Virus record (IMG/VR): IMGVR_UViG_3300042560_001323
Location: 62,001 to 126,000 of that record
DNA: 64,000 bases
Strand: one strand, 5' to 3'
Shown here: positions 1 through 64,000 of the stretch, piece after piece
Position numbering within the stretch: position 1 is the stretch's first letter
How the letters are laid out: every line of letters begins with the position of its first letter
Made by a program: the position numbers and the translations under genes
Notes under the pieces: generated by a model
Database searches by the model: none
What the model saw: the letters and a program-made list of their open reading frames with translations, nothing else
What the model was told of the DNA's origin: nothing

Positions 1-983
1 TGTGCAGAATCTACTTGAGAAAGAGGAATCCAGGTTGCAGAAGTTGCATCGGAACCTCCCCGAACTTTCGGTAGTTCACCATCAGGAAGACAAATGTTAA
101 AGGCGTGAGTAATAGTCCTACCCCTTGAACTGCGTTGAATGGCATCAAAAACGTGAGTGTTCTTAATGTTTCCGCGAAGAACAGGAGAAGGAACTTTAAG
201 ACCAGTTTCTTCTCGGAGTTCTCTAATCATTGCATCCTCAAGAGATGCATCACTATTTGCATCCAAGAAGCCTCCTGGAAGTGCAAGCAATCCTCGCCCT
301 GGTTCAGAACGACGATTAATCATTAAGATGTGGCCAGATTGAATAACTACTGCATCTACAGTCACAAATGTTGGAGGATAAGGATATGATGCAAATTGTT
401 GCTTATACATTTCCTCAAACTGCCGCTCTCGGACAACTTGAGCAAACTCTTCAGTTTTCTTAAACACTTCAAGATATTCTAGGATACGTTGTGGAATAAC
501 TCCTTGAATAAAATTAAGATTGGAGTCATCCCTGAAATACAAATTCCTAATGTTAGTTGCACTCAATTCTTCAACAAGAGGAACCTCAACAAGTTCCCAC
601 TGGGGGAACATTTCAAGATAGTAAGAACTTTCATCTTTTTTGTGACCGATGATAGCCACCTTATCAGTGGGTGCAGTTTCGGCCTTTACAATTTCTTGAA
701 CTCGGACTGCCCAGGCAGTGTCATTGTATAGACTATCTCGAGTTCCTACAACTACAAAATCCAGTTCTTCTTCGTATCCAAGAATGGATAGAGTAGGAGA
801 AATCATATCATAACGGTCGCAGAGTGTAAATGGATTCTTATAGGTTCGCGGTTGATGAGCAGAACCGACCACAAGAATAACTTTATCTGCTAGTGCTGCT
901 GCTTGTTTGAAAATTTCTAGGTGTGCATTGTGAAACGGCTGAAATCTACCGATGAACACAATGGCATCGTATTGTTTGGTCAT
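1..983 (-). CDS. nadM: Bifunctional NMN adenylyltransferase / Nudix hydrolase (NadM-Nudix, NatV-like); 3' end runs off the window
   Basis: Missing from the ORF track; manual translation from ATG 983 gives MTKQYDAIVFIGRFQPFHNAHLEIF (GRFQPFH/HxGH-like motif) and a later Nudix box GGFLDANSDASLEDAMIRELREETG. Confidence 0.9.
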   Translation of the reverse strand, partial: MTKQYDAIVFIGRFQPFHNAHLEIFKQAAALADKVILVVGSAHQPRTYKNPFTLCDRYDMISPTLSILGYEEELDFVVVGTRDSLYNDTAWAVRVQEIVKAETAPTDKVAIIGHKKDESSYYLEMFPQWELVEVPLVEELSATNIRNLYFRDDSNLNFIQGVIPQRILEYLEVFKKTEEFAQVVRERQFEEMYKQQFASYPYPPTFVTVDAVVIQSGHILMINRRSEPGRGLLALPGGFLDANSDASLEDAMIRELREETGLKVPSPVLRGNIKNTHVFDAIQRSSRGRTITHAFNICLPDGELPKVRGGSDATSATWIPLSQVDSA

Positions 984-1044
984 TGTAAGCTCCTTACAAA
1001 TGGTTTATGTGTGGAGCGTCTATCGCTCCAGGATTATATAGTAG

Positions 1045-1192
1045 TAACAAAAACCAATAAAAGTTCAAAAACTCTATTGGTTTTCTAGACGCTTCATGGC
1101 AGATGCTAAGTGGTGATAATCACCGCTCAGTCTTAATTCCGCTCCACGTCCGTAATCTGCATACTCTGCAGATGAAAGTTCTTTATCGGTTA
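1045..1192 (-). ncRNA. Dispersed structured RNA cassette, copy 1 (most divergent)
   Basis: Shares core TACGGACGTGGAGCGGAATTAAGACT...TTAGCATCTGC..TGAAGCGTCT, a GAGTA-loop hairpin and a 3' hairpin with copies at 30.9, 31.5 and 50.6 kb, with compensatory changes. Confidence 0.8.
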
Positions 1193-1232
1193 GATTTCTC
1201 CAACCTTCTTTAAGAATGTGACAGATTCCGAA

Positions 1233-1292
1233 GTGGCACACAGAAAACAATCACATCGCAAATCCAATAGCTCGGGCTTCTTTCTTCTTGGT
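1233..1292 (-). repeat. 60-bp duplicate of the AAA ATPase 3' end and its downstream motif (2241-2300)
   Basis: 59/60 nt identical; encodes TKKKEARAIGFAM-stop out of context. Confidence 0.9.
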
Positions 1293-1341
1293 GGTGTGGT
1301 TAATGAGTTATTGTTAAAGAATTTCTTGGGTTTCATTTGTT

Positions 1342-1641
1342 TTAATCGATAATAATAGCAGGAATTTCTTCTTCGGTCCACCCTAGACTTTCGGGGGTGA
1401 CTTGCTTATTGCAGCTAAACCAATGTCCTAGTTTTTTAAACGAATACTTGAATATATAACCTTTATTGTCTGTAGTCTTTACTACATTGTTGGTATAGAT
1501 GTCAATTTCATCCTCTAAGTCCTCGTCTCCTTCGTAGTTGCCGTCACTTTTATAGAAGAGAACTTCTACATCATCCATTTCTTCAGGAAATTCATTCAGT
1601 TTTTGTTTTAAGTCTTTGAGTTTCATTAGTCTTTCATCCAA
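1342..1641 (-). CDS. Hypothetical protein
   Basis: 99 aa ORF, phage-like MKLKDLKQKL start, on the strand of its neighbours. Confidence 0.7.
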   Translation of the reverse strand: MDERLMKLKDLKQKLNEFPEEMDDVEVLFYKSDGNYEGDEDLEDEIDIYTNNVVKTTDNKGYIFKYSFKKLGHWFSCNKQVTPESLGWTEEEIPAIIID

Positions 1642-1937
1642 CGGTTAGAGGAAGTCAAAAATCCAATTTTCAGAGTGCTCCTTTTATGAGTAAAAGTAAA
1701 AGAAAGAACCTCATCCTCGCTTAAAACATTAGAGGTAAAATTAAAGAAGGGAATGGACCAAGGGTACTCTTCTCTTCCAAAAAAAACTTTAAAGAAACAG
1801 AGGTCACAAGATGTTCCACCCCGAGGATTTTCAGTTTGAATGAATTCACAAAAATAAACAAGATTCTCTTCATCACAAACATTGATGAAATCAAAGAATT
1901 TTACAAATTTCATCGGGTAGTATTTATTAAATTTCAT
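1626..1937 (-). CDS. Hypothetical protein
   Basis: Start refined to MKFNKYY (ATGA overlap with the upstream stop). Confidence 0.55.
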   Translation of the reverse strand: MKFNKYYPMKFVKFFDFINVCDEENLVYFCEFIQTENPRGGTSCDLCFFKVFFGREEYPWSIPFFNFTSNVLSEDEVLSFTFTHKRSTLKIGFLTSSNRWMKD

Positions 1938-2194
1938 TGATTGAGTTCCTCCATTAGGTTTGCGATGTGATGAAGGTCTGTGCATTTTACTGCGGCAATT
2001 TTAAAATCTTCATAACCATCAGCAGTATAAATGTCTTCACTCTCTCTTTCAGCTAAGACACGAAGAATGGCAGCAATAGCATCATACTTATTACTGGTGC
2101 TATCGTAAGCATCAATGAGTTTTTCATATTCTTTCAGGACATATTCTCTTTGTTTTTGGTCCATTTTAAGTTCCTTTGATTGCTCTAACAACAT
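1934..2194 (-). CDS. Hypothetical protein
   Basis: 86 aa ORF in operon context. Confidence 0.7.
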   Translation of the reverse strand: MLLEQSKELKMDQKQREYVLKEYEKLIDAYDSTSNKYDAIAAILRVLAERESEDIYTADGYEDFKIAAVKCTDLHHIANLMEELNQ

Positions 2195-2225
2195 AGCCCA
2201 TCTACGCTGTCTCTTGATTGGTGGT

Positions 2226-2247
2226 GTGCCACTTCAAGCGGTGGCAC
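2226..2247. promoter_or_regulatory. Dyad motif GTGCCA-N10-TGGCAC (member of a genome-wide operator-like family)
   Basis: Perfect palindrome; related dyads at 1218, 3417, 20205, 37897, 39131, 48345, 49691, 54720, 57296, 57612, 58565. Confidence 0.65.
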
Positions 2248-2258
2248 ACAGAAAACAA

Positions 2259-3371
2259 TCACATCGCAAATCCAATAGCGCGGGCTTCTTTCTTCTTGGT
2301 ATTTTTTTGAGAGTTGAAAATCTCAGCAATTGTGAAGTTTTTCTCAGGAAGTTCAACTTCTACGCCTTGCTTCTCCGCAACAGCAATTGCCTCATCTTTA
2401 GTAAGTTGACGGAACTGTAGAACATCAAAGCAACGACCTGGACGAATAAGGGCTTGGTCAACATCACTGAGACTGGCCAGGTTTGTCGTAAAGATAATCT
2501 TTTTATCAGACGATGAGATTAGACCATCACCAGCATTAAGAAACTTGTGAATAGTCCGGTTTCCGCTCTCACGGGAAGTCAAATATGCATCGGCGTCCTC
2601 AAAGATAAGATAGTTTACCGAAGAGTCATTAATGAAACTACTCAGGAAATTGTCGCTTTTAAGAATTGCATCATCATAGGAGAGTAGGGCATTCTTTTTT
2701 AAATGATGTAGTAGCCCACGAATGAACGTCGTTTTACCGGTTCCAGGTGGTCCCTGGAGCAAAAGAATAGAGGCAGAAGATGAGTTAAACCGTTCATAAT
2801 ATTCCTCAAGGCTTTCACCATTGAGGAAAGGATACATCTCAGTGAAAGGAGTATTCTTTATCTCCAGCTCTTTTGTAACTTTAACCATTTTATGATTGTC
2901 ATCCGTAAAACACCAGTTAATCATACATTTTTGTTCTTCGGTGTATTTTTCAAAATGTTCATATAGAACTGCGATAAATTTTTCAATTTCTTCTTTATCT
3001 CCACGCATCATTACATTAAAACTACGAGTATTAGATGTAATTGCGAAGTTTACAATAATATTATCAAAAATCAAACTATATGTATTAGTCGGACAAGTTG
3101 TGAATACTTGTGGTTTAGGATCGGGAAAAATTGTAATAAAATCTTCAAATTTTTCCCGAAATGCTTCATTAACCCCATTGTTTATCTGGCATTTCGGGGC
3201 CTCTAGATACACGTCTTCTGTGTGTAAATTTTTTCCTGCGTTAATATAATTAACAATAAATTGAGCATTGATGGCATTACGAAGCTCGTAACTACCAAAA
3301 GAATTATTATTTTGATGAAGAGTTGGGGCGGGAATGGTAAGACGGGTTTCGGTCATCTTGATTAATTTCAA
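2259..3371 (-). CDS. AAA+ ATPase
   Basis: Walker A GPPGTGKT, Walker B LIFED, SRH-like ALIRPGRCFD; paralog of 34057-35130. Confidence 0.9.
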   Translation of the reverse strand: MKLIKMTETRLTIPAPTLHQNNNSFGSYELRNAINAQFIVNYINAGKNLHTEDVYLEAPKCQINNGVNEAFREKFEDFITIFPDPKPQVFTTCPTNTYSLIFDNIIVNFAITSNTRSFNVMMRGDKEEIEKFIAVLYEHFEKYTEEQKCMINWCFTDDNHKMVKVTKELEIKNTPFTEMYPFLNGESLEEYYERFNSSSASILLLQGPPGTGKTTFIRGLLHHLKKNALLSYDDAILKSDNFLSSFINDSSVNYLIFEDADAYLTSRESGNRTIHKFLNAGDGLISSSDKKIIFTTNLASLSDVDQALIRPGRCFDVLQFRQLTKDEAIAVAEKQGVEVELPEKNFTIAEIFNSQKNTKKKEARAIGFAM

Positions 3372-3426
3372 AGGTTTCTAGAGCCTAACACTTATAGGAA
3401 CCTTTGGTTGGGTTGTGTGCCAGTTG

Positions 3427-3678
3427 TCAAACCGTCACGGTGTAGGTGCGGGTGATGACACTATTAACGATGAAGTCTTGACTAACACAAGTTAGGGCAA
3501 ACTCAAGAGCATCTTTCATTGTGTAACACTCTTTCCTAAGAATTGTGAGATCGTGTTTGTGGTGATATAAAACAACAAAGTTGCCTTTAGTTTCCTGTTC
3601 AATGGGTATTGTAAATTCTTCACCGAGATAGTCTACATATTCGTCATAGACTTCACCGGGACATTCTGAATAGAACAT
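3427..3678 (-). CDS. Hypothetical protein
   Basis: 83 aa ORF downstream of a putative promoter. Confidence 0.6.
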   Translation of the reverse strand: MFYSECPGEVYDEYVDYLGEEFTIPIEQETKGNFVVLYHHKHDLTILRKECYTMKDALEFALTCVSQDFIVNSVITRTYTVTV

Positions 3679-3727
3679 ATTTGTTTATGAAAAACTTATA
3701 CTAGCATCAAAATAAGGGACTCGGCTT

Positions 3728-3904
3728 TTACTGTGCCACTTCAGAATCTGTCACATAAGTCGGAGCATTTAAACAACAAAATTCGTTAAAGATGATCTTC
3801 ATTTCTTTGTTAGTTAGATTTGCATTGTCTGCGGCTTTAGGAACATTCCATTTTGCAGCAAATAGCATCTCAAGTGATTTTTTAGTTTCAGGTCTTGTGC
3901 TCAT
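3728..3904 (-). CDS. Conserved cyanophage hypothetical protein
   Basis: KKSLEMLFAAKWNVPKAA...LTNKEMK resembles a T4-like cyanophage core ORF. Confidence 0.7.
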   Translation of the reverse strand: MSTRPETKKSLEMLFAAKWNVPKAADNANLTNKEMKIIFNEFCCLNAPTYVTDSEVAQ

Positions 3905-4104
3905 TCTGACACATCCTCCCAATCTTCTTTTTTTAAGGTCTTGTCCATATACTCAACAATATTCAAAAATTCGGTTGGGGTATCACAAACAATTTCTTTT
4001 ACACCCCCAGTATTAGAATAAAGTCTAACCGACCTTTCTAAAACATTAACCGCATAGCCAATTAAATAATCATTCATCAACTTCAATCTCCAATGGGGAA
4101 ACAT
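3901..4104 (-). CDS. Conserved cyanophage hypothetical protein
   Basis: VRLYSNTGGVKEIVCDTPTEFLNIV resembles a cyanophage ORF that follows the gp5 region. Confidence 0.7.
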   Translation of the reverse strand: MFPHWRLKLMNDYLIGYAVNVLERSVRLYSNTGGVKEIVCDTPTEFLNIVEYMDKTLKKEDWEDVSE

Positions 4105-4726
4105 CTTTTCTTGTTGCCGTAACTGTATAAAAACAGTTAATAATTTGATCGTTATTTGATTTAATTTTTATATCTGGGTATGTTGCCTCTACAACTAAAT
4201 CTTGAGACGTTCCAATCTGAGTTAGACTTACATTAATTGTTGAGTAGTCTACAAGGTCTTCCCAATAATCTGGGACTTCAATAATTGAAGAATCAAACAA
4301 CCTACCTCTGATATAAACCGCAATTTCTGGTCCTTCTAAACAGGCGTGTCTTAAACGCTTATTTGGTTTTGAGGGATGTGGAATATCAAACAGTTTATAT
4401 GGAGCAGAAAGACTAGTAAAGGTTCCTAGTGGTGCCCTTATTTCAGCCTGACACTCAACCAGCGGGCTATTTAGAGAGATTAAAGTTGACTTAACCGAAA
4501 ACTCAGAAAGTTGTCCGACCGAATGGCTGAAGTTTAATTTAGTATCAGTTGAAAGCTCACAATATGCATATTGGCTCGGGTTACTACCAACCCAAATTGC
4601 AGCAACATTACCCGAATAGTTGATGCCAAAGTTCAGAGCGTCCGGGTCATATTCATAATCTTCATTTGGATAATCATATTGGTTACGGATAAAAGACCCG
4701 TAATAGCGGTTATAATCATAGGCCAT
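4070..4726 (-). CDS. Virion/baseplate-associated protein, paralog of 4716-5345
   Basis: Shared domain HPSKPNKRLRHACLEGPE..VY.RGR...PDYW. Confidence 0.75.
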   Translation of the reverse strand: MAYDYNRYYGSFIRNQYDYPNEDYEYDPDALNFGINYSGNVAAIWVGSNPSQYAYCELSTDTKLNFSHSVGQLSEFSVKSTLISLNSPLVECQAEIRAPLGTFTSLSAPYKLFDIPHPSKPNKRLRHACLEGPEIAVYIRGRLFDSSIIEVPDYWEDLVDYSTINVSLTQIGTSQDLVVEATYPDIKIKSNNDQIINCFYTVTATRKDVSPLEIEVDE

Positions 4727-5345
4727 ATTCTTCTGGATTCACCTCTACTTTAAGTTTTTCAATATCTTTTCTTGTTCCATAAACGTGATAGTAGCAATCA
4801 ATAGGAGCGCCAATGCTAGACTCTTTAATATAAATTTTGCACCCTTTGATTACCTCAACAAATAGATTCTGCGAGTGTCCAATGGGTTGAAGTTGAACAG
4901 TAATAGAATCTTCATCAACAAAGTTTACCCAATAATCTGGCAGTTCAATATAATTTTTATCGGTTATCCTACCTCTTACATAAACACCGTTTTCTGGCCC
5001 CTCTAGGGCAACGTGAACTAACTTCTTATTTGGTTTTGTTGGGTGGTCAATAACAAATGGCTTAGCCGTTGTTGCTGCAACAACATCTCCGACAATAACT
5101 CCTTTGACTCTAACTCCACCGTGAAAATATGCGGACCAAAATGCAGGAGTTTTTACCTCATCATTAACCTGTGGTGCAACCATAAGGGCTGCGGGAATTA
5201 CTGGAAATCTTGCAACATTACCAACTGCAAGTGGCCCTTCAATATAAGAAGAACCTCTTACTTCAGTTGGCCCCCTACCCAATGCATTCGGGGCACCTTC
5301 GCCAACAAAAAGCCTTTTACCAACATATAAATCTGGAACTTTCAT
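4716..5345 (-). CDS. Virion/baseplate-associated protein
   Basis: HPTKPNKKLVHVALEGPENGVYVRGR motif; adjacent to the gp5 genes. Confidence 0.75.
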   Translation of the reverse strand: MKVPDLYVGKRLFVGEGAPNALGRGPTEVRGSSYIEGPLAVGNVARFPVIPAALMVAPQVNDEVKTPAFWSAYFHGGVRVKGVIVGDVVAATTAKPFVIDHPTKPNKKLVHVALEGPENGVYVRGRITDKNYIELPDYWVNFVDEDSITVQLQPIGHSQNLFVEVIKGCKIYIKESSIGAPIDCYYHVYGTRKDIEKLKVEVNPEEYGL

Positions 5346-5927
5346 TTACTTGTACTTTTCCTCATTTGTTGAACCACCTTTTGAGCCGTTAATTTTTGTT
5401 GCACCATCTGCACAATCAATTAAACCGCCATAGATGTTAAGTATTGCCTTTCCGACTAAATCGATTTGATTATCGGAGACCAATCTCGTTGAAACTTTTG
5501 ACTTTACTGAAATAATGGGGGCGGTTACAATTACCTTCTCGTTTGCATCAATAGTTATGTTACCATTTTGTCCATCTCCGCCTCTGGCAATAAGGTCAAT
5601 ATTTTCCCCAATAAAGCGGATTCTACCCTTTCCTGCATTAATAACAATGTCACCGTTAACCGCCTCAATATAGACTCCAATATTTTCTTCAATGCCAGAA
5701 CTTTTTACATTATCTCCGGCTTTAATCTGAAATGCCCCAGTTGACCTACAGATTGTTCCGTGTTTTCTGTGGGGCTGTCCTTCGGAATCCATTGAGATAT
5801 AATGATTGGATTCTGCACCACTTCTCAGAAGAACAGAAGCAATCTTGCTATCATCGTGAATGTGACCAAATTTTAATTCACCGTCTTTTGTTCCATATCT
5901 AACGGCATTATCATTTTCTGCGCTCAT
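5346..5927 (-). CDS. Baseplate spike / gp5 C-terminal-like beta-helix protein
   Basis: Beta-strand-rich repeats; directly follows the gp5-like gene. Confidence 0.65.
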   Translation of the reverse strand: MSAENDNAVRYGTKDGELKFGHIHDDSKIASVLLRSGAESNHYISMDSEGQPHRKHGTICRSTGAFQIKAGDNVKSSGIEENIGVYIEAVNGDIVINAGKGRIRFIGENIDLIARGGDGQNGNITIDANEKVIVTAPIISVKSKVSTRLVSDNQIDLVGKAILNIYGGLIDCADGATKINGSKGGSTNEEKYK

Positions 5928-8225
5928 TTATTTTCCGGGGCAATCTACGACGTTAATGACCTTTTCACGGTTCACTGGCACAATAGTTAGGTTATCACCA
6001 ACTCTCTCTACACAGAGCCGTGCAATAAGATTTACCCTATAGCCAGTTTGAGACTGAATATAGATTTTTGGCATTTCTGTAAATCCTTCACCTTTTGTAA
6101 GAACATCAATTTTTATGATGGCTCCATTAGGACTTATTGTTGCTCTTGCGGTTGCTCCATTTGGAGGCTCAATAATAACTTGATCGCTTTGCGAGTAGCC
6201 AAATCCACTTTCTCTAATAATAACGTCACAGAGTTTTAGAATGACTGGGTATTGGCCATTTGATTTGGATGGATAGATTGCAGTTGGGGGTTTAACTGGA
6301 TCAGTCAAGGTTCTACCATCTCCACCTAAACTTCCATCTGGTGCAGAAAGATAACCGGAGCCCATATCTGTTATAACTACTTTAGTTACTCCAGTTGTAG
6401 TTGTTCCATTTGTTCCGGTTGCATTTGTTCCGGTTGTAGTTGTTCCATTTGTTCCGGTTGTAGTAGTGGAGGTGGTTCCAGAAATTTGAGCATTGACCAC
6501 ACCAATAATAGCAGTAGCAACCGCACCAGAACCTTTACCGCAAGCATCATAAAACTTTATTAGAGGAGAAGATGTATAACCCCCACCTGGATTTGTTATG
6601 TCAATTCCGATAACCTGACCCAATGCACTAACAATTGCATTACCGGCTGCACCGGTTCCACCTCCACCAGAGAATTGAATAGTTGGGGGACCACAAGAAA
6701 TAGCACCCACATTACAGGTATCTTGAAATGCATCACTAAAATCTAAATCAAAGTTAAAATTATCGGGGTCAACAGACTGTTGGACATTTGTAGCAAATGA
6801 CTTCATTTTACTAATCAATCCCGAAATATCCGTGATATCTCCCGCAATAGATTCTGGTCCGTCCCATATACTCCATTCTTTTATCTTTGCACAGGATGGT
6901 TCTTCATCACAAGAAATACCCGAAAGAAGATCGCTAACAAACCCGAGAATATCTGAAACAACATCAAATATACCGAAAACTGCCTTCAACGGAGCAAGAA
7001 TTAAATCAATTGCACCGGTAAGGAGACCTGTAATTTTACCAATAAGAGCCCCGACAAAGTTTTCAACCGCGCACAGTGGAGTATTGATAAGATAATCCAC
7101 TGCGGATGCAAGAAACTTTGCAACCATTTTAATAAGATTTTTGATTATCTTCCTGAACAAACAGGCCAATAAATCATTTGCTTTTTCAACCTTATCTATT
7201 GCCTTCTGGAGTTCACTTGGAAATAGAGTATAATATACATTCTTAAGTTTATCGTTAATTTGATTAATTATAAACTGTTGTATTTGTGTGATTAGGGTTT
7301 TCAGAGGAACAGAAATAAATTTTGAGACCTCTTGAATTTTTACCTTAAGATATTCATCAATGCTATATTGTTTTCCTTCTTTATTTTGATATGTATCAAT
7401 TGAATTAGTAAATCCAGATGAGAATACTTCATTTAAAGTTGTGCTAACCCCGATAGGAGAGTTAAAAGAGCCAAGTGCATTAAAAGGAATAAATGCTGCT
7501 GAATATGCTCCACTCGCAATGGTGCTAATACCAGATGAATTAATATTGAAATTTTGAAGAGTCGTTGATCCTATTTCAATAGAAGGGCTCTGACCAATAC
7601 TGGCAAGACTATTTTTTTGATTGGCAAACCACAATTTTGCATCAGTTATTTCTCTGATGAACTTCTTTAAACTGCTCTGAATTGCCCCGAGTGGCACTTT
7701 TTCACAGGTTGTTGGCGCCTCAAGAAATGTCGTAAAAACTCCATCTTGAAGTTCAAAATAGTTGGCAACATTTTCGTAGAACATTGCATTAGCCGAAGAC
7801 TCAATGAATCCTTTCTTTGGCGAAATATTATAAACTGGTGGTTGTTCTTTGCCGTTAAAGGCACTAAATGGAGTAAACCCTACGGCAGACGTTCCAAATA
7901 ATGTTTGTTCATTAGTGCCAAGACAGCCAGTAATAAAGTATCTTTCTCCAATTTGTGAGACCCAGACGAATGAACCCTCGGTCAAATTTGCAGTTTGATA
8001 ATTAGCCCTATGGCCAGTTCCTGCGGTTACAGGATACATTACTTCCAACCAAGGAAGATTTATATCAGGAAGAATTGACTTATTTTCAGAATGAATACCT
8101 TGGATTCTTACGGGATACCTTTTACCCCATCCTTTATTTGCTCCAGGTTTCCATTTTCCAGATGCGGAATTGCTTTTCCAAAAATCAGGTGGTATTTGGC
8201 CAATAAAGAAGTTATTATTTCCCAT
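5928..8225 (-). CDS. Baseplate hub subunit gp5-like
   Basis: N-terminal OB-fold signature RYPVRIQGIH...LPWLEVMYPVTAG; Gly-rich GxGY repeats; Thr/Gly low-complexity tract near 6380-6480. Confidence 0.85.
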   Translation of the reverse strand: MGNNNFFIGQIPPDFWKSNSASGKWKPGANKGWGKRYPVRIQGIHSENKSILPDINLPWLEVMYPVTAGTGHRANYQTANLTEGSFVWVSQIGERYFITGCLGTNEQTLFGTSAVGFTPFSAFNGKEQPPVYNISPKKGFIESSANAMFYENVANYFELQDGVFTTFLEAPTTCEKVPLGAIQSSLKKFIREITDAKLWFANQKNSLASIGQSPSIEIGSTTLQNFNINSSGISTIASGAYSAAFIPFNALGSFNSPIGVSTTLNEVFSSGFTNSIDTYQNKEGKQYSIDEYLKVKIQEVSKFISVPLKTLITQIQQFIINQINDKLKNVYYTLFPSELQKAIDKVEKANDLLACLFRKIIKNLIKMVAKFLASAVDYLINTPLCAVENFVGALIGKITGLLTGAIDLILAPLKAVFGIFDVVSDILGFVSDLLSGISCDEEPSCAKIKEWSIWDGPESIAGDITDISGLISKMKSFATNVQQSVDPDNFNFDLDFSDAFQDTCNVGAISCGPPTIQFSGGGGTGAAGNAIVSALGQVIGIDITNPGGGYTSSPLIKFYDACGKGSGAVATAIIGVVNAQISGTTSTTTTGTNGTTTTGTNATGTNGTTTTGVTKVVITDMGSGYLSAPDGSLGGDGRTLTDPVKPPTAIYPSKSNGQYPVILKLCDVIIRESGFGYSQSDQVIIEPPNGATARATISPNGAIIKIDVLTKGEGFTEMPKIYIQSQTGYRVNLIARLCVERVGDNLTIVPVNREKVINVVDCPGK

Positions 8226-8231
8226 TAAATT

Positions 8232-9539
8232 TTATACTCCGTAGCTATCTCTTACAAGATTCAATTTAGTAAAGTTTGGGCCGGCCGGACTAATATAATG
8301 ACATAAATCAACAATCAAGTATTTACCTGATTTCTTTTTGCTAACCATTTGTGTATATTTAGAGGACACTTCTGGAAAAGAACATTCAATAATATCTCCA
8401 GCGTGAAGGGTTAAATCACAGAAGATTGTAGTCTGCAGCTGAATAGAAAATAGTTGGTTATACCTCATTGTACTCTGATTGAGGATTCCGCGAACATTAA
8501 AGTTCTCTTTTATTGAGTTTTGTAGCTGGTCATCTACTGTTACACCATAAGACAGTTGACCAATATCAAGCGTTGAGAAATTTGTTTTAGATGATTTATA
8601 CAGTTCTTCAGGAATGAACGGAAGATTTTTTGCTGCCCTTACTGCACCAGCATTTTGTTCCGTTGAATTAATTGTTTTTCTATCGTATTGTTGAGTGACC
8701 GGATTAAATGTGATGATTGTTGAGGCATTTGTTCCTGCCTTCATTTGTTCAATCAAAGACGGCCCTTCTGAGAATGAAAAATTTAAAATCTTGCCATCAT
8801 AACCAAACGGTAGTTTTGTGGTATTGTTCATAATATACCGTTTTAATGGTTCTTGGCTCAATAACTTATCAACAGATTTAAAATGATAGCCGTCCGAAGT
8901 CTCATAAAAGAAATAACCAGCAGTATTTCCTTCAGTCTTTTTAGATTGAACAATGGGAATAGACTTTGCGGATAACTGATTGAGAACATTAAACGGCATT
9001 GCCTCATCATTAATTCTACCCGCAATCTTTAGATTGTTTAAGGTATCTTCAATGAATAGTGGTTTTTTTGTTTTTAGATGTTCAGTGAAGATTTTCTTAA
9101 CGGTTTCAGATATTTTTCCTTCATATGTTCTTGCAACTCTATTCTCTTCAAAGTTGTTGGTTAGATATTCTTTACTTGACAGACAGGCCGTTACAATTTC
9201 AGAACGAGTTGTTCCAATAACCTTTGGTCTTGCCATAAAATGGAGACAGGTATCATTCGTGATGAATTGCAGTCTTCCTCTTTCATCATCTTGTATGTCA
9301 AGAAAAACCTTTTCGGCATATTGTAGGTCTACATCATTTGCCTCAGTTGTTGCTGAAGTTTCTCCTGCATAATTTCTGTTGCCAGTATCTGCATATGTTA
9401 CAGTTACCTTTACTGTGTTTTCTAGGATACTTTCATAATAGTATAGTTGAGCAGAGCCATTAGAGATTTCAACCGTCTTTCCTTTATTGGAGACGATTTC
9501 AAACCTTTTAATCTGAATATCTGACCTTGATTCGTTCAT
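8232..9539 (-). CDS. Baseplate hub / tail protein (gp27-like)
   Basis: YYYESI, GYFFYET.DGYHFKS.D.L and SGKYLI..LCH motifs; position upstream of gp5. Confidence 0.7.
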   Translation of the reverse strand: MNESRSDIQIKRFEIVSNKGKTVEISNGSAQLYYYESILENTVKVTVTYADTGNRNYAGETSATTEANDVDLQYAEKVFLDIQDDERGRLQFITNDTCLHFMARPKVIGTTRSEIVTACLSSKEYLTNNFEENRVARTYEGKISETVKKIFTEHLKTKKPLFIEDTLNNLKIAGRINDEAMPFNVLNQLSAKSIPIVQSKKTEGNTAGYFFYETSDGYHFKSVDKLLSQEPLKRYIMNNTTKLPFGYDGKILNFSFSEGPSLIEQMKAGTNASTIITFNPVTQQYDRKTINSTEQNAGAVRAAKNLPFIPEELYKSSKTNFSTLDIGQLSYGVTVDDQLQNSIKENFNVRGILNQSTMRYNQLFSIQLQTTIFCDLTLHAGDIIECSFPEVSSKYTQMVSKKKSGKYLIVDLCHYISPAGPNFTKLNLVRDSYGV

Positions 9540-12299
9540 TTATGTTAATATTGGTTGAATAAGAATTTGAGTTTCTTTTTCAATATTTGTTGTTATCCTG
9601 CTTGCAATATTACTTATCTGTTGTAATCTTTGTTGTTGTGGGGAGGATGCTATGGCCAGAGGTTTAGCCCCAGAAAGATTCATTTGTTCAGACGTTTGAT
9701 TGGAAGAAATTAAAGGGCCAGAATCTCTTCTAAATCGTGCCCTACTGGCAGGAGTTTTAAATCTAACGTGAATGTGATTTGGATGTTTAAAATTACCCGG
9801 CGCCGAATGCATCGGCATACCTTCAAACCACTGTCCAACTGGGTCGAATATAAGTTCATCAATTCCCAATTGTTTCCGCCTAGAAAACAACGATTTATAT
9901 AGAACCTTTAATCTTTCAATCCCCTCACTTTCTTCCCCACGAAAATCGGTAATATCCAATGAATGTTCAGCGTGGTCTGCACTATTTGAATGTGATCCAA
10001 CATAAGAAGACCCTAAAGGATTGAATCCCTTAAATTTAGTGAAGAATCTGTTTTCAGCAACAGTAAATCCCATTTTTAATAAGGACTTACCAACTGTTAT
10101 TGGGTCTGAACCACCAAGATGAAATCCTTTAATCTCTTTTCCAATATTTCCACCTTTGGCTTTTTGTATCGCGGACTGAAGTTTTGTTTTACTGACAAAG
10201 CTCAATCCTCTCCATTCATTAATAAAATTCTCAACAGTTGCTCCAGTTGAAAGCCTATATTTTATCAAGGCTATTGCTAGTTTATCTTGATTTGCTGGTG
10301 AAAATTTATCGGTTGTTCTTACGCCAGTATCTCCATAGCTCCCAGACATAAGCCCGCGCATTGTCTTTCCTATAATTTGATATCTTCCCGCAGCGTGTAT
10401 TGGGGGATTTTTATTCGCCTGATGTTGCATTATTTCTGCAATGGTCATATCAGTAAGATTTTTTCGTATTGGACCAGAAGATGACGGGCCACTATAACCA
10501 ACAGTTTGGTAGCCGCTATCTGTACCACCTTCATTATACGCATTATACCCCCCAGATGTAGCACTCTCTTTTTGAGCAATAATATTCAATAAATCGGTGT
10601 AATCTCCATCGAAATAACTCCCATCGCTAGGCATATCCCCAGAATCCCCGGAAGATTTAATTTCGGGTCTGTGCAACTCTAATTCTTTGCGTATATTCTG
10701 AAAAATTTCAGAACTTCTATTGTCCAACATTGCAGTAAATGACCGAACAATTTCCTTTGCAACAACCTGGCCCGGTGATGCCCCAGATTGACTAATCGTT
10801 CTACTAGCGGGAACAATACCACCACCAGCCATCGCAAACATAGATGAGCCGAGCATCTTTGCATTTGTTGCGGTTTGGTCATCAATAGAAGAGTCAATAA
10901 CAAAGGCAAGATACTTTTCGAGGCCCATTAAAGTTGACCGTTCAATCTTCTGGCCGAGTGCCAACATCTCAACACCAGAACTAAGAAAATTACCAAAAAC
11001 ACCAGCCTTTTTCATAACCCCAGCGTTTTTCTTCAAGAGCCTCAGCGGACTCATCGTATTATCATTATCGCTGTCGGGGAATAACTTCTTGATGTTATCT
11101 TCACCGCCAACATTTTTACCGGGAAGTGTGCGCTGACGTAACTGTTTAGGAGGTCTTTTTGGTTTGGCTTTTTTTATTGTTCTAGGAACTCTTGTATAAG
11201 ATTTTGAACCAACTCTACCACCAGTTGCGTGTTTTTGGGGTTTACCAAATCCAGACAGTGTATCATAAAGAGCACCGCCAACAATGTCACCAATAATACC
11301 ACCTAAAATCGTGCCAACTCCTGGAACTGGAATAAAACTGCCTAATCCTGCACCAATAGTTGCACCAATAGCCTTTGCGGCGGCCTTACCCGGTTTTTCA
11401 CCCATCATCATAGAAATGGCAAAATTAATCAGGCCACCAACGATTGGAACTCTACCAAATATTCTTCCAAACTTACCAATAAACTTTCCGCCAGTTTTTG
11501 CTGCGGCTCTTTTTACTCCACCTTTAGCTGTCGCTTCTCCGACATTAATATATCCACGCCTTGCAAGTCTTGCCCTATCTCCAATATTTGCTTCTCCAGC
11601 AATAAAACGGGCATAAGATTCATTAACCCTACTTAAAGAGCCGGGTTTTAATATGGGGACTTTACTGCCTTTTGGTGCCTTTGGCATAGGAATGCCGCCA
11701 CTTCCTGCAACAGCAAGACCTAATACAACTGCAAGATTTAAAAAGGTATTAAGATTTTTCTCTAAATCTTCAAATGACTTTTCAAACTTATCTCCAGTAG
11801 TTTTCTTTAAAATTCCTTTTATTTTATCGTGAACCTTATACCCAAAATCTACTGCACTAACAATGCCACCTAAAACATTGCCGACAAAGTTCTCAAAAAC
11901 TTTATAAAAAGGAGTAATGAACTTTACAATGCCTAGTATTTTTGGAAGATTTTTTAGAGCAAAAGGAACTGCCATTCCCATTGCGGTGTATAAAATAAAA
12001 TTGCGGATTGCATCTAGAAATCCGGTTCTAGGAAGTTTCTCCTTAATGAAGTTAATTGGATTAACTTTTCTTTGTTTCTCAATACTAAGTTTTTTATCTC
12101 TTCTCTTTGAATCTGTGTCTTTTTTTCTTTGGTCCTCTAATTGTTTTCTCTTTCCCTTTATCCCCAATACAACATATGCATCAATTTTACGCATATTGTT
12201 GTTAATACCCTTGAGTTCTAGAACAACAGGGTCATTTCTACACTCTGGATTAAGTGTGATACTTTTTGGAATAAAGGAAGAACGAGAAAATGATACCAT
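9540..12299 (-). CDS. Large tail-associated protein (gp29/tape-measure-like) with lysozyme-like and possible peptidase domains
   Basis: LLNIIAQKES..GGYNAYN...AAGRYQI lysozyme-like fold; C-terminal H..H.LD and HPNHIHV. Confidence 0.7.
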   Translation of the reverse strand: MVSFSRSSFIPKSITLNPECRNDPVVLELKGINNNMRKIDAYVVLGIKGKRKQLEDQRKKDTDSKRRDKKLSIEKQRKVNPINFIKEKLPRTGFLDAIRNFILYTAMGMAVPFALKNLPKILGIVKFITPFYKVFENFVGNVLGGIVSAVDFGYKVHDKIKGILKKTTGDKFEKSFEDLEKNLNTFLNLAVVLGLAVAGSGGIPMPKAPKGSKVPILKPGSLSRVNESYARFIAGEANIGDRARLARRGYINVGEATAKGGVKRAAAKTGGKFIGKFGRIFGRVPIVGGLINFAISMMMGEKPGKAAAKAIGATIGAGLGSFIPVPGVGTILGGIIGDIVGGALYDTLSGFGKPQKHATGGRVGSKSYTRVPRTIKKAKPKRPPKQLRQRTLPGKNVGGEDNIKKLFPDSDNDNTMSPLRLLKKNAGVMKKAGVFGNFLSSGVEMLALGQKIERSTLMGLEKYLAFVIDSSIDDQTATNAKMLGSSMFAMAGGGIVPASRTISQSGASPGQVVAKEIVRSFTAMLDNRSSEIFQNIRKELELHRPEIKSSGDSGDMPSDGSYFDGDYTDLLNIIAQKESATSGGYNAYNEGGTDSGYQTVGYSGPSSSGPIRKNLTDMTIAEIMQHQANKNPPIHAAGRYQIIGKTMRGLMSGSYGDTGVRTTDKFSPANQDKLAIALIKYRLSTGATVENFINEWRGLSFVSKTKLQSAIQKAKGGNIGKEIKGFHLGGSDPITVGKSLLKMGFTVAENRFFTKFKGFNPLGSSYVGSHSNSADHAEHSLDITDFRGEESEGIERLKVLYKSLFSRRKQLGIDELIFDPVGQWFEGMPMHSAPGNFKHPNHIHVRFKTPASRARFRRDSGPLISSNQTSEQMNLSGAKPLAIASSPQQQRLQQISNIASRITTNIEKETQILIQPILT

Positions 12300-14494
12300 T
12301 AGGACATATTACCTGCTCTAATTCCAAGTGTTGCAAGAGTTCCATTATCTCCATATCTATCTGAATAAGGTGGAATTGCAGAGAAGTCTGGAACATCTGT
12401 TGATGCACTTTCTCCACCTTTAGGGTCTTGATTTTTGAGGCTAATCGGGGGTAACTCTGTTATGGTTACTTTACCAGCGGTTCTAGGACCGGGAGCTATG
12501 ACTGTTGGTGCCATAGCGGTAAGTTGAAGATTATTTTTTGGTAAAAAAGACTGCTCATTTCCAGGTTGAAGATTGTTTCTTGGTATAAATGACTGCTCAT
12601 TTCCGGGTTGAGAATATAGCATTGAAGGAATTGGAGCAGCAACATTTCCCCGCTCTTTATGGTATTTTGTATTCTCTGCTGGGTAATTTGTGAAGAAATT
12701 ATCCTTTCTCGGAACTTTATTGCCGTTAACCATATCATAACGAATGGCATCATCTCCTTTCATATGCTTGAGTTGAGATGTTCCAAAGAATGAAGGTCTT
12801 CCTCCAACGTGCTGTTGAGCATTTATTTGGAGTTGACTATTTCTCAATGCTCTTTCGGTTTCGTTCAACATTTGCATCGCTGAATTAATATCAACATTTT
12901 TAGCCTTGGCTAGAGCAAGAGCAGCAGATTTTCTATCATTAATATTTAACCAATCGCTTCTATTTTTAAATGTTGGCTCGTATTGACCCTCTCCAGTTAT
13001 AATATCTTTTATGGTATTCCTTCTGGCAGTTGGCATAAAGTTTACGCCATATGCCGATGAGCCAGCATATAGGCGATTGTAAATGGATTGAGCAACATCT
13101 GCTCGTCCTTGTGGGTCTGAATCTTCAGCAGATGCAATAGCAAGTAGGGAATTATAATCTGCTTGACTTATTTTAGGCGAATTTTTTGGAGGAGTGAATG
13201 AATTTATTGCCTTGGCTGGTCTACCAAACTGTGGCATACTTTTCATCATATTTGAGCCAACAGATTTAATGCCGCTCATAATTCCACCGACAATACCACC
13301 ATCTTTAGCGAATTGGATATTGTTTGCAAATTTTGGTCGGTTGCTAGAACCAGCCTGTAGATTCATTTTTAAAAATGTATCAGCCCCAAACTTATCAACT
13401 GCAGCCTTTGACATTACAACCTCTCCAGGTTGTGCTGCAATTAGTTGCGTATCTGGCCCAGCTCCAGTAATTGCAATACCACTTGCCTCATCAATATGCC
13501 CACCTTCGGCATAACGAATTTCGTTAACGTGCTTTTCTTCTGGAAGGAAGAAATTGATTCCTCTCACCAAACCACCGCTAGAATAAGCACCAGTAGGTGC
13601 CATCGGAGAAGAAGCGGGGGAAGTTCCACCTTTATTTGGAGTTTTGTTGGGTTCTTGATTACTCCCCTCATCTGCCTTTGTGAGTAACTTGTGGGCAAGA
13701 ATACCCGCACCCGCCAATGCTCCAGCAGCAAGACCTCTAACTCCTATTGATTTTAAACCGAAAAGAATACCGGGAATACCGATTTTTCGTAGATATGTAA
13801 TAGTAGAAATAACTGCTCCGATAGATGCACGGATTGCACCACCAAATTTAGTTCCAAAAAGAACAAATGCACCTAGTAATGCTGGCCACCAATCTTTTAA
13901 GAATCTAGTAAGAGACTTGACTTTCTTCTCGTTTGCTGGATCTGCAAACCATTTTAAAATCTTGCTAATGGCCCGACCGGCTAAAGTGAATAGGATGAAT
14001 TTAAAAATTGCATCCATTGCACCTTTAATCGGATTGAATGCCTGTTGAAATGTTCTTGATAGCTTTCTACCGGAAGACTCTAATAGATTCTCTTTTTCTT
14101 TTCGTTCTTGATCCTCTTGGTTTTTTCTTATCTCATCTGTCTTTTTTTTATCTAAAAGGCTTTCAACTTTGAGGACATTTAAAACCCTAGAAACAGATTC
14201 ATTAATTATGTTGAGCATCCCCAACATATCATCGCAACAGTTACAATAATTGTTAGATTTATTATTTCCCAATGATAGGCCGGTTTTGGTTATTCTTCTT
14301 GGCGTTTTACTTCTTCTTGGCGTTCTCTGTCTTTGAGGAGGTTGTGGTTCTTGTTGTTGGGCTTCCGCTTTTTCTTCCTGTTTAATTTGAAATAAAAGTT
14401 CTTCAATCTTATCGCCCGCAGACTCTCCTCCAACAATTTCCGGTTTAGGAAGAGGCTTTTTATTTGGGTTTTTATTAGAGCGCCTGGGTGCCAT
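12299..14494 (-). CDS. Large tail-associated protein with SleB-like cell wall hydrolase domain
   Basis: AEDSDPQGRADVAQSIYNR...IITGEGQYEP; coiled-coil N-terminus. Confidence 0.7.
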   Translation of the reverse strand: MAPRRSNKNPNKKPLPKPEIVGGESAGDKIEELLFQIKQEEKAEAQQQEPQPPQRQRTPRRSKTPRRITKTGLSLGNNKSNNYCNCCDDMLGMLNIINESVSRVLNVLKVESLLDKKKTDEIRKNQEDQERKEKENLLESSGRKLSRTFQQAFNPIKGAMDAIFKFILFTLAGRAISKILKWFADPANEKKVKSLTRFLKDWWPALLGAFVLFGTKFGGAIRASIGAVISTITYLRKIGIPGILFGLKSIGVRGLAAGALAGAGILAHKLLTKADEGSNQEPNKTPNKGGTSPASSPMAPTGAYSSGGLVRGINFFLPEEKHVNEIRYAEGGHIDEASGIAITGAGPDTQLIAAQPGEVVMSKAAVDKFGADTFLKMNLQAGSSNRPKFANNIQFAKDGGIVGGIMSGIKSVGSNMMKSMPQFGRPAKAINSFTPPKNSPKISQADYNSLLAIASAEDSDPQGRADVAQSIYNRLYAGSSAYGVNFMPTARRNTIKDIITGEGQYEPTFKNRSDWLNINDRKSAALALAKAKNVDINSAMQMLNETERALRNSQLQINAQQHVGGRPSFFGTSQLKHMKGDDAIRYDMVNGNKVPRKDNFFTNYPAENTKYHKERGNVAAPIPSMLYSQPGNEQSFIPRNNLQPGNEQSFLPKNNLQLTAMAPTVIAPGPRTAGKVTITELPPISLKNQDPKGGESASTDVPDFSAIPPYSDRYGDNGTLATLGIRAGNMS

Positions 14495-14501
14495 TTGTTA
14501 C

Positions 14502-14672
14502 TTATTTCTGTTTGGCCTTTTCCTCTTCCTCTTGAAGATGGTTTTGTAATAAGGTTGAATAAATCTCACGTTCATAAGGAATCATATTTTCAATAAATTC
14601 AGGACTCCATTTATGAAACTGGCAGAGGGCAAAAATCAATTTATAATAAGTCTCAAGGTTATTATACATCAT
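14502..14672 (-). CDS. Baseplate hub assembly protein gp51-like
   Basis: Below the ORF-track cutoff; MMYNNLETYYKLIFALCQFHKWSPEFIENMIPYEREIY; follows gp26. Confidence 0.85.
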   Translation of the reverse strand: MMYNNLETYYKLIFALCQFHKWSPEFIENMIPYEREIYSTLLQNHLQEEEEKAKQK

Positions 14673-15397
14673 TACGATGCGAAAAAAGATGATAACCCTT
14701 CTAAGGTAACAGTGCTTTTAACTTCAGTCTTTGGATTTGTAATCTCAATTTCGTGAGATAGTTTGGGCATAGTCTCGAAGAATTTCTCAATGCCTTTAAA
14801 AACTGAACTATTCAGATTATTAAGAAACTCGCTCCACTCATCTTTAGTATAATCAGAGAAAGTATAAACTTCTTCTGCATCATATAATTTGTCAATACAA
14901 TCAATAATATAATCCATAGCCTGTTCTGGTGTCATACTAAGATTTTCAACATCAAAATTATTTTTAAGAAACTGGTCAAGAGACGGATATTTAAGTTCAA
15001 GAATGTATGAATCATTGAGTTTAATTTTATTTGTATGCTCTGGATCCATTTTGACTTTAACATCTTCAAGGTCAATTTTAATTTTAACCTCAGTTTCTCC
15101 ATCGTCTGGACAATAGACTATTAGTTCAACTTCTTCTCCTACGGATTGAGCCCTAATATTTAAAAAGATATATTCAATATCAAAAATAGGTAGGCTTTCG
15201 AGTTTAACTCCCTTTGTTAGAACGCAATTTTTAATAATAGTTTTTATCGCGGTTGTTACTTGCTCGTTGCTGTTAGATTCAAGAGCGAGAAGAAGAAGTT
15301 TTTCTTCCTTTACGATAAATGGTCTATAATTAATTTCTTTTCCAGAAGATGGAAGATTCAACTTATAAGTTGGAGTAATAAAAGCGGGTAAAGGCAT
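14672..15397 (-). CDS. Baseplate hub subunit gp26
   Basis: MPLP..TPTYKL.LPSSGKEI.YRPF.VKEEK.LL and FDIEYIFLNIRA.SVGE. Confidence 0.92.
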   Translation of the reverse strand: MPLPAFITPTYKLNLPSSGKEINYRPFIVKEEKLLLLALESNSNEQVTTAIKTIIKNCVLTKGVKLESLPIFDIEYIFLNIRAQSVGEEVELIVYCPDDGETEVKIKIDLEDVKVKMDPEHTNKIKLNDSYILELKYPSLDQFLKNNFDVENLSMTPEQAMDYIIDCIDKLYDAEEVYTFSDYTKDEWSEFLNNLNSSVFKGIEKFFETMPKLSHEIEITNPKTEVKSTVTLEGLSSFFAS

Positions 15398-15420
15398 AAC
15401 AAATTAATGATGTTGTTGAG

Positions 15421-16116
15421 TTATTTAGTGTCGTTTTTGGAGTTTATTCTAGAGCGAACATAACGAATGTATGTGAAGTTTACAATACATTTAAGGATGG
15501 TTCCACTTTCATACGAAACGGGCATTGAATCAATAGAAATTGGATATGCTCTAATAAAATTATAATCCATTTCGGTTGCACTATAATTTGGAATCACATT
15601 AGTTTTTCCGCTGTTAATTACTTGTCCCATATTTCTTTCAAACTTTGAGATCGCAATCTTTCCTGCATAATCATTTCTAAATTTAATTCTATAAGAAGCA
15701 TTATCGGATAGATATTTTTCTTGACTATCCTCATTTACAATATAATTCATCCAACCTTCTAAAAATTCAATTATACTGTAGTCTTGGTCAACATAAAATG
15801 TAAATGAAGATTGATCATCGTATTGCCTACGATAAACCATCTTTTCGGTTGCACCAGTAAAATCTCCCGTTACTTCATTTGTGAATAGAGAACTACCTGG
15901 AAGGGTTGCCTCGCTGCAGAGCAACGATAGTTCATCTAATTTATCTTGCGTAAAGCCTTGAATACGCGCTTCGTTTGCCACAAAGGCAATTACTCCAGGA
16001 GGAGGAACTATTTTTACCGCAAAATGAGAAGTTAGTGCTGGACGAAGAATTGTGCTCTTAATCTCCGAGATACTTTTAGACCTAACATCAGCTTTAATGA
16101 AGGGCATAAATAACAC
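15421..16116 (-). CDS. Baseplate tail tube initiator gp54-like
   Basis: LLCSEATLPGSSL, FYVDQDY...FLEGWMNYI, AYPISIDSMPVSY. Confidence 0.8.
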   Translation of the reverse strand: MLFMPFIKADVRSKSISEIKSTILRPALTSHFAVKIVPPPGVIAFVANEARIQGFTQDKLDELSLLCSEATLPGSSLFTNEVTGDFTGATEKMVYRRQYDDQSSFTFYVDQDYSIIEFLEGWMNYIVNEDSQEKYLSDNASYRIKFRNDYAGKIAISKFERNMGQVINSGKTNVIPNYSATEMDYNFIRAYPISIDSMPVSYESGTILKCIVNFTYIRYVRSRINSKNDTK

Positions 16117-16138
16117 TAAACGCTATCTATTATTTAGA

Positions 16139-16588
16139 GTGGCCGAAAAGAACTATGCTCAAAACTTCTTTACACCATCTAATCCTCAAAAATATATTGG
16201 GGATTTGGGTAATATTGTCTATAGAAGTAGTTACGAACTCCGGTCATTTAGATGGTGCGATTCAAATCCTTCTATTTTAGAATGGAGCAGTGAATCTATT
16301 ATTATAAAGTATTTTGACCCAACAACACAAAAGATAAGAAGATATTTTCCAGATTTGTATGTAAAACTGCAAGAGCAGACTGGAGAGGTTAAACGTTATA
16401 TTCTTGAAATCAAACCCAAAAGACAAACAATTCCACCAAATCCATCACCAAAAAAGAAGACCAGAACATATCTTACTGAAGTTAAAACATATGCAAAGAA
16501 CGAAGCAAAATGGAAGGCGGCAGAGAACTTCTGCAAAGATAATGGCATCATTTTTAAACTTGTTACTGAGGACGAACTAGGCATATGA
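16139..16588 (+). CDS. Head completion protein gp4 (TnsA-like nuclease fold)
   Basis: FTPSNPQKYIGD...VYRSSYE...WCD, RYFPD, EIKP; probable GTG start downstream of ATAAATA. Confidence 0.92.
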   Translation: MAEKNYAQNFFTPSNPQKYIGDLGNIVYRSSYELRSFRWCDSNPSILEWSSESIIIKYFDPTTQKIRRYFPDLYVKLQEQTGEVKRYILEIKPKRQTIPPNPSPKKKTRTYLTEVKTYAKNEAKWKAAENFCKDNGIIFKLVTEDELGI

Positions 16589-17190
16589 AATTTCCAATTC
16601 AACTTAATTCTATTGCGAAAGCCGCTCTTGGCACAATGCAAAGTCTTAAGGGATTCTTCTCAAGACTTGGAAAAGCAAGTGAAACTAGATTACAACGAAT
16701 TTCTGACCAACTTAAAACCTTGGTTGCAAAAGATGAAGCTGCCGGAATTTACCATCCTTCTCTTTCAATTTTTGAAGTTGACAGACTTAAGAAAGAAAGT
16801 GATGAGTTTTATGCAGTCAAAAACTTTGTTGAGAAACTCCCTCCCGGCTTATCTCCTCCACAATACTTTAATCTTGTTCTGGAACTTTTGAGAAAGTTAG
16901 GCAGAGCCGAAGAGGCAATGGATATGCACGGCATTTATACTTTCAAGTATGTTGCAGTAACTAAAGGAAAGTATTATGATGTGTTCCCCGTTATTATGTT
17001 AAATTCAGTAAGTTCAACGTATTATCGTGGATTTAACTTTCATTGGGAAAGAGCCCCGCAATATGTTGAGAGTGTTATCCGCACTTATAATTTTTCAAGG
17101 ATACAAAGTAGGTTTTATAGAATCAAACCACACGAATTGGAGTATTTTCTACAGATTCCTACGTTTATGCCGATTTATATACCGGAATAA
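16585..17190 (+). CDS. DNA end protector gp2-like
   Basis: YTFKYVA.TKGKYYDVFP...RGFNFHW; position between gp4 and gp48. Confidence 0.7.
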   Translation: MKFPIQLNSIAKAALGTMQSLKGFFSRLGKASETRLQRISDQLKTLVAKDEAAGIYHPSLSIFEVDRLKKESDEFYAVKNFVEKLPPGLSPPQYFNLVLELLRKLGRAEEAMDMHGIYTFKYVAVTKGKYYDVFPVIMLNSVSSTYYRGFNFHWERAPQYVESVIRTYNFSRIQSRFYRIKPHELEYFLQIPTFMPIYIPE

Positions 17191-17216
17191 ATAGGGTATA
17201 CAAATAGCGTTAAATA

Positions 17217-18557
17217 ATGGCCTGTAAAATTGTAACTCTTACACCTTTTATGGCATATGTAAAAGAACCTTTTACAAAATTTGGTGCGACTAGTATCCAA
17301 GAAATAAAAAGAAATTTTGTAACTGTTGTAGATCAATGTAGTGGCGATACGATAGTTTATGAAATAAATAAAGACAACAAAAGAACTCCAAAAATAACCA
17401 TAACTGGAAAAAATAGTATAACTGTAAAAGATAAAACCAGTAATGTTGAAGTTCAAAAAAGTTTAGAAGAAAAAGTTGGGAAAGAAAACGCTTTAAAGCA
17501 AAGGCTCGAAAACCTCAAATCTCTTCCTCCAGATGAAATAATAAAGAATGGTTTACTAGATATTGTAGAAACCCCCGAAGATGCTCCATCAGATGCTAAA
17601 GCCGAAGGGACGGCGGCGAATAGAGAAGATTTAGATGTTCTTCAAAATGAGGGGGTTGATAATGTAAATAAAGATATATCACCACTGCCAACAAATCTTT
17701 ATTATCCCGAAAAATATAAACAGTATGAGCAAGATTATATTAAATTTCAAATTTTAGATTATAAACCTCGTATTTTTAACAAGAATAATCTAGCAAGAAA
17801 CGAGCGTTATAAAAATGAAAAGGGTGAGACAAAAAAAGATAAGTTTATAAAATCTACAATAATTTTACCAATTCAAGGTGGTATATCCGATAGCAATACT
17901 GTAAATTGGAATGGCGACCCAATGAATGCTATTGAGCAGGCAACAGCATTTGCATCTTTAATGTCTATGAATAGTACGGATTTAAAATCAGATTCTGGTA
18001 CAGTTATAGATGCAATAGGAAATTTAGTGAAAACTGACCCGTCAAATAAAGCAATTGGCGCTTACCTTCAATCATACCTTTCTAGAATGGCTGCCAATTC
18101 TAGTGCCAATTTCTTTAGCAGGGCTTTTGGCGCAATTCTGAATCCTAACCTCGAACTACTTTTTCAAACTCCAGAATTACGTTCATTTGGTCTCAGATTT
18201 GATTTGACCCCAAGAACTGAAGAAGAAGCAATACAGGTTAAACAAATCATAAGAGTTTTTAAACAAACAATGGCTCCAAGAAAAGGTGTTGCGGATATAT
18301 TTCTAAAAACTCCAATGATTTTTGATATTACTTACATAAATGGAAAACTTGAAAAAGAACATACCTCAATTAATAAAATCAAGACCTGCGCTCTCAAAAT
18401 GTTTAATGTTAACTATACTCCAAATAATCAGTATATGACATATGATGATGCTGAGGCGACAATGACTGGCTACTCATTAGAAATGCAGTTTCAAGAACTT
18501 GAACCACTATTTTACGATGATTACATTGGTATCCCATATCAGGAAATCGGGTATTAA
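17217..18557 (+). CDS. Baseplate tail tube cap gp48
   Basis: NPNLELLFQTPELRSFGLRFDLTPR..EEA..VKQIIR.FK; C-terminal FQELEP. Confidence 0.9.
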   Translation: MACKIVTLTPFMAYVKEPFTKFGATSIQEIKRNFVTVVDQCSGDTIVYEINKDNKRTPKITITGKNSITVKDKTSNVEVQKSLEEKVGKENALKQRLENLKSLPPDEIIKNGLLDIVETPEDAPSDAKAEGTAANREDLDVLQNEGVDNVNKDISPLPTNLYYPEKYKQYEQDYIKFQILDYKPRIFNKNNLARNERYKNEKGETKKDKFIKSTIILPIQGGISDSNTVNWNGDPMNAIEQATAFASLMSMNSTDLKSDSGTVIDAIGNLVKTDPSNKAIGAYLQSYLSRMAANSSANFFSRAFGAILNPNLELLFQTPELRSFGLRFDLTPRTEEEAIQVKQIIRVFKQTMAPRKGVADIFLKTPMIFDITYINGKLEKEHTSINKIKTCALKMFNVNYTPNNQYMTYDDAEATMTGYSLEMQFQELEPLFYDDYIGIPYQEIGY

Positions 18558-18560
18558 ACA

Positions 18561-19571
18561 ATGTCTTTCTACTTCCGCTCAGTTCCAAACTTTGAATATG
18601 TTAATCCTTCAAGTGATGCATCTATTTCTGATTATGTTCAAATTAAGAACCTATTTAAAAAGAGTAAACTTCGTGAAGATATCTTTGGAAGCCTGGTATA
18701 CTTTACAAAGTATAATGTCGTCGGCAACGAAAGACCAGACCAGATCGCCGAGAAATTCTACGATGACCCAACTCTTGATTGGGTAATTCTTTTGGCAAAT
18801 AATATCCTAGACATAAGAAGCGAATGGCCATTGGATAATACCTCATTTGATAAGATGTTGTTTGATAAGTATGGCTCTTATGAAAACCTACACAGCGGCA
18901 TTCATCATTACGAAACAGTAGAAATCAAGAACTCCCAGGGTATTACCTTACTTCCAGCTGGTATCAGACTGAATAAACAGTGGAGAACCAATGGAAACTT
19001 TATTGAAGTCAATGCTCAAAAAATTAGTCAAATCTTCTGTGGTAATGGTGTCGTTCCTTCAACTACTGCAACGGCTACACTAGTAACAGGCGTTCAAGGC
19101 TTGAAAGTTGGAGATGAAGTAATCGTTGCCAATATCTCAGAAAACTTGTTTAATGGAACATTCAAAGTTACAAGTGTTACCATTCCATTTAACGATAACA
19201 TTACTCGTTCTTTCACTTACCAATTGACAACAACTCCAGGTGTTGCAATTCCAATAATGAGCACAAGTCAACAGGAAGAAATTTCTATTGTTGTTTATGA
19301 TGGTTCTATTAGTGGAAATACTTATTACTTTGAGTATTATGACCAAGGTTTATTAAATCGTCGGTCTTCTACTAGTGCTCTAACTGAAGTTACCAACTAT
19401 GATTATGAACTGAATCTCAATAACAAGAAGAGAGAGATTTATATTCTAAAACCAAACTATCTTGGAATCATTCTTAATGATGCTGAGGCTGCAAGTAGTT
19501 ATAAAACTGGCGGGGTTCAGTTTGTTAATGATACCTTAAAGCGAGGAGATAATATTCGGATTTATTCTTAA
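18561..19571 (+). CDS. Baseplate wedge subunit gp53
   Basis: YFR.VPNFEY, ERPDQIAEKFYDDPTLDWVILLANNI, HHYET. Confidence 0.92.
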   Translation: MSFYFRSVPNFEYVNPSSDASISDYVQIKNLFKKSKLREDIFGSLVYFTKYNVVGNERPDQIAEKFYDDPTLDWVILLANNILDIRSEWPLDNTSFDKMLFDKYGSYENLHSGIHHYETVEIKNSQGITLLPAGIRLNKQWRTNGNFIEVNAQKISQIFCGNGVVPSTTATATLVTGVQGLKVGDEVIVANISENLFNGTFKVTSVTIPFNDNITRSFTYQLTTTPGVAIPIMSTSQQEEISIVVYDGSISGNTYYFEYYDQGLLNRRSSTSALTEVTNYDYELNLNNKKREIYILKPNYLGIILNDAEAASSYKTGGVQFVNDTLKRGDNIRIYS

Positions 19572-19652
19572 AAGGTTGACCGGTAATAATTGTTCGTAAT
19601 GGGGCTATTGATATAGTGTTGAATCCAATCACTTGCTGAGAATCCATTAGGA

Positions 19653-20180
19653 TTAGGGGGTGCTAATAAATGTAATCTTTGGTCTTAGCGGTGGTTCTTC
19701 CTCAGTTTCTTCCTTAGTGAAGTCAAACAGAGGAACGAACAATAAAGTCTTACCATCGTCCAAAAGCGTGTGCATACTCATTAATTCCCAAGTGGCATCC
19801 CTGGCGGCATACCAGGCGGCATACCAGGCGGCATCCCTGGCGGAATACCCGGCGGCATCCCCAGCGGCATACCAGGCGGCAGACCCGGCGGCATCCCTGG
19901 CGGCAGACCTGGCGGCAGACCCGGCGGCATCCCTGGCGGCAGACCCGGCGGCATTCCTGGCGGCAGAGTCTAGGGCACGGTAGCGGCGGGCAACTTCATT
20001 CCATTGGTCGGCAGTAAGACCATCCATGAACCACCAGAAGTTAAGGACGGTTTCGTAGTTTGGTCCTAGAAAGTCTTGTGGACTTGTAAGAGCTTCAGGG
20101 TTTTGAAGTTCGTTGAAGAAGTTTTGATGGGCTTTTGAGTAATACATAAACTCCGTTGGATTTCTAAGAGAATAACCCAT
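19653..20180 (-). CDS. Ala-Ala-X-X repeat protein family, copy A
   Basis: [36 protein letters not shown]-domain, 14 tandem 12-bp units, ELMSMHTLL...LLFVPLF end. Confidence 0.8.
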
Positions 20181-20226
20181 CTGGAGACCAAATGGGTTAA
20201 AACGTGGACAGTCTAAAAACCGTCTA

Positions 20227-21174
20227 TCAGCCTTCTGCTAGGGCTATAAAGCGTTGTAGGTCTTCATCTTCTTCATCTTCGGCAATTGCTGCCTTTGATT
20301 TAGAATAAGAAGTCTCAAGTTCAGCAAGAATATCTTCTTTTGGATTGAGAAGTTCTTCAAGGTCTTTTTCCTGCTCTTCAACTGAAGGGGCAGACGTTGC
20401 TGGACGGGAGTTAGTCACAGCAGAAAGACGCTTTTCAAGTTCTTCGTAAGACTTGAACTTTTCGGGAGCAACGATTGCTTGTAGTGAGTGTAGTTGTTTA
20501 TACACAGTTTCAAGTTTATCATCATCACCACCCAAAAACTCCGTCTGAGATTCAAATTTGCTGTCATCGTAATTGGGCATACTGCGCTCTTTACCACCAA
20601 TAATAGTTTTGATGGTCTTTGTGATAAGACGGAAGTTTGCACCTTCCCAGAAATCAAATGGTTGAATAACTGGGTCGCCTTCAAATTCGGGCTTCATTGC
20701 AGCAACAATCTTGTCAAAGATTTTCTGTCCGAATCGGAAGATTTTGACAGTCCCTTCTACTGAAGGATCTGCAGGATTGCTCACCACATAAACATTGGCA
20801 TAATATGAAAGTTTACGTTTCCTGTCGCGGGCAACGTTCTTATCAGAGTCGTTTCCGCTATTCCAAAGTGCGCTGTTAGAGGTGCAAATCGAGCACTGTT
20901 CGCCTAAAGTAGTCGGGCAGTTTTCAATCAGCCACTTACCATTCACCTGGAAGCCGTGATTATAGAGCCTTACAAATGGGGCACCCTCACCAGCGGGAGC
21001 GGGCAGGAAGCGCAGAATTGCGCGACCGTTACCAGCCTTATCCGTTTCAAGTTTGAAAATGTTAAGGTCGTCGGAATATGAACCGCTATTCAGTTTTTCG
21101 GCTTCCTTCAGAAGTTTTTCTGTAAGAGCACCGATACCTGACTTGCTCTGCTTTTTAAGTTGTTTGAAATCCAT
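20227..21174 (-). CDS. Single-stranded DNA-binding protein gp32
   Basis: DKAGNGRAILRFLPAP, IENCPTT.G..C.IC, FDFWEGANF, acidic tail. Confidence 0.97.
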   Translation of the reverse strand: MDFKQLKKQSKSGIGALTEKLLKEAEKLNSGSYSDDLNIFKLETDKAGNGRAILRFLPAPAGEGAPFVRLYNHGFQVNGKWLIENCPTTLGEQCSICTSNSALWNSGNDSDKNVARDRKRKLSYYANVYVVSNPADPSVEGTVKIFRFGQKIFDKIVAAMKPEFEGDPVIQPFDFWEGANFRLITKTIKTIIGGKERSMPNYDDSKFESQTEFLGGDDDKLETVYKQLHSLQAIVAPEKFKSYEELEKRLSAVTNSRPATSAPSVEEQEKDLEELLNPKEDILAELETSYSKSKAAIAEDEEDEDLQRFIALAEG

Positions 21175-21253
21175 AGTACGTTAAATTGCGTTAGATGTTT
21201 GTGTTTGCGTTTTGGAAACTTTTTGAAACTCAACGGTTTGCCAACCTGTTTAT

Positions 21254-21994
21254 TTAGAAGAGTGTATCTAGGGCATTTGGAACGGGAGTTTTGTTTATTC
21301 TCTCAGAGCCAAGTTTAAAATACTCTTCATCTAATTCAATACCAATAAATCCCCTTCCATTCTTCTTTGCCGCAACACCAGTTGTGCCACTACCAAAGCA
21401 ATTATCTAAAACTACATCGTTTTCATTTGTGTAGGTCTTAATAAGATATTCCATTAAAGGAACTGGCTTTTGAGTTGGATGTAATCCTTTCTCTTGTTTG
21501 AACCGGAAAACAGTTTTTGGGTATCTAGTTCCTTCTGGGTTATCTCTATGTTTGGAATCTAGGTCACCATATACCTCACCCAACTTTTTCTGTTTTGATT
21601 TAAATCCTCCATAAGGAGTTGAAATCGTCATCTGGGGGTTATACTTCGGCCTCTTTCTATAAAAGACAACGATGTTTTCGTGAGCTTTTAATGGTTGTAT
21701 CTTGGCAACCATTGCATTTGTGCCCTGTGGCTTTTCCCATATCCATTCATATCTAAAGTTTTTTAGATTAGATGAAATAAGAGAAGTGGTAAATGGTTGA
21801 GATGCAGTGAATACCATTGCTGCATCTTCTTTTGCAATCCGGTTGTATTGCTCCCATAACGGCTCAAATGGAATAAGAATATCAAACTTTGCGGCAGTTA
21901 TTTCATAAGGAAGGTCAGCAAGAATCATATCAACTGAATCATCTGGAATAGTCTTCATTATTTCAAGACAGTCACCCTGATAAAGTTCAATCAA
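21254..21994 (-). CDS. DNA amino-methyltransferase (N6-A/N4-C, beta class)
   Basis: Motif IV ADLPY, HPTQKP, motif I VLDNCFGSGTTG. Confidence 0.93.
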   Translation of the reverse strand: MIELYQGDCLEIMKTIPDDSVDMILADLPYEITAAKFDILIPFEPLWEQYNRIAKEDAAMVFTASQPFTTSLISSNLKNFRYEWIWEKPQGTNAMVAKIQPLKAHENIVVFYRKRPKYNPQMTISTPYGGFKSKQKKLGEVYGDLDSKHRDNPEGTRYPKTVFRFKQEKGLHPTQKPVPLMEYLIKTYTNENDVVLDNCFGSGTTGVAAKKNGRGFIGIELDEEYFKLGSERINKTPVPNALDTLF

Positions 21995-22574
21995 TCGTAA
22001 TTACCTCCGGTTGAATATTTGACACTTCTAGATTTATTGTAGTCCAGAGTTGTCCACTTAAAGATTGTTGAATTACGGCTTGGTATCTATCAGTTTTACA
22101 GAACCAGCCACTTTGTTTTCCCATCTTTGAATATTTCGGTTGCCAGTCAGCCTCCGAATAGTTAAGAATGCGCGTATCAAAAGAGAATAGGTAGTATTCT
22201 TTTTTTTCTGTTTTTCTGCTATTAGTTGCAAGACAGACATATGCATCTTCTCGCTTATCGGAAAAAAACTTTAACTTCTGTTTAAGGGTCTTATATTCTC
22301 CACTTCTTGAACCACTGATTTGTAGTGTATTATTGGTTGGATTATACTTTCCACTCTTATTTGAAATCTTAATGGTTCTTCCTTCAATCGTGCAGATTTG
22401 ATCTTTTCCTACAGAATGAGAGCGGTCCGGCCTCCAATCTGAATATCCTTCAATGTCTTCAATGGACTTTGCAAATATCTCTTCCCAGTATTCGGCAATA
22501 ACTGGTAGTTCGTAAAGTTTGTGGTGTTCTTTTATTCTATATTCAATTCTGGTTTTTAAATCATTGTCTATCAA
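21987..22574 (-). CDS. Hypothetical protein, possible PD-(D/E)XK restriction-type endonuclease
   Basis: Overlaps the MTase start; EE...D...ISNKS spacing is suggestive only. Confidence 0.5.
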   Translation of the reverse strand: MIDNDLKTRIEYRIKEHHKLYELPVIAEYWEEIFAKSIEDIEGYSDWRPDRSHSVGKDQICTIEGRTIKISNKSGKYNPTNNTLQISGSRSGEYKTLKQKLKFFSDKREDAYVCLATNSRKTEKKEYYLFSFDTRILNYSEADWQPKYSKMGKQSGWFCKTDRYQAVIQQSLSGQLWTTINLEVSNIQPEVITID

Positions 22575-22884
22575 TTTCCTTTCTCATTTCATCAATTAAG
22601 TATTGGACGCTATTAAGAGCATCTTGAATTGTATCCGCACCAAATAATCCTGAACAATCTTGAATTCTTTGCTTCATTTCTTGGGCTTCTTTATCTTCCG
22701 ATAGACTCAATCTTGCATAAAATAGATTGATTTTATTCAACATATCCTGAAGTGTATCAACTCTTTCAGACTTCTCTCGTAGACTTAGAGTTGGGAAAAT
22801 TAAGATATTTTCAGATATAACTGAACCAAGTTTTGAAATATTTTCAATTTCTTCTTGAACAATAGGAGAATCAAAGAAACTCAT
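22561..22884 (-). CDS. Conserved cyanophage protein (DUF1825-like)
   Basis: MSFFDSPIVQEE...FYARLSLSED.EA. Confidence 0.8.
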   Translation of the reverse strand: MSFFDSPIVQEEIENISKLGSVISENILIFPTLSLREKSERVDTLQDMLNKINLFYARLSLSEDKEAQEMKQRIQDCSGLFGADTIQDALNSVQYLIDEMRKEIDRQ

Positions 22885-23471
22885 TGAATGTATTTGCGTA
22901 TTATGTTCTTGTATTTAGAGGAATCAAAATCAAGAAATGGTGCAAACTTTTCAATTTTATTGCTAACTAATGTCCATATTGGGTCTTGCAATGCCTCATC
23001 ATATTTTTCCTTCAAATTCAAAATCTCAACAAAGATAAAGAAGGTTTCAAATTTTATTGAGTTGTTAAGGTAACTTCTTAGAAGTTTTGGATGCTTTGAA
23101 CCATCTACCTTAACAACTTCAAATAAGTGTTGTGACTCCGTTAATTTTTTAAGGTCTTGCTCAAAGATATAAGACAGAGATTCTCTAATTCTTTTACTCT
23201 CTAGGTAAATTTTTTCTCCATTTTTTATGATATCTCCCACCCAAAGAGAGGATGGATTATCTGATGCAACAAAGTTAGAAACAAAGAAATCTACAATCTC
23301 CTGGGGCTTTTTCTTTCTACTCAGTCGTTCAAAAAACAACCGGTCTTTACTCTTTTTGTATGTTTCGGGAGAACATTTAATCTTTCCTTGATATTTAAAA
23401 AAATCGTATGAAGGTGTGGAAAAATGTCGCTTTAAGGCAAGAAAAGTGACGTAGACTTCATAAGGATTCAC
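22881..23471 (-). CDS. Helicase loader gp59
   Basis: YLALKRHF-like FLALKRHF...YDFFKYQGK...KDRLFFERLSRK. Confidence 0.9.
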   Translation of the reverse strand: MNPYEVYVTFLALKRHFSTPSYDFFKYQGKIKCSPETYKKSKDRLFFERLSRKKKPQEIVDFFVSNFVASDNPSSLWVGDIIKNGEKIYLESKRIRESLSYIFEQDLKKLTESQHLFEVVKVDGSKHPKLLRSYLNNSIKFETFFIFVEILNLKEKYDEALQDPIWTLVSNKIEKFAPFLDFDSSKYKNIIRKYIQ

Positions 23472-23671
23472 GGGTTTTTAATAATTTCAGGTACGATATG
23501 GGTTTGAAAATACTCTTCAAATTTTTTCTTCAATTCCCTGTCTTCAATTCTCCGGGAAAATCCTAAAACTTCTTTTGTTGCTAACCAATAGATTTTTCCA
23601 CTATTATCTTTAGTTCTCGTTAGACTAGAGTAACCTAGGCCAGTAAAATGATAAGAACTTCTAATTATCAT
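23468..23671 (-). CDS. Hypothetical protein
   Basis: 67 aa ORF with ATGA overlaps at both ends. Confidence 0.65.
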   Translation of the reverse strand: MIIRSSYHFTGLGYSSLTRTKDNSGKIYWLATKEVLGFSRRIEDRELKKKFEEYFQTHIVPEIIKNP

Positions 23672-23931
23672 AGAGGTAGCCGCGCTTTAGATGTTCGCTT
23701 CAAGAAGTTTAGTTTGATTGCATCGCCTTGAATTCTATCTTTGAGAGTCTTTGAAATTAGTTTTGTAATTGACTCAATATCAATGCTATTGACCTCACAA
23801 TATTCGGTGATTGCGGTAATATAATTCAAGTCATCCCTTTTAGAAACAAGAATCTCAATTTCTTTGGCGAATTTGTCTGGGCAGAGAAACTTTTTTTCTA
23901 TTTCTTTTTGTAGTTCTTCGGAAGCATTCAT
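23668..23931 (-). CDS. Late transcription coactivator gp33
   Basis: FAKEIE.LV...YI.AI..YCE.NSIDIE...LISKTLKDRI...A..LNFL. Confidence 0.9.
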   Translation of the reverse strand: MNASEELQKEIEKKFLCPDKFAKEIEILVSKRDDLNYITAITEYCEVNSIDIESITKLISKTLKDRIQGDAIKLNFLKRTSKARLPL

Positions 23932-24635
23932 TGATTATCGGTGATAAATTTGTTTATATATTTTCTAAGAAGTTTAACGTATTTTTGAAGGTCTTTCTCA
24001 ATGTAAACTTCAACTTCTCCGTTTTGACAAGACATAATAATCACAAGTTGTTTTGGCATTACACTAAATCGTTCAGCGTACATATAGGCATATGAAAAGC
24101 ATTGAACAAAATAACCTTCAATCCATTCTAGTTTTTTGGGCTCCACTGATGTTTTATGGTCAATAACGCTAAGAACTCCATCAAACTCTGCAATCATATC
24201 GGGTGTTCCCGCAAGTTCCCAATCAAACGAATAAAGGGGAACTTCAATTGTATGAATCTTTCCAATTCTATTGAATGTAGAAAGAGCATTGTTGAACAGA
24301 AACTTAGCAAGAGCAGATTTTTCTGGAATTTCTTCGTTTTTAAAGTATGACTCAGAAAGAGCGTGGTATTGAGTTCCCAGTGTTGTTGCAAACTTAATAA
24401 CTCGTTTTGCCTCATCTTCGCCAACCTTCTTTCTCCATTCAGCAATCTTCTCTTTGGAGTAATTAGAAGTAACTGATGTAACAGAAATGAAAGTTTTATA
24501 GTCTTCAAAATCTGGAACCTTATAATACCTATTGCCGTCCAGAGTTACCCTTTCTATTTTCGGTATATTTAAATCTAGATGTTCAAATAACGGACGCTTG
24601 ATTTTATTTATTTTTTGTTTTAGGGTGCTACCCAT
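23928..24635 (-). CDS. Exonuclease (PD-(D/E)XK, Cas4-like fold)
   Basis: SVTSV, GTQYH, AGTPDMIAEFDGVLSVIDHKTS. Confidence 0.88.
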   Translation of the reverse strand: MGSTLKQKINKIKRPLFEHLDLNIPKIERVTLDGNRYYKVPDFEDYKTFISVTSVTSNYSKEKIAEWRKKVGEDEAKRVIKFATTLGTQYHALSESYFKNEEIPEKSALAKFLFNNALSTFNRIGKIHTIEVPLYSFDWELAGTPDMIAEFDGVLSVIDHKTSVEPKKLEWIEGYFVQCFSYAYMYAERFSVMPKQLVIIMSCQNGEVEVYIEKDLQKYVKLLRKYINKFITDNQ

Positions 24636-24684
24636 TTTTCCTCGCTCTGGAGTGGTATCACCCTAGCACATCTTCTAGAATTTG

Positions 24685-25446
24685 TCAAGTGGTCGCGGTT
24701 TCCTGCTCGTATTCGTGTTCCGCAATTAGGAAACTGCGAACCAAACCTGAGCGGATCACATCTTCAATGCCAAACTGAACCAAATCAAAACACTCCATTC
24801 TCTTAAGAACCTCGGCAAAATCAAGAAAGCCTTTACGTTCGCTCATTTTTGTCAGGTCAGATTGCTTAGAGTCACCCGCAAAAAAGATTTTACTGTCTTG
24901 GCCAACACGGGTAATGACCGTTGATAGATGATGATAGTTAAGGTTCTGGCACTCATCTACAATAAGGATGCAGTTATCATAGGTTGTGCCCCTAAGGAAA
25001 GATACACACATAAAGTCTAGAACTTTTTCGGCCTTAAGTAGACCATAGAGCATTTCAAAATCTTCTTCTGTTGGCAAGTCAAACATAGACTTTACCATAT
25101 GCTTGTATGGAGACTCAAACGGTGCAATCTTTTCACCTACATTACCAGGAACAAATCCAATTTCAAGGGATTGAACAGTTGAACGCACAATGATAATTTT
25201 ATCATATGGTGTTCTTTCGTTTAGAACATCTTTAAGAGCATTATAAAGCAAAACGTGAGTTTTACCAGTTCCAGGCGAACCATAAGCCAGAATATTTTGT
25301 CCTCTTTCATATGAATCAAAAAGTTTAGCCTGGTTATCAGTTAGTGGATGCATTTTATGTAATACATCTAAACTGATTGTTCTTTTATTTCTCTTTGGTG
25401 CCCTATTGTAGCCTTGTGCGTCTGCGGTCCGTCTTTTACGAGTCAT
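24685..25446 (-). CDS. phoH: PhoH-like protein
   Basis: GSPGTGKT, FLRGTTYDNCILIVDECQN, TRVGQDSKI.F.GD..QSDL, RSGLV. Confidence 0.95.
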   Translation of the reverse strand: MTRKRRTADAQGYNRAPKRNKRTISLDVLHKMHPLTDNQAKLFDSYERGQNILAYGSPGTGKTHVLLYNALKDVLNERTPYDKIIIVRSTVQSLEIGFVPGNVGEKIAPFESPYKHMVKSMFDLPTEEDFEMLYGLLKAEKVLDFMCVSFLRGTTYDNCILIVDECQNLNYHHLSTVITRVGQDSKIFFAGDSKQSDLTKMSERKGFLDFAEVLKRMECFDLVQFGIEDVIRSGLVRSFLIAEHEYEQETATT

Positions 25447-25469
25447 TTAGGTTCGTTTAAGGAAATGGG

Positions 25470-25724
25470 TTAGATTTTGCTGATTTTATTTTGAGACCCG
25501 GCCGATTTACCAGCCTTTGCTAGAATTTCATTCCATCCTGGGTTCTTTTTAAGGAGTTTGTCTTTCCATTCTCCTGACTCATTGATGGGACTTGAGCATC
25601 CTTTAGACCAATCCCTCTTCCAGTCATCTTTATTTTCTTCACTCCATTTTACCCATTCTTCTATGGATATTTGTAATTCTTTTTCTTCTCCAGTTTTAAT
25701 ATTCACAATTGGATAGAAAGGCAT
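25470..25724 (-). CDS. Conserved cyanophage hypothetical protein
   Basis: MPFYP..N..TGE.KE...W..KL.KKNPGWNE.L; usual position upstream of phoH. Confidence 0.75.
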   Translation of the reverse strand: MPFYPIVNIKTGEEKELQISIEEWVKWSEENKDDWKRDWSKGCSSPINESGEWKDKLLKKNPGWNEILAKAGKSAGSQNKISKI

Positions 25725-25746
25725 AAATTATTCCCCCTTATTTTTA

Positions 25747-26511
25747 CTATTTAACAAGTTTCCAACCTCTATAAGTTTTTCTTTTTCCATTAATTAACCT
25801 ACTAATTCCACTTGGTAATAAATCATGTTCATTCGCAAATACTGATAATTCTCCAACAACCACATAATAGTATATACCATCAGGGGATTCCAAGCAATAT
25901 TTTTTACCAAATCCAGGTCTATTCCAATCCCTCGTAGGCTTTTTATTTTTAATTTTACAGGAATTAGTTAAAGTCCACCCTTTATGTGTATATTGTTTAT
26001 AGCAACGAAGTGATATTAGTGCATTTAAACTTAAATTATGTTCTCTGGCGAAATTAGTAATATTTGTGCCAGAATAAACAATTCCTTCGGGGGAAGTAAA
26101 TGAAAATTCTTTAGTCTGTAATGGAGGCTTTATTCCAAGTTCTTTTTGTTTTAAGCTAAATTTCAGTCTTTGCTCTTTAGTGTGAGGGGGTCTAGTAACT
26201 CTACCTTTAAGCGATTTACTGATTTTTCTCCTACTTTCTTCAGTATGTCCAGTAAAAACGGGAGGAGCATCTCCACCATTTGATTTATTACAGAGAAATC
26301 CAGTTCCTAAATCTTTTCTGCCAAATACATTAATCATATAAATTTCATGTTTATATGCCTCCTCTTCCGTGAGATTATTTTTAAGAATGAGTATTCTATC
26401 TTTTGGAGGAATTGTAAAATAATCATGTTTTTGGTATGCCCGTCTACCTTTCCCCTTACCGATATACCAAGGAGTTCCATCTTCTCGTAAATATGCGTAA
26501 GTATAATACAC
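25747..26511 (-). CDS. Free-standing GIY-YIG homing endonuclease
   Basis: YTYAYLREDGTPWYIGKG..RR, E..MI...GRKD...G.L.N; NUMOD-like DNA-binding repeats; own CTAAATA promoter at about 26537. Confidence 0.88.
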   Translation of the reverse strand: MYYTYAYLREDGTPWYIGKGKGRRAYQKHDYFTIPPKDRILILKNNLTEEEAYKHEIYMINVFGRKDLGTGFLCNKSNGGDAPPVFTGHTEESRRKISKSLKGRVTRPPHTKEQRLKFSLKQKELGIKPPLQTKEFSFTSPEGIVYSGTNITNFAREHNLSLNALISLRCYKQYTHKGWTLTNSCKIKNKKPTRDWNRPGFGKKYCLESPDGIYYYVVVGELSVFANEHDLLPSGISRLINGKRKTYRGWKLVK

Positions 26512-26544
26512 TTTATGTTTTAAAACAGCATATAACTATTTAGA

Positions 26545-28281
26545 TTAAGGGCTCAACCTTGCCTTACGGAATCTCTTCTCTTCATAATAAGCCCAAACAT
26601 TTGGAGCCCAGCGTTGTAGTTCTGGAACAATCGCATCACACAAAGCCTGAATCTCAAGTTGTGCATCAAGTTTGGCCCTTAAGTCTAGAAAATGTAGAAC
26701 CGAACGAAGATTAAATGAAACTACAAAATTTTGGCGAATAGCCTGAGCCAAAGAATCTCTAATATGTTCTTCAGACATTCCCCGTTCATACCTTGAGGCA
26801 TAACGCTTACACCCCTCAATGAAGTGCTCAAAATCTTCCTGGCGGTCTTCTTCTGTCCATTCGTACTTTTTACCTTTACGATTGGTATAGAAGCCAACAG
26901 GGCGAACGTAAAAAACATCTTCTACATCTAATTCACCGCTGGCAACTTTTAAAACCCGCTTCCCGGTGTAACGCTGCGACTGAACATCCCAAGTAGTTCC
27001 AATGCGATGGGTTCTACCCTGAACCATAACATTGTGGACGAATCCGGCACAAGAGAATGTAATCTGTGGATGCTCTAAACAGTTACCACATACTGCAACT
27101 TTATCATTACGACGAATAATAAGCGCACCAGTAGAAACCGTGGCACAATGAATTTCGCCTTCATAATCTACCCAGTTCTCGCTATAAGTTCTAGACCGGG
27201 TTGATTGTGAAATTTCAACTCTAGGATAGATTCTATCGGTGAGGCGTAAACAATAAAGGTCATTATGATTTTCGTTGTCTTTAATATCTTTACAGCAGGT
27301 AAACTTTAAATCGTTTATTGCGGCAATCGCTTGAAGTTGAGAGGCTAAACCATATGAGGTAGTTGAATATGCCCAAGTATTTCTACGATTCGTTCCATCC
27401 GAATTTCGCAAACCATCAAAAAGATTATAAACACAATCTTTTTCAAGTCGCAGATAACCATCGGGAAGTTTCTTAAAGTTTGAAGCGTAAAGGCAATTGG
27501 TTTTCATCCAATTTCCAATACCAGGATATGAAACAACATACCTATCATTTTTAGTTGAATAAAATTCTATCTCTAGTTCTTCACAGAGGGTTTGAAGATA
27601 TTCAATTTTCCTTTCTCGTTTTAAATGAAACCCTAGAGTGTTTGAACTAGTATGGGAATCCCCGTCTCCAACCCAAAATCCAATCAAGGCCCAAAAACTA
27701 GGATTATCAATTGGGGTATTTACAACGAGTCTTTCATTCTCCGAAAGATTTCCAGAAGTTGAATATCTAACGGGTTTATTATAAATTTCTTCCGCAGAAA
27801 TTGCATATCTTTCTGTCCAACTTCCATCTTTTTTTCTACTTTGAACAATCATTCTGTGGTCAGGACTAACTAAAAAGTCTAAAGCCTGACCCTCTAAATG
27901 ATACATTTTTCCTTTATAATCCCACCTTTGAACTGCGGTTGGCTTTTCAAAATTAACTAATCCAGTTTTTGTATCATAAGATGCTAATACTGTTTCTTTT
28001 GTTACGTCTGGCCAGAATATCCACCCATTTTCAGTTAAAACTTCCATATCAGATGAATAACAACCATAATGGCCACGGTCATTAGCAAGAAGTTGTTCAA
28101 CGATCCATTCACCACATTTCTGTGGAGTAGGAGTTTCAACTTGATGAATAGGAACTTCCGAGTAATCATTTTTACCCGCTTGCCATACAACCTGTTCTGG
28201 AATTGGATAGCATTGTAACATTACAACTTCTAATCTTGGATCTAGGAGTAGAAGGTCTTCCGCTTTAACTGGCCTGTTCAT
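26545..28281 (-). CDS. thyX: Flavin-dependent thymidylate synthase ThyX with an intein
   Basis: Exteins join as RGHYG-CLEH; Q.RTHR and NLRS.LHFLDLR...AQLEI ThyX motifs. Confidence 0.92.
   Translation of the reverse strand: MNRPVKAEDLLLLDPRLEVVMLQCYPIPEQVVWQAGKNDYSEVPIHQVETPTPQKCGEWIVEQLLANDRGHYGCYSSDMEVLTENGWIFWPDVTKETVLASYDTKTGLVNFEKPTAVQRWDYKGKMYHLEGQALDFLVSPDHRMIVQSRKKDGSWTERYAISAEEIYNKPVRYSTSGNLSENERLVVNTPIDNPSFWALIGFWVGDGDSHTSSNTLGFHLKRERKIEYLQTLCEELEIEFYSTKNDRYVVSYPGIGNWMKTNCLYASNFKKLPDGYLRLEKDCVYNLFDGLRNSDGTNRRNTWAYSTTSYGLASQLQAIAAINDLKFTCCKDIKDNENHNDLYCLRLTDRIYPRVEISQSTRSRTYSENWVDYEGEIHCATVSTGALIIRRNDKVAVCGNCLEHPQITFSCAGFVHNVMVQGRTHRIGTTWDVQSQRYTGKRVLKVASGELDVEDVFYVRPVGFYTNRKGKKYEWTEEDRQEDFEHFIEGCKRYASRYERGMSEEHIRDSLAQAIRQNFVVSFNLRSVLHFLDLRAKLDAQLEIQALCDAIVPELQRWAPNVWAYYEEKRFRKARLSP
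27082..28062 (-). mobile_element. Intein (327 aa) with LAGLIDADG homing endonuclease domain in ThyX
   Basis: Starts CYSSDMEVLTENGW, block B DHR, ends VAVCGN followed by Cys+1; ALIGFWVGDG and LFDGLRNSDG motifs. Confidence 0.92.
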
Positions 28282-28459
28282 TCTCTTGCTCTCCTTTTGC
28301 TCTCTTACGTGATTTTTTTAGGTCCTTCATCAATAGTTTAATCTCTTGATATGCCTCTTCTGCGGTCATCTTATCGCCAATCTCTAGGCCGACAATAATC
28401 TCAATTCTATCAGCAAAAGCCGCCATATCCTTTTCAAACGGGGTTAAATCATAAGCCAT
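28265..28459 (-). CDS. Conserved hypothetical protein (cyanobacterial-type)
   Basis: FADRIEIIVGLEIGDKMTAEEAYQEIK. Confidence 0.75.
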   Translation of the reverse strand: MAYDLTPFEKDMAAFADRIEIIVGLEIGDKMTAEEAYQEIKLLMKDLKKSRKRAKGEQENEQAS

Positions 28460-28674
28460 TAGTCTTCCTCTTGGTATTCGGGGTCTTCATATTCGTCTTG
28501 TATCTTTTGTATCATATCTTCAAAACGAACAATATTCGTTTCTTCTTCCTCAACACAAACCTCATCTTTAAGAAGTTCAACAATATTCTCTAAATTTTGA
28601 ATCAAAAGTTTGAGACGTTTATTGTTTACTTTCTCGGGGACGGGCTGCTCTTGAGGTCGGTAATACCCTAGCAT
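28459..28674 (-). CDS. Conserved cyanophage hypothetical protein
   Basis: RLKLLIQNLENIVELLKDEV. Confidence 0.7.
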   Translation of the reverse strand: MLGYYRPQEQPVPEKVNNKRLKLLIQNLENIVELLKDEVCVEEEETNIVRFEDMIQKIQDEYEDPEYQEED

Positions 28675-28689
28675 AGTTCCTCCATTTTG

Positions 28690-29406
28690 TCAAGTCCCAA
28701 ACGTGTGGGTGGTATAAATTCCGTTCTTCTCTAAAACTGCGCTACAAGTATCAACCCAATCTCCACAGCAAAAATATTGATAACCGTCAATAATCCTATA
28801 ATTGAGATGATGAATGTGGCCAACAATTGCTCCAGTGTATAGCCTATTGTGAAGATTTTCTTTTATTCTTAGACCAGAAATAACATCCCGTTCATAAGAA
28901 TCAATATAATCTTTTCCGCGTTTTGTTTTCTTTAAAAAGTTTACCAACGATACATTGAAATTCTTCTTTAGGAAATGATTAAGAGGCGTAATCCATTCAT
29001 AGCCTTTATGTAAGAAAAACTGTTTCCAATCTCCAGATGAATGAGTTGAAAGTTTATCTCCGTGAATACACAAGAAGTTATTGCCCTTTGAATCTGTATG
29101 AACATATTCTCTACAGAATGTTATTCCACCAAAATTTCCAACGTAGCGAGATAAATCCTTTTCGTGGTTTCCATAGATGTAAACAATCTCACAGCCTTTA
29201 TTCTTCTTTTCCAGAAGTTTATGAATAATAAGGGTATGAAGTCTATTCCATTTTGAACCTCTTTCTAGGCACATTAAATCAATAACATCACCAACGAGAA
29301 CAAGTTTCTTCGTTTTAATTTCTGAAAGAAATTCTAAAAGGGCTTCGGCATCACATCGGTTCGTACCGATATGTAAATCCGAAATAAAAACGGTGTCGTG
29401 AATCAT
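28690..29406 (-). CDS. Metallophosphoesterase (LpxH-like)
   Basis: SDLH.G, LVGD..D, GNHE, IHGD, GHIH, GDWV. Confidence 0.88.
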   Translation of the reverse strand: MIHDTVFISDLHIGTNRCDAEALLEFLSEIKTKKLVLVGDVIDLMCLERGSKWNRLHTLIIHKLLEKKNKGCEIVYIYGNHEKDLSRYVGNFGGITFCREYVHTDSKGNNFLCIHGDKLSTHSSGDWKQFFLHKGYEWITPLNHFLKKNFNVSLVNFLKKTKRGKDYIDSYERDVISGLRIKENLHNRLYTGAIVGHIHHLNYRIIDGYQYFCCGDWVDTCSAVLEKNGIYTTHTFGT

Positions 29407-29729
29407 CTTCCGATATCAATAAGAGTATGATAGCTGGCATTCATCTGCTGAAGAATCCATTGGGCACCAAGTTTTGAATCTGCAATGCCGCAAGTATAAA
29501 TGTCAAAGGCTGCGGTTCCTTTCTCTGGAAAGGTATGAACTGAAATATGAGATTCTGATAAAAGAAGTATTGCCGTTACACCTTGCGGGTCAAATTTATG
29601 GGACACTACATTTAAAATGGTTGCTCCACATTCACTGGCAGCTTTTCTTAGCACTCGAATCATAAAGTCTTCGTTATCAAGAATCTCAAACTTACAACCA
29701 TAAACATTGAGCAAACAATGGTGTCCCAT
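29403..29729 (-). CDS. speD: S-adenosylmethionine decarboxylase proenzyme
   Basis: MGHHCLLNVYGC...FDPQGVT..LLLSESHISVHTFPE..AAFDIYTCG; start refined. Confidence 0.95.
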   Translation of the reverse strand: MGHHCLLNVYGCKFEILDNEDFMIRVLRKAASECGATILNVVSHKFDPQGVTAILLLSESHISVHTFPEKGTAAFDIYTCGIADSKLGAQWILQQMNASYHTLIDIGR

Positions 29730-29730
29730 A

Positions 29731-29898
29731 CTAACCATTTGGAATATCCTCCAAAAGTTTAGAGACGATTTGCTCGGTTCCGTCAAGAGTTTTCATTTCA
29801 TATAGACTACTTTTCATATATTTTTTAATCTTCTTATATCGTTTGAGGAGTTTATTCAACTCATTATCATTAATAATCGCTCTTGCGAAACCGCTCAT
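29731..29898 (-). CDS. Small conserved hypothetical protein
   Basis: Manual translation MSGFARAIINDNELNKLLKRYKKIKKYMKS... Confidence 0.6.
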   Translation of the reverse strand: MSGFARAIINDNELNKLLKRYKKIKKYMKSSLYEMKTLDGTEQIVSKLLEDIPNG

Positions 29899-30212
29899 TT
29901 CTTTTTGTTTACCTCTTCTGTTTTCTTATTTTGTCTCCAAATTCTTGGACTAACTCTTCCATTAGAGTAATCAATTTTTTCAATCACTCCCCCGAACCGG
30001 TCATAATATAAATCAAAAATGTCAACCATTCTGGCTGCTCTACAAATGTCCACTTTTTCTCCTTCTTTATCCTTATAGTAAATTAAATAAGAATCCGACG
30101 GAAGGGCATAGGTATTGACATCTAAAGTGTTAATGAAAAGAAGTTCGCATCTATAAGATGTTGGAACGGCTTCTTGTTCAGGTAAAGACCAAGGTTCAAG
30201 GGTTGCGATCAC
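29895..30212 (-). CDS. Conserved cyanophage hypothetical protein
   Basis: LPSDSYLIYY...DI.RA..MVDIFD.YYD. Confidence 0.75.
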   Translation of the reverse strand: MIATLEPWSLPEQEAVPTSYRCELLFINTLDVNTYALPSDSYLIYYKDKEGEKVDICRAARMVDIFDLYYDRFGGVIEKIDYSNGRVSPRIWRQNKKTEEVNKKK

Positions 30213-30772
30213 ACTCTATTCCCCCATTGAATCTCGGGAAATGCTTCTTTAACAACATCAAAGGAAATGTTATACTTTTCTTGTAGCTTTTTATCTTTCA
30301 CAAAACAAATAATTTCAGCCTCACGAGGATGTAGACCTTGTAGCAGATTGATGAACATTGTTTCCCGGCGAATTCCAGAAAGGGAATCATTGCCACCACG
30401 GATAAAGTTAAAGAAATTAGTGTATTCCTTACGAATAGTTGTTCGGTTATTACTACCATAAGAATCTAACATCTCATCGGTTTTTAGTTGCTTATTCATA
30501 CTATCCGAAAAGGTTGTATCATTTCCAACAACGCCAATTTCTCTGGCATCGGCAAACGGTACATCACCCGGAGGAATTGCAGATTCTAAGCTTTGGTCAT
30601 AATTCCAAATGAATACTGCCATCATAGATGGGTCCTTATATTCTTGAAGAACTTCTACTTTTTTGGCATTGGAACGTTGTCTTTCAACCAAGTCAAAAAC
30701 TTCAAATAGAAATGGATTGGCTGGAAGTTTTTTAGGCGTAGTCACCTTCGTCGTCTTCGTCTGTGTCGTCAT
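30209..30772 (-). CDS. Conserved T4-like cyanophage protein
   Basis: LP.NPFLFEV...KKVEVLQ...RRETMFINLLQGLHP.EAEI. Confidence 0.85.
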   Translation of the reverse strand: MTTQTKTTKVTTPKKLPANPFLFEVFDLVERQRSNAKKVEVLQEYKDPSMMAVFIWNYDQSLESAIPPGDVPFADAREIGVVGNDTTFSDSMNKQLKTDEMLDSYGSNNRTTIRKEYTNFFNFIRGGNDSLSGIRRETMFINLLQGLHPREAEIICFVKDKKLQEKYNISFDVVKEAFPEIQWGNRV

Positions 30773-30825
30773 AATTTTGATCAAATGTTACTGCGTAAAG
30801 TATGTCTGGTTTGATAGGCCCGTCG
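30754..30825 (-). repeat. 72-bp duplicate of the 3' end of gene 31038-31259 (31057-31128)
   Basis: 66/72 identical; 5 of 6 differences are synonymous in the upstream gene's frame. Confidence 0.9.
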
Positions 30826-30831
30826 CTATTA

Positions 30832-30992
30832 TAGTAACAAAAACCAATAAGAGCCAAAAACTCTATTGATTTTATAGACGCTTCATAGCAGATGCTAAAT
30901 GGTAAATAACCTTTTTAGTCTTAATTCCGCTCCACGTCCGTAATCGGTGTACTCCACCGATACCCGAAAAGTATTAACTAGCCGAGCGTCTT
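30832..30992 (-). ncRNA. Dispersed structured RNA cassette, copy 2
   Basis: Core conserved with copies 1, 3 and 4; preceded by ATAAATA; ends in hairpin plus U tract. Confidence 0.85.
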
Positions 30993-30999
30993 TATTTAT
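30993..30999 (-). promoter_or_regulatory. T4-type late promoter ATAAATA
   Basis: Matches the TATAAATA-type late consensus directly 5' of RNA copy 2. Confidence 0.6.
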
Positions 31000-31037
31000 C
31001 TAACTTTTGTTTGTGGATAACTGAAAATACTCTATTC

Positions 31038-31259
31038 TCAGGCGTCCTTATAATCTTCTTCGTCTGTGTCGTCATAATTTTGGTCAAAAGTTACTGCATA
31101 AAGGATATCTGGTTTGATAGACCCGTCGTAGTTATACATCTCGGGGTGAAGTCTAGGAGCCGGGGGATAAAACTTGGATGCTATAAATCCAATAACACCA
31201 CCGAGCATTAAAAAGCAAAGAACTACTAGGACCGTTAGGGCAGTTATGAGGCCATACAT
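31038..31259 (-). CDS. Small membrane protein, conserved in cyanophages
   Basis: TM helix, then HPEMY..DG.I.PDIL.AV.F. Confidence 0.8.
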   Translation of the reverse strand: MYGLITALTVLVVLCFLMLGGVIGFIASKFYPPAPRLHPEMYNYDGSIKPDILYAVTFDQNYDDTDEEDYKDA

Positions 31260-31408
31260 TTTAGTTTTCTCCTGAATGTTTTTTTAGTTATTTTTAACTC
31301 AATCTTCAGGTGAATTTCTTTTGAGAAAAAGGAAACTACCTTAGCAATTCTAAAATTAAATAGTTCCTCCGTTTTTCTTTGCTTTTTATTGCGGAGCATA
31401 AACTCCAT
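31244..31408 (-). CDS. Hypothetical protein, duplicate of 31564-31749
   Basis: MEFMLRNKK...FNFRIAKVVSFFSKEIHLKIELKIT; the longer ORF-track start lies inside the RNA cassette. Confidence 0.6.
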   Translation of the reverse strand: MEFMLRNKKQRKTEELFNFRIAKVVSFFSKEIHLKIELKITKKTFRRKLKCMAS

Positions 31409-31413
31409 AGTAT

Positions 31414-31560
31414 GGAAAATCACTAAACTATAGTGATTTTCCAGACGCTTCACCGCAGATGCTAATTGGTATGAATAACCTATTAGTCTTAATTCCGCTC
31501 CACGTCTGTAATCGGTGTACTCCACCGATACCCGAAAAGCATTAACTAACCGAGCACAAT
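31414..31560 (-). ncRNA. Dispersed structured RNA cassette, copy 3
   Basis: Core conserved; 3' hairpin is a different but perfect 12-bp stem (GGAAAATCACTA/TAGTGATTTTCC). Confidence 0.85.
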
Positions 31561-31567
31561 TATTTAG
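31561..31567 (-). promoter_or_regulatory. T4-type late promoter CTAAATA
   Basis: Directly 5' of RNA copy 3. Confidence 0.6.
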
Positions 31568-31749
31568 GAAGGTCTTTCAGTTATTTTTAACTCAATTTTG
31601 AGATGAATTTCTTTTGAAAAAAAAGAAACTGCCTTAGAAATTCTAAAATTGAATAGTCCAGCCTTTTTTTCCTGTTTTTTAGAACGGAGCATATATTCAA
31701 TACCCCTATTTAGTTTTAACTTTGGCTCTCCTTCCTGGTCTTTTGTCAT
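31564..31749 (-). CDS. Conserved cyanophage hypothetical protein
   Basis: LNRGIEYMLR...FSKEIHLKIE. Confidence 0.7.
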   Translation of the reverse strand: MTKDQEGEPKLKLNRGIEYMLRSKKQEKKAGLFNFRISKAVSFFSKEIHLKIELKITERPS

Positions 31750-32059
31750 AAACATATTTCTCCGCGTCTTTAATAAATGCTTCCAGGTAGGTCTTAATAC
31801 GCCGAGCAAAAGGCTTTGAGAGGTGTCCATAAGCCTCTCTAAGGTAGCAGTGGCGAGGGTCTTGGCCACCCTCAAGGTATTCGGACAATTCTTGTATGGT
31901 TGTCTTTAGATTGACTACTGTGGGGCTACCCAAAAAATCCTGGGCATCAGTTCTTCTAAATTCTTTTTGCTGAAGATATGTATATAAATTAAGAATGAAC
32001 TTGCTCTCGGCGAAGGCAAAATCTACTGCTTTTTCTACATCAAGATAGACTTCTTCCAT
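31706..32059 (-). CDS. Conserved cyanophage hypothetical protein
   Basis: YLEGG.D...LREAYGHLSKP.AR.IK.YL. Confidence 0.8.
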   Translation of the reverse strand: MEEVYLDVEKAVDFAFAESKFILNLYTYLQQKEFRRTDAQDFLGSPTVVNLKTTIQELSEYLEGGQDPRHCYLREAYGHLSKPFARRIKTYLEAFIKDAEKYVYDKRPGRRAKVKTK

Positions 32060-32295
32060 TAGAGAATTTTTTGATCTTTTAGGAATAGAATTGTATCTTT
32101 ACAACCCCCCAGTTTTATAGTATTCATTAAAACTTGAGGAAAAGTTGTCCCCTCACCAAACTCATAGTAAAAATCATCTTTTGAGTAATGCTCGCCAAGA
32201 TTGAGTATGGAGTAATCTAAACCGGCAAGATGCATAACTTTTTTAATTTGGTCGCAATATGGGCAACCGTCTTTTGAATAAATTACGAATTTCAT
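32059..32295 (-). CDS. nrdC: Glutaredoxin
   Basis: CPYC active site, TFPQV, LGGC. Confidence 0.93.
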   Translation of the reverse strand: MKFVIYSKDGCPYCDQIKKVMHLAGLDYSILNLGEHYSKDDFYYEFGEGTTFPQVLMNTIKLGGCKDTILFLKDQKIL

Positions 32296-32537
32296 TTTTG
32301 GGTTTCAATATCGGAGATTCTTTTTCTTAGGGTGTCAATTTGTCTTTGCCTGCTTTCTTCTTCAGCCGCTTTTCTTTGTTCATCGGCGCTCTGCTGAAGT
32401 TTTTCTTGATTACTTTGCCTCTGTTGTTCCAGATCGGCGGCGAGTTGTTCTCTTTTTTCCATAGAAGTTGAACGAATAACTTGCCTTCGGGTTTCTATGT
32501 TTGAATTATCTTCGCAAAATTGTTGAAAAGTTTTCAT
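32292..32537 (-). CDS. Late coiled-coil protein (MKTFQQF-type start), possibly virion-associated
   Basis: CTAAATA upstream; MKTFxxF starts are typical of T4-like internal/virion proteins. Confidence 0.65.
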   Translation of the reverse strand: MKTFQQFCEDNSNIETRRQVIRSTSMEKREQLAADLEQQRQSNQEKLQQSADEQRKAAEEESRQRQIDTLRKRISDIETQK

Positions 32538-32714
32538 TCTAATTTTTAAATTAGAACTATTTAGAGGTCAAATATCTTTCCAGCCGCAGATTGCTTATAG
32601 AACTCCAATTCTTGTCTCAGTTTTTCGTTCTCTGAAAGCAAAGAAGTAACATTTACATTTAGTCGTTCTGAATCAGTGAGATCGTGCCGGAAAACATCAA
32701 GAGCAGTTTTAAAT

Positions 32715-32903
32715 TTAGTAACTAACATTTAAATTACGGGTAAGGGGGTGTGAATCATCTGCACCATCCAATGACTTAACAAATAGTTCAGCGAACTTTT
32801 GCATTCGTTCAGGAATGACACTAGAAGGTTGCTCACTAATTGCCTTGCGAAGACTATTCATCTCATCCCATTCTTCTTTTGTCATTGGTTTGGTTGCATT
32901 CAT
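32715..32903 (-). CDS. Conserved cyanophage hypothetical protein
   Basis: EW.EM..LR.AI...P.SV.PERM.KFAEL. Confidence 0.7.
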   Translation of the reverse strand: MNATKPMTKEEWDEMNSLRKAISEQPSSVIPERMQKFAELFVKSLDGADDSHPLTRNLNVSY

Positions 32904-32910
32904 TTTTTAT

Positions 32911-33171
32911 TTAGAGTTTAGTGAAGTTTACAGAGTAGTTTTCGTTTTCTTTAGATTTAAAGAATAGTTGCTGGGTTACATTATCCCAACCAAAGGTATT
33001 CGGTTGTAAGTCATCAAGAAACTCTTCAAGAGTGAACTTATCAGTTTCTCGTCTGTAGAACCAAATAGTGAAACTATCAGGCTCTTCCTCAGTTTCAATG
33101 AATTTCGTTGAAAGTTTTTTTGTAATTTCAAAGAAACCTTCAAAGGGTTTAGGAATCTCTGTCATTGTCAA
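32911..33171 (-). CDS. Hypothetical protein
   Basis: ORF in an overlapping operon. Confidence 0.6.
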   Translation of the reverse strand: MTMTEIPKPFEGFFEITKKLSTKFIETEEEPDSFTIWFYRRETDKFTLEEFLDDLQPNTFGWDNVTQQLFFKSKENENYSVNFTKL

Positions 33172-33376
33172 TCTTTTTAAAAAGGATTTCTTGAAGGGTT
33201 TTTAGGGCCTCGTATTGTTGGTCAACTGCAGAGATATTCTCAATAGAAACAAGAATTTCACCTATTAGACGAATCACTACAGGCTTTTCGGTTCTAGATG
33301 CAAAACTTAGGGCATTGCGAATATGTGAGGCGGCTTCACTAAGTTCTTCTTGTACTCGTTCAGAAATTTGGTTCAT
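33149..33376 (-). CDS. Conserved cyanophage hypothetical protein
   Basis: L.EA..H.RNAL.FA.R.EKP. Confidence 0.7.
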   Translation of the reverse strand: MNQISERVQEELSEAASHIRNALSFASRTEKPVVIRLIGEILVSIENISAVDQQYEALKTLQEILFKKIDNDRDS

Positions 33377-33666
33377 TGTTGGTTTTGTAAGGATTTGAGT
33401 TTAGGATAAATCGTTTTAGCTAGATGATACCGGCCACTATCAAAACTATCATACCAACCGGCATATTCTTTTGAAAGAATTTGTTCTAGTTCTTTTAGAA
33501 TAGAATCAATTGTTTCGGGTGGGTTGGGTAGAGATGGAGTTGGGCCATAATCTGTAATAAGAGACGCTGTTCCAAAAGTCTCTTTCATATAAACTGGATC
33601 TCGGTCTGTTTTTGCCATTGTTTTAGTGAGTTGTGTCTCTGGTGATAGTTGGATAAATTGGTTCAA
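33373..33666 (-). CDS. Hypothetical protein
   Basis: RDPVYMKETFGT..LITDY segment resembles cyanophage ORFs. Confidence 0.65.
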   Translation of the reverse strand: MNQFIQLSPETQLTKTMAKTDRDPVYMKETFGTASLITDYGPTPSLPNPPETIDSILKELEQILSKEYAGWYDSFDSGRYHLAKTIYPKLKSLQNQQ

Positions 33667-33805
33667 TTTTACTTATGTTGCACCAATCTGGGTTTCCCTA
33701 AAGGTGCTGCAAAGTTTTCGTTGCTCAGTTTGAGTTTTTGTGGTAAGTTGCCTATGAATGCGGGGAATAAAAACAAACCCGCAAACTATGGTTGAAGTAA
33801 TTACA

Positions 33806-34054
33806 TCAATCATCCGCCGAAACAAAACGTTGTGGATGTTGAGTAATTACAGAGTTCCAAACTTCTGGAAACTGCAAGTCAACTCGCTCAATAGAATATT
33901 CTAGAAAGGCAATTGCTGCATCTAATGCTACATCTGGATTTTCAGATTTTTCACGAGTATAATAGAGCATCTGTTTAACGTGTTCAAAGTTAAACAGAAG
34001 TTGTTCCATTTCACTTAATGAATCAAAAGAAGAAATGTAATGTGCGTCAAACAT
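33806..34054 (-). CDS. Hypothetical protein
   Basis: 82 aa ORF following the AAA ATPase. Confidence 0.65.
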   Translation of the reverse strand: MFDAHYISSFDSLSEMEQLLFNFEHVKQMLYYTREKSENPDVALDAAIAFLEYSIERVDLQFPEVWNSVITQHPQRFVSADD

Positions 34055-34056
34055 GA

Positions 34057-35130
34057 TTAAATGAATCCTACAGTAGATTTTGCTTTAAGTTGGCTAGAAA
34101 AAGGCTGACGATTAAAGACTTCAGCTAGTGAAACTTTTCCGTCAAAAAGTTCTTGCTCCAGTTTAAGAGCCTCGGATACTGCATTAGCCTGTTGTGCAGT
34201 AAGATTCTCAAAGTTAAGAATATCAAAGCAACGGCCTGGGCGAATAAGAGCCGGATCAATTTCTTTAACCGAAGGAAGATTTGTTGTAAAAATAATCTTC
34301 TTATGTTGATTGCTAACTAATCCATCCCCAATATTGAGGAATTTCATAATCATATGATTTCCGTCCTTTCTCGGCCCAAGGAAGGTATCAGAATCTTCAA
34401 GAACCAAAAGTTGACTATTATCATCACCAATAAAGTTGGCAAAGAAACTATCGTCTTCAAGAATCTTTACATCGTAGGAGACGATAGCATTGCTTTTAGT
34501 ATGTGCAATAAGGCCCCGTAGAAATGTAGTCTTTCCAGTTCCAGGTGGACCAATAAGAATGAGAATAGAAGCCCTAGACTTCATATATTCATCATAATAA
34601 TCTTCAAGTGACTTTTCACCGAGAAATGGATAGAACTCTTTAATTGGATAGTTGTCAGTTAAAACCGGAAGAGTTATGCTATCACCTTTTCGGTTGTAGA
34701 CCCATTCAATCGATGAAACAACTTCCTCAAAATTATCTTTAAAGAGCTGTTGCACTCTTTGAACCTCTTGCTCTTCTCCGAAAATTTGAACACTTGTTGA
34801 GTTTCGGTGAATAGCGCGAATTTCAATAACACATTGTTCACTCTTAAGAAGAAATGAATATTGCGTCTGCGAAATAACGAAATCTGGTAAAACCGCTTTT
34901 ACAAACTCTTTGAGATTTTCTGGATTAGTGTAAAACTTGTAATCGGCCTTAAATACATTTTCTGAATTTTCCCAAGAAGAGTTGAGGAACTTGCCGAGAA
35001 TGAAGTCTGAATAACAAATTTCTTGATAAGAGATGGAGTCGTTTGGCATTTCCTTTTTCATTGGTTCATCCACATCATAGAACATTTTTGAGCGGGTTGG
35101 GCAGTAAGTGGCCAGTTTTGCAACTGTCAC
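34057..35130 (-). CDS. AAA+ ATPase
   Basis: GPPGTGKT, LVLED, FTTNL, ALIRPGRCFD, C-terminal GF; paralog of 2259-3371. Confidence 0.9.
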   Translation of the reverse strand: MTVAKLATYCPTRSKMFYDVDEPMKKEMPNDSISYQEICYSDFILGKFLNSSWENSENVFKADYKFYTNPENLKEFVKAVLPDFVISQTQYSFLLKSEQCVIEIRAIHRNSTSVQIFGEEQEVQRVQQLFKDNFEEVVSSIEWVYNRKGDSITLPVLTDNYPIKEFYPFLGEKSLEDYYDEYMKSRASILILIGPPGTGKTTFLRGLIAHTKSNAIVSYDVKILEDDSFFANFIGDDNSQLLVLEDSDTFLGPRKDGNHMIMKFLNIGDGLVSNQHKKIIFTTNLPSVKEIDPALIRPGRCFDILNFENLTAQQANAVSEALKLEQELFDGKVSLAEVFNRQPFSSQLKAKSTVGFI

Positions 35131-35327
35131 AGTTCATAATATTCGTCTTTTGGTTTTTTCTTTTGAAGTTTAATGAAATCTCCCGCCCGGTCGTATGAAC
35201 GAAAAAATATCCTGTGCGGCGGAAAACTGGTTTCCCAATAATCCCAGTACACAAAAAAACGTTTATACTGTGGAACATAAATGGTTAAGCCTTCTATGTC
35301 TGTTGTTTTTTTGATTCTGTGACTCAT
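35127..35327 (-). CDS. Hypothetical protein (RI....PQ.K.F..W family)
   Basis: Similar to the C-half of 52069-52518 and the pseudogene near 39.3 kb. Confidence 0.65.
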   Translation of the reverse strand: MSHRIKKTTDIEGLTIYVPQYKRFFVYWDYWETSFPPHRIFFRSYDRAGDFIKLQKKKPKDEYYEL

Positions 35328-35590
35328 TTTTTGGGTTGCGTTTTTTGGAGGGTATAATCTTTTGCTTTTAAAGCATTCCGTTTAATATATTTTTCCATAT
35401 CAATTTTATCTTTAAACCAACAAGTCTTCTTTTCGCCCCTATCTGAATGTTGCAGCTCAAATGGAAAACTCAGATGAAAAGGCTTTGCATTCGGCTGTTC
35501 AACTGGTAGCGGGGCATTTGCAGGAGGATTTACCTTTGTTGTTGCATTGAGATTTCTACGCTTTTTTGCCACTTTCTCGTCCTGCTTCAA
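35324..35590 (-). CDS. Conserved cyanophage hypothetical protein
   Basis: FPF.L.H...GEKKTCWF.....MEKYI.R. Confidence 0.75.
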   Translation of the reverse strand: MKQDEKVAKKRRNLNATTKVNPPANAPLPVEQPNAKPFHLSFPFELQHSDRGEKKTCWFKDKIDMEKYIKRNALKAKDYTLQKTQPKK

Positions 35591-35759
35591 ATGCTGCTTT
35601 TAACCAAGATAGAAAAACTCTCTCGGCTTCCTTCTTTTGCAGTTCGTCACCATCTTTTAAATAATGGTCACAATCTCCGAAAAACCTTTCACTCTTAAGA
35701 GAGAAATATTCAAGATAATAAAACCATTCGTCAAATGTGCTTTTTGTTTCCATTATCAA
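35556..35759 (-). CDS. Hypothetical protein
   Basis: TFDEWF...F.L.SERF..D...WLKAAFEAG. Confidence 0.7.
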   Translation of the reverse strand: MIMETKSTFDEWFYYLEYFSLKSERFFGDCDHYLKDGDELQKKEAERVFLSWLKAAFEAGRESGKKA

Positions 35760-35889
35760 CCCTCAAAGTCTTTAAATAATTTTGATAACGGAGAAATTTT
35801 TGAATCGTTGGTTCTACCCCTAGACTCTCACAACAAAAAGTGTAACTAAGGAACTCGAACCAGGGGGCAGTGGAATCAAAATCACTCAT
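35731..35889 (-). CDS. Conserved cyanophage hypothetical protein
   Basis: MSDFDSTAPWFEFLSY..CCESLGV.P...KFLRY; start refined. Confidence 0.7.
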   Translation of the reverse strand: MSDFDSTAPWFEFLSYTFCCESLGVEPTIQKFLRYQNYLKTLRVDNGNKKHI

Positions 35890-36478
35890 CTTCTTCTTCA
35901 GGTTTAAGGTCATAGTAGCACATATCTTCTTCATATCGGTGAAAAATACTACTACACGCCTCAACAAACGAATTTGAGATTTTCATAACATTCTCGTGAC
36001 TGTCCTCAAAGTTATTCGTCAAAGAATCAATAAAATCTTCAGAAGGAATTTTAGCAAACAAAAGAGTAAGGGCGGCAATCAGATAACCACCAATCCAATG
36101 GGCAGGAGAAACATCTCTCATAACTAAGATTCTATCAAAAGTGCTCGGCTCATCTTCTTCTAATTCTTCATCCTCACTATAATATGCGATTCTCTGCATT
36201 CCGCAGAGCCATACTAATTCCATCATTAGATAGTTTTGCCCGTCGCTATCCAATGGCAATAAGTCTTCTTTTGTTGGAACCTTTCCACACTGCAAAACCT
36301 TAATAATCTCATCTGGAACATCTTCCAGTTCAATGTCTTCATAAAGAGCGGAATCCAGATTATAGCGGCTTTGTAAGCATTCAATAAACTCAACTGTAAA
36401 TTCTGATGTGGATTCACTTTCAGCCTTAAGAGAGGCAACCATACTATTCAGTTGGGTAAAATCAAGTTCTTCAGTCAC
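35882..36478 (-). CDS. Acidic hypothetical protein
   Basis: 198 aa ORF in operon. Confidence 0.75.
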   Translation of the reverse strand: MTEELDFTQLNSMVASLKAESESTSEFTVEFIECLQSRYNLDSALYEDIELEDVPDEIIKVLQCGKVPTKEDLLPLDSDGQNYLMMELVWLCGMQRIAYYSEDEELEEDEPSTFDRILVMRDVSPAHWIGGYLIAALTLLFAKIPSEDFIDSLTNNFEDSHENVMKISNSFVEACSSIFHRYEEDMCYYDLKPEEEDE

Positions 36479-36726
36479 AGTTTTGGTTCCTCACTTTTTT
36501 TAACATTTTTGACAAGTTCTCTGATGAGGAGACGGTATTTAATTTCCATTCTTAGACGGACTAATGGATTTTTTGGATGATTATTCATCAACCACCATAA
36601 ACCAGCAATCTTAACCCTGAGAAATTTAAGATTAAGAATAATGTATTCAGCAAACCTCGGTTCTATGTAAAGAAGGTAAAACAAGAAGCCAAAAAAGATT
36701 ATAAGAGTTTGAAAATAAAGATTCAT
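36475..36726 (-). CDS. Small membrane protein
   Basis: N-terminal TM segment; HP.NP motif as in cyanophage ORFs. Confidence 0.7.
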   Translation of the reverse strand: MNLYFQTLIIFFGFLFYLLYIEPRFAEYIILNLKFLRVKIAGLWWLMNNHPKNPLVRLRMEIKYRLLIRELVKNVKKSEEPKL

Positions 36727-36823
36727 TTTTTGTAGGGTTTAATTGTTTGCTCTGGGCCAATTTGGACTGGACAATTGGGAACAGTTTTTCTGAGTTCGAG
36801 AAAAATATGAACTTTTTGTTTAA

Positions 36824-37051
36824 GTGAGAGGAAAAATATGGGTAAATAATAGTTCAATTGAAATGATGGTTGTTTCGGACCAAATACCAAAAGGATTCGT
36901 TAAAGGAAGAATTAAAGAGAAATGTTTTTCAAATGTAACAAAAAGGGCAAAAGCAAAAGGAACGCATTGGTGGAATAATGGAACAATTGAAAAAATGTCT
37001 AAAATTCAACCCGATGAAACCTTTGTGCAAGGTAGACTTAAATCCAAGTGA
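36824..37051 (+). pseudogene. Remnant of a homing endonuclease DNA-binding region
   Basis: WVNN..IE...PKGFVKGR and WWNNG..EK...FVQGRL repeats with no nuclease domain; opposite strand to neighbours. Confidence 0.55.
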
Positions 37052-37055
37052 TTAA

Positions 37056-37832
37056 CTATAAATTTAAGTAAAAGTGTGGATTAAACCCCGTGTTTTGTCC
37101 GGGATACCCGACAGGATTACATATAACCCGACACTCTCCAATTTTGTAATCAAAAGGAGTATGCGTATGCCCGTGGATAAAGTATTTAATTTGAGGGTGT
37201 TTCATAATCAACTCATCTAAATCACTACAATACGCACTATTACACGATGAAGTTTTATACTCATCTGCAATGGAGCGATAACTTGGAGCGTGATGACTAA
37301 TCACGAATACATTCTCTTTGAGAGTTTCAAGTTGATTGAGAAGATAATCCCTACTTTTAAGATGAAAGTTTAGCGTATCTTGTGCTCTCAACTTTCTATA
37401 ATTGGAACCAATACGAATGACTTTATAATCATTCATATATTGCTCCGCATCCATCATTTCTATAGGATTTCCATTACGAAAGTTAGTCCATAGAGTGAAC
37501 CCCACAAAAGCCCAATCCCCAATCTTGATAGTATCATTCTCTAATAGATGAAAGTTATTAGGAAGATGCTCCTTTAAGGTTTTAAAAGTTCCTTCAAAAT
37601 TGAACCCGAAGTGTTCGTGATTTCCTAACACATAAAGAACTTGATTAAAATTCTTGGAGCAATTCTCCAGAAATGTATAGTAAACATTGTGAAGATACCC
37701 ATTAGTCTTAAAATACTTAACCGAAAGAATATCTCCCGCTAAGATTAGTACATCTCCGCGTCCTAAATCTGGAAGTATTTGACAAGAAATATAATGGTCA
37801 AGGTGAATATCTGATGCGATCCGAACCTTCAC
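37056..37832 (-). CDS. Calcineurin-like metallophosphoesterase
   Basis: SDIH, LAGD, LGNHE, TLWT, SHHAP, HGHTH, NP.GY. Confidence 0.92.
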   Translation of the reverse strand: MKVRIASDIHLDHYISCQILPDLGRGDVLILAGDILSVKYFKTNGYLHNVYYTFLENCSKNFNQVLYVLGNHEHFGFNFEGTFKTLKEHLPNNFHLLENDTIKIGDWAFVGFTLWTNFRNGNPIEMMDAEQYMNDYKVIRIGSNYRKLRAQDTLNFHLKSRDYLLNQLETLKENVFVISHHAPSYRSIADEYKTSSCNSAYCSDLDELIMKHPQIKYFIHGHTHTPFDYKIGECRVICNPVGYPGQNTGFNPHFYLNL

Positions 37833-37907
37833 TTTTATAGCTCCTTTACTTGAGTTCTTTCATTATAGCAGGTTTTAGGGCCTGTGCCCGTTTAGTGTGC
37901 CAGTTCA

Positions 37908-38765
37908 TCAGGTGGACTCCGATGTTAGTTTAAGTATTCTTAAAATATCTTTATGTGGAGATTTTCTTTTATTGCTTACGATATAATATAATGAATTTGG
38001 TTTATAGTTATTGTTCATTGCCCATTCAGATAAGCAAAAAATTATTTCACATCTACCGTCATTAAATTCAATTTTATAGTGTGATGAATTTGAATTTTTA
38101 TTTCCAGGTTTTGAATAATTACCAGTTAATGGTAATCTTCCAGGTTTCCATCCATTTGGGCATTCTGGGCAAAACTTTTGCTCACATTCATTATTCCACC
38201 ATTTATTTTTCTTTCTTTCATTAGTGAGCCTATCTACAATTTCTCTATCTATTTTATTTCCTTTTGAATAATTATTTCCCAATAAAGACTTACTAATTTT
38301 TCTTTTAGTTTCTTCGGTTAGAGGTTTACCTTTTTTTGCTTCACTCATTTTTCTTCTGGTTTCTTCTGATAGATTTTTACTCGCCTCACTCATTTTTCTT
38401 TTACTTTCTTCAGAATGTGATTTACCATAAAGAGGGTGATTTTTACCTTTACGACACTCACTCATTTTCCGTCTAGTTTCCATAGATAGATTTGCTGGAG
38501 CAACTCCACCATCACTTCTATTTCTCAATAAACCAGTACCTAAATCTTTTCTGCCGAAAACAGCAATCATATATCTTTCGTGATGGAGAGCTTCATCTTC
38601 TGTTAGATTTTGTTTTAGAAAGATTATTCTTAGTTTATCTTTAGGGGGGTTTACTTCATTTTTCCCTTTACGGTAAATTCTTCTTCCTTGTCCTTTCCCA
38701 ATATAATAAGGACTTCCATCTTCACGCAAATATGCGTAAGTATAAAACCTTTTTGGGTCTTTCAT
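37908..38765 (-). CDS. Free-standing GIY-YIG homing endonuclease with NUMOD3 repeats
   Basis: FYTYAYLREDGSPYYIGKG; SEE.RRKMSE repeats; start refined to MKDPKRF. Confidence 0.9.
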   Translation of the reverse strand: MKDPKRFYTYAYLREDGSPYYIGKGQGRRIYRKGKNEVNPPKDKLRIIFLKQNLTEDEALHHERYMIAVFGRKDLGTGLLRNRSDGGVAPANLSMETRRKMSECRKGKNHPLYGKSHSEESKRKMSEASKNLSEETRRKMSEAKKGKPLTEETKRKISKSLLGNNYSKGNKIDREIVDRLTNERKKNKWWNNECEQKFCPECPNGWKPGRLPLTGNYSKPGNKNSNSSHYKIEFNDGRCEIIFCLSEWAMNNNYKPNSLYYIVSNKRKSPHKDILRILKLTSEST

Positions 38766-38775
38766 CTGCTCTATA

Positions 38776-38859
38776 AATTGACTTGCAATGCTATTTATAT
38801 TTTTAAATTTTAAGGGGAAGTATGATAACTCCCCCAACCTGAAAAGATGCAAGTCAATT
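38776..38859 (-). promoter_or_regulatory. Leader hairpin (12-bp inverted repeat) enclosing a TATAAATA late promoter upstream of the endonuclease
   Basis: AATTGACTTGCA (38776-87) / TGCAAGTCAATT (38848-59); TATAAATA at 38792-38799. Confidence 0.65.
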
Positions 38860-38890
38860 ACAGGCATTAGTATTTATACCGCTAAAAAAT

Positions 38891-39064
38891 TTAATTTTCA
38901 TCATCTTTAAGTTTGGCAATTTCTTCCTGAATCCGGCATTGAAGTTCTTTTAGTTGAGTTGTAGAAACATCATAGTCGTCAAACTCATTATACTTTTTAA
39001 TTGACTTAATTGCCACGGAAAGGCAATAATCAAGATTTTGGAGGTCGTTCAAATTAAGATTCAT
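38891..39064 (-). CDS. Small hypothetical protein
   Basis: Manual translation MNLNLNDLQNLDYCLSVAIKS..., 57 aa. Confidence 0.5.
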   Translation of the reverse strand: MNLNLNDLQNLDYCLSVAIKSIKKYNEFDDYDVSTTQLKELQCRIQEEIAKLKDDEN

Positions 39065-39148
39065 AGTTCTTTCTTAATGAAGAGTTGATGGTTACACCCT
39101 ACTAGATTTAGCCGGGTTGTGGGTATTTAGTGGACGGTTTGAGTACTG

Positions 39149-39184
39149 TCATAAGTCGTTAAAAGGGGGAACAACAAAGTCTTA
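39149..39184 (-). repeat. Relic of the 3' end of the AAXX-repeat gene family
   Basis: AAGACTTTGTTGTT..TTTTAACGACTTATGA matches the ends of the copies at 47134 and 49209, with a small deletion. Confidence 0.65.
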
Positions 39185-39236
39185 TCCTCAAGATTTGTCA
39201 AGGGTTAGGAGGTGAGGGTTTGCTGACAATATAAAT

Positions 39237-39431
39237 TCAGTTTAATTCTTGTTGGTTGATGTAGTGATAGACTGGTTCAGGTTCTAACTCTTTATAATAT
39301 TCGTGGTGTTCTTTAATTTGTTGAAGGGCTAGTTCTTTTGTTTTATACGAATAGCCAAAATCAGTCCACCACCACAAAAAGTTAATCTGTGGAGTAAAAA
39401 CTCCGTTGCGTTCTTCAATTCTGTATTACAT
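39237..39431 (-). pseudogene. Decayed ORF (ATG immediately followed by TAA, plus a later frameshift)
   Basis: YRIEERNGVFTPQINFLWWWTD... continues in another frame as KELEPEPVYHYI. Confidence 0.45.
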
Positions 39432-39432
39432 T

Positions 39433-39837
39433 TTACCATTGCTCTTGTGGAAATTTGTTTTTTACATCATATAAGTCGTCATCAATAGTTTCAATTTTAC
39501 TTTCAATATATTGAAGACGTTCAAATAGATTTTTTAAAAACAGTTCCATTCCAGACTTTTCATACTCGTCATCTTTTAGTAAAGTTTCTATTAGGTTTCC
39601 CGATATTCCCGTAAACATTTGGCTTGCAAAATTCCACGAGTTAACATTTCCAATAAATTCCTCGTGCAACCAAAAATCTTTAAAATCCTCTCTAATCATA
39701 GTAAAATTGGCAGAGGGAGCATCGGTATAACCCATTTGCATTCCGTGTTGTCCATACTCGGGAAGATAAGGAAAAGTTTTGTCCCATTTGGCCTTCCCCT
39801 TTTTCGTTAATCCGTTTGGTTCTAAAAATACTAGCAT
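39433..39837 (-). CDS. Hypothetical protein
   Basis: 134 aa ORF. Confidence 0.65.
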   Translation of the reverse strand: MLVFLEPNGLTKKGKAKWDKTFPYLPEYGQHGMQMGYTDAPSANFTMIREDFKDFWLHEEFIGNVNSWNFASQMFTGISGNLIETLLKDDEYEKSGMELFLKNLFERLQYIESKIETIDDDLYDVKNKFPQEQW

Positions 39838-39886
39838 AGTTCAATTATTTTAACGATTATGAGCTTAGCACACCATCTTGATTTTG

Positions 39887-40687
39887 TCAAACCCCTTGTG
39901 CCACTTGTCCAGATGGCTCGGCGATGCGCCCATGATAAGGATTAAAATCTGTGATTTGTTCAAGAGAAACCTGTGCTCCTAATTGGGACCAGAAGTTAAA
40001 AATGCCGTCATAAGAATTTTTATGAAAAGCATCTAAGTGTTCCGGGTGAATAGTTGAGCCCATATCCAACTTATATAAAAATAGTGGACAAGCATACGTC
40101 ATACCAGCATTATAGATTAGGTCATCTGCGGTTGCTCTTGGTTTTACTCCATTGTCTAGTTTATATTTGTCATCTCTAATGTGTAGGTCAATAAGTTTTT
40201 TGGCATACCGGCGTGTAATGATATAACAAGCAGTGGAAAAACTGTTGACGAATCTTGTATGAATTGGAACACTAATATCACCAGTTGAGATAATTGCAAG
40301 TTGAATACAATCCCAGGCATAAGGAACTCTGCCAATAAAATCAACGAAAGTGAAATTCCAGAAGCGGGCAATACTAATGTCTACATCATCCTCCATAAAA
40401 AGAGCATAAGGAGACTCAGATGTTTCATACCACTCCTTAATTGCTTTTAGATGACTACAAGTGCAACCAATTTCACCACTTGTCATATTCTCTGGATAGG
40501 TTCCCCTCAAAATTTCACTAAGGTCAGATGCTCTACCATCATATGCAGAGATTCTTGTGTAGTTTTCAATTTCCCAATAAGAGAACTGCTCCTCCATATA
40601 TTTACGACGGTTTTCCTGATCATCTAGATTAATATAATAGATTGAAGGAAGATTTTTTAGTTTATATGCTGATTTGTTGATGTCCAT
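39887..40687 (-). CDS. Glycosyltransferase family 25-like
   Basis: YYINLD....RR..ME, EIGCTCSHL.AI, MEDDV. Confidence 0.9.
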   Translation of the reverse strand: MDINKSAYKLKNLPSIYYINLDDQENRRKYMEEQFSYWEIENYTRISAYDGRASDLSEILRGTYPENMTSGEIGCTCSHLKAIKEWYETSESPYALFMEDDVDISIARFWNFTFVDFIGRVPYAWDCIQLAIISTGDISVPIHTRFVNSFSTACYIITRRYAKKLIDLHIRDDKYKLDNGVKPRATADDLIYNAGMTYACPLFLYKLDMGSTIHPEHLDAFHKNSYDGIFNFWSQLGAQVSLEQITDFNPYHGRIAEPSGQVAQGV

Positions 40688-40751
40688 ACTTAAAATTAAT
40701 GAAGAATATCATTCAAAATATACAATAAAAGATTTGTCTTATTTCCATCTT

Positions 40752-41447
40752 TTACATTATAAAATGTGTCCCAGTTGCGGGCATTTCTAGAATGTAAAAA
40801 TTGCCAGCAAAATGAAGTTCAAAGTTATAGCCCAATGTGACACTCTGATCGGTTAAATCAATATCCTTGTATGCTTCTGGATATGTTGCTCCAGTATTTT
40901 TAAATTTTATGTTTTTATCTCTTAAGATTGTATATGTTCCACCACCACTATCAACTTTTTGCCCTTCCACTTCCCCACATTTCCAATTTATTTCAGCAAA
41001 AGAACTAGTCTTAAATGCAACAAGACCCGGCCAAATGTATTTAACATGTTCTCGCTGCTGCAGCAGCCCGAGAATATCGTAACCATTCAACTCTTCAACA
41101 AGATTCAAGTCTTCGGTGAGGAAAATATCGTGATCTAAAAATAAAACAATCTTATCATCTAGTCGTTTAACTATATTATCATAAGTCCACTGAAGGGCCT
41201 CTGAATGATATTGTGATGATTGTAGCCCATTTGGAGATTGATGGGGGCAATAGTATACTGAAAGTTCTTGATACTTTTCACTTATCTTTTTGCAGACAGC
41301 TTCAAACTCATTTACTAAACTACCATTTCTAGTGTCGTGAATGACATTTAAGTTAAAATCATTTAAAAGAAATTTTTTAAGACAATCTACTTGCAGTTCC
41401 AGTAAATCTGGCCTATTAAATGCAAACGTAAATATTTCTATTTTCAT
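40752..41447 (-). CDS. Glycosyltransferase-like protein (GT-A fold)
   Basis: FAFNRPDLL, LFLDHDIF; located in the sugar cluster. Confidence 0.65.
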   Translation of the reverse strand: MKIEIFTFAFNRPDLLELQVDCLKKFLLNDFNLNVIHDTRNGSLVNEFEAVCKKISEKYQELSVYYCPHQSPNGLQSSQYHSEALQWTYDNIVKRLDDKIVLFLDHDIFLTEDLNLVEELNGYDILGLLQQREHVKYIWPGLVAFKTSSFAEINWKCGEVEGQKVDSGGGTYTILRDKNIKFKNTGATYPEAYKDIDLTDQSVTLGYNFELHFAGNFYILEMPATGTHFIM

Positions 41448-42337
41448 AATTGCCCCTCAATCCACTCAATTACATTGACCTTTGGCTCCCATTCTAAAAT
41501 GCCTTTGATCTTATCAATATTTGCTCTAGAATGAATAACTTCACCAATACGTTCGGGTAAATTAATTTGATTCAAAGAGATAAGATTCGCAATAAATTCA
41601 ATGGAAGTGCCTAGCCCAGTTCCAACATTAAAAACCTCACCATACTTATATAAATTTTTTTGGCTCGCAATAATGTTTGCAGATACCACATCAGAAACGT
41701 GAACGAAGTCCCGTGTTTGATAACCTTCACCAATAAGAGTAAGAGGTTCATTATTATTTTTCTGCCTTAGAAAAATTCCCAAAACTGGAGCATAACTTCC
41801 AACAAGAGGCTGCCTCTCACCATAAACATTAAAGTATCGGAAGATAACGGTTTTCAGCCCGTAAAGGTTGTAATACATCTGGCAAAGTTGTTCACCGGAA
41901 TACTTTGAAATGGAGTAAGTATTCAAACAATCAATAGGATTGGTTTCCACACTGGGGAGAAACAGACTATTTCCATAAACCGCAGAGGTAGAGGAAAATA
42001 CAACTCGCTCAACACCATATTTTCTTGATGCCTCTAAAACATTTAAAGTTGAGAGAACATTATTCTGCATTGACTCTCGGGGATGCTCAACACAGTAAGG
42101 AATAGAAATCTCTGAGGCAAGATGAAAGACGTAATTTACATCTTCAAATAACCATTCGATTCCAGAATAATTAGACAAATCGGCCTTGTGATAAGTTGCA
42201 TTATCATTAAAGAAGTATTCAGTTCTTGTTGAAGAGGTCTGGCTATCAATAACAACAACCTCGTGTCCAAGTTCAATAAGTTTATCTACAATATGGGAGC
42301 CAATAAAACCGCAACCACCAGTTACAATACTTTTCAT
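41444..42337 (-). CDS. NAD-dependent nucleotide-sugar epimerase/dehydratase
   Basis: VTGGCGFIGSH, SSTSAVYG, YSISK (YxxxK), RYFNVYG, RDFVHV. Confidence 0.95.
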   Translation of the reverse strand: MKSIVTGGCGFIGSHIVDKLIELGHEVVVIDSQTSSTRTEYFFNDNATYHKADLSNYSGIEWLFEDVNYVFHLASEISIPYCVEHPRESMQNNVLSTLNVLEASRKYGVERVVFSSTSAVYGNSLFLPSVETNPIDCLNTYSISKYSGEQLCQMYYNLYGLKTVIFRYFNVYGERQPLVGSYAPVLGIFLRQKNNNEPLTLIGEGYQTRDFVHVSDVVSANIIASQKNLYKYGEVFNVGTGLGTSIEFIANLISLNQINLPERIGEVIHSRANIDKIKGILEWEPKVNVIEWIEGQL

Positions 42338-43104
42338 ACAATTCTCGTTGGAACAAAATAACCTGGAATGCCATTAACATCCCGTCTACTTATTAGTGGT
42401 CGGAAAGGCGATTTAAACTCCTCGTTTAACTTATAGAAGTTCGCATCGTCAATTAGAATCTGCCGGTAAAAAGACTCAGCATCAACGGCATCTATTGAGT
42501 TCTCAGACAGTTTGCCGGTCGTTACTGCCGACCATTCATATTGCCTGAACAGAGGTTCATCTAGTGCATACACATCAAAGTATTTTTGATTTTCGGCAAA
42601 CCCAATGTCAAGATGATTATTTACTTGATAGCCGTGATGATAAGCAATCCGTGAGCACATTTGAGTATATTCATCATTGAGATATAGAATTGCGTGAGTT
42701 GCTAGCATATTGTAGACCCTTACACATTCAGTATCAGTTTTAGATGTATGAACATATGGTCCAGAATGATTCAGATATCTACCCCAATGTGAAATACCAA
42801 GATACACAGCATCTGCTGTATTTGGATATTCTATTACACCATTGAACTCTTTATTTAAGGAACAGTCATCTTCTAGAATGATTGCTGGACCACTAAGAGT
42901 AGAGAGAATCTTATGATGTGACCGGGCACAACCAACAATTCTACCAGCCTCGTGCTTAATAGCAGAAACGCGGGTTACATCTTTAAACCCCATTTCGCCA
43001 AGAAGTTTTTCAGTTCTTTCCTTCTTTTCTGCCTCTTCATCCAGATTAATATAATAAACTGGAATTTCTCTTAAATCAAGTTTATAATCAATTACGGACT
43101 TCAT
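42334..43104 (-). CDS. GT25-like glycosyltransferase
   Basis: YYINLD, GCARSH, ILEDD, YNMLATHAILY; start refined to MKSVID. Confidence 0.8.
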   Translation of the reverse strand: MKSVIDYKLDLREIPVYYINLDEEAEKKERTEKLLGEMGFKDVTRVSAIKHEAGRIVGCARSHHKILSTLSGPAIILEDDCSLNKEFNGVIEYPNTADAVYLGISHWGRYLNHSGPYVHTSKTDTECVRVYNMLATHAILYLNDEYTQMCSRIAYHHGYQVNNHLDIGFAENQKYFDVYALDEPLFRQYEWSAVTTGKLSENSIDAVDAESFYRQILIDDANFYKLNEEFKSPFRPLISRRDVNGIPGYFVPTRIV

Positions 43105-43816
43105 TATGATTCTTCTGTAATGCCATAACCTTTGGAGAGAATGGAACTCTCCAACCGTATGGATAATATTTAGTAGGAGCACCATTCTCATCTGCACCTT
43201 CTGGGAAGCAATAAGATGGATTAAGTTCAAGAGTTGGGGGATTATCAATAAGATAACGATTCATATGAGATTCATCGTGCCATTCTGCAATGATACCACT
43301 ATCAAAATCTCTATTAATATTTTCAACAATTGTCTCAGCCATACTCAAAAAGTTCACAGGATTTCCACCGTTAAATCCTCCCGCATAATATTTTCTTCCT
43401 GCTCCATATGGAACATATGCGGTGCTCTGTGGTCGCCTTTCGTAAGTAAAAGAATCTGGTGTTTTATTCCACATTCCAGGATGTTGGGTAGCCACAAGGT
43501 CTCCAAAAATTTCTTCCCCGACATTATCCACAATCATCATATCAACGTCAAGATAAAAACAATAATCATATTTTTGAATATGTTCTTTTTCTTGAAGAAA
43601 ATAATGATACCTCTTAAGAGTTGGCATCGGCCAAGGCTCGTGTTGAATTTGTGAGACCTTAATTCGGTCAGATTCAACTTCAAGTTCTTGATTAGTAAAT
43701 ACTAGAGCATCAACCGTATGGCCATTTAAAAAATTTTGATCAATAGAATCTAGCAAAGGATTGATGAACCGAATGTAGTGGTTTGTTGCCACATTTAAAA
43801 TACAAATTTTTTTCAT
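43088..43816 (-). CDS. Family 6 glycosyltransferase (ABO / alpha-1,3-Gal(NAc)-transferase-like)
   Basis: WPMPTL.RY, FYLDVD, HPG, YERR..STAYV, YYAGGF.GG, WHDESHMNRY. Confidence 0.92.
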   Translation of the reverse strand: MKKICILNVATNHYIRFINPLLDSIDQNFLNGHTVDALVFTNQELEVESDRIKVSQIQHEPWPMPTLKRYHYFLQEKEHIQKYDYCFYLDVDMMIVDNVGEEIFGDLVATQHPGMWNKTPDSFTYERRPQSTAYVPYGAGRKYYAGGFNGGNPVNFLSMAETIVENINRDFDSGIIAEWHDESHMNRYLIDNPPTLELNPSYCFPEGADENGAPTKYYPYGWRVPFSPKVMALQKNHNEVRN

Positions 43817-44490
43817 TGCTTCTCCATATAAAATTCTTCTGTTACAAAAACGGTGTTATGAATATCGCTATAAATTTCTACATATTTTTTTAATTTGATA
43901 AACTCTCTTAGTTCCTTTATTTCTTGAATTAGGTCTGGATATTTTTGAAATGATGGATGTTCATCTTCTAATTCAACAATTAACATTTTGGGGCGCCACT
44001 CATCAATGTCAAATGTTTTAAAAATTTCAGATTCTTTTCCTTCTACATCTACTATAAGAATATCAAAGTTTTTAGGGGCTTCTAGCCGGTTCATCAACGT
44101 ATCCAAACGCATCTGGTCACACATTACTTCATCAAACTGAATATGGGCAGACCAGTCAATTTCTTTATATCTATCAACTTGTTCTGGATTTAGGGTTGAA
44201 AGGGTTTGCCCCCTATACATTTTAATTTCACCTTCTTCTAGACCAATAGCAACGTTAGCAACTGTAACGTCATTCAGTTCGTGTCGTTTTAGGCATTTTA
44301 AATAGTATTCATAAACGGGCTCAATATACAGTCCATTCCATCCAATATCGGCTAAAAAAGAGGTATTTGAAACAAACTCCCCATCATAAGCACCAACTTC
44401 AACAAAGAAGCCTTTTGATGGATAGCCAAAATATTTTTGATAAATTTCATTGAGAGTTTTAACTTGACAATCAGGAGATATATTATACAT
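43813..44490 (-). CDS. FkbM-family methyltransferase
   Basis: FVEVGAYDG...SNT, IEP, DVEG.E. Confidence 0.9.
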   Translation of the reverse strand: MYNISPDCQVKTLNEIYQKYFGYPSKGFFVEVGAYDGEFVSNTSFLADIGWNGLYIEPVYEYYLKCLKRHELNDVTVANVAIGLEEGEIKMYRGQTLSTLNPEQVDRYKEIDWSAHIQFDEVMCDQMRLDTLMNRLEAPKNFDILIVDVEGKESEIFKTFDIDEWRPKMLIVELEDEHPSFQKYPDLIQEIKELREFIKLKKYVEIYSDIHNTVFVTEEFYMEKQ

Positions 44491-45149
44491 TATTTCAAAG
44501 GATAAGGATAAAACTGAAGTGAATTAATTTCCATACATTCAGTGTGATTAACAGAGGTTATGGATCTATTTGTAGCATTTTCATTGCTACTCTGAGCAAA
44601 CAAGGGGTCGTTAAAGGCATAAACATTAAAGTATCTTTGCACCTCTGCGAAGGCAACATCGTTATAATTTTCTATAACATAACCAGTATGATACGCTATC
44701 CTTTTTATCAGACTGGTGTATTCTTCACTTAGATATAAAATGGAATGAGTCGCCAACATATTGTATACCCGGAGCAACCCCGGATAATCGTCTACATAAT
44801 CATATTGAATAAATTCTCCATTGTGACCATTCATTCTTCCCCAGGTTGAATTACCCAGATATACTGCATCGGCATCATCTGGAACATTAATTATTCCACC
44901 GTTCCAATTTTTGTCAAGTAAAAAAGCATCATCTTCTAGTAAAAGAAATGGAACATTTTCGGGGTCCAAAGAATGATAATGTGCCCTAGAACAACCCGCC
45001 ACGGGATTTTCGGGATAAATTGACCCATCTAAACGTTGAACTTTTTTAAAACTTAAACCAGTCAATAGAGCTTCAATCTTTTCTCTCTTGCTTGTGTGTT
45101 GTGGCAAATTAATATAATATGTTTGCAATTCAGTTAAATCAATTTGCAT
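44490..45149 (-). CDS. GT25-like glycosyltransferase (paralog of 42334-43104)
   Basis: YYINL, GCSRAH, LLEDD, YNMLATHSILY; start refined to MQIDL. Confidence 0.8.
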   Translation of the reverse strand: MQIDLTELQTYYINLPQHTSKREKIEALLTGLSFKKVQRLDGSIYPENPVAGCSRAHYHSLDPENVPFLLLEDDAFLLDKNWNGGIINVPDDADAVYLGNSTWGRMNGHNGEFIQYDYVDDYPGLLRVYNMLATHSILYLSEEYTSLIKRIAYHTGYVIENYNDVAFAEVQRYFNVYAFNDPLFAQSSNENATNRSITSVNHTECMEINSLQFYPYPLK

Positions 45150-45936
45150 TTTTACCGTAAATAATATGAACAGTGTGTGGGGGTCTAATTTCAATTTCAA
45201 AGGTAATAGAAAAGTCGTTGGAGGCCATTTCAATAAATGCCTGAGAGTTTAAATTATTTTCAGTAAAATTATTATATACAATATAAAAATTTTTGGCATT
45301 TTTGATGAAGGAGTTATAATAAAGTTTTTGATATTCCCTGGAACATTCAGAGAAAGCATAGTTACTAATAACCAAATCTAAGTTATCATTTTCTGCGACT
45401 TCACTTGTTGAGATGTGCTTGATTTTAGTTTTAAGATACTTGAACTTATTCAAGTATTTTTTTGATAACCTATTTACTTCTGGGAAGTCTACTAGATGAT
45501 AAGTATCAAACCTATTAAAAGAACTGAATACTTTACATAAGCCACCATATCCACCACCAATTTCTAGAACATTCTTAAAGGGCATCTCTGAGCCAAAATA
45601 TGAAACGATATCAAGACTATTCTTAATATATCTAACAGTTGTTGGCGAAATAACACCGAGTTCGGAATGATTAAACAATAAAGGAGAACCATATGTGTCG
45701 TTTTCCTTTACTGAGTTTACAAGAGCTTCAGTAAGAATTTCTTTAGATTTCATTTCCGAAAAATAAAGATTAGCATCGGTCTCTGTTAAATGTTCAAGAA
45801 CTGGTGTATATCTTGAATCTACCTTAAAAACGCTAAATAAATTATCATTTTCCACAAATTCATTGCAAGCCTGTAAATAGTTGTCAATCATAGACTGATT
45901 GACATCCCAAAGTTTATTCATTTCATTCTCCTTCAA
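45139..45936 (-). CDS. Putative sugar O-methyltransferase
   Basis: VLEIGGGYGG SAM motif, DLVISNYAFSE. Confidence 0.8.
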   Translation of the reverse strand: MKENEMNKLWDVNQSMIDNYLQACNEFVENDNLFSVFKVDSRYTPVLEHLTETDANLYFSEMKSKEILTEALVNSVKENDTYGSPLLFNHSELGVISPTTVRYIKNSLDIVSYFGSEMPFKNVLEIGGGYGGLCKVFSSFNRFDTYHLVDFPEVNRLSKKYLNKFKYLKTKIKHISTSEVAENDNLDLVISNYAFSECSREYQKLYYNSFIKNAKNFYIVYNNFTENNLNSQAFIEMASNDFSITFEIEIRPPHTVHIIYGKNAN

Positions 45937-46721
45937 ATTGTCTTCCAGGACTCCCTATATATTCCGCTTGAATCCGCTCCCGTTAAAGTCTCCCCAAACC
46001 ACAGTTTAGGAGCAACAGTCTTTTTGCTATCTGCCAAATAACTTCCCCACCACGAAAAAGAAGAGTTGCAGATGATATGATAAGAGCACATACTCTGTAA
46101 ACATAGATCAACCGCTGTTGTATTGTTTTCCGAAATCAGAAATCTATCATCTTCAAAGAGTTCCTGTTCGTAGCACCATTGATGGTCGTCCGAAAATACC
46201 ATAACTGGTAGAGAAGAATCAAAATGCTTCAAGGCTTCTTCATAATAAGACATTGGTTGCAGGGGATGGTTAGGATTACTAACATAATCTCCCCTTCGGA
46301 TATGTAGAGAAATGTATTCTTCATTGCCTAGAAGATTTCCACAAAGACCTTGAATCTCTTCAGAAAAAGTGAAGTCTTTTCTAATTTCTCCTTCAATATG
46401 TTTGAAGTAATTCTCGTTCTGAAAGTATCCAAGAAGATTGATATTATCTGGGCAGTTTTCAAATAAGTTCTGATCAAAATTAAATGTTGTCTCAGTAACA
46501 GTTTGATAATCGGTTATATGATAGTTTACTCCACTAAGTTGAAACGTATTGTGAATATTAGCATCCGAGTGTCTGACATTTAAATCAGTATGCCCTGCAA
46601 CATTTGGAGATGGAATACAAAAGTCAAATCCTCTATTTCTTGCGATACCCTTAAGAGATGCATACTGAAACATCTGATTACCGAGTCTTCCAAGATTGGC
46701 CAAATTGTTAAATGAAATCAT
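45933..46721 (-). CDS. Family 11 glycosyltransferase (alpha-1,2-fucosyltransferase-like)
   Basis: GRLGNQMFQYA, GYFQ...YF, LHIRRGDY, NSSFSWWG. Confidence 0.93.
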   Translation of the reverse strand: MISFNNLANLGRLGNQMFQYASLKGIARNRGFDFCIPSPNVAGHTDLNVRHSDANIHNTFQLSGVNYHITDYQTVTETTFNFDQNLFENCPDNINLLGYFQNENYFKHIEGEIRKDFTFSEEIQGLCGNLLGNEEYISLHIRRGDYVSNPNHPLQPMSYYEEALKHFDSSLPVMVFSDDHQWCYEQELFEDDRFLISENNTTAVDLCLQSMCSYHIICNSSFSWWGSYLADSKKTVAPKLWFGETLTGADSSGIYRESWKTI

Positions 46722-47137
46722 ATATTGTCAAACAATGAAACGAAAATCAGTCGTTTGCCCTGCTCCAGTAAGATGTGCATACCGATTAATTCTTGAGTTG
46801 CCCAGGTGACTGCCCTAGCCTCATCTAAGTCTTCAGTCCCATAATCATCGGCGTAATGTGACCAGATAGAATGCCAAGTGGCCTGCAGGGCTGCGTGTGC
46901 GGCTTTTGGATTTACGAAATGAGCAGCATCTTCTACATTACCAACAGAATTGTATTTAATTATGTAATCATATCGCTTGGCAACTTCTCTAAATTGAACT
47001 GTAGTAAGTGTATCAATCCATAACCAAAAATTTATGACCGCCGCACAATTCGGACCCAAAAAGTCTTCGGGGCGCTCCAAGGATTCAGAGGCTTCTGAGT
47101 ATTTGCTAAACCGTTGGTGAATTTTAGAGTAGGTCAT
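46718..47137 (-). CDS. Divergent member of the AAXX-repeat family lacking the regular repeats
   Basis: SKIHQRF...P.DFLGPN..AV.NFWLW.D.L and TQELIGMHILL..GK.L.FV.LF. Confidence 0.75.
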   Translation of the reverse strand: MTYSKIHQRFSKYSEASESLERPEDFLGPNCAAVINFWLWIDTLTTVQFREVAKRYDYIIKYNSVGNVEDAAHFVNPKAAHAALQATWHSIWSHYADDYGTEDLDEARAVTWATQELIGMHILLEQGKRLIFVSLFDNI

Positions 47138-47592
47138 AAGTCGTTAAAAAAAGGAACGAACAATAAAGTCTTACCATCGTCCAAAAGCGTGTGCATACCA
47201 ATTAGTTCATAGGTGGCATTCCTGGCGGCATACCCGGCGGCAAAATAGGCGGCAGACCCGGCGGCATCCCTGGCGGCAGACCAGGCGGCATCCCCGGCGG
47301 CATACCCGGCGGCAAAATAGGCGGCAGACCCGGCGGCATCCCTGGCGGCAGACCAGGCGGCATCCCCGGCGGCATACCCGGCGGCATACCTGGCGGCATC
47401 CCAGGCGGCATCGTCTAGGGCATCATAACGGCGGGCAACTTCATACCATTGGTTCTCGGTAAGACCGTCCATAAACCACCAGAAGTTAAGGACGGTTTCG
47501 TAGTTTGGTCCTAGAAAATTCTGTGGATTTTTTAGGGCTTCAGGGTTTTGAAGGCGGTTGGAGAAGTTTTGGTGGGCTTTTGAGTAATTCAT
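47134..47592 (-). CDS. Ala-Ala-X-X repeat protein family, copy B
   Basis: Same N- and C-domains as copy A; 16 tandem 12-bp units including a 6-unit higher-order duplication. Confidence 0.8.
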
Positions 47593-47807
47593 TTTACAAA
47601 ATAAAGTTGCAACAATTTGGCCCCTTCAATAACTGCGAAAAAACTCCCAATTAAAACTGCATCCCACATCTTTAGTTGAATAAAAGAAGGAAACATTATG
47701 ATGCCGCCAATAAGCTTAATACCGAGACCAATTTTTACGTCACAATATAGAAGTATACAATAACCAACTATGAGAAGTAAATTGCCAAGCCACCGCAAAT
47801 TAGTCAT
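47589..47807 (-). CDS. Small membrane protein
   Basis: Hydrophobic 72 aa ORF. Confidence 0.65.
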   Translation of the reverse strand: MTNLRWLGNLLLIVGYCILLYCDVKIGLGIKLIGGIIMFPSFIQLKMWDAVLIGSFFAVIEGAKLLQLYFVK

Positions 47808-48031
47808 TTTAAGTATGCAGGTTCACCAACTAACATCTTTGCATATTCCATATCTTCCATTGCATATGAGCATTGAATGCTATTATCAAACAGGACTGAA
47901 TCTTTCCAAGTTTTAAAACGGGGATGCCGGATTTGAAGTCTATAATCCGGCATACCATTATGAAAGATTGTTCCCTTAATCACAAAGCGGAAATCATTTG
48001 TTTGAAGTAAAACTTTAGGTTGATTTGTCAT
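47804..48031 (-). CDS. Conserved cyanophage hypothetical protein
   Basis: NGMPDYRLQ.....W.D..LFDN..QC..AMED.EYAK. Confidence 0.75.
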   Translation of the reverse strand: MTNQPKVLLQTNDFRFVIKGTIFHNGMPDYRLQIRHPRFKTWKDSVLFDNSIQCSYAMEDMEYAKMLVGEPAYLK

Positions 48032-48255
48032 CAGACCATCACCTCAATCCCTAGTTCTTCTGAAATAAGATTGAGAATCATAATATAGTCAGCTTCCACT
48101 TCACCGTAAAATGAAACATTCTGATCTTCGTAAAACTTCACAATTTTTTTCCAGAGTTTTGGTTTATCAATAGGAAGAATAACTTCTCGGTCAAGGGCTC
48201 GCTGAAGAGTGTATTTTTCTTTGCGAAACTTTTCGGCAAAAGTTTGTTCAGACAT
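48031..48255 (-). CDS. Conserved cyanophage hypothetical protein
   Basis: KL.KK..KFYE.Q.V.FYG....DY. Confidence 0.75.
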   Translation of the reverse strand: MSEQTFAEKFRKEKYTLQRALDREVILPIDKPKLWKKIVKFYEDQNVSFYGEVEADYIMILNLISEELGIEVMV

Positions 48256-48366
48256 ATGTGGCTTGTGTTAATCATTAGTAAAGGACTGGTGAGATTTTTC
48301 TCGGTTTTATTATAGGGTATAATGCCCGGTTTGTCGAGCAACAGTGGACGGTTGTGATGGTGTCCA

Positions 48367-48437
48367 TAGGAACATCGGGGATTGAACCCAAATCAACCGG
48401 TTATAGGCCGGTCGCTCTTCCATTGAGCTATGCTCCC
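48367..48437 (-). tRNA. trnI: tRNA-Ile, anticodon UAU
   Basis: Cloverleaf GGGAGCA/TGTTCCT; anticodon arm ACCGG-CCTATAA-CCGGT; T loop TTCAATC; no encoded CCA. Confidence 0.85.
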
Positions 48438-48592
48438 ATCAAAATCAACAACCGTCGTTATGCTCTCCAAGATAGTTAAAATCGGCACTATCTTCTTTTT
48501 TCTGATGGTCAGTATACATCTGAAAACTTAATAATATTCCCCTTAAATGGGAACAATCATCCATTTCATTTCAATGTTTTCAGTCATTTTTA

Positions 48593-48787
48593 TCATAAGT
48601 ATTCGGGTGGATCAAAGGGTTCGTGAAACATTTCTTGTGAGCGCATTTTTATTGCTCTTTGAGTTATTGCTTCCACAGATTTTTCATCTATAAATCTTAT
48701 AGAATAGAGCATTTCACCTCTTTGAACTTTATTTAGCTCTGGATGATTGCTAGTCTCAAAGGGAATCCAACTTGATCTAAAAATCAT
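48593..48787 (-). CDS. Hypothetical protein
   Basis: 64 aa ORF. Confidence 0.55.
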   Translation of the reverse strand: MIFRSSWIPFETSNHPELNKVQRGEMLYSIRFIDEKSVEAITQRAIKMRSQEMFHEPFDPPEYL

Positions 48788-48939
48788 TTTTTGTTAAAGA
48801 ACGTCTCCATTGGGTCTACTCCGGTTTTTAAAATTGCACAAGCCCTTTTATAAAACTGGCAATCAGTTTTTCTGGATGCCTCTAGGGTATCTTTAATTTT
48901 TTGCCAGTTTTGGCGGGTGTGGTTGTCCATTTGATTAAT

Positions 48940-49212
48940 TCATTGAGTTAATTTATCTTCATATTCTTGAAAAATATTCATTTCCCAATAATCAAACTCT
49001 TCTTGAATTTTACGTTTTGCATCTTTGTATGATTTTTCGGTAAGACACCCCGGATTTTGATAAAGAATTTTCATTTGTTCAAGGGCATTTTGTAAGCCTT
49101 GGATATATTCAAAACTATATTTGCGGGCATTATATTGCTCTAAGGTCTCGGTTACTCCATCTGGGTAATAAAACTTTTCTGTTTGAGAATTAAATGTAAT
49201 TTGATTAGTCAT
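48940..49212 (-). CDS. Hypothetical protein
   Basis: 90 aa ORF; ATGA-coupled to copy C. Confidence 0.65.
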   Translation of the reverse strand: MTNQITFNSQTEKFYYPDGVTETLEQYNARKYSFEYIQGLQNALEQMKILYQNPGCLTEKSYKDAKRKIQEEFDYWEMNIFQEYEDKLTQ

Positions 49213-49631
49213 AAGTCGTTAAAAAGAGGAACGAACAACAAAGTCTTACCAGCATTCAATAAAGTGTGCATACCAATTAGTTCATAAGTTGCATACCCGG
49301 CGGCATACCCGGCGGCATACCCGGCGGCATCCCAGGCGGCATACGCGGCGGCATCCCAGGCGGCATCCCAGGCGGCATTCCTGGCGGCATCCCAGGCGGC
49401 ATCCCTGGCGGCATTCCTGGCGGCATACCTGGCGGCATACCAGGCGGCAGAGTCTAGGGCACGGTAGCGGCGGGCAACTTCATTCCATTGGTCGGCAGTA
49501 AGACCATCCATAAACCACCAGAAGTTAAGGACGGTTTCGTAGTTTGGTCCTAGAAAGTTTTGTGGACTTGTAAGAGCTTCAGGGTTTTGAAGTTCGTTGG
49601 AGAAGTTTTGGTGTGTTTTGGAAATTGGCAT
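49209..49631 (-). CDS. Ala-Ala-X-X repeat protein family, copy C
   Basis: Near-identical flanks to copies A and B; 13 tandem 12-bp units. Confidence 0.8.
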
Positions 49632-49708
49632 CTCTTACTTTGTTTCATTGTAGAAACAATAACACAAACCGCGAGCATTGGGAGAAACAGTGGACGGTTT
49701 TGAAACTG

Positions 49709-49966
49709 TCACCGCTCCTCAAATGTTATTCTACGAACACCGCGCTTCTTTCTTTCTTCCTGCCACATTAAATCAGAAGAAGACAAGACACTCGCGGGCT
49801 TCTTATAAGAAGGGCTACCAGAAATAATAACAACTTGAGAAAGGTCAACAGCAGATACAGAATCCCCACGAATTGTTGCCATATTTGAACATTTACATAC
49901 TGAAGATTGGCCAGGTTTTGCAAGAACTTCAGTATTACAGGCAAGGCACCGAATTTTTAACATCAT
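49709..49966 (-). CDS. Conserved cyanophage zinc-binding-like protein
   Basis: RC..C..E......CKC.NM..I.GD.VSAVDLS.VV. Confidence 0.75.
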   Translation of the reverse strand: MMLKIRCLACNTEVLAKPGQSSVCKCSNMATIRGDSVSAVDLSQVVIISGSPSYKKPASVLSSSDLMWQEERKKRGVRRITFEER

Positions 49967-50032
49967 AAATCACCGAATAACAGTGATGCTATTTAGTTCT
50001 AAAAACTGCATAACCTTTAACGTTGTATTAGT

Positions 50033-50476
50033 TTACTGTAGGTAAGACCTCAACTTATAAACATTCTTACCGTGGGATTCCATCAAATCCTGCACAAGAT
50101 TTGCAGTTGCATAACTTCTTTGTTTTTCCGCTTCTTCGGAAATGTCTGTGAGCATTTCAATAAGACGTTCATTATCTGCACGCAGTTGTTCTACCATACC
50201 TCTTGCATCAATCTCTTGATTGGCATTGGCTGGCCCTTCAATAGCAGAAACCTCAACAATCCGCTCAAGTCTTGAGACTGGGCGAATGTTGAGGTAGCGC
50301 ATATGCTCACTGAGCCTATCAATCTCATCAAACATTTCGGTATATTGGTCGCCAAAAAGTTCGTGTAACTGAGGAAAATCCGTTCCAACGACATTATGAT
50401 GGTAGTTCCAGGTTTTCTGGAATAGAACAAACAATGTGGCCTGGGTGTCACTCAATAGTTTAAATAATTTTTCCAT
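50033..50476 (-). CDS. dps: Dps / ferritin-like DNA protection protein
   Basis: KTWNYHHNVVG.DFPQLHELF..QY.EM..E.D..SEHMR; HGK..YKLRS. Confidence 0.92.
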   Translation of the reverse strand: MEKLFKLLSDTQATLFVLFQKTWNYHHNVVGTDFPQLHELFGDQYTEMFDEIDRLSEHMRYLNIRPVSRLERIVEVSAIEGPANANQEIDARGMVEQLRADNERLIEMLTDISEEAEKQRSYATANLVQDLMESHGKNVYKLRSYLQ

Positions 50477-50491
50477 TATAGTCTTTTTGAA

Positions 50492-50653
50492 TAGTAACAA
50501 AAACCAATAAGAGTCAAAAACTCTATTGATTTTCTAGACGCTTCATAGCAGATGCTAAATGGTTTAAATAACCTTTTAGTCTTAATTCCACTCCACGTCT
50601 GTAATCGGTGTACTCCACCAATACCCGAAAAGCATTAACTAACCGGGCACAAT
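50492..50653 (-). ncRNA. Dispersed structured RNA cassette, copy 4
   Basis: Core conserved with copies 1-3; C-G to U-G compatible changes; CTAAATA at 50654-50660 directly upstream. Confidence 0.85.
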
Positions 50654-50663
50654 TATTTAGGTC

Positions 50664-51071
50664 TTAGAGCAACTTCAAATGACCAGTAATATCCTGAAGT
50701 TCTTCCTTTGTTGCAGGACCAATGGCACAACAAGTAAGGGTCTTAACCCCTTTAAATTCGGTAAGTCCCGAGTCTTCAATAATCTCGCAAATTTGATTGG
50801 TTAGTTTTGCCTTATCGTAGATGGCTAAAAGTTCTTCTTCAGAATCCACTGACACGCAAATCTTAGTAAATGCACCCTTTAGCCACTCTTTAACCCGCCA
50901 ATCAATTAGATGTGGTAGAATGGCAGCCACAGAGGCGTGTGCGCCTTGTGCGACCATCTTACCCTTCCGCATATTTAAGTCTTTGCGTATTACGATGACT
51001 TGTTGTAGTTTGTTTGTTTCTTCTCCTTGTTCTGCAATTTCTGTCATATCTTCATAGTTAAGGTTAGTCAT
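50664..51071 (-). CDS. pth2: Peptidyl-tRNA hydrolase, Pth2 type
   Basis: QVIVIRKDL.M.KGKMVAQGAHAS, FTKI, DSGLTE...LTCCAIGP, ITGHLKLL. Confidence 0.93.
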   Translation of the reverse strand: MTNLNYEDMTEIAEQGEETNKLQQVIVIRKDLNMRKGKMVAQGAHASVAAILPHLIDWRVKEWLKGAFTKICVSVDSEEELLAIYDKAKLTNQICEIIEDSGLTEFKGVKTLTCCAIGPATKEELQDITGHLKLL

Positions 51072-51072
51072 T

Positions 51073-51255
51073 TCAGTTTCCTACAAAATATGGTAAATCG
51101 TTTTCTTTAGGTTCTGATTGAGTTGCCCCAGGAAAGAGTTTTCGGAGTTCTTGTAATACGGGGATAAGTTCGTGGTCATACTTTATATCTCCACTATTGT
51201 TTAGTCTCAATAAAAGGTTGTAAAGTTGCCTCAATTGCTCTTCAGTCAAAGACAA
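51073..51255 (-). CDS. Hypothetical protein
   Basis: MSLT.EQL..LYNLL. Confidence 0.6.
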   Translation of the reverse strand: MSLTEEQLRQLYNLLLRLNNSGDIKYDHELIPVLQELRKLFPGATQSEPKENDLPYFVGN

Positions 51256-51273
51256 TTTATAGTTTTTTGAATT

Positions 51274-51534
51274 TCAATCATTTTTTAGTTCCTTATACTT
51301 AAGTGCAAAGTGTTCGTAAATACTCATAACAATATGTTCCATATACTCGGTGTGATGATGCATAGGAATTTTAAGATTAGAACAGAATGCTTGTGCGTTT
51401 GACCTCAAAAGACAATCTCCAATCTGCCCTTCTCTTTTCCATTCTTTATAGTTATCAATCATATCCCACAAACTTTCTTCGTTTCCGTTGTCTGCGAAGT
51501 GTTTTACAAACTGGTCAATCGTGTAATATTTCAT
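51274..51534 (-). CDS. Hypothetical protein
   Basis: 86 aa ORF in operon. Confidence 0.65.
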   Translation of the reverse strand: MKYYTIDQFVKHFADNGNEESLWDMIDNYKEWKREGQIGDCLLRSNAQAFCSNLKIPMHHHTEYMEHIVMSIYEHFALKYKELKND

Positions 51535-51773
51535 TATGGTCTGTTTAGTCGGTTGGTAGATTGTTCATAGGGTGTTCCTTTTCGGGTTAGTTGAGAAACA
51601 GTAAGAGAGTCTTTTCTCCAAGTTTGTAAAACTTCTCCTGTTTCTTTATTCATAAGATGCGCCCAGTCAGTTGCTACTGTTCCGCAACAATCAATAAATT
51701 TTCCATAAGTGGATACTTCCATTACTGTGGGAAGATGATTATAATGGGAATGAAAGAATGCTACAAGGGTCAT
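51534..51773 (-). CDS. Hypothetical protein
   Basis: 79 aa ORF in operon. Confidence 0.6.
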   Translation of the reverse strand: MTLVAFFHSHYNHLPTVMEVSTYGKFIDCCGTVATDWAHLMNKETGEVLQTWRKDSLTVSQLTRKGTPYEQSTNRLNRP

Positions 51774-52045
51774 TTGGTTTCCTCACAAATCATACAGTAT
51801 TTACATTGAAAACTAAAGTGGTCATTATGATGAGCATATTTCTCACCTCTTAGTTCCCCCGAATAATAAATCTCATACCAGTGTTCATCTTCGTGGTCTG
51901 ATGCTGGATAGATTTTAATCTCATCAATCGTTACGACAAGATTAGCGCCATCAACAGAAACCCAACGAGTTCCAACTTTAAATTCTTTTCGGGGAAAAAT
52001 GTGACTGACAATTACTCTGTGTCCGTTAATGATTTCAGTTTCCAT
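51770..52045 (-). CDS. Hypothetical protein
   Basis: 91 aa ORF in operon. Confidence 0.65.
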   Translation of the reverse strand: METEIINGHRVIVSHIFPRKEFKVGTRWVSVDGANLVVTIDEIKIYPASDHEDEHWYEIYYSGELRGEKYAHHNDHFSFQCKYCMICEETK

Positions 52046-52068
52046 TGGTTTGGTTGCTTATGCGAGTA

Positions 52069-52518
52069 TTATAGCACCTTTGGGGGTGGGTTGGGGTCTG
52101 GGGAGACAGCTAGTGAAGCGTCATATTCAAGATATTCTATTTTATCTTTTTGTGATTTTTGGAAATCCTCAGTAATAATCTCATTTGCCCAGTGTTTGCT
52201 TGAAAAGGGACCAATGTTAGAAATGTCTACCCAGAAAAACCACAGAACTTTCTTTTGTGGTTGATACCAAACTGTTTCATCACCTTTAGTGATTTTTTTG
52301 GTGCGATAATTATTCATTTGATCTTGTTCTGGTAAGAAATCTTCACGGATTAATCGGGGTTTAGGAAATTCAGGTTTCATATTTTTAAGTTTAAGTTGAG
52401 GTTCGCCTTTTGGGGGATTTCGGTTTTCGTATAAGCTACCTCCCAACCAGAAAACACCGGGAGCAATTTCCCGTTCTTTTGAGAAGAGAAACTTTAATAC
52501 GACAACAAATACCTTCAT
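52069..52518 (-). CDS. Hypothetical protein
   Basis: 149 aa ORF; C-half YRTKK...YQPQKK.LWFFW. Confidence 0.6.
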   Translation of the reverse strand: MKVFVVVLKFLFSKEREIAPGVFWLGGSLYENRNPPKGEPQLKLKNMKPEFPKPRLIREDFLPEQDQMNNYRTKKITKGDETVWYQPQKKVLWFFWVDISNIGPFSSKHWANEIITEDFQKSQKDKIEYLEYDASLAVSPDPNPPPKVL

Positions 52519-52880
52519 TTCATTTTCAAGTGATTATCAAGTTCATATCTATGTCGTTCAAAGCAACCCATCGCAGTTCCAAATGCCCAGTTATCATAAT
52601 CTTCCTGAGTTGGTTCTGTATCATTACCATCTTCCCATTCCACAAAAAAGTCTTCAATAGGACAATCAAATTCAATGTATGCGGTTTTTGGTTTATATGC
52701 ATTTTCCCTAATTCATCAGCGATTTTATAAAGAATACTAGGATAACCATTCATATTGTCGGCAAATGTTCGCAGAGAAGTAGCAAGTGCTTCCTTCATAT
52801 CATCAGTTGGCGGCTGGGATAGTTCACTACAGAATGCTTCCCACATTTTTTGTGCTCGTTCAGACATTTTCCAGTTCATT
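52515..52880 (-). CDS. Hypothetical protein (SERAQK..ADEL family) with a probable frameshift
   Basis: The frame after GAATTAGGGAAAATG reads more protein-like in -1 (ENAYKPKTAYIEFDCPIEDFF...). Confidence 0.45.
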
Positions 52881-53122
52881 GATAAGAGATAAAATACTAT
52901 TCCGTAAGAATTGATTATTTTGCCATTCGCGGTCTGCTTCATCATCCCAAAATTGAGAGTCTCCTGGATGTGGATCATTAGGAACAATCTCGTTAGCAAT
53001 AAAGAGAAGAACATTACGGGTTGCATTTAAACTTTTTCCTGTTTATCTACACTGCTTGCAAACTTCATTAGACTGAATAATATTTAAAACTTTTTGAGCA
53101 GTTGAAGAGATTTGATTATTGG

Positions 53123-53478
53123 TCATTTTCCGTATTTTAAAATCATTTTGAGAGTTGTTGCGGGTTCCATATTATCTTCAAGTTTATGAGGTTCTAGGAG
53201 TTTTGCAAGTTCCTCATATTTTGCTTTGTAGTTAGTTCCTAAATCTACATCCTCATCACAAAAAGCATCTTGAACAATTCTCAAAGATGCTACTATTTTA
53301 TTTGGATGGTCTTTGGGCGAGTACTCAAAGTTCTCAAATACACCTCTCATCCATTCTGGGGTATATGCATACTTATGAATAACTTTTCGGACATCATCTT
53401 CGTCTAAAATGTAGAGGAAGTGATATACTGGGAGATATCCAGTATTTGCTGATATGTCTTTGTAATAATCAAATTTCA
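53123..53478 (-). CDS. Hypothetical protein
   Basis: Start refined to MKFDYY downstream of ATAAATA at about 53500. Confidence 0.65.
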
Positions 53479-53512
53479 TTATTAGTTCCTTTAGTGATAT
53501 ATTTATTAAAAT

Positions 53513-53682
53513 GAATCCCCAACCGAAGTCGGGGATTCTAAACGGGGGTTCTCTAAGTTTTTCTAGAATTCTTAGAGAACGATGAGTCTGATACTCAAAA
53601 GAGTAGAGCAGCGACGGTATGAAAGGGTTATCTCGCAAGGTGGCGATATTAAATCACCGGGCGGGATACACTTTCCAATTCC
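53513..53682 (-). ncRNA. Candidate stand-alone structured RNA
   Basis: Bounded by late promoter ATAAATA (53683-89) and terminator-like GAATCCCC/GGGGATTC hairpin; internal perfect 10-bp stem GTTCTCTAAG/CTTAGAGAAC and other hairpins. Confidence 0.5.
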
Positions 53683-53749
53683 TATTTATTATTAAGACTT
53701 TCATCACAAAACAGGCAAAACTATGTGAAAGAATTTGGCTAAAAGCCAA

Positions 53750-53822
53750 CGGCCAATAGGAGATTTGAACTCCTGTAACCTACTAGACATGTAGGTGTCC
53801 TAGACCACTAGACGAATTGGCC
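53750..53822 (-). tRNA. trnD: tRNA-Asp, anticodon GUC
   Basis: GGCCAAT/ATTGGCC acceptor; anticodon arm CCTAC-ATGTCTA-GTAGG; T loop TTCAAAT. Confidence 0.88.
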
Positions 53823-53825
53823 ATA

Positions 53826-53873
53826 TCCAGACCTCCCCAAACGGTGCCGTCTACCGCTGACTTATTCCTGGAT
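53826..53873 (-). pseudogene. Truncated tRNA-like remnant (5' half, TGG = Pro-like)
   Basis: D-arm-like TAAGTCAGCGGTAGAC, then GCACCGTTTGGGG; no T arm; ends can pair (ATCCAG/CTGGAT). Confidence 0.35.
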
Positions 53874-53894
53874 GTGTCAACTATTTAGGTTGAT

Positions 53895-54048
<154 letters not shown>

Positions 54049-54119
54049 TTAATGAAATTAAGTTTTTGTGCCTTTTAGAGCATTTCAAGAATTTGAGTTG
54101 TAGAAACAGTCATTTTAGT

Positions 54120-54260
54120 TTACCTCTTGGCAATTACACCAAATAAAAATCCAGAAATCCATTTAGTAGCACCAGAAGGTTCTGGAACTACCAGTAAAAC
54201 CATAGCAACAATTATAAGTGCGGCTATAACCACTTTAACTGTTTTCTCCTCGTTGGTCAT
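54120..54260 (-). CDS. Small membrane peptide (46 aa)
   Basis: Manual translation MTNEEKTVKVVIAALIIVAMVLLVVPEPSGATKWISGFLFGVIAKR. Confidence 0.5.
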   Translation of the reverse strand: MTNEEKTVKVVIAALIIVAMVLLVVPEPSGATKWISGFLFGVIAKR

Positions 54261-54311
54261 AAAAATACATCCACAATTAAAACATCAATTAGAATGAAAT
54301 TGGTCATTCAA

Positions 54312-54594
54312 CACCCCGTGAGGGCTACGATCCCCCGATCTACTGCTTAGCGTACCACTATGGTTTTCACCACCACCACATTTAGTGTTTGTGGTCTGGA
54401 CCATCCCTTCACCATATTTCTTAAGAACTTAGGTGCTTCCCGTCTGGTCTCTACACGTTCAAGATTTCTCTTGCTTCGCTCGGGATTGCCATTTTAAAGG
54501 TTTCCCCGAATTTGAGAAGTTACATTCATAGAGTTTCCCCTATGGCGCTCCATCAGTTTAAGGCAGTTGCTTTATCCGGCTAAGCTAACGGGGC
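54312..54594 (-). tRNA. trnR: tRNA-Arg(UCU) interrupted by a group I intron
   Basis: Exons 54594-54560 and 54350-54312 splice to ACTGC-CTTCTAA-GCAGT; acceptor GCCCCGT/ACGGGGT. Confidence 0.88.
54351..54559 (-). mobile_element. Group I intron, 209 nt, no ORF
   Basis: Follows a U, ends in G; core P AAATTCGGGGAAA, Q AATCCCGAGC, R GTAGAGACCA, S AAGGGATGGTCC (P7 GACCA/TGGTC). Confidence 0.88.
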
Positions 54595-54632
54595 AAAAAA
54601 TTCCTTCAATAAGAAGAGAATTATTCAACTAC

Positions 54633-54639
54633 TATTTAG
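54633..54639 (-). promoter_or_regulatory. Late promoter CTAAATA upstream of tRNA-Arg
   Basis: Motif match about 40 nt 5' of the tRNA. Confidence 0.5.
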
Positions 54640-54731
54640 AAGTTTTATGGATAGGAATGTGATTGATTTCTCAACCACCCCTTAAGAATAACACAAAACC
54701 ACCAGAACGGTGAGAGCGTGTGCCAGTTTGA

Positions 54732-55172
54732 TTACTGGCTAATTTCTTCAAGATGTGGCGGAACAAAAGAAGCCCGAATACCCATAACGCCACCTAATTT
54801 CCTTTGAGCCTCGCTATTATCGGGTCTGAACTCATAATACACAGCATTCTCAATAAGAACCCGCTCGGGTCTATACCGATACTCATCAAGTATCTGCTGG
54901 TTCTTCATTTTAGGTTTATACATTCTCTTTTCTTCCCGTTCATACTGCTCTATCGCAGAATCAACATCGTATTTTACTCTGCTGTCTAATAATTCAGGGG
55001 TTTTAATAATGTATTCATTTAACTCTTTCGGAGAGTATTTAGTGTTTCTTTGAATCTGGTCATTAAGAACCCAAACTTTCTCTTCAGATAAACCGGTGCA
55101 ACGGGAAATACAGAAAACAATCGTTGTTATTGTCAGAGATATAACTGTCCATCTAATAGCTTCTTTTTTCAC
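54732..55172 (-). CDS. Hypothetical membrane-anchored protein
   Basis: N-terminal TM helix; C-terminal I.NAVYYE....KLGG..GIR. Confidence 0.7.
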   Translation of the reverse strand: MKKEAIRWTVISLTITTIVFCISRCTGLSEEKVWVLNDQIQRNTKYSPKELNEYIIKTPELLDSRVKYDVDSAIEQYEREEKRMYKPKMKNQQILDEYRYRPERVLIENAVYYEFRPDNSEAQRKLGGVMGIRASFVPPHLEEISQ

Positions 55173-55175
55173 CTA

Positions 55176-55706
55176 TCAATAAGAGCCAGGTTCTTGAAAC
55201 ACAGAGAGAAATACAGTTCCTTTCTTATAAAGTGGTAGAAGTTTATCTCTTAGATCAATGTTATAAAGTCTTACACAACCTAGTGTGGGGTATAGTGGTT
55301 GTCTAGGTGCCCAGGCTCCTGGCCAAAATGCGGCAGATCCGCCACCGTGAACCATAAGACCGGCTCTACCATATCTTGCTTCTTGGCCCTCTAGTTCTAC
55401 CATATCAAATGACATCCACCCATATGCCATTAGGGTGCGATCATAGCGGGGGTAATCGCCGTAAGTTGCATAATCATTGTAAAGCTGTCCTAGCTTATAA
55501 AGGCCAGGAACAGTATCACTTCCAGTTGCAGAAAATAGATAATCGCTACCTTGACCGCGAGCAAGAGCGGGGATTTCCCATAGAAGATTACCATAGAAAT
55601 CGTATGCCTTTGCAGTCTCTACGATATCATTAACAATAATATGAGTATCAAGTGGTTTAAACCCAAATTCTTTAGGGCTTTTACCGGGTCCTACTGGTTT
55701 AGTCAT
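55176..55706 (-). CDS. L,D-transpeptidase-like (YkuD-fold) protein
   Basis: MVHGGG...TLGCVRLYN catalytic His/Cys motif. Confidence 0.75.
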   Translation of the reverse strand: MTKPVGPGKSPKEFGFKPLDTHIIVNDIVETAKAYDFYGNLLWEIPALARGQGSDYLFSATGSDTVPGLYKLGQLYNDYATYGDYPRYDRTLMAYGWMSFDMVELEGQEARYGRAGLMVHGGGSAAFWPGAWAPRQPLYPTLGCVRLYNIDLRDKLLPLYKKGTVFLSVFQEPGSY

Positions 55707-55737
55707 AATTACAGCATATTGAACTGTAATTATTTAG

Positions 55738-56235
55738 TCAGTATGTAGACTCAGCATAGACTAACAATAATATGATAAGAAAAAGCAAAAATCCAATAGC
55801 AGCAAAAATATTAAATTTAATTAATGGTACAAGAACAAATGCAAGAAAAAGGTAAAAGCCGAATGCAACACCTGTAAGAGCCAGAGTAATAGCTAATGCA
55901 ATAAGAACTTTAGAGAAAAAAGGTTCCCATAAAAATTCAAGAATATCCCAAATCTCTTTAAAAACAAAGACTATTCCTGTTCCACAAAAGTTTAGAATCT
56001 TTTTACAGAGTCTAAGAAAGCCCCTACTTTTATCTCTCGGAGGATTCTTATACTCACTAAAAATTCTAAAGTTTTCAATAGCAGTAGGATCAGCAGAATC
56101 TAGCCACTCTAAAAATTGCTGAGAGTCATAAGAGTTAATTTTTTGCCAATCTTCTTCAAACTCTTCAAAGTAGTCTGGATTATTTTTCAGGAATGCAGCT
56201 GTGATTGGTCTGGTGTGTTTCATTGGTGGTTTCAT
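55738..56235 (-). CDS. Hypothetical membrane protein
   Basis: C-terminal hydrophobic helices. Confidence 0.6.
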   Translation of the reverse strand: MKPPMKHTRPITAAFLKNNPDYFEEFEEDWQKINSYDSQQFLEWLDSADPTAIENFRIFSEYKNPPRDKSRGFLRLCKKILNFCGTGIVFVFKEIWDILEFLWEPFFSKVLIALAITLALTGVAFGFYLFLAFVLVPLIKFNIFAAIGFLLFLIILLLVYAESTY

Positions 56236-56299
56236 AATAATACAGGCAAAGGGCTCCCCAAAAGAGAAACCCTTAACATTCCTAAATCAACCGTTTGAA

Positions 56300-56767
56300 T
56301 CAGTTAAGAACTTCAAGACGAACATCGGCAAGACCACTGGAGGTTACTCCAAGATGACTTGCAATGCCTTGTCCAAGGTCTACAATACGGCCACCAACAT
56401 AAGGTCCACGGTCATTTACCCTTGCAACGGCACTACGACCATTGTTAAGATTAGTGATGCGAACTCTCGTGCCAAATGGCAGACTACGGTGAGCAACAGT
56501 AAAGGTTCCCGGTCGGTAAGTTTCACCATTAGCAGTGCGATTACCATAGAATCCAGGACCATACCAACTTGCAACACCAGTGGATGCACCGGCAAGCGTA
56601 TGTTGAATAGTTTGATTCTCCTCCATCATCCATTTATTCGTATTGATAGAAGTTTCGGGGGAAACATCTACTGTAGAATAAGAACTAGAAGAAATTGCTC
56701 GTGCCTGAACTGGGGTTAGCAGAACTGCACCGGCAAAAAGGATTGAGATAGTTTTGTTAATTTGCAT
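56300..56767 (-). CDS. rlpA: RlpA-family lytic transglycosylase (DPBB domain)
   Basis: GVASWYGPGFYG.RTANGE, AHRSLPFGT.V.ITNL.NG, VNDRGPY. Confidence 0.95.
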   Translation of the reverse strand: MQINKTISILFAGAVLLTPVQARAISSSSYSTVDVSPETSINTNKWMMEENQTIQHTLAGASTGVASWYGPGFYGNRTANGETYRPGTFTVAHRSLPFGTRVRITNLNNGRSAVARVNDRGPYVGGRIVDLGQGIASHLGVTSSGLADVRLEVLN

Positions 56768-56780
56768 TTAATTGAATAGA

Positions 56781-56850
56781 ACTCGACATCCAGGCTTGAG
56801 TACCGTCGCAACGCCCCCGTTCTAAAAGGCAGCACTCCCTGGCTCTAGTA
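56781..56850 (-). promoter_or_regulatory. GC-rich structured 5' leader of rlpA (three-way junction candidate)
   Basis: CCAGG-GAGTGC / GTACTC-AAG-CCTGG closing two hairpins; CTAAATA at 56874-56880. Confidence 0.5.
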
Positions 56851-57340
56851 ACACTTATTTCATTATGAAAAAGTATTTAGGCTGGGTTTCCCAACCTTGA
56901 AGATAGAATAGCACAGTTTTAGAGTTTATGGTGCAGCAGTGACCAGTTGTGGTTCTGACCACTCCTCCACAATTGCTTTTTTATATTCTGTAAGGTTTTT
57001 ATCAGTGAGATGCTTACAGCGTTCAGAAACCCACTTCTTGTTGGCTTCTTCAATTTTTTGTTCGTTGTTCATAGTTATTTAAGGAATTGTGGCACAGGCC
57101 GCCGCAATAATACCAACAATAATACAAAGAAATAATAAAAATCCTAGTGGGCTAAAATAGGTAGAGGCAAAACTGAATAAAAGAACAATTCCAAAAAGAC
57201 TGACACTAACTAATGTTGCAATTTTAATAAATTTCATCATCTTCATTTAAAGGATCCTCTAACATACATCATTTATTGATAGTTGGACCGTTCGGTGGAC
57301 ACTTTTTAAATTGTCCATAATAGGTCTATTCGGGATGGAT

Positions 57341-57550
57341 TTATTGCTCTAGTTCAGCAGCGATTGCGCAAAGTTGTTCTGCATCAATGTAAAAATTCCC
57401 ATAATCATCCATATATTCTGTATCTTTACAGTCTGCAAGGGCACGGAGGGCGGCGGCAATGGCATAACTTGCTTTGTCAACGGCATAAACATCCCATTCT
57501 GACAAGAACGCATTCAACACTTTCTGTGCAGGGCCATCTTTCTGTGCCAT
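57341..57550 (-). CDS. Hypothetical protein (AQKVL..AAALRALAD family)
   Basis: Resembles the ORF at 52.8 kb. Confidence 0.7.
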   Translation of the reverse strand: MAQKDGPAQKVLNAFLSEWDVYAVDKASYAIAAALRALADCKDTEYMDDYGNFYIDAEQLCAIAAELEQ

Positions 57551-57648
57551 ATCGTTGTTTGGTAAACTGCCAACATAACATACGCCATCTACAACCTAAC
57601 GGGCCTTTCAGTGGACACTTCTTAAACTGTCCATAAATACAAATAAAA

Positions 57649-58107
57649 ATGTGGCTGTATAATAATCAAGTTCTTGAAACCGTACCCGAAGGAATGGAAG
57701 GGTTTGTATATCTTATTGAAAACTTAACAAACAATAAGAAATACATCGGTAAGAAACATTTCTGGGAAAGAAGAAAAGACCGTAAGACTGGCAGAAGAAA
57801 GACAAAAGAGAGCAGTTGGCAATCTTATATGGGGAGTTGCGATGAATTGATTGCCGATTATAAAGAACTAGGAAGGGTAAACTTCAGGAAAACTATTCTT
57901 TATCTTTGCCCACATAAAAAGTCAATGTCTTATTTTGAAACACTGGAGCAGTTCAAAAGAGACGTTATTATGCGTGAAGATTATTACAATACTAATGTTG
58001 AAGGAAAGTTTTTTACCTCAGAGAAAGACAATATTTATAGTAAGGTATTATTCTCGGAAACAGTTCAAGACCAATCTTCAAACATAAATCCACTTGTGGT
58101 TGAGTAG
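57649..58107 (+). CDS. GIY-YIG family nuclease (conserved T4-like type)
   Basis: GFVYLIENLTNNKKYIGKK, W..Y.GS, YN.N..GKF; ATAAATA upstream. Confidence 0.85.
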   Translation: MWLYNNQVLETVPEGMEGFVYLIENLTNNKKYIGKKHFWERRKDRKTGRRKTKESSWQSYMGSCDELIADYKELGRVNFRKTILYLCPHKKSMSYFETLEQFKRDVIMREDYYNTNVEGKFFTSEKDNIYSKVLFSETVQDQSSNINPLVVE

Positions 58108-58508
58108 TGAATTTTTGTTATTCCATTGTGCTTAAGAAATAGAGTACATAGAGGACAAGGACGAGAGTTTCTGAGTTTATTGCCACCGTGACCACCGACT
58201 CTTGCAACAACAATTGTATCGCCTTCTTCTTTTGCTCTCAAAATACAGTTAAGTTCGGAATGTAAGAAATGCTTTTTCGAGTACACATCATTATCGTGAA
58301 TGCGGCTCGCAAGAATAGCATACTTCTCTTGAATAGGATGGGTCTTTCTATCGTAATTACAGGCGGCGGATATAATCTTTCGCTTTTTGAGAAGAATGCT
58401 CCCAACTCGTTTTTTAGAAGGAGATGCCATTGCAACCGAAATTGCATTATTAAGAATCTCCGGTTTCATTTGCGACGGGACTGCAATAATATCACTCAAA
58501 AGATACAT
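58065..58508 (-). CDS. Cytidine/dCMP deaminase-family protein
   Basis: HSE...SRPCPLC zinc motif. Confidence 0.8.
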   Translation of the reverse strand: MYLLSDIIAVPSQMKPEILNNAISVAMASPSKKRVGSILLKKRKIISAACNYDRKTHPIQEKYAILASRIHDNDVYSKKHFLHSELNCILRAKEEGDTIVVARVGGHGGNKLRNSRPCPLCTLFLKHNGITKIHYSTTSGFMFEDWS

Positions 58509-58582
58509 CAGTTAGGCATTAAAAAATCACTCTAGCACGGAGTTGTGACTAGAGTGATTTAGGTGTGACAGTTTTTAAAGTG

Positions 58583-59728
58583 TCAGTCTTCTAGATAGTT
58601 GCTAGCAAACTCGGTTAAGGTTTCAGTGGACATATCCTCTAAGATAGACACTGCCTGACTTTCAGTTTCAGCATATCCTTCATTAATAAGATCTTCAATC
58701 ATATATTGCGTTAGGAGATCGTAGTCTACTGAGGCATTTACATTTTGCCGTTTCCTTGCACTACGAATTGCAGGGGCAACAGCCGAACCTTTAAGAGGAT
58801 TACCGGCCTTAGATGTAACTTGAACCCCCATTTTTGATCTAGTTCTTGATGGGAAGGCAGTAGGATTAACAGGAGCAGCGGGCCTATTGCTTAGACCCCG
58901 TAGACCCAATCTAGGCCGATTAGTTTCTGTAGAAGTAGCGGAGGCTTTTGGAGTTGCAGGTTTTGCAAATACATCATCATTTGTGGCTCGGGCAGAAGCT
59001 CTGGCCTGCCGAGTTTGCTCCCTACCTGGAGTTCTGGGGGTTGGCTTGGTTAGAGGAGCCTTGTAGCCGCTTTTAGCGCCCTGATATGCGCCTCTAGCAG
59101 CATTGACTAGGCGTCTACCACCCCGGCCAACTCTTGCCAGAGCGGCTTGAGCTTTTCCTGCTACTTCACTACCAGTTTTCTTTAGTTGAGCCTTTCTATC
59201 TCTGATTTTCTTATTAGCGATTTCCATCGCACCTTTAACACTTCGCTTTGCACCACTAAGAGCGCCACGAATGGCAGCGGATCTAGATGCACGCCGGGCT
59301 CTGGCGGCGGAATCTGAAGCAGAAGAAAGAGAACGTTTTGCAAGTTGTGTGGCTGATTCCAAATCTTTTGTGGCTTTTGCTCCAGATGCGGTTGCAGAAG
59401 TTTTAAAACGTGCGGCATCTTGAGCACTATAATTGCCTCTCAAACCTCTCTGCGAAGACCTTCTTTGTGAAACTGACATTGCCTCATTAATCATCTCTAG
59501 AGATTCAGTAAGAACTTCATCATCAGAGAAAGTGACTTCAAGTGTATCTACAGCCTCATCAAGAGTATCACCATAATCCATAAATTCCCAAATTAGGGAT
59601 TCCATTACTTCTTCAATTTCTTCTTGTTGAAGATAGTCTACGAAGCGAAGATTATCGTAAAAACTGGCTTCAGTAAAACGGCTATTATATAGTTCACCGT
59701 AAGCCTCAGTTAGATGGTATCTAGACAT
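58583..59728 (-). CDS. Late protein with acidic ends and a basic Ala/Arg/Lys-rich core (probable virion protein)
   Basis: CTAAATA upstream; L.EAY..LY and YL..EGYA.T...A..I...MS end motifs typical of cyanophage structural proteins. Confidence 0.7.
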   Translation of the reverse strand: MSRYHLTEAYGELYNSRFTEASFYDNLRFVDYLQQEEIEEVMESLIWEFMDYGDTLDEAVDTLEVTFSDDEVLTESLEMINEAMSVSQRRSSQRGLRGNYSAQDAARFKTSATASGAKATKDLESATQLAKRSLSSASDSAARARRASRSAAIRGALSGAKRSVKGAMEIANKKIRDRKAQLKKTGSEVAGKAQAALARVGRGGRRLVNAARGAYQGAKSGYKAPLTKPTPRTPGREQTRQARASARATNDDVFAKPATPKASATSTETNRPRLGLRGLSNRPAAPVNPTAFPSRTRSKMGVQVTSKAGNPLKGSAVAPAIRSARKRQNVNASVDYDLLTQYMIEDLINEGYAETESQAVSILEDMSTETLTEFASNYLED

Positions 59729-59931
59729 ATTTTGTTTTAGGTTATACTCTCCTATTATTTAGGAAACTTGTCCCAGCAACTTTTCCTCAAAGTCTTCCCA
59801 GTATTTGTCTGTTGCCTCTGTATTATCTTCGGGGCTTCCTAGATAATCAAACCAGAACTCTCCCGATTCGTGAAAGTTCTCCCAAAAGGCGGTTTTAATT
59901 TGGTCTAAAGTAAAAGTTTCTTCCATTGTGT

Positions 59932-61128
59932 TTAAAGTTTAAAGTTTGCAAAGGCTGTAGGACTAACATCTTGTTTAATTCCACCAACAACATAACTCTC
60001 AACCTCAGTCTCTTGTGGTGCCACTTGTAGACCCTTAGAGGAAATCCAATGTTGAGTCCAAGGTAATGGATTATTATTTGCAGAAATATCATAAACCGGA
60101 TTTAATCCAATAGCTTTAAGTCTACGATTAGCAATCCATTCAATGTATTGCTGAAGAAGTTTATCATTTAGGCCAATCATACTTCCATCTTTAAATAAAT
60201 ATGATGCCCACCGCTTTTCTTCATTTACTGCACAATCAAACATTTTATAAATCCAGTTCTCCTCTTCCTTTGCGATACTTTGCATATCTGGGTCGTCACC
60301 CTCTTTCCATTTATTTAAAATGTTTTGAGTGAGAGCTAGATGTTGATTTTCATCTCTTGCAATAAGACTGATAATTTTTGCAGAACCCTCCATCAATTTC
60401 AGTTCACCGAAAGCAAAGCTACAAGCAAAACTAACATAGAAACGAATACCTTCAAGAATGTTCACATTTACAACAGCTCTAAACAATTTTCTTTTAACTT
60501 CCATCAAGGTTTCCCTTGCATATTGAACTCCCTCAAGATTGTGAATCCAAGTATCAGAAGACCCGTAATTCTGTGCAGATTGAATAAAATCATCATATGA
60601 TTCGGTAACACTTTTTGCCCTCTCTATAATATTTTTATCGTCAATAATAGTATCAAACACTTCTGATGGGTTAGAATAAATATTCTTAATAATATAAGTA
60701 TATGACCTTGAATGTATCATTTCCATGAATTCCCAAACTGTCATACATGCTTCAAGTTCTGGAAGAGAGCAATAAGGAATAAACGCCATTCCTGGACCTC
60801 TACCCTGAACTGAATCCAGCATAATCTGGTATTTAAGATTAGAGGTGTATATGTGCTTTTGTTCCGGGCGAAGTGTTTGATAGTCCCCGCGATCTTTTTG
60901 TAGCGAAATCTCCTCGGGTCGCCAAAAATATCCAAGTTGTTGGGTAGTTAGTTTTTCAAATATTGGATACTTATATGAATCATATCTTTGAATTCCAAGA
61001 GGTTTACCGAAAAACATTGGTTGTCTTTTAGTTTCCACTTTTTCTGTATTAAATACTGTCATTCCTTTAATGGCTGTAGTTTGTTCGGTTAAAAAATCTT
61101 TAAGCTGATAGTCTGGTTTATTTTGCAT
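59932..61128 (-). CDS. nrdB: Ribonucleotide reductase class Ia beta subunit
   Basis: FWRPEE, LDS.QG, EMIHSRSY, ILEGIRFYVSF, IARDENQH, APQETE. Confidence 0.97.
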   Translation of the reverse strand: MQNKPDYQLKDFLTEQTTAIKGMTVFNTEKVETKRQPMFFGKPLGIQRYDSYKYPIFEKLTTQQLGYFWRPEEISLQKDRGDYQTLRPEQKHIYTSNLKYQIMLDSVQGRGPGMAFIPYCSLPELEACMTVWEFMEMIHSRSYTYIIKNIYSNPSEVFDTIIDDKNIIERAKSVTESYDDFIQSAQNYGSSDTWIHNLEGVQYARETLMEVKRKLFRAVVNVNILEGIRFYVSFACSFAFGELKLMEGSAKIISLIARDENQHLALTQNILNKWKEGDDPDMQSIAKEEENWIYKMFDCAVNEEKRWASYLFKDGSMIGLNDKLLQQYIEWIANRRLKAIGLNPVYDISANNNPLPWTQHWISSKGLQVAPQETEVESYVVGGIKQDVSPTAFANFKL

Positions 61129-61218
61129 TGGTTTTATTTAATATAATTTAAATGGTAAATTATAGGTCCATAATATCTTACATAATCATAACTTTTAGGT
61201 GAATCGTCGCGGGCATTT

Positions 61219-61908
61219 TTAATTACTCATTTTTACATAACTCCATTTGTACCCCTTACAGTGGTTAAATCTTCCCTCACAAGTATATTTAATATTAGAT
61301 GCGTTTGTTTTTACAAATCTTGCCGCAGCATTGATTGATTCAAACTCTCTTAAAAAATTTCCATCAATATCATACTGAAATACCTTTACTCTTTTTATGT
61401 TTGGATTATTTCTAAGTGTTTGCGATGTTTTGGCTTTACTCTCATCTGTATGAGATTTTCCAGCAAATCCACAAACAGATGGTTTTCCCTTTCTCATTTT
61501 ACGCAATTTTTCTTTAGTCTCTTCCGTATGATGACGACCGTAAAACGGGTTATCTTTTCCCGTGTACTTGCCCCTCCTCATCTCTGACAAAAGTTTTTTA
61601 GTTTCTTCTGTGTGATAATATCCGGGATTGCCCCCATCTCCTCCAAGAGATTGGTTATAATCTGGACGCAATTGAGAAATCCAGAACATTTCTCTATTTC
61701 CTAAGTCACATTCGCAGAATTCTATTTCCTCTATGATGAAATTTTCTTTTCCATATTTTCTAATCGCTCTATGTAGATAGGTTGTAGAATTTTTTTTTGT
61801 TGCGTCATAGCAATGGTTGGAGAATCTCTCAGCTAAAGACTTTACAGTCCTACCCACATAAAATTTACGGTTGACTTTATTTGTTATCTTATAAATTTTC
61901 CCTTTCAT
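61219..61908 (-). CDS. Free-standing GIY-YIG homing endonuclease between nrdA and nrdB
   Basis: KIYKITNKVN.KFYVGRT...RF..H; NUMOD3 repeats; NUMOD1-like C-terminus. Confidence 0.92.
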   Translation of the reverse strand: MKGKIYKITNKVNRKFYVGRTVKSLAERFSNHCYDATKKNSTTYLHRAIRKYGKENFIIEEIEFCECDLGNREMFWISQLRPDYNQSLGGDGGNPGYYHTEETKKLLSEMRRGKYTGKDNPFYGRHHTEETKEKLRKMRKGKPSVCGFAGKSHTDESKAKTSQTLRNNPNIKRVKVFQYDIDGNFLREFESINAAARFVKTNASNIKYTCEGRFNHCKGYKWSYVKMSN

Positions 61909-61924
61909 AGAATTCCTAAAAACT

Positions 61925-61944
61925 TATTACTATTTATAGTAATA
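61925..61944 (-). promoter_or_regulatory. TATAAATA late promoter embedded in an 8-bp inverted repeat
   Basis: TATTACTA-TTTA-TAGTAATA on the plus strand; promoter at 61931-61938. Confidence 0.6.
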
Positions 61945-61960
61945 GGTCTTTAAGATTTTA

Positions 61961-64000
61961 TTAAATAGAGCAGCTATCACACATTGATTCATCGGAATTA
62001 GAAAGTTCTTGGAGAATGACCTGAAGCTCTTGTTCAGAGTTTTCCGTCACTTCATCCGTTTTATTATCAAAAGTGTTTTGATAATAACTTGTTTTCCAAC
62101 CCACGGAATATGAGTAAAGCATGTCATGGGCCATTACGCTAACTGGAACTTCATTATCGGGATAGTTTTCCGGATTGTAAGACCAGTTCCCAGAAATTCC
62201 CTGATCGATAAATTTCTGTAGAACTGCAACGGTATTAATATAACCTAAATTAGACTTCATATCCCAAAGAAGCGTATAATTATTCTTAAGAGTGTGATAT
62301 TGTGGAACAATTTGCTTAAGTGGACCTTTTTTGGACTTTTTAATTGACAGCAGTTCACGAGGAGGTTCAATTCCATTAGTTGCATTAGAAACAACAGAAC
62401 TACTCTCCGATGGCATCTGTGCAGATAGAGTTGAGTGCCTAAGGCCATTTTCAAGAATGGATTTTCGCAATTCTTCCCAATCATGTTGAAGAGGAACTGA
62501 GGAAATTTCATCCACCTCTTTCTTGTAAGTATCTATGGGTAAAATTCCATCAGAATACTTAGTTCGCCCAAACCATTCACAGTGTCCTTTTTCTTTAGCG
62601 AGTTGATTGGATGTCTTTAAAAGGTAGTATTGAAAAGATTCAGAAAGTTTATGCATCGCATCCCACGCCCCTTGTGAATCATAGTTAACTCCAAGTTTAG
62701 CAAAATAGTGAGCAAGGCCAATAAAGCCAATTCCAAGCGATCTGCGACGCTTTGTAAAGTTTTCCGCCGCTTTGACGGGATACTTTTGATAATCAATAAT
62801 TTCTTCTAGAGCACGAACTGCAAGATCACATAACTCTTCAATCTCTTCGTCTGGTTTTATTTTGCCAACATTAATAGCCGAAAGAATACAAGTGGCAATT
62901 TCAGAAAAATTGTCATCATCAATATGTTGAATTGGGGTAGTGGGTTCCGTGATTTCTTGGCAGAGGTTCGACATCGTAATCTGGTCTTTATATGAACTAT
63001 GAGTGTTACAATGATCAATGTTCATAATATAAACCCTGCCAGTTTCAGCCCGTTCTTTAAGAAGATTTAGAATTAATTCTTGAGCTTTAACAGTCTTTTT
63101 AGGAATCGTCGGATCATTTTCATATTCAACGTAAATAGAATCAAATTCAGGCAGCCCAAAAGCATCATACAGCCTAGGTACATTATGTGGTGAGAAAAGG
63201 GTAATCTCTCCATTCTGAATGAATCTTTCGTAAAAAATTCTACTAAGTTGAATTGAATAATCGAGCCTGCGAACTCTATTGTCTTCAGTTCCCTTGTTAT
63301 TTTTTAATACTACGACATCCTCTATTTCTTGGTGCCAAATTGGAACATGAACCGTCGCAGAACCACCTCTAATGCCATTTTGCGTGCAACTTCTAACGGT
63401 TGCCTCAAATTTTTTAAAAAACGGAATAAGCCCAGTGTGTATGACCTCTCCTCCCCGGATTTTGCTGTTGATGCCGCGAATTCTTCCCCCGTTAATACCG
63501 ATTCCAGCGCGTTGAGCTACATATCTAAAAATCGCAGAATCGCTGGCCTCAATGCTATCAAGAGTATCGTCTACATCAACAAGAACACAACTTGCAAATT
63601 GACGAAGTGGAGTTCTAACCCCCGCCATAATAGGCGTAGGAATGTTAATTTTGTGTTTTGAAATTGCATCATAGTATTTTTTTACAAACGCCAGTCGGGT
63701 CTCTTTAGGATATTCAGAGAAGAGGGTTAGCGCAATCATAATATACATAAATTGCGGAGTTTCATATAATTTGCCGCTACTTCGGTCTTGTACCAAATAC
63801 TTGTCAACAACTTGACGAATACCGGCATAGGTAAAAATGAAATCCCTGTCGTGATTTATAAAATAATTTACCTTATCAATTTCTTCCTTTGAATACTTCT
63901 CATAAACTACGGGATCATAAAGATTCATTTGAACACAATGATTGATGTGCTCATCTAGATGGGGCAAATCAATTCTACCTCCATACACTTGCTTACGAAT
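61961..64000 (-). CDS. nrdA: Ribonucleotide reductase class Ia alpha subunit (5' end outside the window)
   Basis: QFASC, SNLCQEI, CILSAIN, MPSESSS, KTSYY; frame open to the window edge. Confidence 0.97.
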   Translation of the reverse strand: MRKQVYGGRIDLPHLDEHINHCVQMNLYDPVVYEKYSKEEIDKVNYFINHDRDFIFTYAGIRQVVDKYLVQDRSSGKLYETPQFMYIMIALTLFSEYPKETRLAFVKKYYDAISKHKINIPTPIMAGVRTPLRQFASCVLVDVDDTLDSIEASDSAIFRYVAQRAGIGINGGRIRGINSKIRGGEVIHTGLIPFFKKFEATVRSCTQNGIRGGSATVHVPIWHQEIEDVVVLKNNKGTEDNRVRRLDYSIQLSRIFYERFIQNGEITLFSPHNVPRLYDAFGLPEFDSIYVEYENDPTIPKKTVKAQELILNLLKERAETGRVYIMNIDHCNTHSSYKDQITMSNLCQEITEPTTPIQHIDDDNFSEIATCILSAINVGKIKPDEEIEELCDLAVRALEEIIDYQKYPVKAAENFTKRRRSLGIGFIGLAHYFAKLGVNYDSQGAWDAMHKLSESFQYYLLKTSNQLAKEKGHCEWFGRTKYSDGILPIDTYKKEVDEISSVPLQHDWEELRKSILENGLRHSTLSAQMPSESSSVVSNATNGIEPPRELLSIKKSKKGPLKQIVPQYHTLKNNYTLLWDMKSNLGYINTVAVLQKFIDQGISGNWSYNPENYPDNEVPVSVMAHDMLYSYSVGWKTSYYQNTFDNKTDEVTENSEQELQVILQELSNSDESMCDSCSI

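What the first reader, a model, noticed from the sequence alone, without database searches (positions are those of the whole stretch)
1045..1192. Four dispersed copies of a covarying structured-RNA cassette (1045-1192, 30832-30992, 31414-31560, 50492-50653)
Seen: on the minus strand each copy has (i) a 7-bp hairpin with an invariant GAGUA loop whose stem covaries (AUCGGUG/CACCGAU versus AUCUGCA/UGCAGAU), (ii) a long stem RGACG/CGUCU - internal loop - GCGGA/UCUGC - loop AUUAAGA/CA - CUNNN/NNNAG (GAG/CUU, AAA/UUU, AAU/AUU covariation) with a variable tip, and (iii) a 3' hairpin, with a U tract in three copies. Three copies start right after a (C/A)TAAATA late promoter. Single-stranded motifs (UGGA, AUUAAGA, UGAAG) are conserved while stems vary, the signature of a functional RNA. 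I cannot match it to a ribozyme or riboswitch consensus from memory. Inference: a late-expressed small RNA or attenuator; the GAGUA loop fits the GNRNA pentaloop type seen in lambda boxB, and a 5' loop could pair with AUUAAGACUAA as an alternative fold.
Basis: partly seen in the sequence, partly recalled or inferred. Interest (0 to 1): 0.85.

Follow-up and report, generated by a model that had tools for sequence, protein, structure and literature searches.

The report
Orphan TnpB guide-RNA modules in phage
The four repeated RNA cassettes are real, but they are the guide-RNA scaffold (omega RNA) and right end of a TnpB insertion sequence that has colonised this T4-like phage; in this window they survive as protein-less copies, three of them right behind late promoters.

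Summary
A covariance model finds exactly four copies on the minus strand (132-154 bits; next hit 18 bits). The fold is supported by compensatory changes.

The interpretation needs replacing. In related viral contigs, and elsewhere in the same 243-kb phage contig, the cassette is the last ~100 nt of a 398-aa tnpB gene plus ~35 nt up to the transposon right end. That is where a TnpB omega RNA (guide-RNA scaffold) lies. The topology matches the solved ISDra2 omega RNA: four stems plus a pseudoknot. The "GAGUA pentaloop" pairs with UACU at positions -6 to -3 before the guide, and this pairing covaries in distant relatives.

The window has no tnpB. The same genome has four intact copies outside it.
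- c2, c3 and c4 (with L005 in another phage) are one miniature element, a ~30-nt left end fused to the omega core.
- c1 is a 5'-truncated tnpB.

An empty-site comparison places c4 exactly between a late promoter core TAAATA(A/G) and the 5'UTR of a Dps-like gene.

Most likely function, inferred only: late-transcribed orphan guide RNAs used in trans by the phage's TnpB for homing or retention. This is a new member of a known kind, with no Rfam family.

The parts
1041..1175 (-). c1: omega-RNA scaffold core (hairpin 1 to right-end terminus ...UUACUAC)
   Evidence: CM R1 153.8 bits. Aligns to the 3' end of tnpB in L001, L002 and L011.
1176..1220 (-). c1: remnant of the tnpB 3' coding region, which is also the 5' part of the omega RNA. 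Together with the coding part of the core (down to the TAG at 1074-1076) it makes up the last 49 codons, ILKEGW...KRLENQ*. The gene body is missing.
   Evidence: tblastn of L002 TnpB residues 351-399 against 1220-1074, 84% identity. Frame analysis.
1025..1040 (-). c1: predicted guide segment (16 nt just 3' of the right end)
   Evidence: Similarity among all copies stops at ...TTACTA(Y). Guide position is by analogy with ISDra2. Inferred.
30992..30999 (-). c2: ATAAATAA, a late-promoter-type motif and putative transposon-adjacent motif (TAM) abutting the left end
30964..30991 (-). c2: left-end remnant (~28 nt) forming a small covarying hairpin, fused to the omega core
   Evidence: Homology to the left end upstream of tnpB in L002 and L001. 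Same junction in c3, c4 and L005.
30831..30963 (-). c2: omega-RNA scaffold core. The former tnpB frame is broken here by a 1-nt deletion.
   Evidence: CM 142.2 bits. Frame analysis.
30815..30830 (-). c2: predicted guide. It lies in a 3' remnant of the small membrane-protein gene X.
31560..31567 (-). c3: CTAAATAA motif abutting the left end. It overlaps the stop codon of small ORF Y1.
31532..31559 (-). c3: left-end remnant
31407..31531 (-). c3: omega-RNA scaffold core with a shortened stem 4 and compensatory changes relative to c4
   Evidence: CM 132.2 bits. Compensated pairs.
31391..31406 (-). c3: predicted guide, covering the ribosome-binding site and start of small ORF Y2
50653..50660 (-). 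c4: CTAAATAA, the resident late promoter of the Dps-like gene and putative TAM
   Evidence: Empty-site relatives L153-L158 have TAAATA(G/A) directly followed by the sequence that follows the right end in the window.
50625..50652 (-). c4: left-end remnant
50491..50624 (-). c4: omega-RNA scaffold core
   Evidence: CM 153.9 bits
50475..50490 (-). c4: predicted guide, the 5'UTR of the Dps-like gene 50033-50500(-)

Best explanation
Each cassette is the omega-RNA (right-end guide-RNA) scaffold of an IS200/IS605-type, tnpB-only insertion sequence that has multiplied in this ~243-kb T4-like phage.

In a complete element the order is: late-promoter-like TAAATA(A/G), a ~115-nt structured left end, tnpB (398 aa), then the right end. 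The omega scaffold overlaps the last ~33 codons of tnpB and ends at ...UUACUAU. The next ~16 nt of flanking DNA are read as the guide.

The window holds only derivatives without a protein gene. c2, c3 and c4 are one miniature (PATE/MITE-like) element in which ~30 nt of left end are fused to the omega core. c1 is a tnpB that lost all but its last 49 codons.

Shown:
- homology to tnpB 3' ends
- the RNA fold and pseudoknot, with covariation
- the shared deletion junction at four sites
- intact tnpB copies in the same genome
- the position of c4 between a late promoter and a 5'UTR

Inferred:
- The mini-elements are transcribed late from the TAAATA motif they abut.
- The RNAs are bound in trans by TnpB made from the four intact copies elsewhere in the genome.
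- They guide cleavage of genomes that have TAAATA(A/G) plus the guide sequence uninterrupted, that is, co-infecting relatives or sister genomes lacking the insertion. Recombinational repair then copies the module in, giving RNA-guided homing or retention.
For: (1) In L001, L002/L010, L006, L011, L015, L021, L044 and others, the same sequence is the 3' end of a 398-aa ORF ending ...CPSCGSxHDRDLNASINILKEGW...KRLENQ*.

(2) That ORF is TnpB. Pfam gives HTH_OrfB_IS605, OrfB_IS605 and Cas12f1-like_TNB. NCBIfam guided_TnpB scores 337 bits against a cut-off of 100. The PDB ISDra2 TnpB (8bf8/8exa) matches at E = 3.7e-75.

(3) Model R1 hits the 3' end of every close tnpB. It also hits TnpBs only 53-54% identical (L024-L026, 58-60 bits), and weakly the same position in L027-L031.

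(4) Similarity among all copies ends abruptly at TTACTA(T), as a transposon end should.

(5) The topology equals that of the ISDra2 omega RNA: stem 1 whose loop forms a pseudoknot with nucleotides just 5' of the guide, stem 2 enclosing stem 3, then stem 4. Here the pseudoknot pairs AGUA with UACU at -6..-3, with compensatory variants AGUU/AACU and AAUC/GAUU. The pseudoknot was not part of the model used to make the alignment.

(6) Four tnpB copies in the same contig are uninterrupted and keep the RuvC D/E/D residues. None lies in the window.

(7) c2, c3, c4 and L005 share one left-end-to-omega junction at four different loci. Among themselves they keep the fold through 3 compensated pairs. L057 is an independent orphan in which CATAAATAG is fused to the core.

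(8) Empty sites upstream of the Dps-like gene in L153-L158 read TAAATA(G/A) followed by the 5'UTR. In the window the element sits exactly between the two.

(9) Protein-less PATE elements that encode omega RNAs used in trans are described in PMC10055086.
Against: - There are no expression or binding data. Trans-loading by TnpB is inferred only.
- The mini-elements lack the main left-end hairpin, so mobilisation by a TnpA is uncertain. No TnpA was looked for beyond noting that there is no room for one inside the element.
- The TAM rests on one empty-site comparison plus the invariant TAAATA next to every left end. The boundary is uncertain by 1-2 nt.
- For c2 and c3, the one empty relative (L163) has no TAAATA directly before the guide-matching sequence. 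There is a 6-nt offset for c3, and the c2 match lies inside gene X. Those two guides may therefore have no canonical target.
- c1 has no promoter of its own.
- The A/U-rich stem 4 ending in a U run might stop some transcripts before the guide, although it is not scored as a terminator.
- L018 has a loop change (GAUUA) that is not compensated in the pseudoknot.
Confidence: 0.88

Rival explanations
1. The cassettes are inert relics. They are decaying right ends of TnpB elements, still similar only because the events are recent, with no present role for the RNA.
For: c1 is plainly a truncated gene. c2's former reading frame is broken. The guides of c2 and c3 have no TAM-adjacent match in the empty relative L163. 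Copies are 80-92% identical, so divergence is modest.
Against: Among the orphans alone, substitutions in stems are compensated (3 pairs) or wobble-compatible, with almost no disruptions. The same mini-element junction occurs at four loci in at least two phages, so it spread after losing tnpB. An independent orphan, L057, again keeps promoter plus core. All invariant single-stranded motifs are retained.
Confidence: 0.25
2. The cassettes act in cis on neighbouring genes. They would be structured leaders, insulators or terminators between late genes. Alternatively they are guide-less decoys that titrate TnpB.
For: c3, c4, L005 and L057 sit between a late-promoter motif and the ribosome-binding site of the next gene, so they are part of that gene's late 5'UTR. 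Stem 4 ends in a U run.
Against: The same RNA is embedded in the tnpB coding end in complete elements, where no downstream gene is served. Stem 4 fails the terminator scan and is deleted in L006, L013 and L014 without loss of the rest. Covariation extends to a pseudoknot involving the last nucleotides before the flank, which is a guide-RNA feature.
Confidence: 0.12
3. The conservation reflects single-stranded DNA structure at the transposon right end recognised by a Y1 transposase (TnpA), not an RNA.
For: IS200/IS605 ends carry subterminal hairpins used by TnpA (PMC10055086). The elements here have defined ends.
Against: TnpA sites are short subterminal hairpins, not a 130-nt four-stem fold with a pseudoknot. 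The stems contain many G-U pairs, some of them invariant. The complementary strand folds 7-15 kcal/mol worse. No tnpA lies within the elements. The left end of the mini-elements has lost its main hairpin.
Confidence: 0.05
4. The cassettes encode a small protein, the conserved C-terminal ~45 residues of TnpB, expressed on its own.
For: c1 (58 codons from a TTG), c4 and L005 keep the frame open up to the TAG.
Against: c2 is frameshifted and c3 has lost the stop. c2-c4 have no plausible start codon and follow in-frame stops. Substitutions hit first and second codon positions (SAEYAD / SAEYVD / SVEYTD) while preserving base pairs. In ISDra2 the equivalent C-terminal tail is disordered and poorly conserved. 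Pfam finds nothing in the c1 peptide.
Confidence: 0.02

Closest known systems
ISDra2 TnpB omega RNA (reRNA) of Deinococcus radiodurans, IS200/IS605 family (PMC10097598)
   Same: Overlaps the 3' end of tnpB and runs to the right end, with the guide taken from the flank. Has four stems plus a pseudoknot between the stem-1 loop and nucleotides about -6 to -3 before the guide. The cognate protein is a clear homologue (E = 3.7e-75).
   Different: No detectable sequence match and no Rfam family. The putative TAM is TAAATA(A/G) instead of TTGAT. The carrier is a T4-like phage rather than a bacterial chromosome. Half of the copies seen in this genome have no tnpB.
PATE-like protein-less IS200/IS605 derivatives of Geobacillus stearothermophilus that encode omega RNAs (Meers et al., PMC10055086)
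   Same: Miniature left-end/right-end elements without genes. They keep the omega RNA and would need TnpB from another copy in trans. They coexist with many tnpB-only elements.
   Different: Here the left end is reduced to ~30 nt and its main hairpin is lost. The elements sit in a virus, next to late promoters. Mobilisation by TnpA is unproven.
Free-standing homing endonuclease genes (Seg/Mob, GIY-YIG/HNH) and PeSL promoter-stem-loop cassettes of T4-like phages (PMC4122927)
   Same: Selfish modules that sit between genes in variable regions of T4-like genomes. They are expressed from phage promoters and spread in co-infection by cleavage and recombination. A GIY-YIG gene in this window even carries a copy of the tnpB left-end leader.
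   Different: Target recognition here would be by RNA guide plus TAM, not by protein. The orphan modules carry no nuclease gene at all.
TldR, nuclease-dead TnpB-like RNA-guided repressors (PMC10705468)
   Same: Omega-like RNAs used away from transposition, and guides that lie over promoter-proximal DNA.
   Different: All four TnpB copies here keep the RuvC D/E/D triad. The guides are simply the flank of each insertion.
Lambda boxB / GNRNA pentaloop hairpins
   Same: A short hairpin whose 5-nt loop GAGUA fits the GNRNA pattern.
   Different: The loop covaries with the 3' tail as a pseudoknot and is GAGUU.. or GAAUC in relatives. There is no nut-site context.

Membership tests
TnpB omega RNA (reRNA) of IS200/IS605-type elements | Encoded at and overlapping the 3' end of a tnpB gene, on the same strand | tested here: met
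   In more than 15 loci the cassette is the last ~100 nt of a 398-aa TnpB ORF. The window copies are derivatives of these.
TnpB omega RNA (reRNA) of IS200/IS605-type elements | Scaffold ends at the transposon right-end boundary, and the guide is the adjacent flank | tested here: met
   Conservation stops at TTACTA(T) in all copies, and the flanks are unrelated. The guide role of the flank is inferred.
TnpB omega RNA (reRNA) of IS200/IS605-type elements | Conserved multi-stem fold with a pseudoknot next to the guide | tested here: met
   43 pairs, 98.6% paired, 25 pairs with changes on both sides. In the pseudoknot, 2 of 4 pairs are compensated in L024 and L025. Topology as described for ISDra2.
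TnpB omega RNA (reRNA) of IS200/IS605-type elements | A cognate, catalytically intact TnpB is available | tested here: met
   Four uninterrupted copies in the same contig with GIDLG, xLE(D/N)LN and DRDLNAS. None is inside the window.
TnpB omega RNA (reRNA) of IS200/IS605-type elements | The RNA is expressed, bound by TnpB, and directs TAM-dependent DNA cleavage | not testable with these tools
   Needs RNA-seq or RIP and an interference assay.
PATE/MITE-like non-autonomous IS200/IS605 derivative | Left-end and right-end sequences of a known element with no coding capacity between them | tested here: met
   c2, c3, c4 and L005 have ~30 nt homologous to the left end, fused to the omega core and right end.
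PATE/MITE-like non-autonomous IS200/IS605 derivative | The same derivative is present at several independent sites (it spread after the deletion) | tested here: met
   An identical junction at four loci in at least two phage contigs.
PATE/MITE-like non-autonomous IS200/IS605 derivative | Precise insertion next to the family's target motif, shown by an empty site | tested here: inconclusive
   c4 fits: TAAATA(R), then the element, then the 5'UTR. c2 and c3 do not fit the single empty relative L163, and both are flanked by diverged duplicates of the neighbouring genes.
PATE/MITE-like non-autonomous IS200/IS605 derivative | Mobilised by a TnpA transposase in trans | not tested
   No TnpA search was made. 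The elements have no room for one.
Lambda-type boxB / N-utilisation hairpin | A GNRNA pentaloop kept as such and recognised by an antiterminator protein | tested here: not met
   The loop changes in step with the 3' tail (GAGUA, GAGUU, GAAUC), so it is a pairing strand. No antiterminator protein was searched for.
Intrinsic terminator / attenuator | A G+C-rich hairpin immediately followed by a U tract | tested here: not met
   The terminator scan finds none at any copy. The U run is part of the stem's 3' arm.
Any Rfam 15 family | A match at the gathering score, or at least E < 0.01 | tested here: not met
   No hit on the cassettes at the gathering score. Nothing on the cassettes at E <= 10 in 30700-31700 or in the full element of L002.

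The most novel reading that the evidence does not exclude
The phage runs a multi-guide, RNA-guided homing system. One nuclease family (four tnpB copies) is served by its own omega RNAs and also by stand-alone, late-promoter-driven guide modules that have spread as miniature elements. The nuclease's TAM would be the T4-type late promoter core TAAATA(A/G). Insertions would then capture late transcription automatically, and every guide would point at the promoter-proximal DNA of a rival phage's late gene. That would make these orphan omega RNAs functional weapons or drive elements in phage-phage competition, and a natural step from single-guide transposon RNAs towards dispersed guide sets.
Probability: 0.3. 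Interest if true: 0.75.

Novelty: new member of a known kind. Interest (0 to 1): 0.45.

Why it matters
It replaces an apparent 'new riboregulator' with a precise identity: TnpB guide-RNA scaffolds.

It also documents a T4-like phage heavily colonised by an RNA-guided nuclease element. At least four intact tnpB genes, one partial copy and four protein-less guide modules lie in one genome.

Three points could interest people who work on OMEGA/TnpB systems and phage homing:
- Orphan guide modules keep their fold by compensatory change.
- They sit directly behind late promoters.
- The putative target-adjacent motif coincides with the late-promoter core.

If TnpB uses these RNAs in trans, this is RNA-guided homing in lytic phages, parallel to the protein-guided Seg/Mob endonucleases. 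The family is absent from Rfam, and the alignment and model made here could seed one.

Tried and rejected
- Rfam at gathering score on the whole window, and at E <= 10 on 30700-31700 and on the full element in L002. Only tRNAs and a group I intron elsewhere; nothing on the cassettes.
- blastn of c4 against 50,697 GenBank phage records: no match.
- A looser 16-mer scan of IMG/VR returned more than 117 loci. Almost all were chance matches; the model kept only a handful.
- An 18-mer scan of 185,579 bacterial and archaeal genomes gave 5 chance matches and no model hit, so no host copy was found.
- Relatives of the AAA ATPase next to c1 were sought to find an empty or full site for c1. Only the window's own contig came back, so the origin of c1 and of the 60-nt, 98% repeat remains open.
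- Terminator and sigma-70 scans gave no terminator at the cassettes. One sigma-70-like match at the c2 right-end junction is probably chance.
- The protein-coding reading was rejected (frames broken, no starts).
- The boxB reading was rejected (loop covaries as a pseudoknot).
- The idea that the repeats flanking c2 and c3 are target-site duplications was rejected. They are diverged copies of neighbouring genes (Y1/Y2, X/X'), 82-88% identical.
- Literature searches for phage-encoded TnpB, or for TnpB in T4-like phages, found nothing specific.

Full report
**The observation.** The four cassettes exist where stated, all on the minus strand. MAFFT aligns them at 75% mean column identity. The repeat finder groups them as one four-member family (D3). 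Six pairs are kept through changes on both sides. Covariance model R1, built later from 18 homologues and run over the whole window with filters off, finds exactly these four at 132-154 bits. The next best hit scores 18.5 bits. Each copy folds well below shuffled controls (z = -4.3 to -6.2) and 7-15 kcal/mol better than its complement, so the signal is strand-specific. Rfam has nothing on the cassettes, either at gathering score or at E <= 10. GenBank phages have no similar DNA.

**What it is.** An exact-pattern scan of IMG/VR with the most conserved 22-mer found the window's own contig (IMGVR_UViG_3300042560_001323, 243 kb) and five other viral contigs. Translating upstream of the cassette in its conserved frame was decisive. 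In L001, L002 and L006 the cassette is the end of a ~400-residue open frame finishing ...REWTCPSCGSxHDRDLNASINILKEGW...AEYVDYGRGAELRLNG..HHLASAMKRLENQ*.

That ORF is a TnpB:
- Pfam gives HTH_OrfB_IS605, OrfB_IS605 and Cas12f1-like_TNB.
- NCBIfam guided_TnpB scores 337 bits against a cut-off of 100.
- IS200_TnpB scores 409 bits.
- The solved ISDra2 TnpB (8bf8, 8exa, 8h1j) matches at E = 3.7e-75.

A TnpB's guide RNA (omega RNA, or reRNA) is encoded at the 3' end of tnpB and runs to the transposon right end. A search with the TnpB protein brought 32 viral loci. Model R1 hits the 3' end of tnpB in every close relative. It also hits TnpBs only 53-54% identical (L024-L026, 58-60 bits), and weakly the same position in a further group (L027-L031). 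In all copies similarity stops abruptly at ...TTACTA(T), after which the flanks are unrelated. That is how a transposon right end followed by a site-specific guide should look.

**The fold.**
- On 18 sequences, 39 nested pairs are 98.7% paired, 8 pairs change on both sides, and 0 of 500 shuffles reach any observed measure. Slid controls drop to 36-52% paired.
- The cryo-EM description of the ISDra2 omega RNA gives a 116-nt scaffold of four stems plus a pseudoknot. In it, nucleotides -5 to -3, just before the guide, pair with the loop of stem 1 (PMC10097598).
- The phage RNA has the same order of parts. Hairpin 1 comes first, then an outer stem enclosing two inner stems, then a 3' hairpin, then an 8-nt tail GUUACUAU.
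- The invariant loop GAGUA of hairpin 1 is complementary to UACU at -6 to -3 of the tail. In L024 the two strands read AGUU and AACU. In L025 they read AAUC and GAUU. In L027 and its relatives they read AGUUG and CAACU.
- Counted on an alignment fitted to a model that did not contain this pseudoknot, the four pseudoknot pairs are 98.8% paired, and two of them have compensatory changes. Overall there are 43 pairs, 98.6% paired, 25 of them with changes on both sides. One sequence (L018, loop GAUUA) is an uncompensated exception.
The 'conserved single-stranded motifs' are the junction nucleotides of a guide-RNA scaffold.

The window corresponds to about 62-126 kb of the contig. tblastn finds no tnpB body in it, only the C-terminal 15-49 residues at the four cassettes. 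The same contig has full tnpB genes at about 23, 31, 190 and 220 kb and a partial one at about 14 kb. All four full copies are uninterrupted and keep the RuvC residues D (GIDLG), E (LE[D/N]LN) and D (DRDLNAS).

**Anatomy of the window copies.**
- c1 (1041-1220) is a tnpB that has lost everything but its last 49 codons. It follows a 60-nt, 98% repeat of the end of an AAA ATPase gene (1233-1292 and 2241-2300). It has no promoter motif.
- c2, c3 and c4 begin with ~30 nt that are not tnpB. They are homologous to the left end that precedes tnpB in complete elements. This is fused to the omega core at hairpin 1.
- The same junction occurs in L005, a different phage contig at a different locus. A scan for the junction sequence finds only these sites plus the orthologue of c2. 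One deletion derivative has therefore reached four loci, as a MITE- or PATE-like element would.
- Among these four, three stem pairs differ by compensatory double changes and the rest by wobble-compatible changes. This argues that the fold was still under selection after tnpB was lost.
- L057 is an independent orphan in which CATAAATAG is followed after two bases by hairpin 1.
- The former tnpB frame is irrelevant in the orphans. It is broken in c2, runs on without its stop in c3, and is preceded by stops without starts in all three. Substitutions such as SAEYAD, SAEYVD and SVEYTD change amino acids while keeping base pairs.

**Where they sit.**
- Every left end, complete or miniature, is abutted by (C/A)TAAATA(A/G).
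- In the window this motif lies mostly on the coding strand (CTAAATAA: 9 of 10) and typically 15-40 nt before start codons. This fits a T4-type late promoter, though it was not verified as one.
- For c4, six relatives of the downstream Dps-like gene lack the element. Their upstream regions read ...TAAATA(G/A)TC(T)AAAAAGA...ATGG. In the window, CTAAATAA is followed by the element, and the right end TTACTAT is followed by TCAAAAAGACTATAATGG. The element therefore lies exactly between the promoter core and the 5'UTR.
- I infer that TAAATA(A/G) is the transposon-adjacent motif, and that the right end TTACTAT is its imperfect internal counterpart. The boundary is uncertain by one or two bases.
- One empty site (L153) even has AAAAACTTTCCATAAATAG. 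This resembles the left flanks of many complete elements, which suggests an extended promoter context is the preferred target rather than part of the element.

**What does not fit neatly.**
- L163, a 91% relative, has neither c2 nor c3, and it has single copies of the small genes Y and X.
- In the window, c3 lies between a diverged Y1 (82% identical) and the orthologous Y2. c2 lies between a complete, foreign-looking X and the 3' remnant of the resident X (88% identical).
- Both right junctions are exactly at the right-end terminus. In L163, however, the matching sequence is not directly preceded by TAAATA.
- These are not target-site duplications. Unequal recombination between element copies in different co-infecting genomes would produce such arrangements, but I could not test that.

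**Mechanism.** The identity is well supported: an omega-RNA scaffold plus right end of a tnpB-only IS200/IS605-type element, with the window copies being protein-less derivatives. Function is inferred in four steps:
1. Transcription of c2-c4 starts at the late promoter they abut.
2. The transcript reads through stem 4, which is not scored as a terminator, into ~16 nt of flank.
3. TnpB from the four intact copies loads the RNA in trans. All invariant scaffold positions are retained in the orphans.
4. The complex cleaves DNA that carries TAAATA(R) directly followed by the guide sequence, that is, genomes lacking the insertion. Recombinational repair then copies the module in.

This is the retention and homing role shown for bacterial TnpB. 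The same work notes PATEs that encode omega RNAs needing TnpB in trans (PMC10055086). The main rival is that the copies are young relics. Cis-regulatory, DNA-structure and peptide readings fit the data less well (see rivals).

**Comparison and novelty.**
- The closest known things are the ISDra2 omega RNA (same place, same topology, homologous protein) and Geobacillus PATEs (same kind of orphan).
- The differences are the viral carrier, the putative TAM equal to the late-promoter core, the much-reduced left end, and the absence of any Rfam family.
- Literature searches found no description of TnpB guide modules in T4-like phages. No copy of this RNA was found in bacterial genomes.
- I rate it a new member of a known kind, of moderate interest. 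It would be of higher interest if trans-guided homing at late promoters is shown.

Noticed in passing
window 38763-38880 (-), with ORF 37908-38867 (-): A sequence 71% identical to the whole left-end leader of the tnpB element: TATAAATA, 5' arm, hairpin, TATAAATAG, 3' arm, AGAGCAGATG. Here it precedes a GIY-YIG/NUMOD-type homing endonuclease ORF instead of tnpB. The long-range arms covary (ATTGACTTGCA/TGCAAGTCAAT here, TTGGTTCGCA/TGCGAACCAA in L010). This suggests a shared late-expression leader that brackets an internal late promoter, as in T4 late translational control. No right end or omega RNA follows it.
   Followed up: partly
window 30751-31702 (-); L163:1550-2012: Compared with the 91% relative L163, which has one Y, one X and no element, the window has Y1-c3-Y2-X-c2-X'. 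Diverged (82-88%) duplicates of the neighbouring small genes flank each mini-element. The right junctions are exactly at the transposon end but not next to a TAAATA in L163.
   Followed up: partly
window 1233-1292 and 2241-2300 (-): A 60-nt, 98% identical direct repeat: the last 14 codons, the stop and 15 nt of the AAA ATPase gene 2259-3371. It brackets ~1 kb with three small ORFs (1934-2194, 1626-1985, 1342-1641). The second copy abuts the truncated tnpB of c1, in frame through a TGA.
   Followed up: partly
window 54376-54570 (-): Group I intron match (Rfam RF00028, 55.2 bits, gathering score 50). It lies between ORF 54732-55172 and tRNA-Asp, with no obvious split protein gene around it.
   Followed up: no
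window 25747-26511 (-) and 26545-28281 (-): A second GIY-YIG homing endonuclease ORF, paralogous to 37908-38867 (repeats D6 and D10). It lies directly downstream of a 578-aa ORF whose middle looks like an inserted intein or homing-endonuclease-like segment. Neither ORF was searched against a protein family library.
   Followed up: no
window 19807-20106, 47252-47551, 49291-49590: Three copies (86-91%) of a 300-nt segment made of 12-nt repeats (GGCGGCATxCCx). They lie in ORFs 19653-20180, 47134-47592 and 49209-49631 on the minus strand, and presumably encode Gly/Pro/Met-rich repeat proteins.
   Followed up: no
window 48366-48438 and 53749-53823 (-): Two phage tRNA genes, tRNA-Ile (anticodon TAT) and tRNA-Asp (GTC).
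   Followed up: no
L006, L013, L014, L020 (IMG/VR contigs 3300034356_001222, 3300042522_000272, 3300042905_003351): Complete tnpB elements whose omega RNA lacks stem 4 entirely (...AATCAATAGAGTTTTTTACTAT) but keeps the pseudoknot tail. This is a natural counterpart of engineered scaffold trimming.
   Followed up: no
L048:6011-6137 and L048:2930-3053(-); L018:170-296: A second, divergent TnpB/omega family (28.8-33.3 bits with R1) in a related 127-kb phage contig, next to the main family. One copy follows a truncated tnpB of 171 codons.
   Followed up: no

Follow-up and report, generated by a model that had tools for sequence, protein, structure and literature searches.

Three genes in the DNA analysed here carry tandem arrays of a 12-base unit, and the three bases that vary in these arrays are exactly the adenines of one version of the unit, GCCGCCAGGAAT, which is itself present 26 times. 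Diversity-generating retroelements (DGRs) mutate template adenines only, and AAT is a classical DGR-type codon. This raises the question whether the arrays are diversified by a reverse-transcriptase mutator or by another process. The first-pass annotation of the locus had named two candidates, adenine-specific retro-mutagenesis of a tandem repeat, or slippage and unit shuffling under diversifying selection. As the best explanation, to which we give a probability of roughly 0.6, we propose a tandem-amplified helix segment that is reshaped by slippage and inter-paralog recombination under selection for two diverse exposed residues per unit.

The stretch of 64,000 nucleotides under study (the window) comprises bases 62001-126000 of a virus record of 243,166 bp rated 100% complete. 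The ends of this record overlap exactly over 467 bp (1-467 and 242700-243166), giving a unique length of about 242.7 kb; the 467-bp 'direct terminal repeat' sits within a long-variant gene of the repeat family, and a three-unit array at genome 7-42 duplicates part of the array at 242622-242741. Matches to T4-type families were obtained in the window for baseplate hub, tail tube cap, wedge, gp32, and ribonucleotide reductase, the family neighbours scanned were T4-like structural and replication genes, and the nearest isolates by gp32 were the Synechococcus phages B3 and B23 (58% identity), which makes picocyanobacteria the likely hosts. Judged from these matches, the phage is a T4-like, cyanophage-related myovirus. 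At genome 227441-227644 on the minus strand, a short psbA-like (Photo_RC) match was seen (profile positions 1-62; 25.8 bits, below the cut-off; two stop codons), which may be the remnant of a photosystem gene or a split one and would suit a cyanophage.

In the window, Tandem Repeats Finder located period-12 arrays at 19794-19965, 47215-47411, and 49291-49449. They lie in frame in ORFs of 140-175 aa with N-terminal and C-terminal parts conserved across the ORFs (Table 1). The unit counts given before (14, 16, and 13) proved exact on recount, and so did the number of units fitting GCCGCC[AGT]GG[AGT][AC]T, 38 of 43 (12 + 14 + 12); elsewhere in the window this degenerate unit occurs 0 times, and 0.02 matches were expected from composition. 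The five off-pattern units are GCCGCT.., TCCGCC.., GCCGCCTATTTT (twice), and GCCGCCGCGTAT. Within the 16-unit array a six-unit block is duplicated (72-nt period, 2.8 copies, 92% identity). The GC-rich frozen codons in an AT-rich genome, also pointed out by the first-pass annotation, are reflected in a GC content of 72-74% in the window arrays versus 38% in the genome. Its three copies are correctly placed, but a fourth, array-less paralog, P0004, had been overlooked. P0004 adjoins P0002 directly downstream, its start overlapping the stop of P0002, and it has kept the N-terminal LGPN..NFW and C-terminal ELIGMH..G..L.F blocks around a non-repetitive middle. Flanks that had been called near-identical are similar rather than identical, since short paralogs differ at 0-24 of 171 nt in the N-flank and at 0-28 of 78 nt in the C-flank.

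Table 1. Positions of arrays, genes, and other features (window coordinates, or genome coordinates where marked).
Feature	Position	Strand	Remarks
Array of the 12-base unit, Ala-Ala-x3-x4	19797-19964	minus	14 units, 12 of 14 fit the degenerate unit
Array of the 12-base unit	47218-47409	minus	16 units, 14 fit the degenerate unit
Array of the 12-base unit	49293-49448	minus	13 units, 12 fit the degenerate unit
Family gene P0001, longest ORF	19653-20180	minus	175 aa; PHROG 8332 match, E 6e-13
Family gene P0002	47134-47592	minus	152 aa; PHROG match
Family gene P0003	49209-49631	minus	140 aa; PHROG match
Array-less paralog P0004	46718-47137	minus	139 aa; family N- and C-terminal blocks
Spurious array ORF	19660-19983	plus	frame open across array
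Spurious array ORF	49289-49501	plus	frame open across array
Spurious array ORF	19781-19954	minus	frame open across array
Spurious array ORF	47202-47411	minus	frame open across array
Spurious array ORF	49277-49438	minus	frame open across array
tRNA-Ile(TAT)	48366-48438	minus	between two family genes
tRNA-Asp(GTC)	53749-53823	minus	
1.35-kb element (approximate length), full copy	genome 22645-24008		398-aa ORF, OrfB_IS605 match (TnpB-like)
1.35-kb element, full copy	genome 30894-32254		398-aa ORF, OrfB_IS605 match (TnpB-like)
1.35-kb element, full copy	genome 190272-191619		398-aa ORF, OrfB_IS605 match (TnpB-like)
1.35-kb element, full copy	genome 220771-222117		398-aa ORF, OrfB_IS605 match (TnpB-like)
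1.35-kb element, partial copy	genome 14197-14980		

For P0001, the family-typical start M-Y-Y-S-K-A-H-Q corresponds to the ATG at 20147, 11 codons inside the ORF, and the protein has a C-terminal extension of about 25 aa that is absent from most copies. In this tail (window 19653-19730) the usual 'NDL' stop is passed and the sequence continues with '..FTKEETEEE..'. Metagenomic relatives such as P0058 carry the same motif followed by a further domain of about 75 aa, and P0001 may be a truncated form of this longer architecture. Since GCNGC is its own reverse complement, Ala-Ala-x-x is read from the antisense strand of an array as well. No frame is interrupted within the arrays, resulting in spurious ORFs such as Pro-Pro-Gly-Met strings and a 107-aa antisense ORF. 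A promoter and terminator scan gave uninformative output.

Extending the search to the whole genome revealed a large uncharacterised family of 27 ORFs, every one on the minus strand and most of them surrounded by small, densely packed genes, which makes up about 5% of the 243-kb phage genome. Arrays of 8-16 units each are present in 15 of the 27 paralogs, with 187 unique units in total (190 listed, three of them the terminal duplicate). An additional domain of about 105 aa is found at the N-terminus of four of these 15 members, and in the array-less members the middle is non-repetitive. The tRNA genes of the entire genome are limited to tRNA-Ile(TAT) and tRNA-Asp(GTC), and none was found for the rare array codons AGG, GGG, and GCC. 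The genome also contains an element of about 1.35 kb in four full copies and one partial copy with 84-91% mutual identity. Only two of these five IS605/TnpB copies lie near family genes. One copy abuts a truncated family gene at genome 23989-24135. In a related phage (L009:10001-11725), an IS605/TnpB element is convergent with a family gene.

The genome-wide set of 190 units defines the pattern of variation. Positions 1-6 read GCCGCC except for a T at position 1 in one unit and at position 6 in six units, while position 8 is G in 184, position 9 is G in 188, and position 12 is T in 189 units. At position 7 we counted A 58, G 75, T 55, and C 2, at position 10 T 93, G 62, A 35, and C 0, and at position 11 A 151, C 34, T 5, and G 0. 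Variation almost only at three sites, as noted for the window copies, thereby holds genome-wide for positions 7, 10, and 11 with the qualification that the other positions are about 97% or more fixed. Seven unit types (GY, RN, RD, WD, GS, WY, and WS) account for 84% of the units. The three variable sites are linked: C at position 11 is confined to units with T at position 10 (32 of 91 versus 0 of 96 units; Fisher 3e-12), and x3 and x4 are associated (chi2 85, p 3e-16), Arg being found with Asn/Asp and Gly with Tyr/Ser. CGG, which is synonymous with AGG, was used in two of the 190 units.

Codon usage separates the arrays from their surroundings. The share of GCC is 98% in arrays and 20% in the genome, the flank count including partial array units and therefore not being separable; that of GGG is 100% in arrays, 10% in the genome, and 0 of 96 in the flanks of the same genes; and that of AGG is 97%, 14%, and 1 of 76, respectively. 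Silent-codon differences amount to 2.7% in arrays, 6% in N-flanks, and 17% in C-flanks, which indicates that the entire gene, beyond the array alone, is being homogenised. The residue alphabet was broadened with 122 array-bearing relatives comprising 1312 units, in which x3 is W in 391, R in 387, and G in 376 units, and x4 is Y in 378, D in 367, S in 321, and N in 107. The order of units showed neither periodicity nor an enrichment of Asp-to-Arg (i, i+3) pairs. With no periodic grammar, a displayed variable surface fits better than a fixed structural pattern; a salt-bridged single helix, which was also considered, is unsupported given the missing Asp-to-Arg enrichment.

How the arrays change can be followed by comparison of paralogs. 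Sharing of four-unit words between their arrays was counted 21 times (1.6 expected; maximum of 8 in 1000 shuffles) and that of five-unit words nine times (0.16 expected). A silent GCT marker is common to four neighbouring units of the array at genome 17679-17846, one of which differs at position 10. Among 11 short paralogs, the distance in the N-flank does not correlate with that in the C-flank (rho 0.17, p 0.22). For example, the copies at genome 10807 and 109134 differ at 0 of 171 nt in their N-flanks and at 16 of 78 nt in their C-flanks, and the C-flank type of the copy at 10807 is common to three other copies. Flanks have thus been reassorted between paralogs, which argues for crossovers in or near the arrays. 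Two paralogs located 12 kb apart (genome 24132-24542 and 36265-36687) have identical 12-unit arrays, each including a rare CGG unit, with flanks differing at 1 of 171 and 0 of 78 nt; the sequences point to a very recent duplication or conversion.

Population behaviour of the arrays was inferred from assemblies, and short-read assemblers can make chimeras in multicopy repeats. Contigs L009 and L010 stem from two different samples; over 17.8 kb their identity is 99.99%, and their arrays are identical. In clusters of at least 90% identity, arrays are mostly identical across samples while flanks differ, and several clusters contain identical arrays from three sources, including one 13-unit array. 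The array differences seen within such clusters comprised the loss of two units, the insertion of a unit along with a substitution, and a single case of a whole unit being replaced. In a related phage with 92-96% identical surroundings, the arrays of syntenic orthologs differ in unit number and order. Taken at the level of assembled contigs, turnover of arrays is much faster than that of flanks, yet not within a genotype. Slippage and unit shuffling under diversifying selection, the second candidate of the first-pass annotation, fits the block duplications, the unit insertions and deletions between relatives, the shared words, and the reassorted flanks. At L009:2072-2179 and L013:1544-1639, the arrays end off-pattern (..AASD RRVV AAAG..) before the C-terminal helix, a stretch which looks like a locally shifted or scrambled unit staying in frame.

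Arrays of the same kind were detected in other viruses. A pattern search with four units of GCNGCNNGGNNT returned Ala-Ala-[Trp/Arg/Gly]-x arrays in at least 118 other viral contigs, in agreement with the earlier remark that AAWD-type repeats are common in phages. In 81 arrays of at least six units from 74 other viral loci, heterozygosity at the two Ala third positions was 0.03 and 0.07 within arrays versus 0.67 and 0.71 between arrays; a single Ala-Ala hexamer is used in 63 of the 81, with 11 hexamers overall. The +1 peptide takes 28 forms in these arrays, and Ala-Ala is always kept. What is conserved is therefore the Ala-Ala frame, each array being frozen on its founder codons. In our reading of these sequences, such within-array freezing is the signature of concerted evolution. 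Heterozygosity at position 8, the second base of the x3 codon, was 0.05 versus 0.64 at position 7. A scan in which codons 3 and 4 were left unconstrained yielded 44 Trp/Arg/Gly-type arrays, in which Arg is encoded by AGG or CGG in 143 of 161 units and Gly by GGG in 79 of 123, and the third base of x4 is mostly C, not T.

The window family belongs to this AA-[W/R/G]-x class: it has tandem 12-nt Ala-Ala-x-x units, x3 is mostly Trp/Arg/Gly encoded as NGG, and silent sites are homogeneous within an array and different between lineages. Distant relatives within the family use GCCGCG or GCCGCA. At x4, Y/D/S/N are found in this lineage versus D/A in most other AAxx lineages. The domains flanking other viral Ala-Ala-x-x arrays are of several unrelated types. 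Of 40 other phage AAxx proteins scanned, a few matched a Pfam model, namely DUF7666, Imm5_like (four proteins), or Imm5 (three). Tandem arrays of other phage and bacterial proteins, some of which Pfam lists as Imm5 (PF14423) or Imm5_like (PF21805) or beside DUF7666 (PF24703), have the same 4-residue unit, x3 alphabet, NGG habit, and silent-site freezing, but their flanking domains differ from those of the window proteins, and no toxin partner is apparent among the family neighbours scanned in this phage. Imm5 is a mostly alpha-helical, predicted immunity protein of polymorphic toxin systems (PMC3482391). Beyond this Imm5 entry, the literature searched for repeat peptides, related Pfam names, and tetrapeptide repeats yielded nothing relevant, and the wider array class appears undescribed in it. 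A C-terminal stretch of 22 columns alone aligns to one other AAxx family (hhalign probability 96.5%). The family studied here is one uncharacterised variant within a recurrent class of phage repeat proteins that appears to have escaped description.

Database searches placed the family among many relatives. For the four window proteins no Pfam family, Imm5 and Imm5_like included, was matched at E<=1, and no NCBIfam match was obtained. PHROG 8332 matched the three array genes with E values of 6.3e-13, 3.4e-11, and 6.4e-11, covering part of the flanks and the array, and P0004 matched none of the PHROG families 8332, 18326, and 3416. Profile matches to these three families were significant, and the families carry no functional annotation. 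Among the 50,697 deposited phage records of INPHARED, no megablast or tblastn match was found for the locus, P0001, P0004, or the N-terminal 62 residues. Searches of the PDB by sequence or profile gave nothing meaningful, neither Foldseek against the PDB nor a shape search of the ESM Atlas gave a match (E>3, TM<0.5), and an ESM Atlas feature search with P0004 returned unnamed clusters only. Sequence, profile, and fold searches thus provided no relative with an established function or structure. In the set of metagenome-derived proteins searched, more than 500 relatives were found at E<=1e-3, and a profile of five array-less paralogs retrieved 345 representatives at E<=1e-3 from 1.84 billion proteins (one per 50%-identity cluster). 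Of the 149 representatives listed among these 345, 142 have no array, and several carry one or two '..RDAAW.AAW..' turns before the C-terminal helix. From this comparison, the array looks like an amplification of a native '..DAAW.AAW..' segment.

With a 100-sequence alignment, AlphaFold2 predicted an all-alpha compact helical bundle (pTM 0.70, mean pLDDT 72.5), in which the array forms three helices of 15-18 residues at low confidence (pLDDT 52-71). This alignment-based model superseded a single-sequence AlphaFold model consisting of one long helix, also of low confidence. On a helical wheel, four units would place eight Ala residues on one broad face and x3 and x4 opposite. Protein-interface hot spots are enriched most strongly in Trp, Arg, and Tyr. 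A binding role is proposed on account of this enrichment, and by analogy the variable surface of the array is probably a binding surface.

Under the explanation proposed at the outset, the middle of the ancestral proteins would have been non-repetitive, with a '..DAAW.AAW..' turn, or two of them, immediately preceding the conserved C-terminal helix. Tandem amplification of this segment within one branch would have produced 8-18 copies of the 12-nt unit coding for Ala-Ala-x3-x4. Units or blocks would be gained and lost via replication slippage or unequal exchange, and the dispersed paralogs would exchange sequence through gene conversion or homologous recombination, crossing over within the arrays. 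Slippage and exchange together would keep the units young and homogenise silent positions, i.e. concerted evolution, and as a result of this homogenisation the units would be frozen on GCC GCC.GG ..T, codons that are rare in the genome. Selection at the protein level would keep two exposed residues per unit diverse. Since Trp has a single codon and the units would be short-lived, the Arg and Gly codons reached at x3 would be limited to AGG and GGG, each one step from that of Trp, and x4 would cycle among AAT, GAT, TAT, and TCT. Taken together, AGG/GGG/TGG at x3 and the cycling at x4 would result in exactly three variable bases, which by chance are the A's of the AGG-AAT unit. Helices of about four units would pack via their Ala faces with Trp/Arg/Gly and Tyr/Asp/Ser/Asn pointing outward, and this variable surface might be used in phage-host or phage-phage conflict. 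Generic diversifying selection leaves the quiet position 8 versus the variable position 7 unexplained, and a specific selection for Trp/Arg/Gly is assumed here. The quiet second base of x3 needs either tight Trp/Arg/Gly selection acting on very young units or a position-biased process.

In DGR mutagenic retrohoming, a reverse transcriptase would copy an invariant template, (GCCGCCAGGAAT)n, err at adenines, and overwrite the arrays. Beside the coincidence of the variable bases with the adenines of one unit, the N/D/Y/S residue alphabet resembles that of DGR variable regions (VRs); as in DGRs, variation is focused on few codon positions, all adenines in one version of the unit and including AAT, and the variable residues are typical of binding sites. 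The components and the behaviour of such a system are missing, however. The lack of a reverse transcriptase, previously stated for the window, extends to the complete 243,166-bp genome, in which RVT_1 gave no match at E<=10 while control genomes gave hits, and 41 of 42 viral records with such arrays are also without one (a reverse transcriptase was found in the remaining record). The all-A template repeat (TR) that the first-pass annotation proposed to look for was sought across the genome: a median of 29% of mismatches fell on the A's of a putative template, 5 of 6 in the best case (2084 ordered array pairs and offsets), so that no array behaves as a template, and a tandem of the all-A unit, (GCCGCCAGGAAT)x2, is absent on both strands. 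Arrays of 8-16 units with unit insertions and deletions between relatives lack the fixed length expected of a VR. DGR sites should vary independently, whereas positions 10 and 11 are linked here and x3 and x4 are associated, and the near-absence of CGG is inexplicable by protein-level selection on random A-to-N changes. Multi-unit blocks shared between paralogs indicate that arrays are not randomised copy by copy, and the identical arrays in independent samples leave no hypervariation between near-identical genomes, as far as assemblies tell. That the variable sites are the adenines of a unit is correct for this phage but particular to it, since position 10 is mostly G, not variable, in related repeat families. 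DGRs also diversify a single C-terminal lectin-type or Ig-type VR, whereas here a tandem all-alpha repeat is found in 15 dispersed genes. We therefore reject the DGR interpretation as highly improbable, the one route left to it being a host-encoded reverse transcriptase with a matching template. Variation confined to the adenines of a repeat is insufficient for a DGR call, and the DGR picture is mimicked when a short coding repeat evolves in concert while selection acts on two of its residues.

A targeted diversifier that works without reverse transcriptase and prefers base 1 of codon 3 and bases 1 and 2 of codon 4 would account for several details; examples are a process driven by a nuclease or polymerase, or patch repair that is coupled to recombination and acts on misaligned heteroduplexes. 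Position 8, although non-synonymous, varies as little as the silent sites, position 7 is almost saturated, and W, R, and G occupy x3 in near-equal thirds across the 1312 units. The unit types share silent states and would thus interconvert faster than silent mutations arise, and misaligned units give heteroduplex mismatches at the three sites only. Against this, the arrays have no candidate enzyme linked to them, selection for Trp/Arg/Gly on young units would give the pattern as well, the arrays are stable between near-identical genomes (assemblies), and the changes between close relatives are whole-unit events. We consider such a diversifier unlikely. It is also rather speculative, though slightly less so, that phages possess an RT-free diversification system for helical Ala-Ala-x-x arrays, in which the recombination machinery of the phage itself would cause misaligned pairing of units and of dispersed paralogs, with mismatches at the three variable bases only, and patch repair would recombine these bases. 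Such a system would renew a 'paratope' repertoire, which this phage would use in 27 genes against proteins of host defence or of rival phages; the minimal 'paratopes' proposed for it are Trp/Arg/blank beside Tyr/Asp/Ser/Asn. An assembly artefact, by which mosaic arrays and reassorted flanks would be short-read chimeras in a multicopy repeat, has a small probability. Many IMG/VR contigs break inside family genes, the 467-bp terminal overlap of the record falls in one, and some of the variants with the same array and different flanks come from contigs of 0.6-2 kb, but arrays are letter-for-letter the same in independent samples and assemblers (e.g. L009, L010, and L011), reading frames are intact in 15 of 15 arrays, and misassembly cannot produce the codon-level pattern. 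Least credible is a constraint by an overlapping +1 frame coding for Pro-Pro-Gly-(Met/Leu), in which positions 7 and 10 are silent. This frame turns the silent sites of the Ala frame into second codon positions and predicts the three variable sites of this lineage perfectly; yet it is closed by stops two codons before and about four codons after the array, and the family's distant relatives have other Ala codons. Dual coding was rejected with the other-phage arrays, which vary at the same positions with 11 Ala hexamers and 28 different +1 peptides across lineages while Ala-Ala is kept.

Compared with known repeat systems, the arrays combine features of several. TAL-effector repeats comprise 33-35 residues with repeat-variable di-residues and form a DNA-binding superhelix. 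Near-identical DNA repeats, two adjacent variable residues per unit, repeat recombination, and multigene families are common to both, but the unit here has four residues and the model is a compact bundle, so that the likeness is one of analogy only, not homology. For DNA binding or a one-unit-one-target code, both TAL-effector traits, no evidence was obtained in this family. The concerted evolution of coding tandem repeats shares with our arrays homogeneous silent sites, divergence between lineages, unit-number polymorphism, and block duplications. In contrast to ordinary coding minisatellites, two residues per unit are near-maximally diverse here and 15 dispersed paralogs are involved.

At the variable core of the family lies a 4-residue unit in which two positions vary among residue types that dominate protein-binding hot spots. 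Should the proteins act as binders in the conflict between phage and host, they would be candidates for new anti-defence functions, and as binders they would also represent a very small natural scaffold for engineered binders. Apart from this family, the window contains two other repeats inside ORFs: a repeat of 15/24-nt period at 6390-6464 in the gp5-like baseplate hub ORF 5928-8225, and a 42-nt-period repeat of 2.1 copies at 12523-12611 in ORF 12299-14494.

What the first reader, a model, noticed from the sequence alone, without database searches (positions are those of the whole stretch)
30754..31128. RNA cassette copy 2 lies between two versions of a gene's 3' end (integration-like signature)
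Seen: 72 bp at the 3' end of gene 31038-31259 is repeated beyond the cassette (66/72 identical, 5 of 6 changes synonymous). The downstream copy still provides the overlapping start codon of the next core gene (30772). Known: integrative elements and some homing cassettes carry a replacement copy of the target's end to keep it intact. Inference: replacement 3' end + late promoter + RNA + terminator moved as one unit, i.e. a protein-less mobile RNA cassette.
Basis: partly seen in the sequence, partly recalled or inferred. Interest (0 to 1): 0.65.

Follow-up and report, generated by a model that had tools for sequence, protein, structure and literature searches.

The report
Mini TnpB guide-RNA element in phage
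The "RNA cassette" is a 168-bp protein-less remnant of this T4-like phage's own TnpB (RNA-guided nuclease) transposon, inserted inside a small gene that stays whole because a diverged spare copy of its last 28 codons sits in front of the insert; this looks like a natural footprint of RNA-guided homing between phages.

Summary

The cassette is not a new kind of RNA gene. It is a miniature, ORF-less derivative (left end fused to right end) of an IS200/IS605-type TnpB element. The 243-kb genome holds four intact tnpB copies and seven derivatives. The "RNA" is the omega-RNA scaffold, with covarying helices, and the resident gene end just after it would be its guide.

The neighbouring copy R1 has the same layout around a small gene. 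So does a full-length element in another viral contig. Other copies are plain insertions.

The unit (spare end, cassette, resident end) is nearly identical in a second contig whose flanks differ by about 6%, so it moved as a block.

Sequence mosaics place an exchange point 13-27 nt from the right end, which by my recollection is where TnpB cuts. I infer TnpB-triggered homing with an immune spare gene end. This is untested, and no transposase or integrase is encoded.

The parts
31038..31259 (-). g73: 73-aa membrane-type protein gene, intact; its last 28 conserved codons are the upstream ('spare') copy
   Evidence: ORF list; orthologues in L014-L019; no Pfam match
31054..31136 (-). D3b: upstream copy of the gene end, 84% identical to the empty-site relative L019; non-resident states from nt 27 onward
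31038..31053 (-). New tail and stop codon of g73 (…EEDYKDA*), which replaces the ancestral tail (…DDEGDYA*)
31011..31037 (-). Filler of unknown origin between the g73 stop and the left end; no match elsewhere in the genome or in the fetched loci
30831..31010 (-). R2: mini TnpB element (left end with a T4-late-promoter-like ATAAATA and a hairpin, fused to the right end); no ORF
30864..30962 (-). Omega-RNA-type scaffold inside R2 (helices P1-P4); covariance-model hit of 108 bits
30815..30830 (-). Inferred 16-nt guide: the first bases after the right end, which are also the start of the resident gene-end copy
   Evidence: Position inferred by analogy with ISDra2 reRNA (PMC13565253); sequence comparisons
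30751..30833 (-). D3a: downstream, resident-like copy of the g73 3' end; it holds the start of g191
30209..30772 (-). g191: DUF6433 gene whose ATG lies in the downstream copy
31407..31574 (-). R1: second mini element with the same internal deletion junction
31575..31702 (-). D1a: upstream diverged copy of small gene g51 (42 aa with a new tail), 81% identical to L019
31282..31409 (-). D1b: downstream resident copy of g51 (ORF 31244-31399), 96% identical to L019; its first 16 nt would be the R1 guide
50491..50663 (-). R3: third mini element, a plain insertion upstream of a Dps-like gene with no flank duplication
1041..1217 (-). Copy A: right-end-only remnant that keeps the last ~45 codons of tnpB, out of context

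Best explanation
Shown: cassette copy 2 (R2, window 30831-31010, minus strand) is a miniature non-autonomous derivative of an IS200/IS605-type TnpB element. About 50 nt of the left end (late-promoter-like motif plus hairpin) is fused to about 120 nt of the right end, which carries the omega-RNA scaffold. The same phage genome holds four intact tnpB copies. R2 lies inside g73 directly after ...ATGTAT. g73 stays complete because a second, diverged copy of its last 28 conserved codons, with a new 6-codon tail and stop, lies upstream of the left end. The resident end lies downstream of the right end, still starts g191, and is where an omega-RNA guide would be read from.

Inferred: TnpB made from the intact copies is loaded in trans with RNAs transcribed from the mini elements. 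It cuts matching, unoccupied alleles in co-infecting relatives about 15-21 nt past the insertion point. Recombinational repair from the occupied genome then copies the block across. In an aberrant repair, both broken ends were extended on the donor and joined with filler at the left end. That repair left the target duplicated. Such products are the ones that survive when the site lies in a coding region, because the gene is restored. The upstream copy is protected from the element's own guide by mismatches near the insertion point. R1 (gene g51) and a full-length element in contig L101 are further instances.
For: Identity of the element:
- There are 10 strong copies and 1 weak copy in the genome.
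- In five copies the sequence is the 3' end of a ~400-aa ORF with HTH_OrfB_IS605, OrfB_IS605 and Cas12f1-like_TNB domains.
- The best solved relative is ISDra2 TnpB, E 4e-75.
- Conserved left and right ends bound ~1336-bp units.
- The same deletion junction occurs in R1, R2, R3 and L011.

RNA structure: 28 pairs are 98.7% paired, against 33-50% when the partners are slid. Seven pairs carry compensatory changes, and 0/500 shuffles reach the observed covariation score.

Empty sites: L019 and L015-L018 have a single gene end.

The unit moves: between the window and L014 there are only 3 mismatches from 31225 to 30714, against 6.4% divergence overall; the binomial test on the 498-nt stretch 30707-31205 (5 mismatches) gave P about 2e-9.

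The copies diverged as working genes: synonymous changes are 7/10 (D3) and 9/17 (D1), combined P about 4e-4.

Mosaic: the first 13 nt after the right end are non-resident and the rest of the downstream copy is resident-like. The upstream copy shows the reverse pattern, with the switch at nt 13-27.

Guides: the R1 guide matches the empty allele of L019 at 15/16 but its own upstream copy at only 12/16. The R2 guide matches its own upstream copy at 12/16.

Recurrence: L101 has a replacement gene tail, filler, a full element, then the original end.
Against:
- The hairpin and U-run just before the right end could stop transcripts before the guide.
- The TAM is only loosely defined: GT[AG]T at 4 of 5 mapped sites.
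- The R2 guide has no well-matching empty allele among the sampled relatives (11/16 to L019).
- The origin of the filler is unknown.
- First arrival at each site needs a transposase that the phage does not encode.
- The mosaic and mismatch-enrichment tests rest on few sites (P about 0.015-0.05).
- Only one other contig carries the R2 composite.
- Near-identity of a tract can also arise from ordinary phage recombination.
Confidence: 0.5

Rival explanations
1. Campbell-type integration. A small DNA circle holding the mini element plus a stretch of a diverged allele of the target gene recombined once with the resident gene through the phage's own homologous recombination. This leaves the insert between two chimeric copies of the target. 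TnpB plays no part.
For: Insert-between-direct-repeats is the classic outcome of a single crossover with a circle. The reciprocal mosaic of the two copies fits it as well as it fits the break model. A separate 61-nt gene-end repeat also flanks a three-gene module near copy A, so such events seem to happen in this genome.
Against: It does not explain three things: why the downstream repeat starts exactly at the element's right end in R1, R2 and L101; why the exchange point falls 13-27 nt from that end; or why the upstream copies carry extra changes next to the insertion point. No source for such a circle is evident.
Confidence: 0.2
2. Local duplication plus an inert relic. The mini elements are dead remnants, the gene-end copies arose in place by replication slippage or unequal crossing-over, and nothing moves as a unit any more.
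For: Only R1 and R2, which are neighbours, show long duplications among the 18 copies examined. No transposase is encoded.
Against: - The upstream copies are further from the downstream ones (82-88%) than the downstream ones are from relative L019 (88-96%).
- The differences are biased to synonymous sites.
- At three synonymous sites D3b shares its state with the outgroup L016 while D3a shares its state with L019.
- The block is near-identical in a second contig with diverged flanks.
- RNA helices are kept by compensatory changes in ORF-less copies.
Confidence: 0.12
3. Domesticated regulatory cassette. The mini element is kept because its late-type promoter and hairpin reset transcription of the downstream genes (g191; g51-g73; dps). 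The RNA itself has no guide function.
For: NTAAATA behaves like a promoter in this genome: 56 of 218 copies lie 12-60 nt upstream of ORF starts, against 4-8% for control heptamers. R3 sits where relatives have the dps late promoter.
Against: A promoter role would not need the P1-P4 scaffold to be conserved, with its invariant core and compensatory pairs, in the ORF-less copies. This role can coexist with the main explanation.
Confidence: 0.1
4. Integrase- or HUH-driven integrative element that carries a replacement target end.
For: The layout resembles elements that integrate into the 3' ends of genes and restore them.
Against: The complete genome has no tyrosine integrase, serine recombinase or Y1 HUH transposase. 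The ends are IS200/IS605-like hairpin ends, not att sites. The repeats are 82-88% identical rather than an identical core.
Confidence: 0.04

Closest known systems
ISDra2-type IS200/IS605 TnpB-omegaRNA (OMEGA) elements
   Same: The TnpB domain set and full-length similarity to ISDra2 TnpB. The RNA scaffold overlaps the tnpB 3' end and the right end. Both ends have subterminal hairpins. Insertion is after a short T-ending motif, and plain insertions have no target duplication. The general properties of the family are taken from PMC13565253.
   Different: The elements sit in a lytic T4-like phage with no TnpA. A T4-late-type promoter motif lies in the left end. The site motif is GT[AG]T-like rather than TTGAT. 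Some copies sit between duplicated gene ends, whereas the family by definition makes no duplication.
PATE-like, ORF-less IS200/IS605 derivatives that encode omega-RNAs used by TnpB in trans (Meers et al. 2023, PMC10055086)
   Same: Left and right ends are kept and the coding region is lost. Several copies with one deletion junction sit at different loci (R1, R2, R3, L011). Intact tnpB copies are present elsewhere in the same genome.
   Different: These were described in bacterial chromosomes. Here they are in a phage, each apparently has its own promoter, and two are embedded in duplicated coding sequence.
Intronless homing by free-standing endonucleases of T4-like phages (SegF and others), and the 'transposon non-restorative homing' proposed for co-infecting phages (PMC13565253)
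   Same: The nuclease would cut the unoccupied allele of a co-infecting relative, and repair would copy the element together with flanking markers. A near-identical tract within diverged flanks is the expected co-conversion footprint.
   Different: Recognition would be by a guide RNA supplied from a separate protein-less locus. The homing unit carries a spare copy of the gene end it interrupts.
Integrative elements that restore the 3' end of their target gene (for example tRNA-gene integrating prophages and islands; from my own knowledge)
   Same: The insert is flanked by two versions of the target's 3' end, and the upstream version keeps the gene functional.
   Different: There is no integrase and no identical att core. 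The repeats are diverged coding sequence and the element ends are transposon ends.
Synthetic 'home-and-rescue' CRISPR gene drives with a recoded rescue copy of the target gene end (from my own knowledge; not checked in the library)
   Same: The order of parts is the same: a cleavage-immune recoded gene end, then a guide-RNA cassette, then the original target sequence.
   Different: This one is natural, the nuclease is encoded elsewhere in the genome, and function is unproven.

Membership tests
IS200/IS605-family TnpB/omega-RNA element | Encodes TnpB (HTH, RuvC-type OrfB_IS605 and zinc-ribbon TNB domains) | tested here: met
   Met for the family: four intact 401-407-aa ORFs and one truncated ORF in the genome. 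R2 itself has no ORF (34 codons without a start), so it is a derivative and not an autonomous member.
IS200/IS605-family TnpB/omega-RNA element | Structured RNA scaffold overlapping the tnpB 3' end and right end, conserved by covariation | tested here: met
   28 pairs in 4 helices, 98.7% paired, 7 pairs with compensatory changes, and 0/500 shuffles reach the score. All four window copies score 108-118 bits with the model.
IS200/IS605-family TnpB/omega-RNA element | Conserved left and right ends with subterminal hairpins and precise boundaries at different loci | tested here: met
   The right end stops at ...TTACTAT (or C/A) in all copies, followed by unrelated flanks. The left-end motif and hairpin are shared.
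IS200/IS605-family TnpB/omega-RNA element | Insertion 3' of a fixed short motif (TAM) without target-site duplication | tested here: inconclusive
   Mapped empty sites end in TGTAT, GGTGT, TGTGT, TGTAT and ATATT. Plain insertions have no duplication. R1, R2 and L101 are flanked by 128-, 83- and ~16-nt repeats, which canonical transposition does not make.
IS200/IS605-family TnpB/omega-RNA element | Partner TnpA (Y1 HUH, or serine recombinase in IS607) | tested here: not met
   No PF01797 or PF00239 match in the complete 243-kb genome, and the controls responded. Most tnpB elements in bacteria also lack tnpA (PMC10055086).
IS200/IS605-family TnpB/omega-RNA element | RNA-guided cleavage of TAM-plus-guide-matched DNA | not testable with these tools
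   The GIDLG, VEDL and DRDxNA motifs are present in the ORFs. Assigning them to the RuvC D/E/D triad rests on my own knowledge.
PATE-like non-autonomous derivative | Both ends kept, no ORF, several copies at separate loci, autonomous relatives present | tested here: met
   R1, R2, R3 and L011 share one deletion junction and sit at four different loci.
Integrase-type integrative element with replacement gene end | Site-specific recombinase and an identical att core flanking the insert | tested here: not met
   No PF00589 or PF00239 match. The repeats are 82-88% identical over 83-128 nt.
Rfam RNA families | Match to a curated covariance model | tested here: not met
   There is no hit at the cassettes at gathering threshold, and nothing below E 0.5 in 30600-31800.

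The most novel reading that the evidence does not exclude
The composite (immune spare gene end, promoter-driven guide-RNA mini element, original gene end serving as guide) is a natural 'home-and-rescue' RNA-guided drive. Protein-less guide cassettes would parasitise TnpB made elsewhere in a lytic phage genome, cut unoccupied alleles of conserved genes in co-infecting relatives, and spread without harming the gene they interrupt. As a side effect, they may serve the phage as programmable weapons against competitors.
Probability: 0.3. Interest if true: 0.85.

Novelty: new variant of a known kind. Interest (0 to 1): 0.62.

Why it matters
TnpB genes are common in phage records: 436 of 50,697 records have a match, mostly annotated as 'transposase'. 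What they do there is an open question. The review I read treats RNA-guided homing between co-infecting phages as theoretically possible (PMC13565253).

This locus offers matched filled and empty alleles, guide-target pairs with defined mismatches (15/16 to a relative, 12/16 to self), and an exchange point at the expected cut zone. Together these make the idea directly testable with a handful of constructs.

If confirmed, this would show that guide RNAs can become independent selfish units in viruses. It would also show that nature arrived at the 'recoded rescue' design used in engineered gene drives. If not confirmed, the finding remains a clean example of a transposon remnant tolerated inside a gene through duplication of the gene end.

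Tried and rejected
- Rfam: no family matches the cassettes, at gathering threshold or in an E-value scan.
- Metagenome scans: the mini-specific 31-mer found nothing. The 19-mer found only one related full-length element and distant TnpB families, and no further mini elements.
- Search for a donor lineage:
  - A degenerate pattern for the new g73 tail hit only unrelated genes.
  - A profile of the small gene g51 found only the two contigs already known.
  - BLAST of the filler found nothing.
- Prokaryote genomes: the closest TnpB relatives reach only 36-42% identity, so no host source or partner transposase was identified.
- A general ~20-nt similarity between the left and right flanks of the other copies looked suggestive by eye (L095, L109) but is not significant (permutation P 0.078).
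- The simple terminator scan does not call the terminal hairpin.
- R3 has no direct empty-site relative with the same neighbours. Only distant relatives give the right-hand junction.
- I dropped the idea that the cassette is a stand-alone small-RNA gene once the ORF extension showed it to be the tnpB 3' end.

Full report
**The observation**

All coordinates are read 5'->3' on the minus strand. The locus runs in this order:
- g117 (32059-31706)
- D1a (31702-31575)
- cassette R1 (31574-31407)
- D1b (31409-31282)
- g73 (31259-31038), which includes D3b (31136-31054)
- 27 nt of filler
- cassette R2 (31010-30831)
- D3a (30833-30751)
- g191 (ATG at 30772)

D3a and D3b are 73/83 identical. The flank-to-flank alignment score is 58, against at most 13 in shuffles. 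Over codons 42-69 there are 7 synonymous and 3 non-synonymous differing codons. The ATG at 30772 lies in the downstream copy and opens a DUF6433 protein.

**What the cassette is**

A core motif of the cassette occurs ten times in the whole genome. That genome is a 243,166-bp virus record with terminal repeats, and the window is bases 62001-126000 of it. It encodes a T4-type Gp23 capsid protein.

Extending the reading frame through the core showed that in five copies the "RNA" is the last ~45 codons of a ~400-aa ORF plus the sequence just after it. That ORF has HTH_OrfB_IS605, OrfB_IS605 and Cas12f1-like_TNB domains. It aligns over its full length with ISDra2 TnpB at E 4e-75. Four copies are intact and one is truncated.

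The intact copies lie in ~1336-bp units with shared ends. The left end holds TAAATAA followed by a hairpin, and the right end stops at ...TTACTAT.

R1, R2 and R3 are these two ends joined by one and the same internal deletion. So is a copy in viral contig L011. Copy A of the window (1041-1217) is a right-end-only remnant. A covariance model finds the ten copies at 108-121 bits. It also finds a weak eleventh copy, which is a differently deleted remnant at the locus occupied in L011.

The cassette is therefore a PATE-like, ORF-less derivative of a TnpB element. Such derivatives, carrying omega-RNAs that need TnpB in trans, have been noted in bacteria (PMC10055086).

**The RNA**

Across 17 distinct copies the consensus fold has four helices and 28 pairs:
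- 98.7% of cells are paired, against 33-50% when the partners are slid.
- Seven pairs carry compensatory double changes.
- No shuffle out of 500 reaches the observed covariation score.

In helix P1 the mini elements carry U-A where the coding copies carry C-G. In the TnpB frame these are two amino-acid changes, so base pairing is what is being conserved, not the protein. No Rfam family matches.

The scan does not call it, and four relatives lack its 3' half.

The "late promoter" reading is reasonable. NTAAATA lies 12-60 nt upstream of ORF starts in 56 of 218 cases, against 4-8% for control heptamers.

**Empty sites**

Eighty relatives of g191 were fetched. The closest one without a cassette is L019, and L015-L018 lack it too. 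All five have g117, one copy of D1, g73 and g191 contiguous, with g73 overlapping the g191 start exactly as in the window's downstream copy.

The R2 site is ...ATGTAT|AAC... and the R1 site is ...GGTGT|GGAG.... That condition is not met.

The downstream copies look resident: D1b is 96% and D3a 88% identical to L019. The upstream copies are the odd ones: D1a is 81% and D3b 84% identical. The upstream g73 copy ends in a new tail (…EEDYKDA*) in place of …DDEGDYA*.

**D1 is a gene too**

D1 encodes a small protein that is conserved in all five relatives. In L015-L017 its stop codon overlaps the g73 start, and in the window's D1b the ORF ends 13 nt inside g73. R1 therefore repeats the R2 layout: a copy of the gene with a new tail, then the mini element, then the resident gene.

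**A third instance, and plain insertions**

- Contig L101 carries a full-length element five codons before the end of another gene, after ...TGTAT. The upstream gene has a replacement tail (…ELEFSG* against …ELEWN* in this genome, which is empty at that site). About 44 nt of filler follows, then the element, then the original end and the next gene's ATG. About 16 nt of target are present on both sides, and the upstream copy has a 5-nt deletion.
- Contigs L099 and L100 carry an element 22 nt away, after ...TGTGT.
- R3 shows no duplication, and the long-repeat scan found none at the other copies.
- A weak ~20-nt flank resemblance in some copies is not significant (P 0.078).

The duplication is therefore recurrent, and all three cases have the insertion point inside or immediately upstream of a small conserved gene. 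It is not a product of the basic insertion step, consistent with the family making no target duplications (PMC13565253).

**Evidence that the block moves as a unit**

Contig L010/L014 has the same R2 composite. Window and contig differ at 6.4% of positions overall. From 31225 to 30714 they differ at only three positions, and 335 nt (31048-30714) are identical. A binomial test on the 498-nt stretch 30707-31205 (5 mismatches) gave P about 2e-9. The tract spans the spare end, filler, R2, the resident end and the first 60 nt of g191. This is what co-conversion around a homing element would leave.

**Origin of the two copies**

The copies differ mostly at synonymous sites: 7/10 differing codons for D3 and 9/17 for D1. 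Combined, P is about 4e-4, assuming 27% synonymous changes by chance. So they diverged while each was a working gene, not as gene and decaying relic.

At three synonymous sites D3b shares its state with L016 while D3a shares its state with L019.

Site by site, the downstream D3 copy is non-resident at nt 3 and 13 after the right end and resident-like at nt 27, 36, 45, 51 and 78. The upstream copy shows the reverse. In D1 the single site where the upstream copy matches L019 is nt 6.

All three such sites fall within the first 20 nt, out of 29 informative sites of which 8 lie there. By my own arithmetic on the table, the hypergeometric P is about 0.015. The exchange point therefore lies 13-27 nt from the right end. 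From my recollection of work on ISDra2 TnpB, cleavage falls 15-21 nt from the TAM, which is the same zone.

**Guides**

If, as in ISDra2, about 16 nt after the right end form the guide (PMC13565253), the guides compare as follows:
- The R1 guide matches the empty allele of L019 at 15/16 but its own upstream copy at 12/16.
- The R2 guide matches its own upstream copy at 12/16 and L019 at 11/16.
- The R3 guide matches a distant relative's empty site at 15/16.

The changes in the upstream copies cluster next to the insertion point: nt 3-5 in D3b, nt 1, 4 and 6 in D1a, and a deletion of nt 4-9 in L101. A TAM-proximal seed would be disabled by changes at these positions.

**Enzymes**

The complete genome has no Y1 transposase, no serine recombinase and no tyrosine integrase, and the controls responded in each search. 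The only candidate nuclease for this element is TnpB. The closest prokaryotic TnpB relatives reach only 36-42% identity. TnpB homologues occur in 436 cultured-phage records, all but one below 60% identity.

**Mechanism**

What is shown:
- the identity of the element
- its structured RNA
- the insertion and its exact junctions
- the recurrence of the layout
- block-wise sharing with a second contig
- the mosaic of the two gene-end copies

What I infer is a sequence of events:
1. TnpB from the intact copies, loaded with RNA from a mini element, cuts an unoccupied allele in a co-infecting relative.
2. The left broken end, which still carries about 20 nt of target, primes on the donor's right-end flank and copies more of the gene.
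3. The right broken end copies back through the element.
4. The two extended ends are joined with filler at the left end.

The product has the element between two reciprocal chimeras of the target. When the site lies in a coding region, only such products keep the gene, so they are the ones that survive and are seen. The upstream copy retains the site motif plus target, so it must then escape the element's own guide. Once formed, the composite can home as a block.

A single crossover with a small circle would give the same mosaic without TnpB, and it is my main rival. First arrival at each site still needs a transposase, perhaps a host one.

**Limits**

The site motif is loose, the filler is unexplained, and no donor lineage was found. 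The positional statistics rest on few sites. In L011 the 20 nt after the right end are a synonymous variant of codons 5-11 of the gene that starts 1 nt further on. I cannot fit that case into the model.

Noticed in passing
window 2241-2299 and 1233-1293 (minus strand): The last 12 codons of a 370-aa AAA-ATPase-like gene, plus the first half of its downstream hairpin, are repeated (60 of 61 identical) about 1 kb further on. The second copy lies directly upstream of the tnpB remnant of copy A. Three small ORFs lie between the two copies, so this is another insert flanked by two versions of a gene end.
   Followed up: partly
L011:4500-4560 (minus strand), contig IMGVR_UViG_3300032305_000724: In this contig the 20 nt right after a mini element's right end are a near-copy (18/20, both changes synonymous) of codons 5-11 of the structural gene that starts 1 nt further on. 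The resident target is preceded by GTAG rather than GT[AG]T. This is unexplained.
   Followed up: partly
G000:C1:200128-200235 (outside the window): A weak eleventh covariance-model hit (23 bits) is a differently deleted left-end/right-end remnant. It lies at the same locus that holds the mini element in L011.
   Followed up: partly
window 30732-30857 (minus strand): The g73 reading frame stays open from a TTG inside the terminal hairpin of R2 through the downstream gene-end copy (41 codons). I could not judge whether it is translated, for example to keep coupling to g191.
   Followed up: no
window 54376-54570 (minus strand): Rfam group I intron match (55 bits, above the gathering score), so another class of mobile element is present in the same window. 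tRNA genes lie at 48367-48437 and 53750-53822.
   Followed up: no
window 49209-49631 (minus strand): A 140-aa ORF whose C-terminal half consists of degenerate AARxAAWDAA-type repeats.
   Followed up: no
G000:C1 about 143150-143290 (outside the window), versus L099-L101 and L012: Two different full-length tnpB insertions, 22 nt apart (after TGTGT and after TGTAT), occupy the same gene junction in different viral contigs. This genome is empty at that junction.
   Followed up: yes
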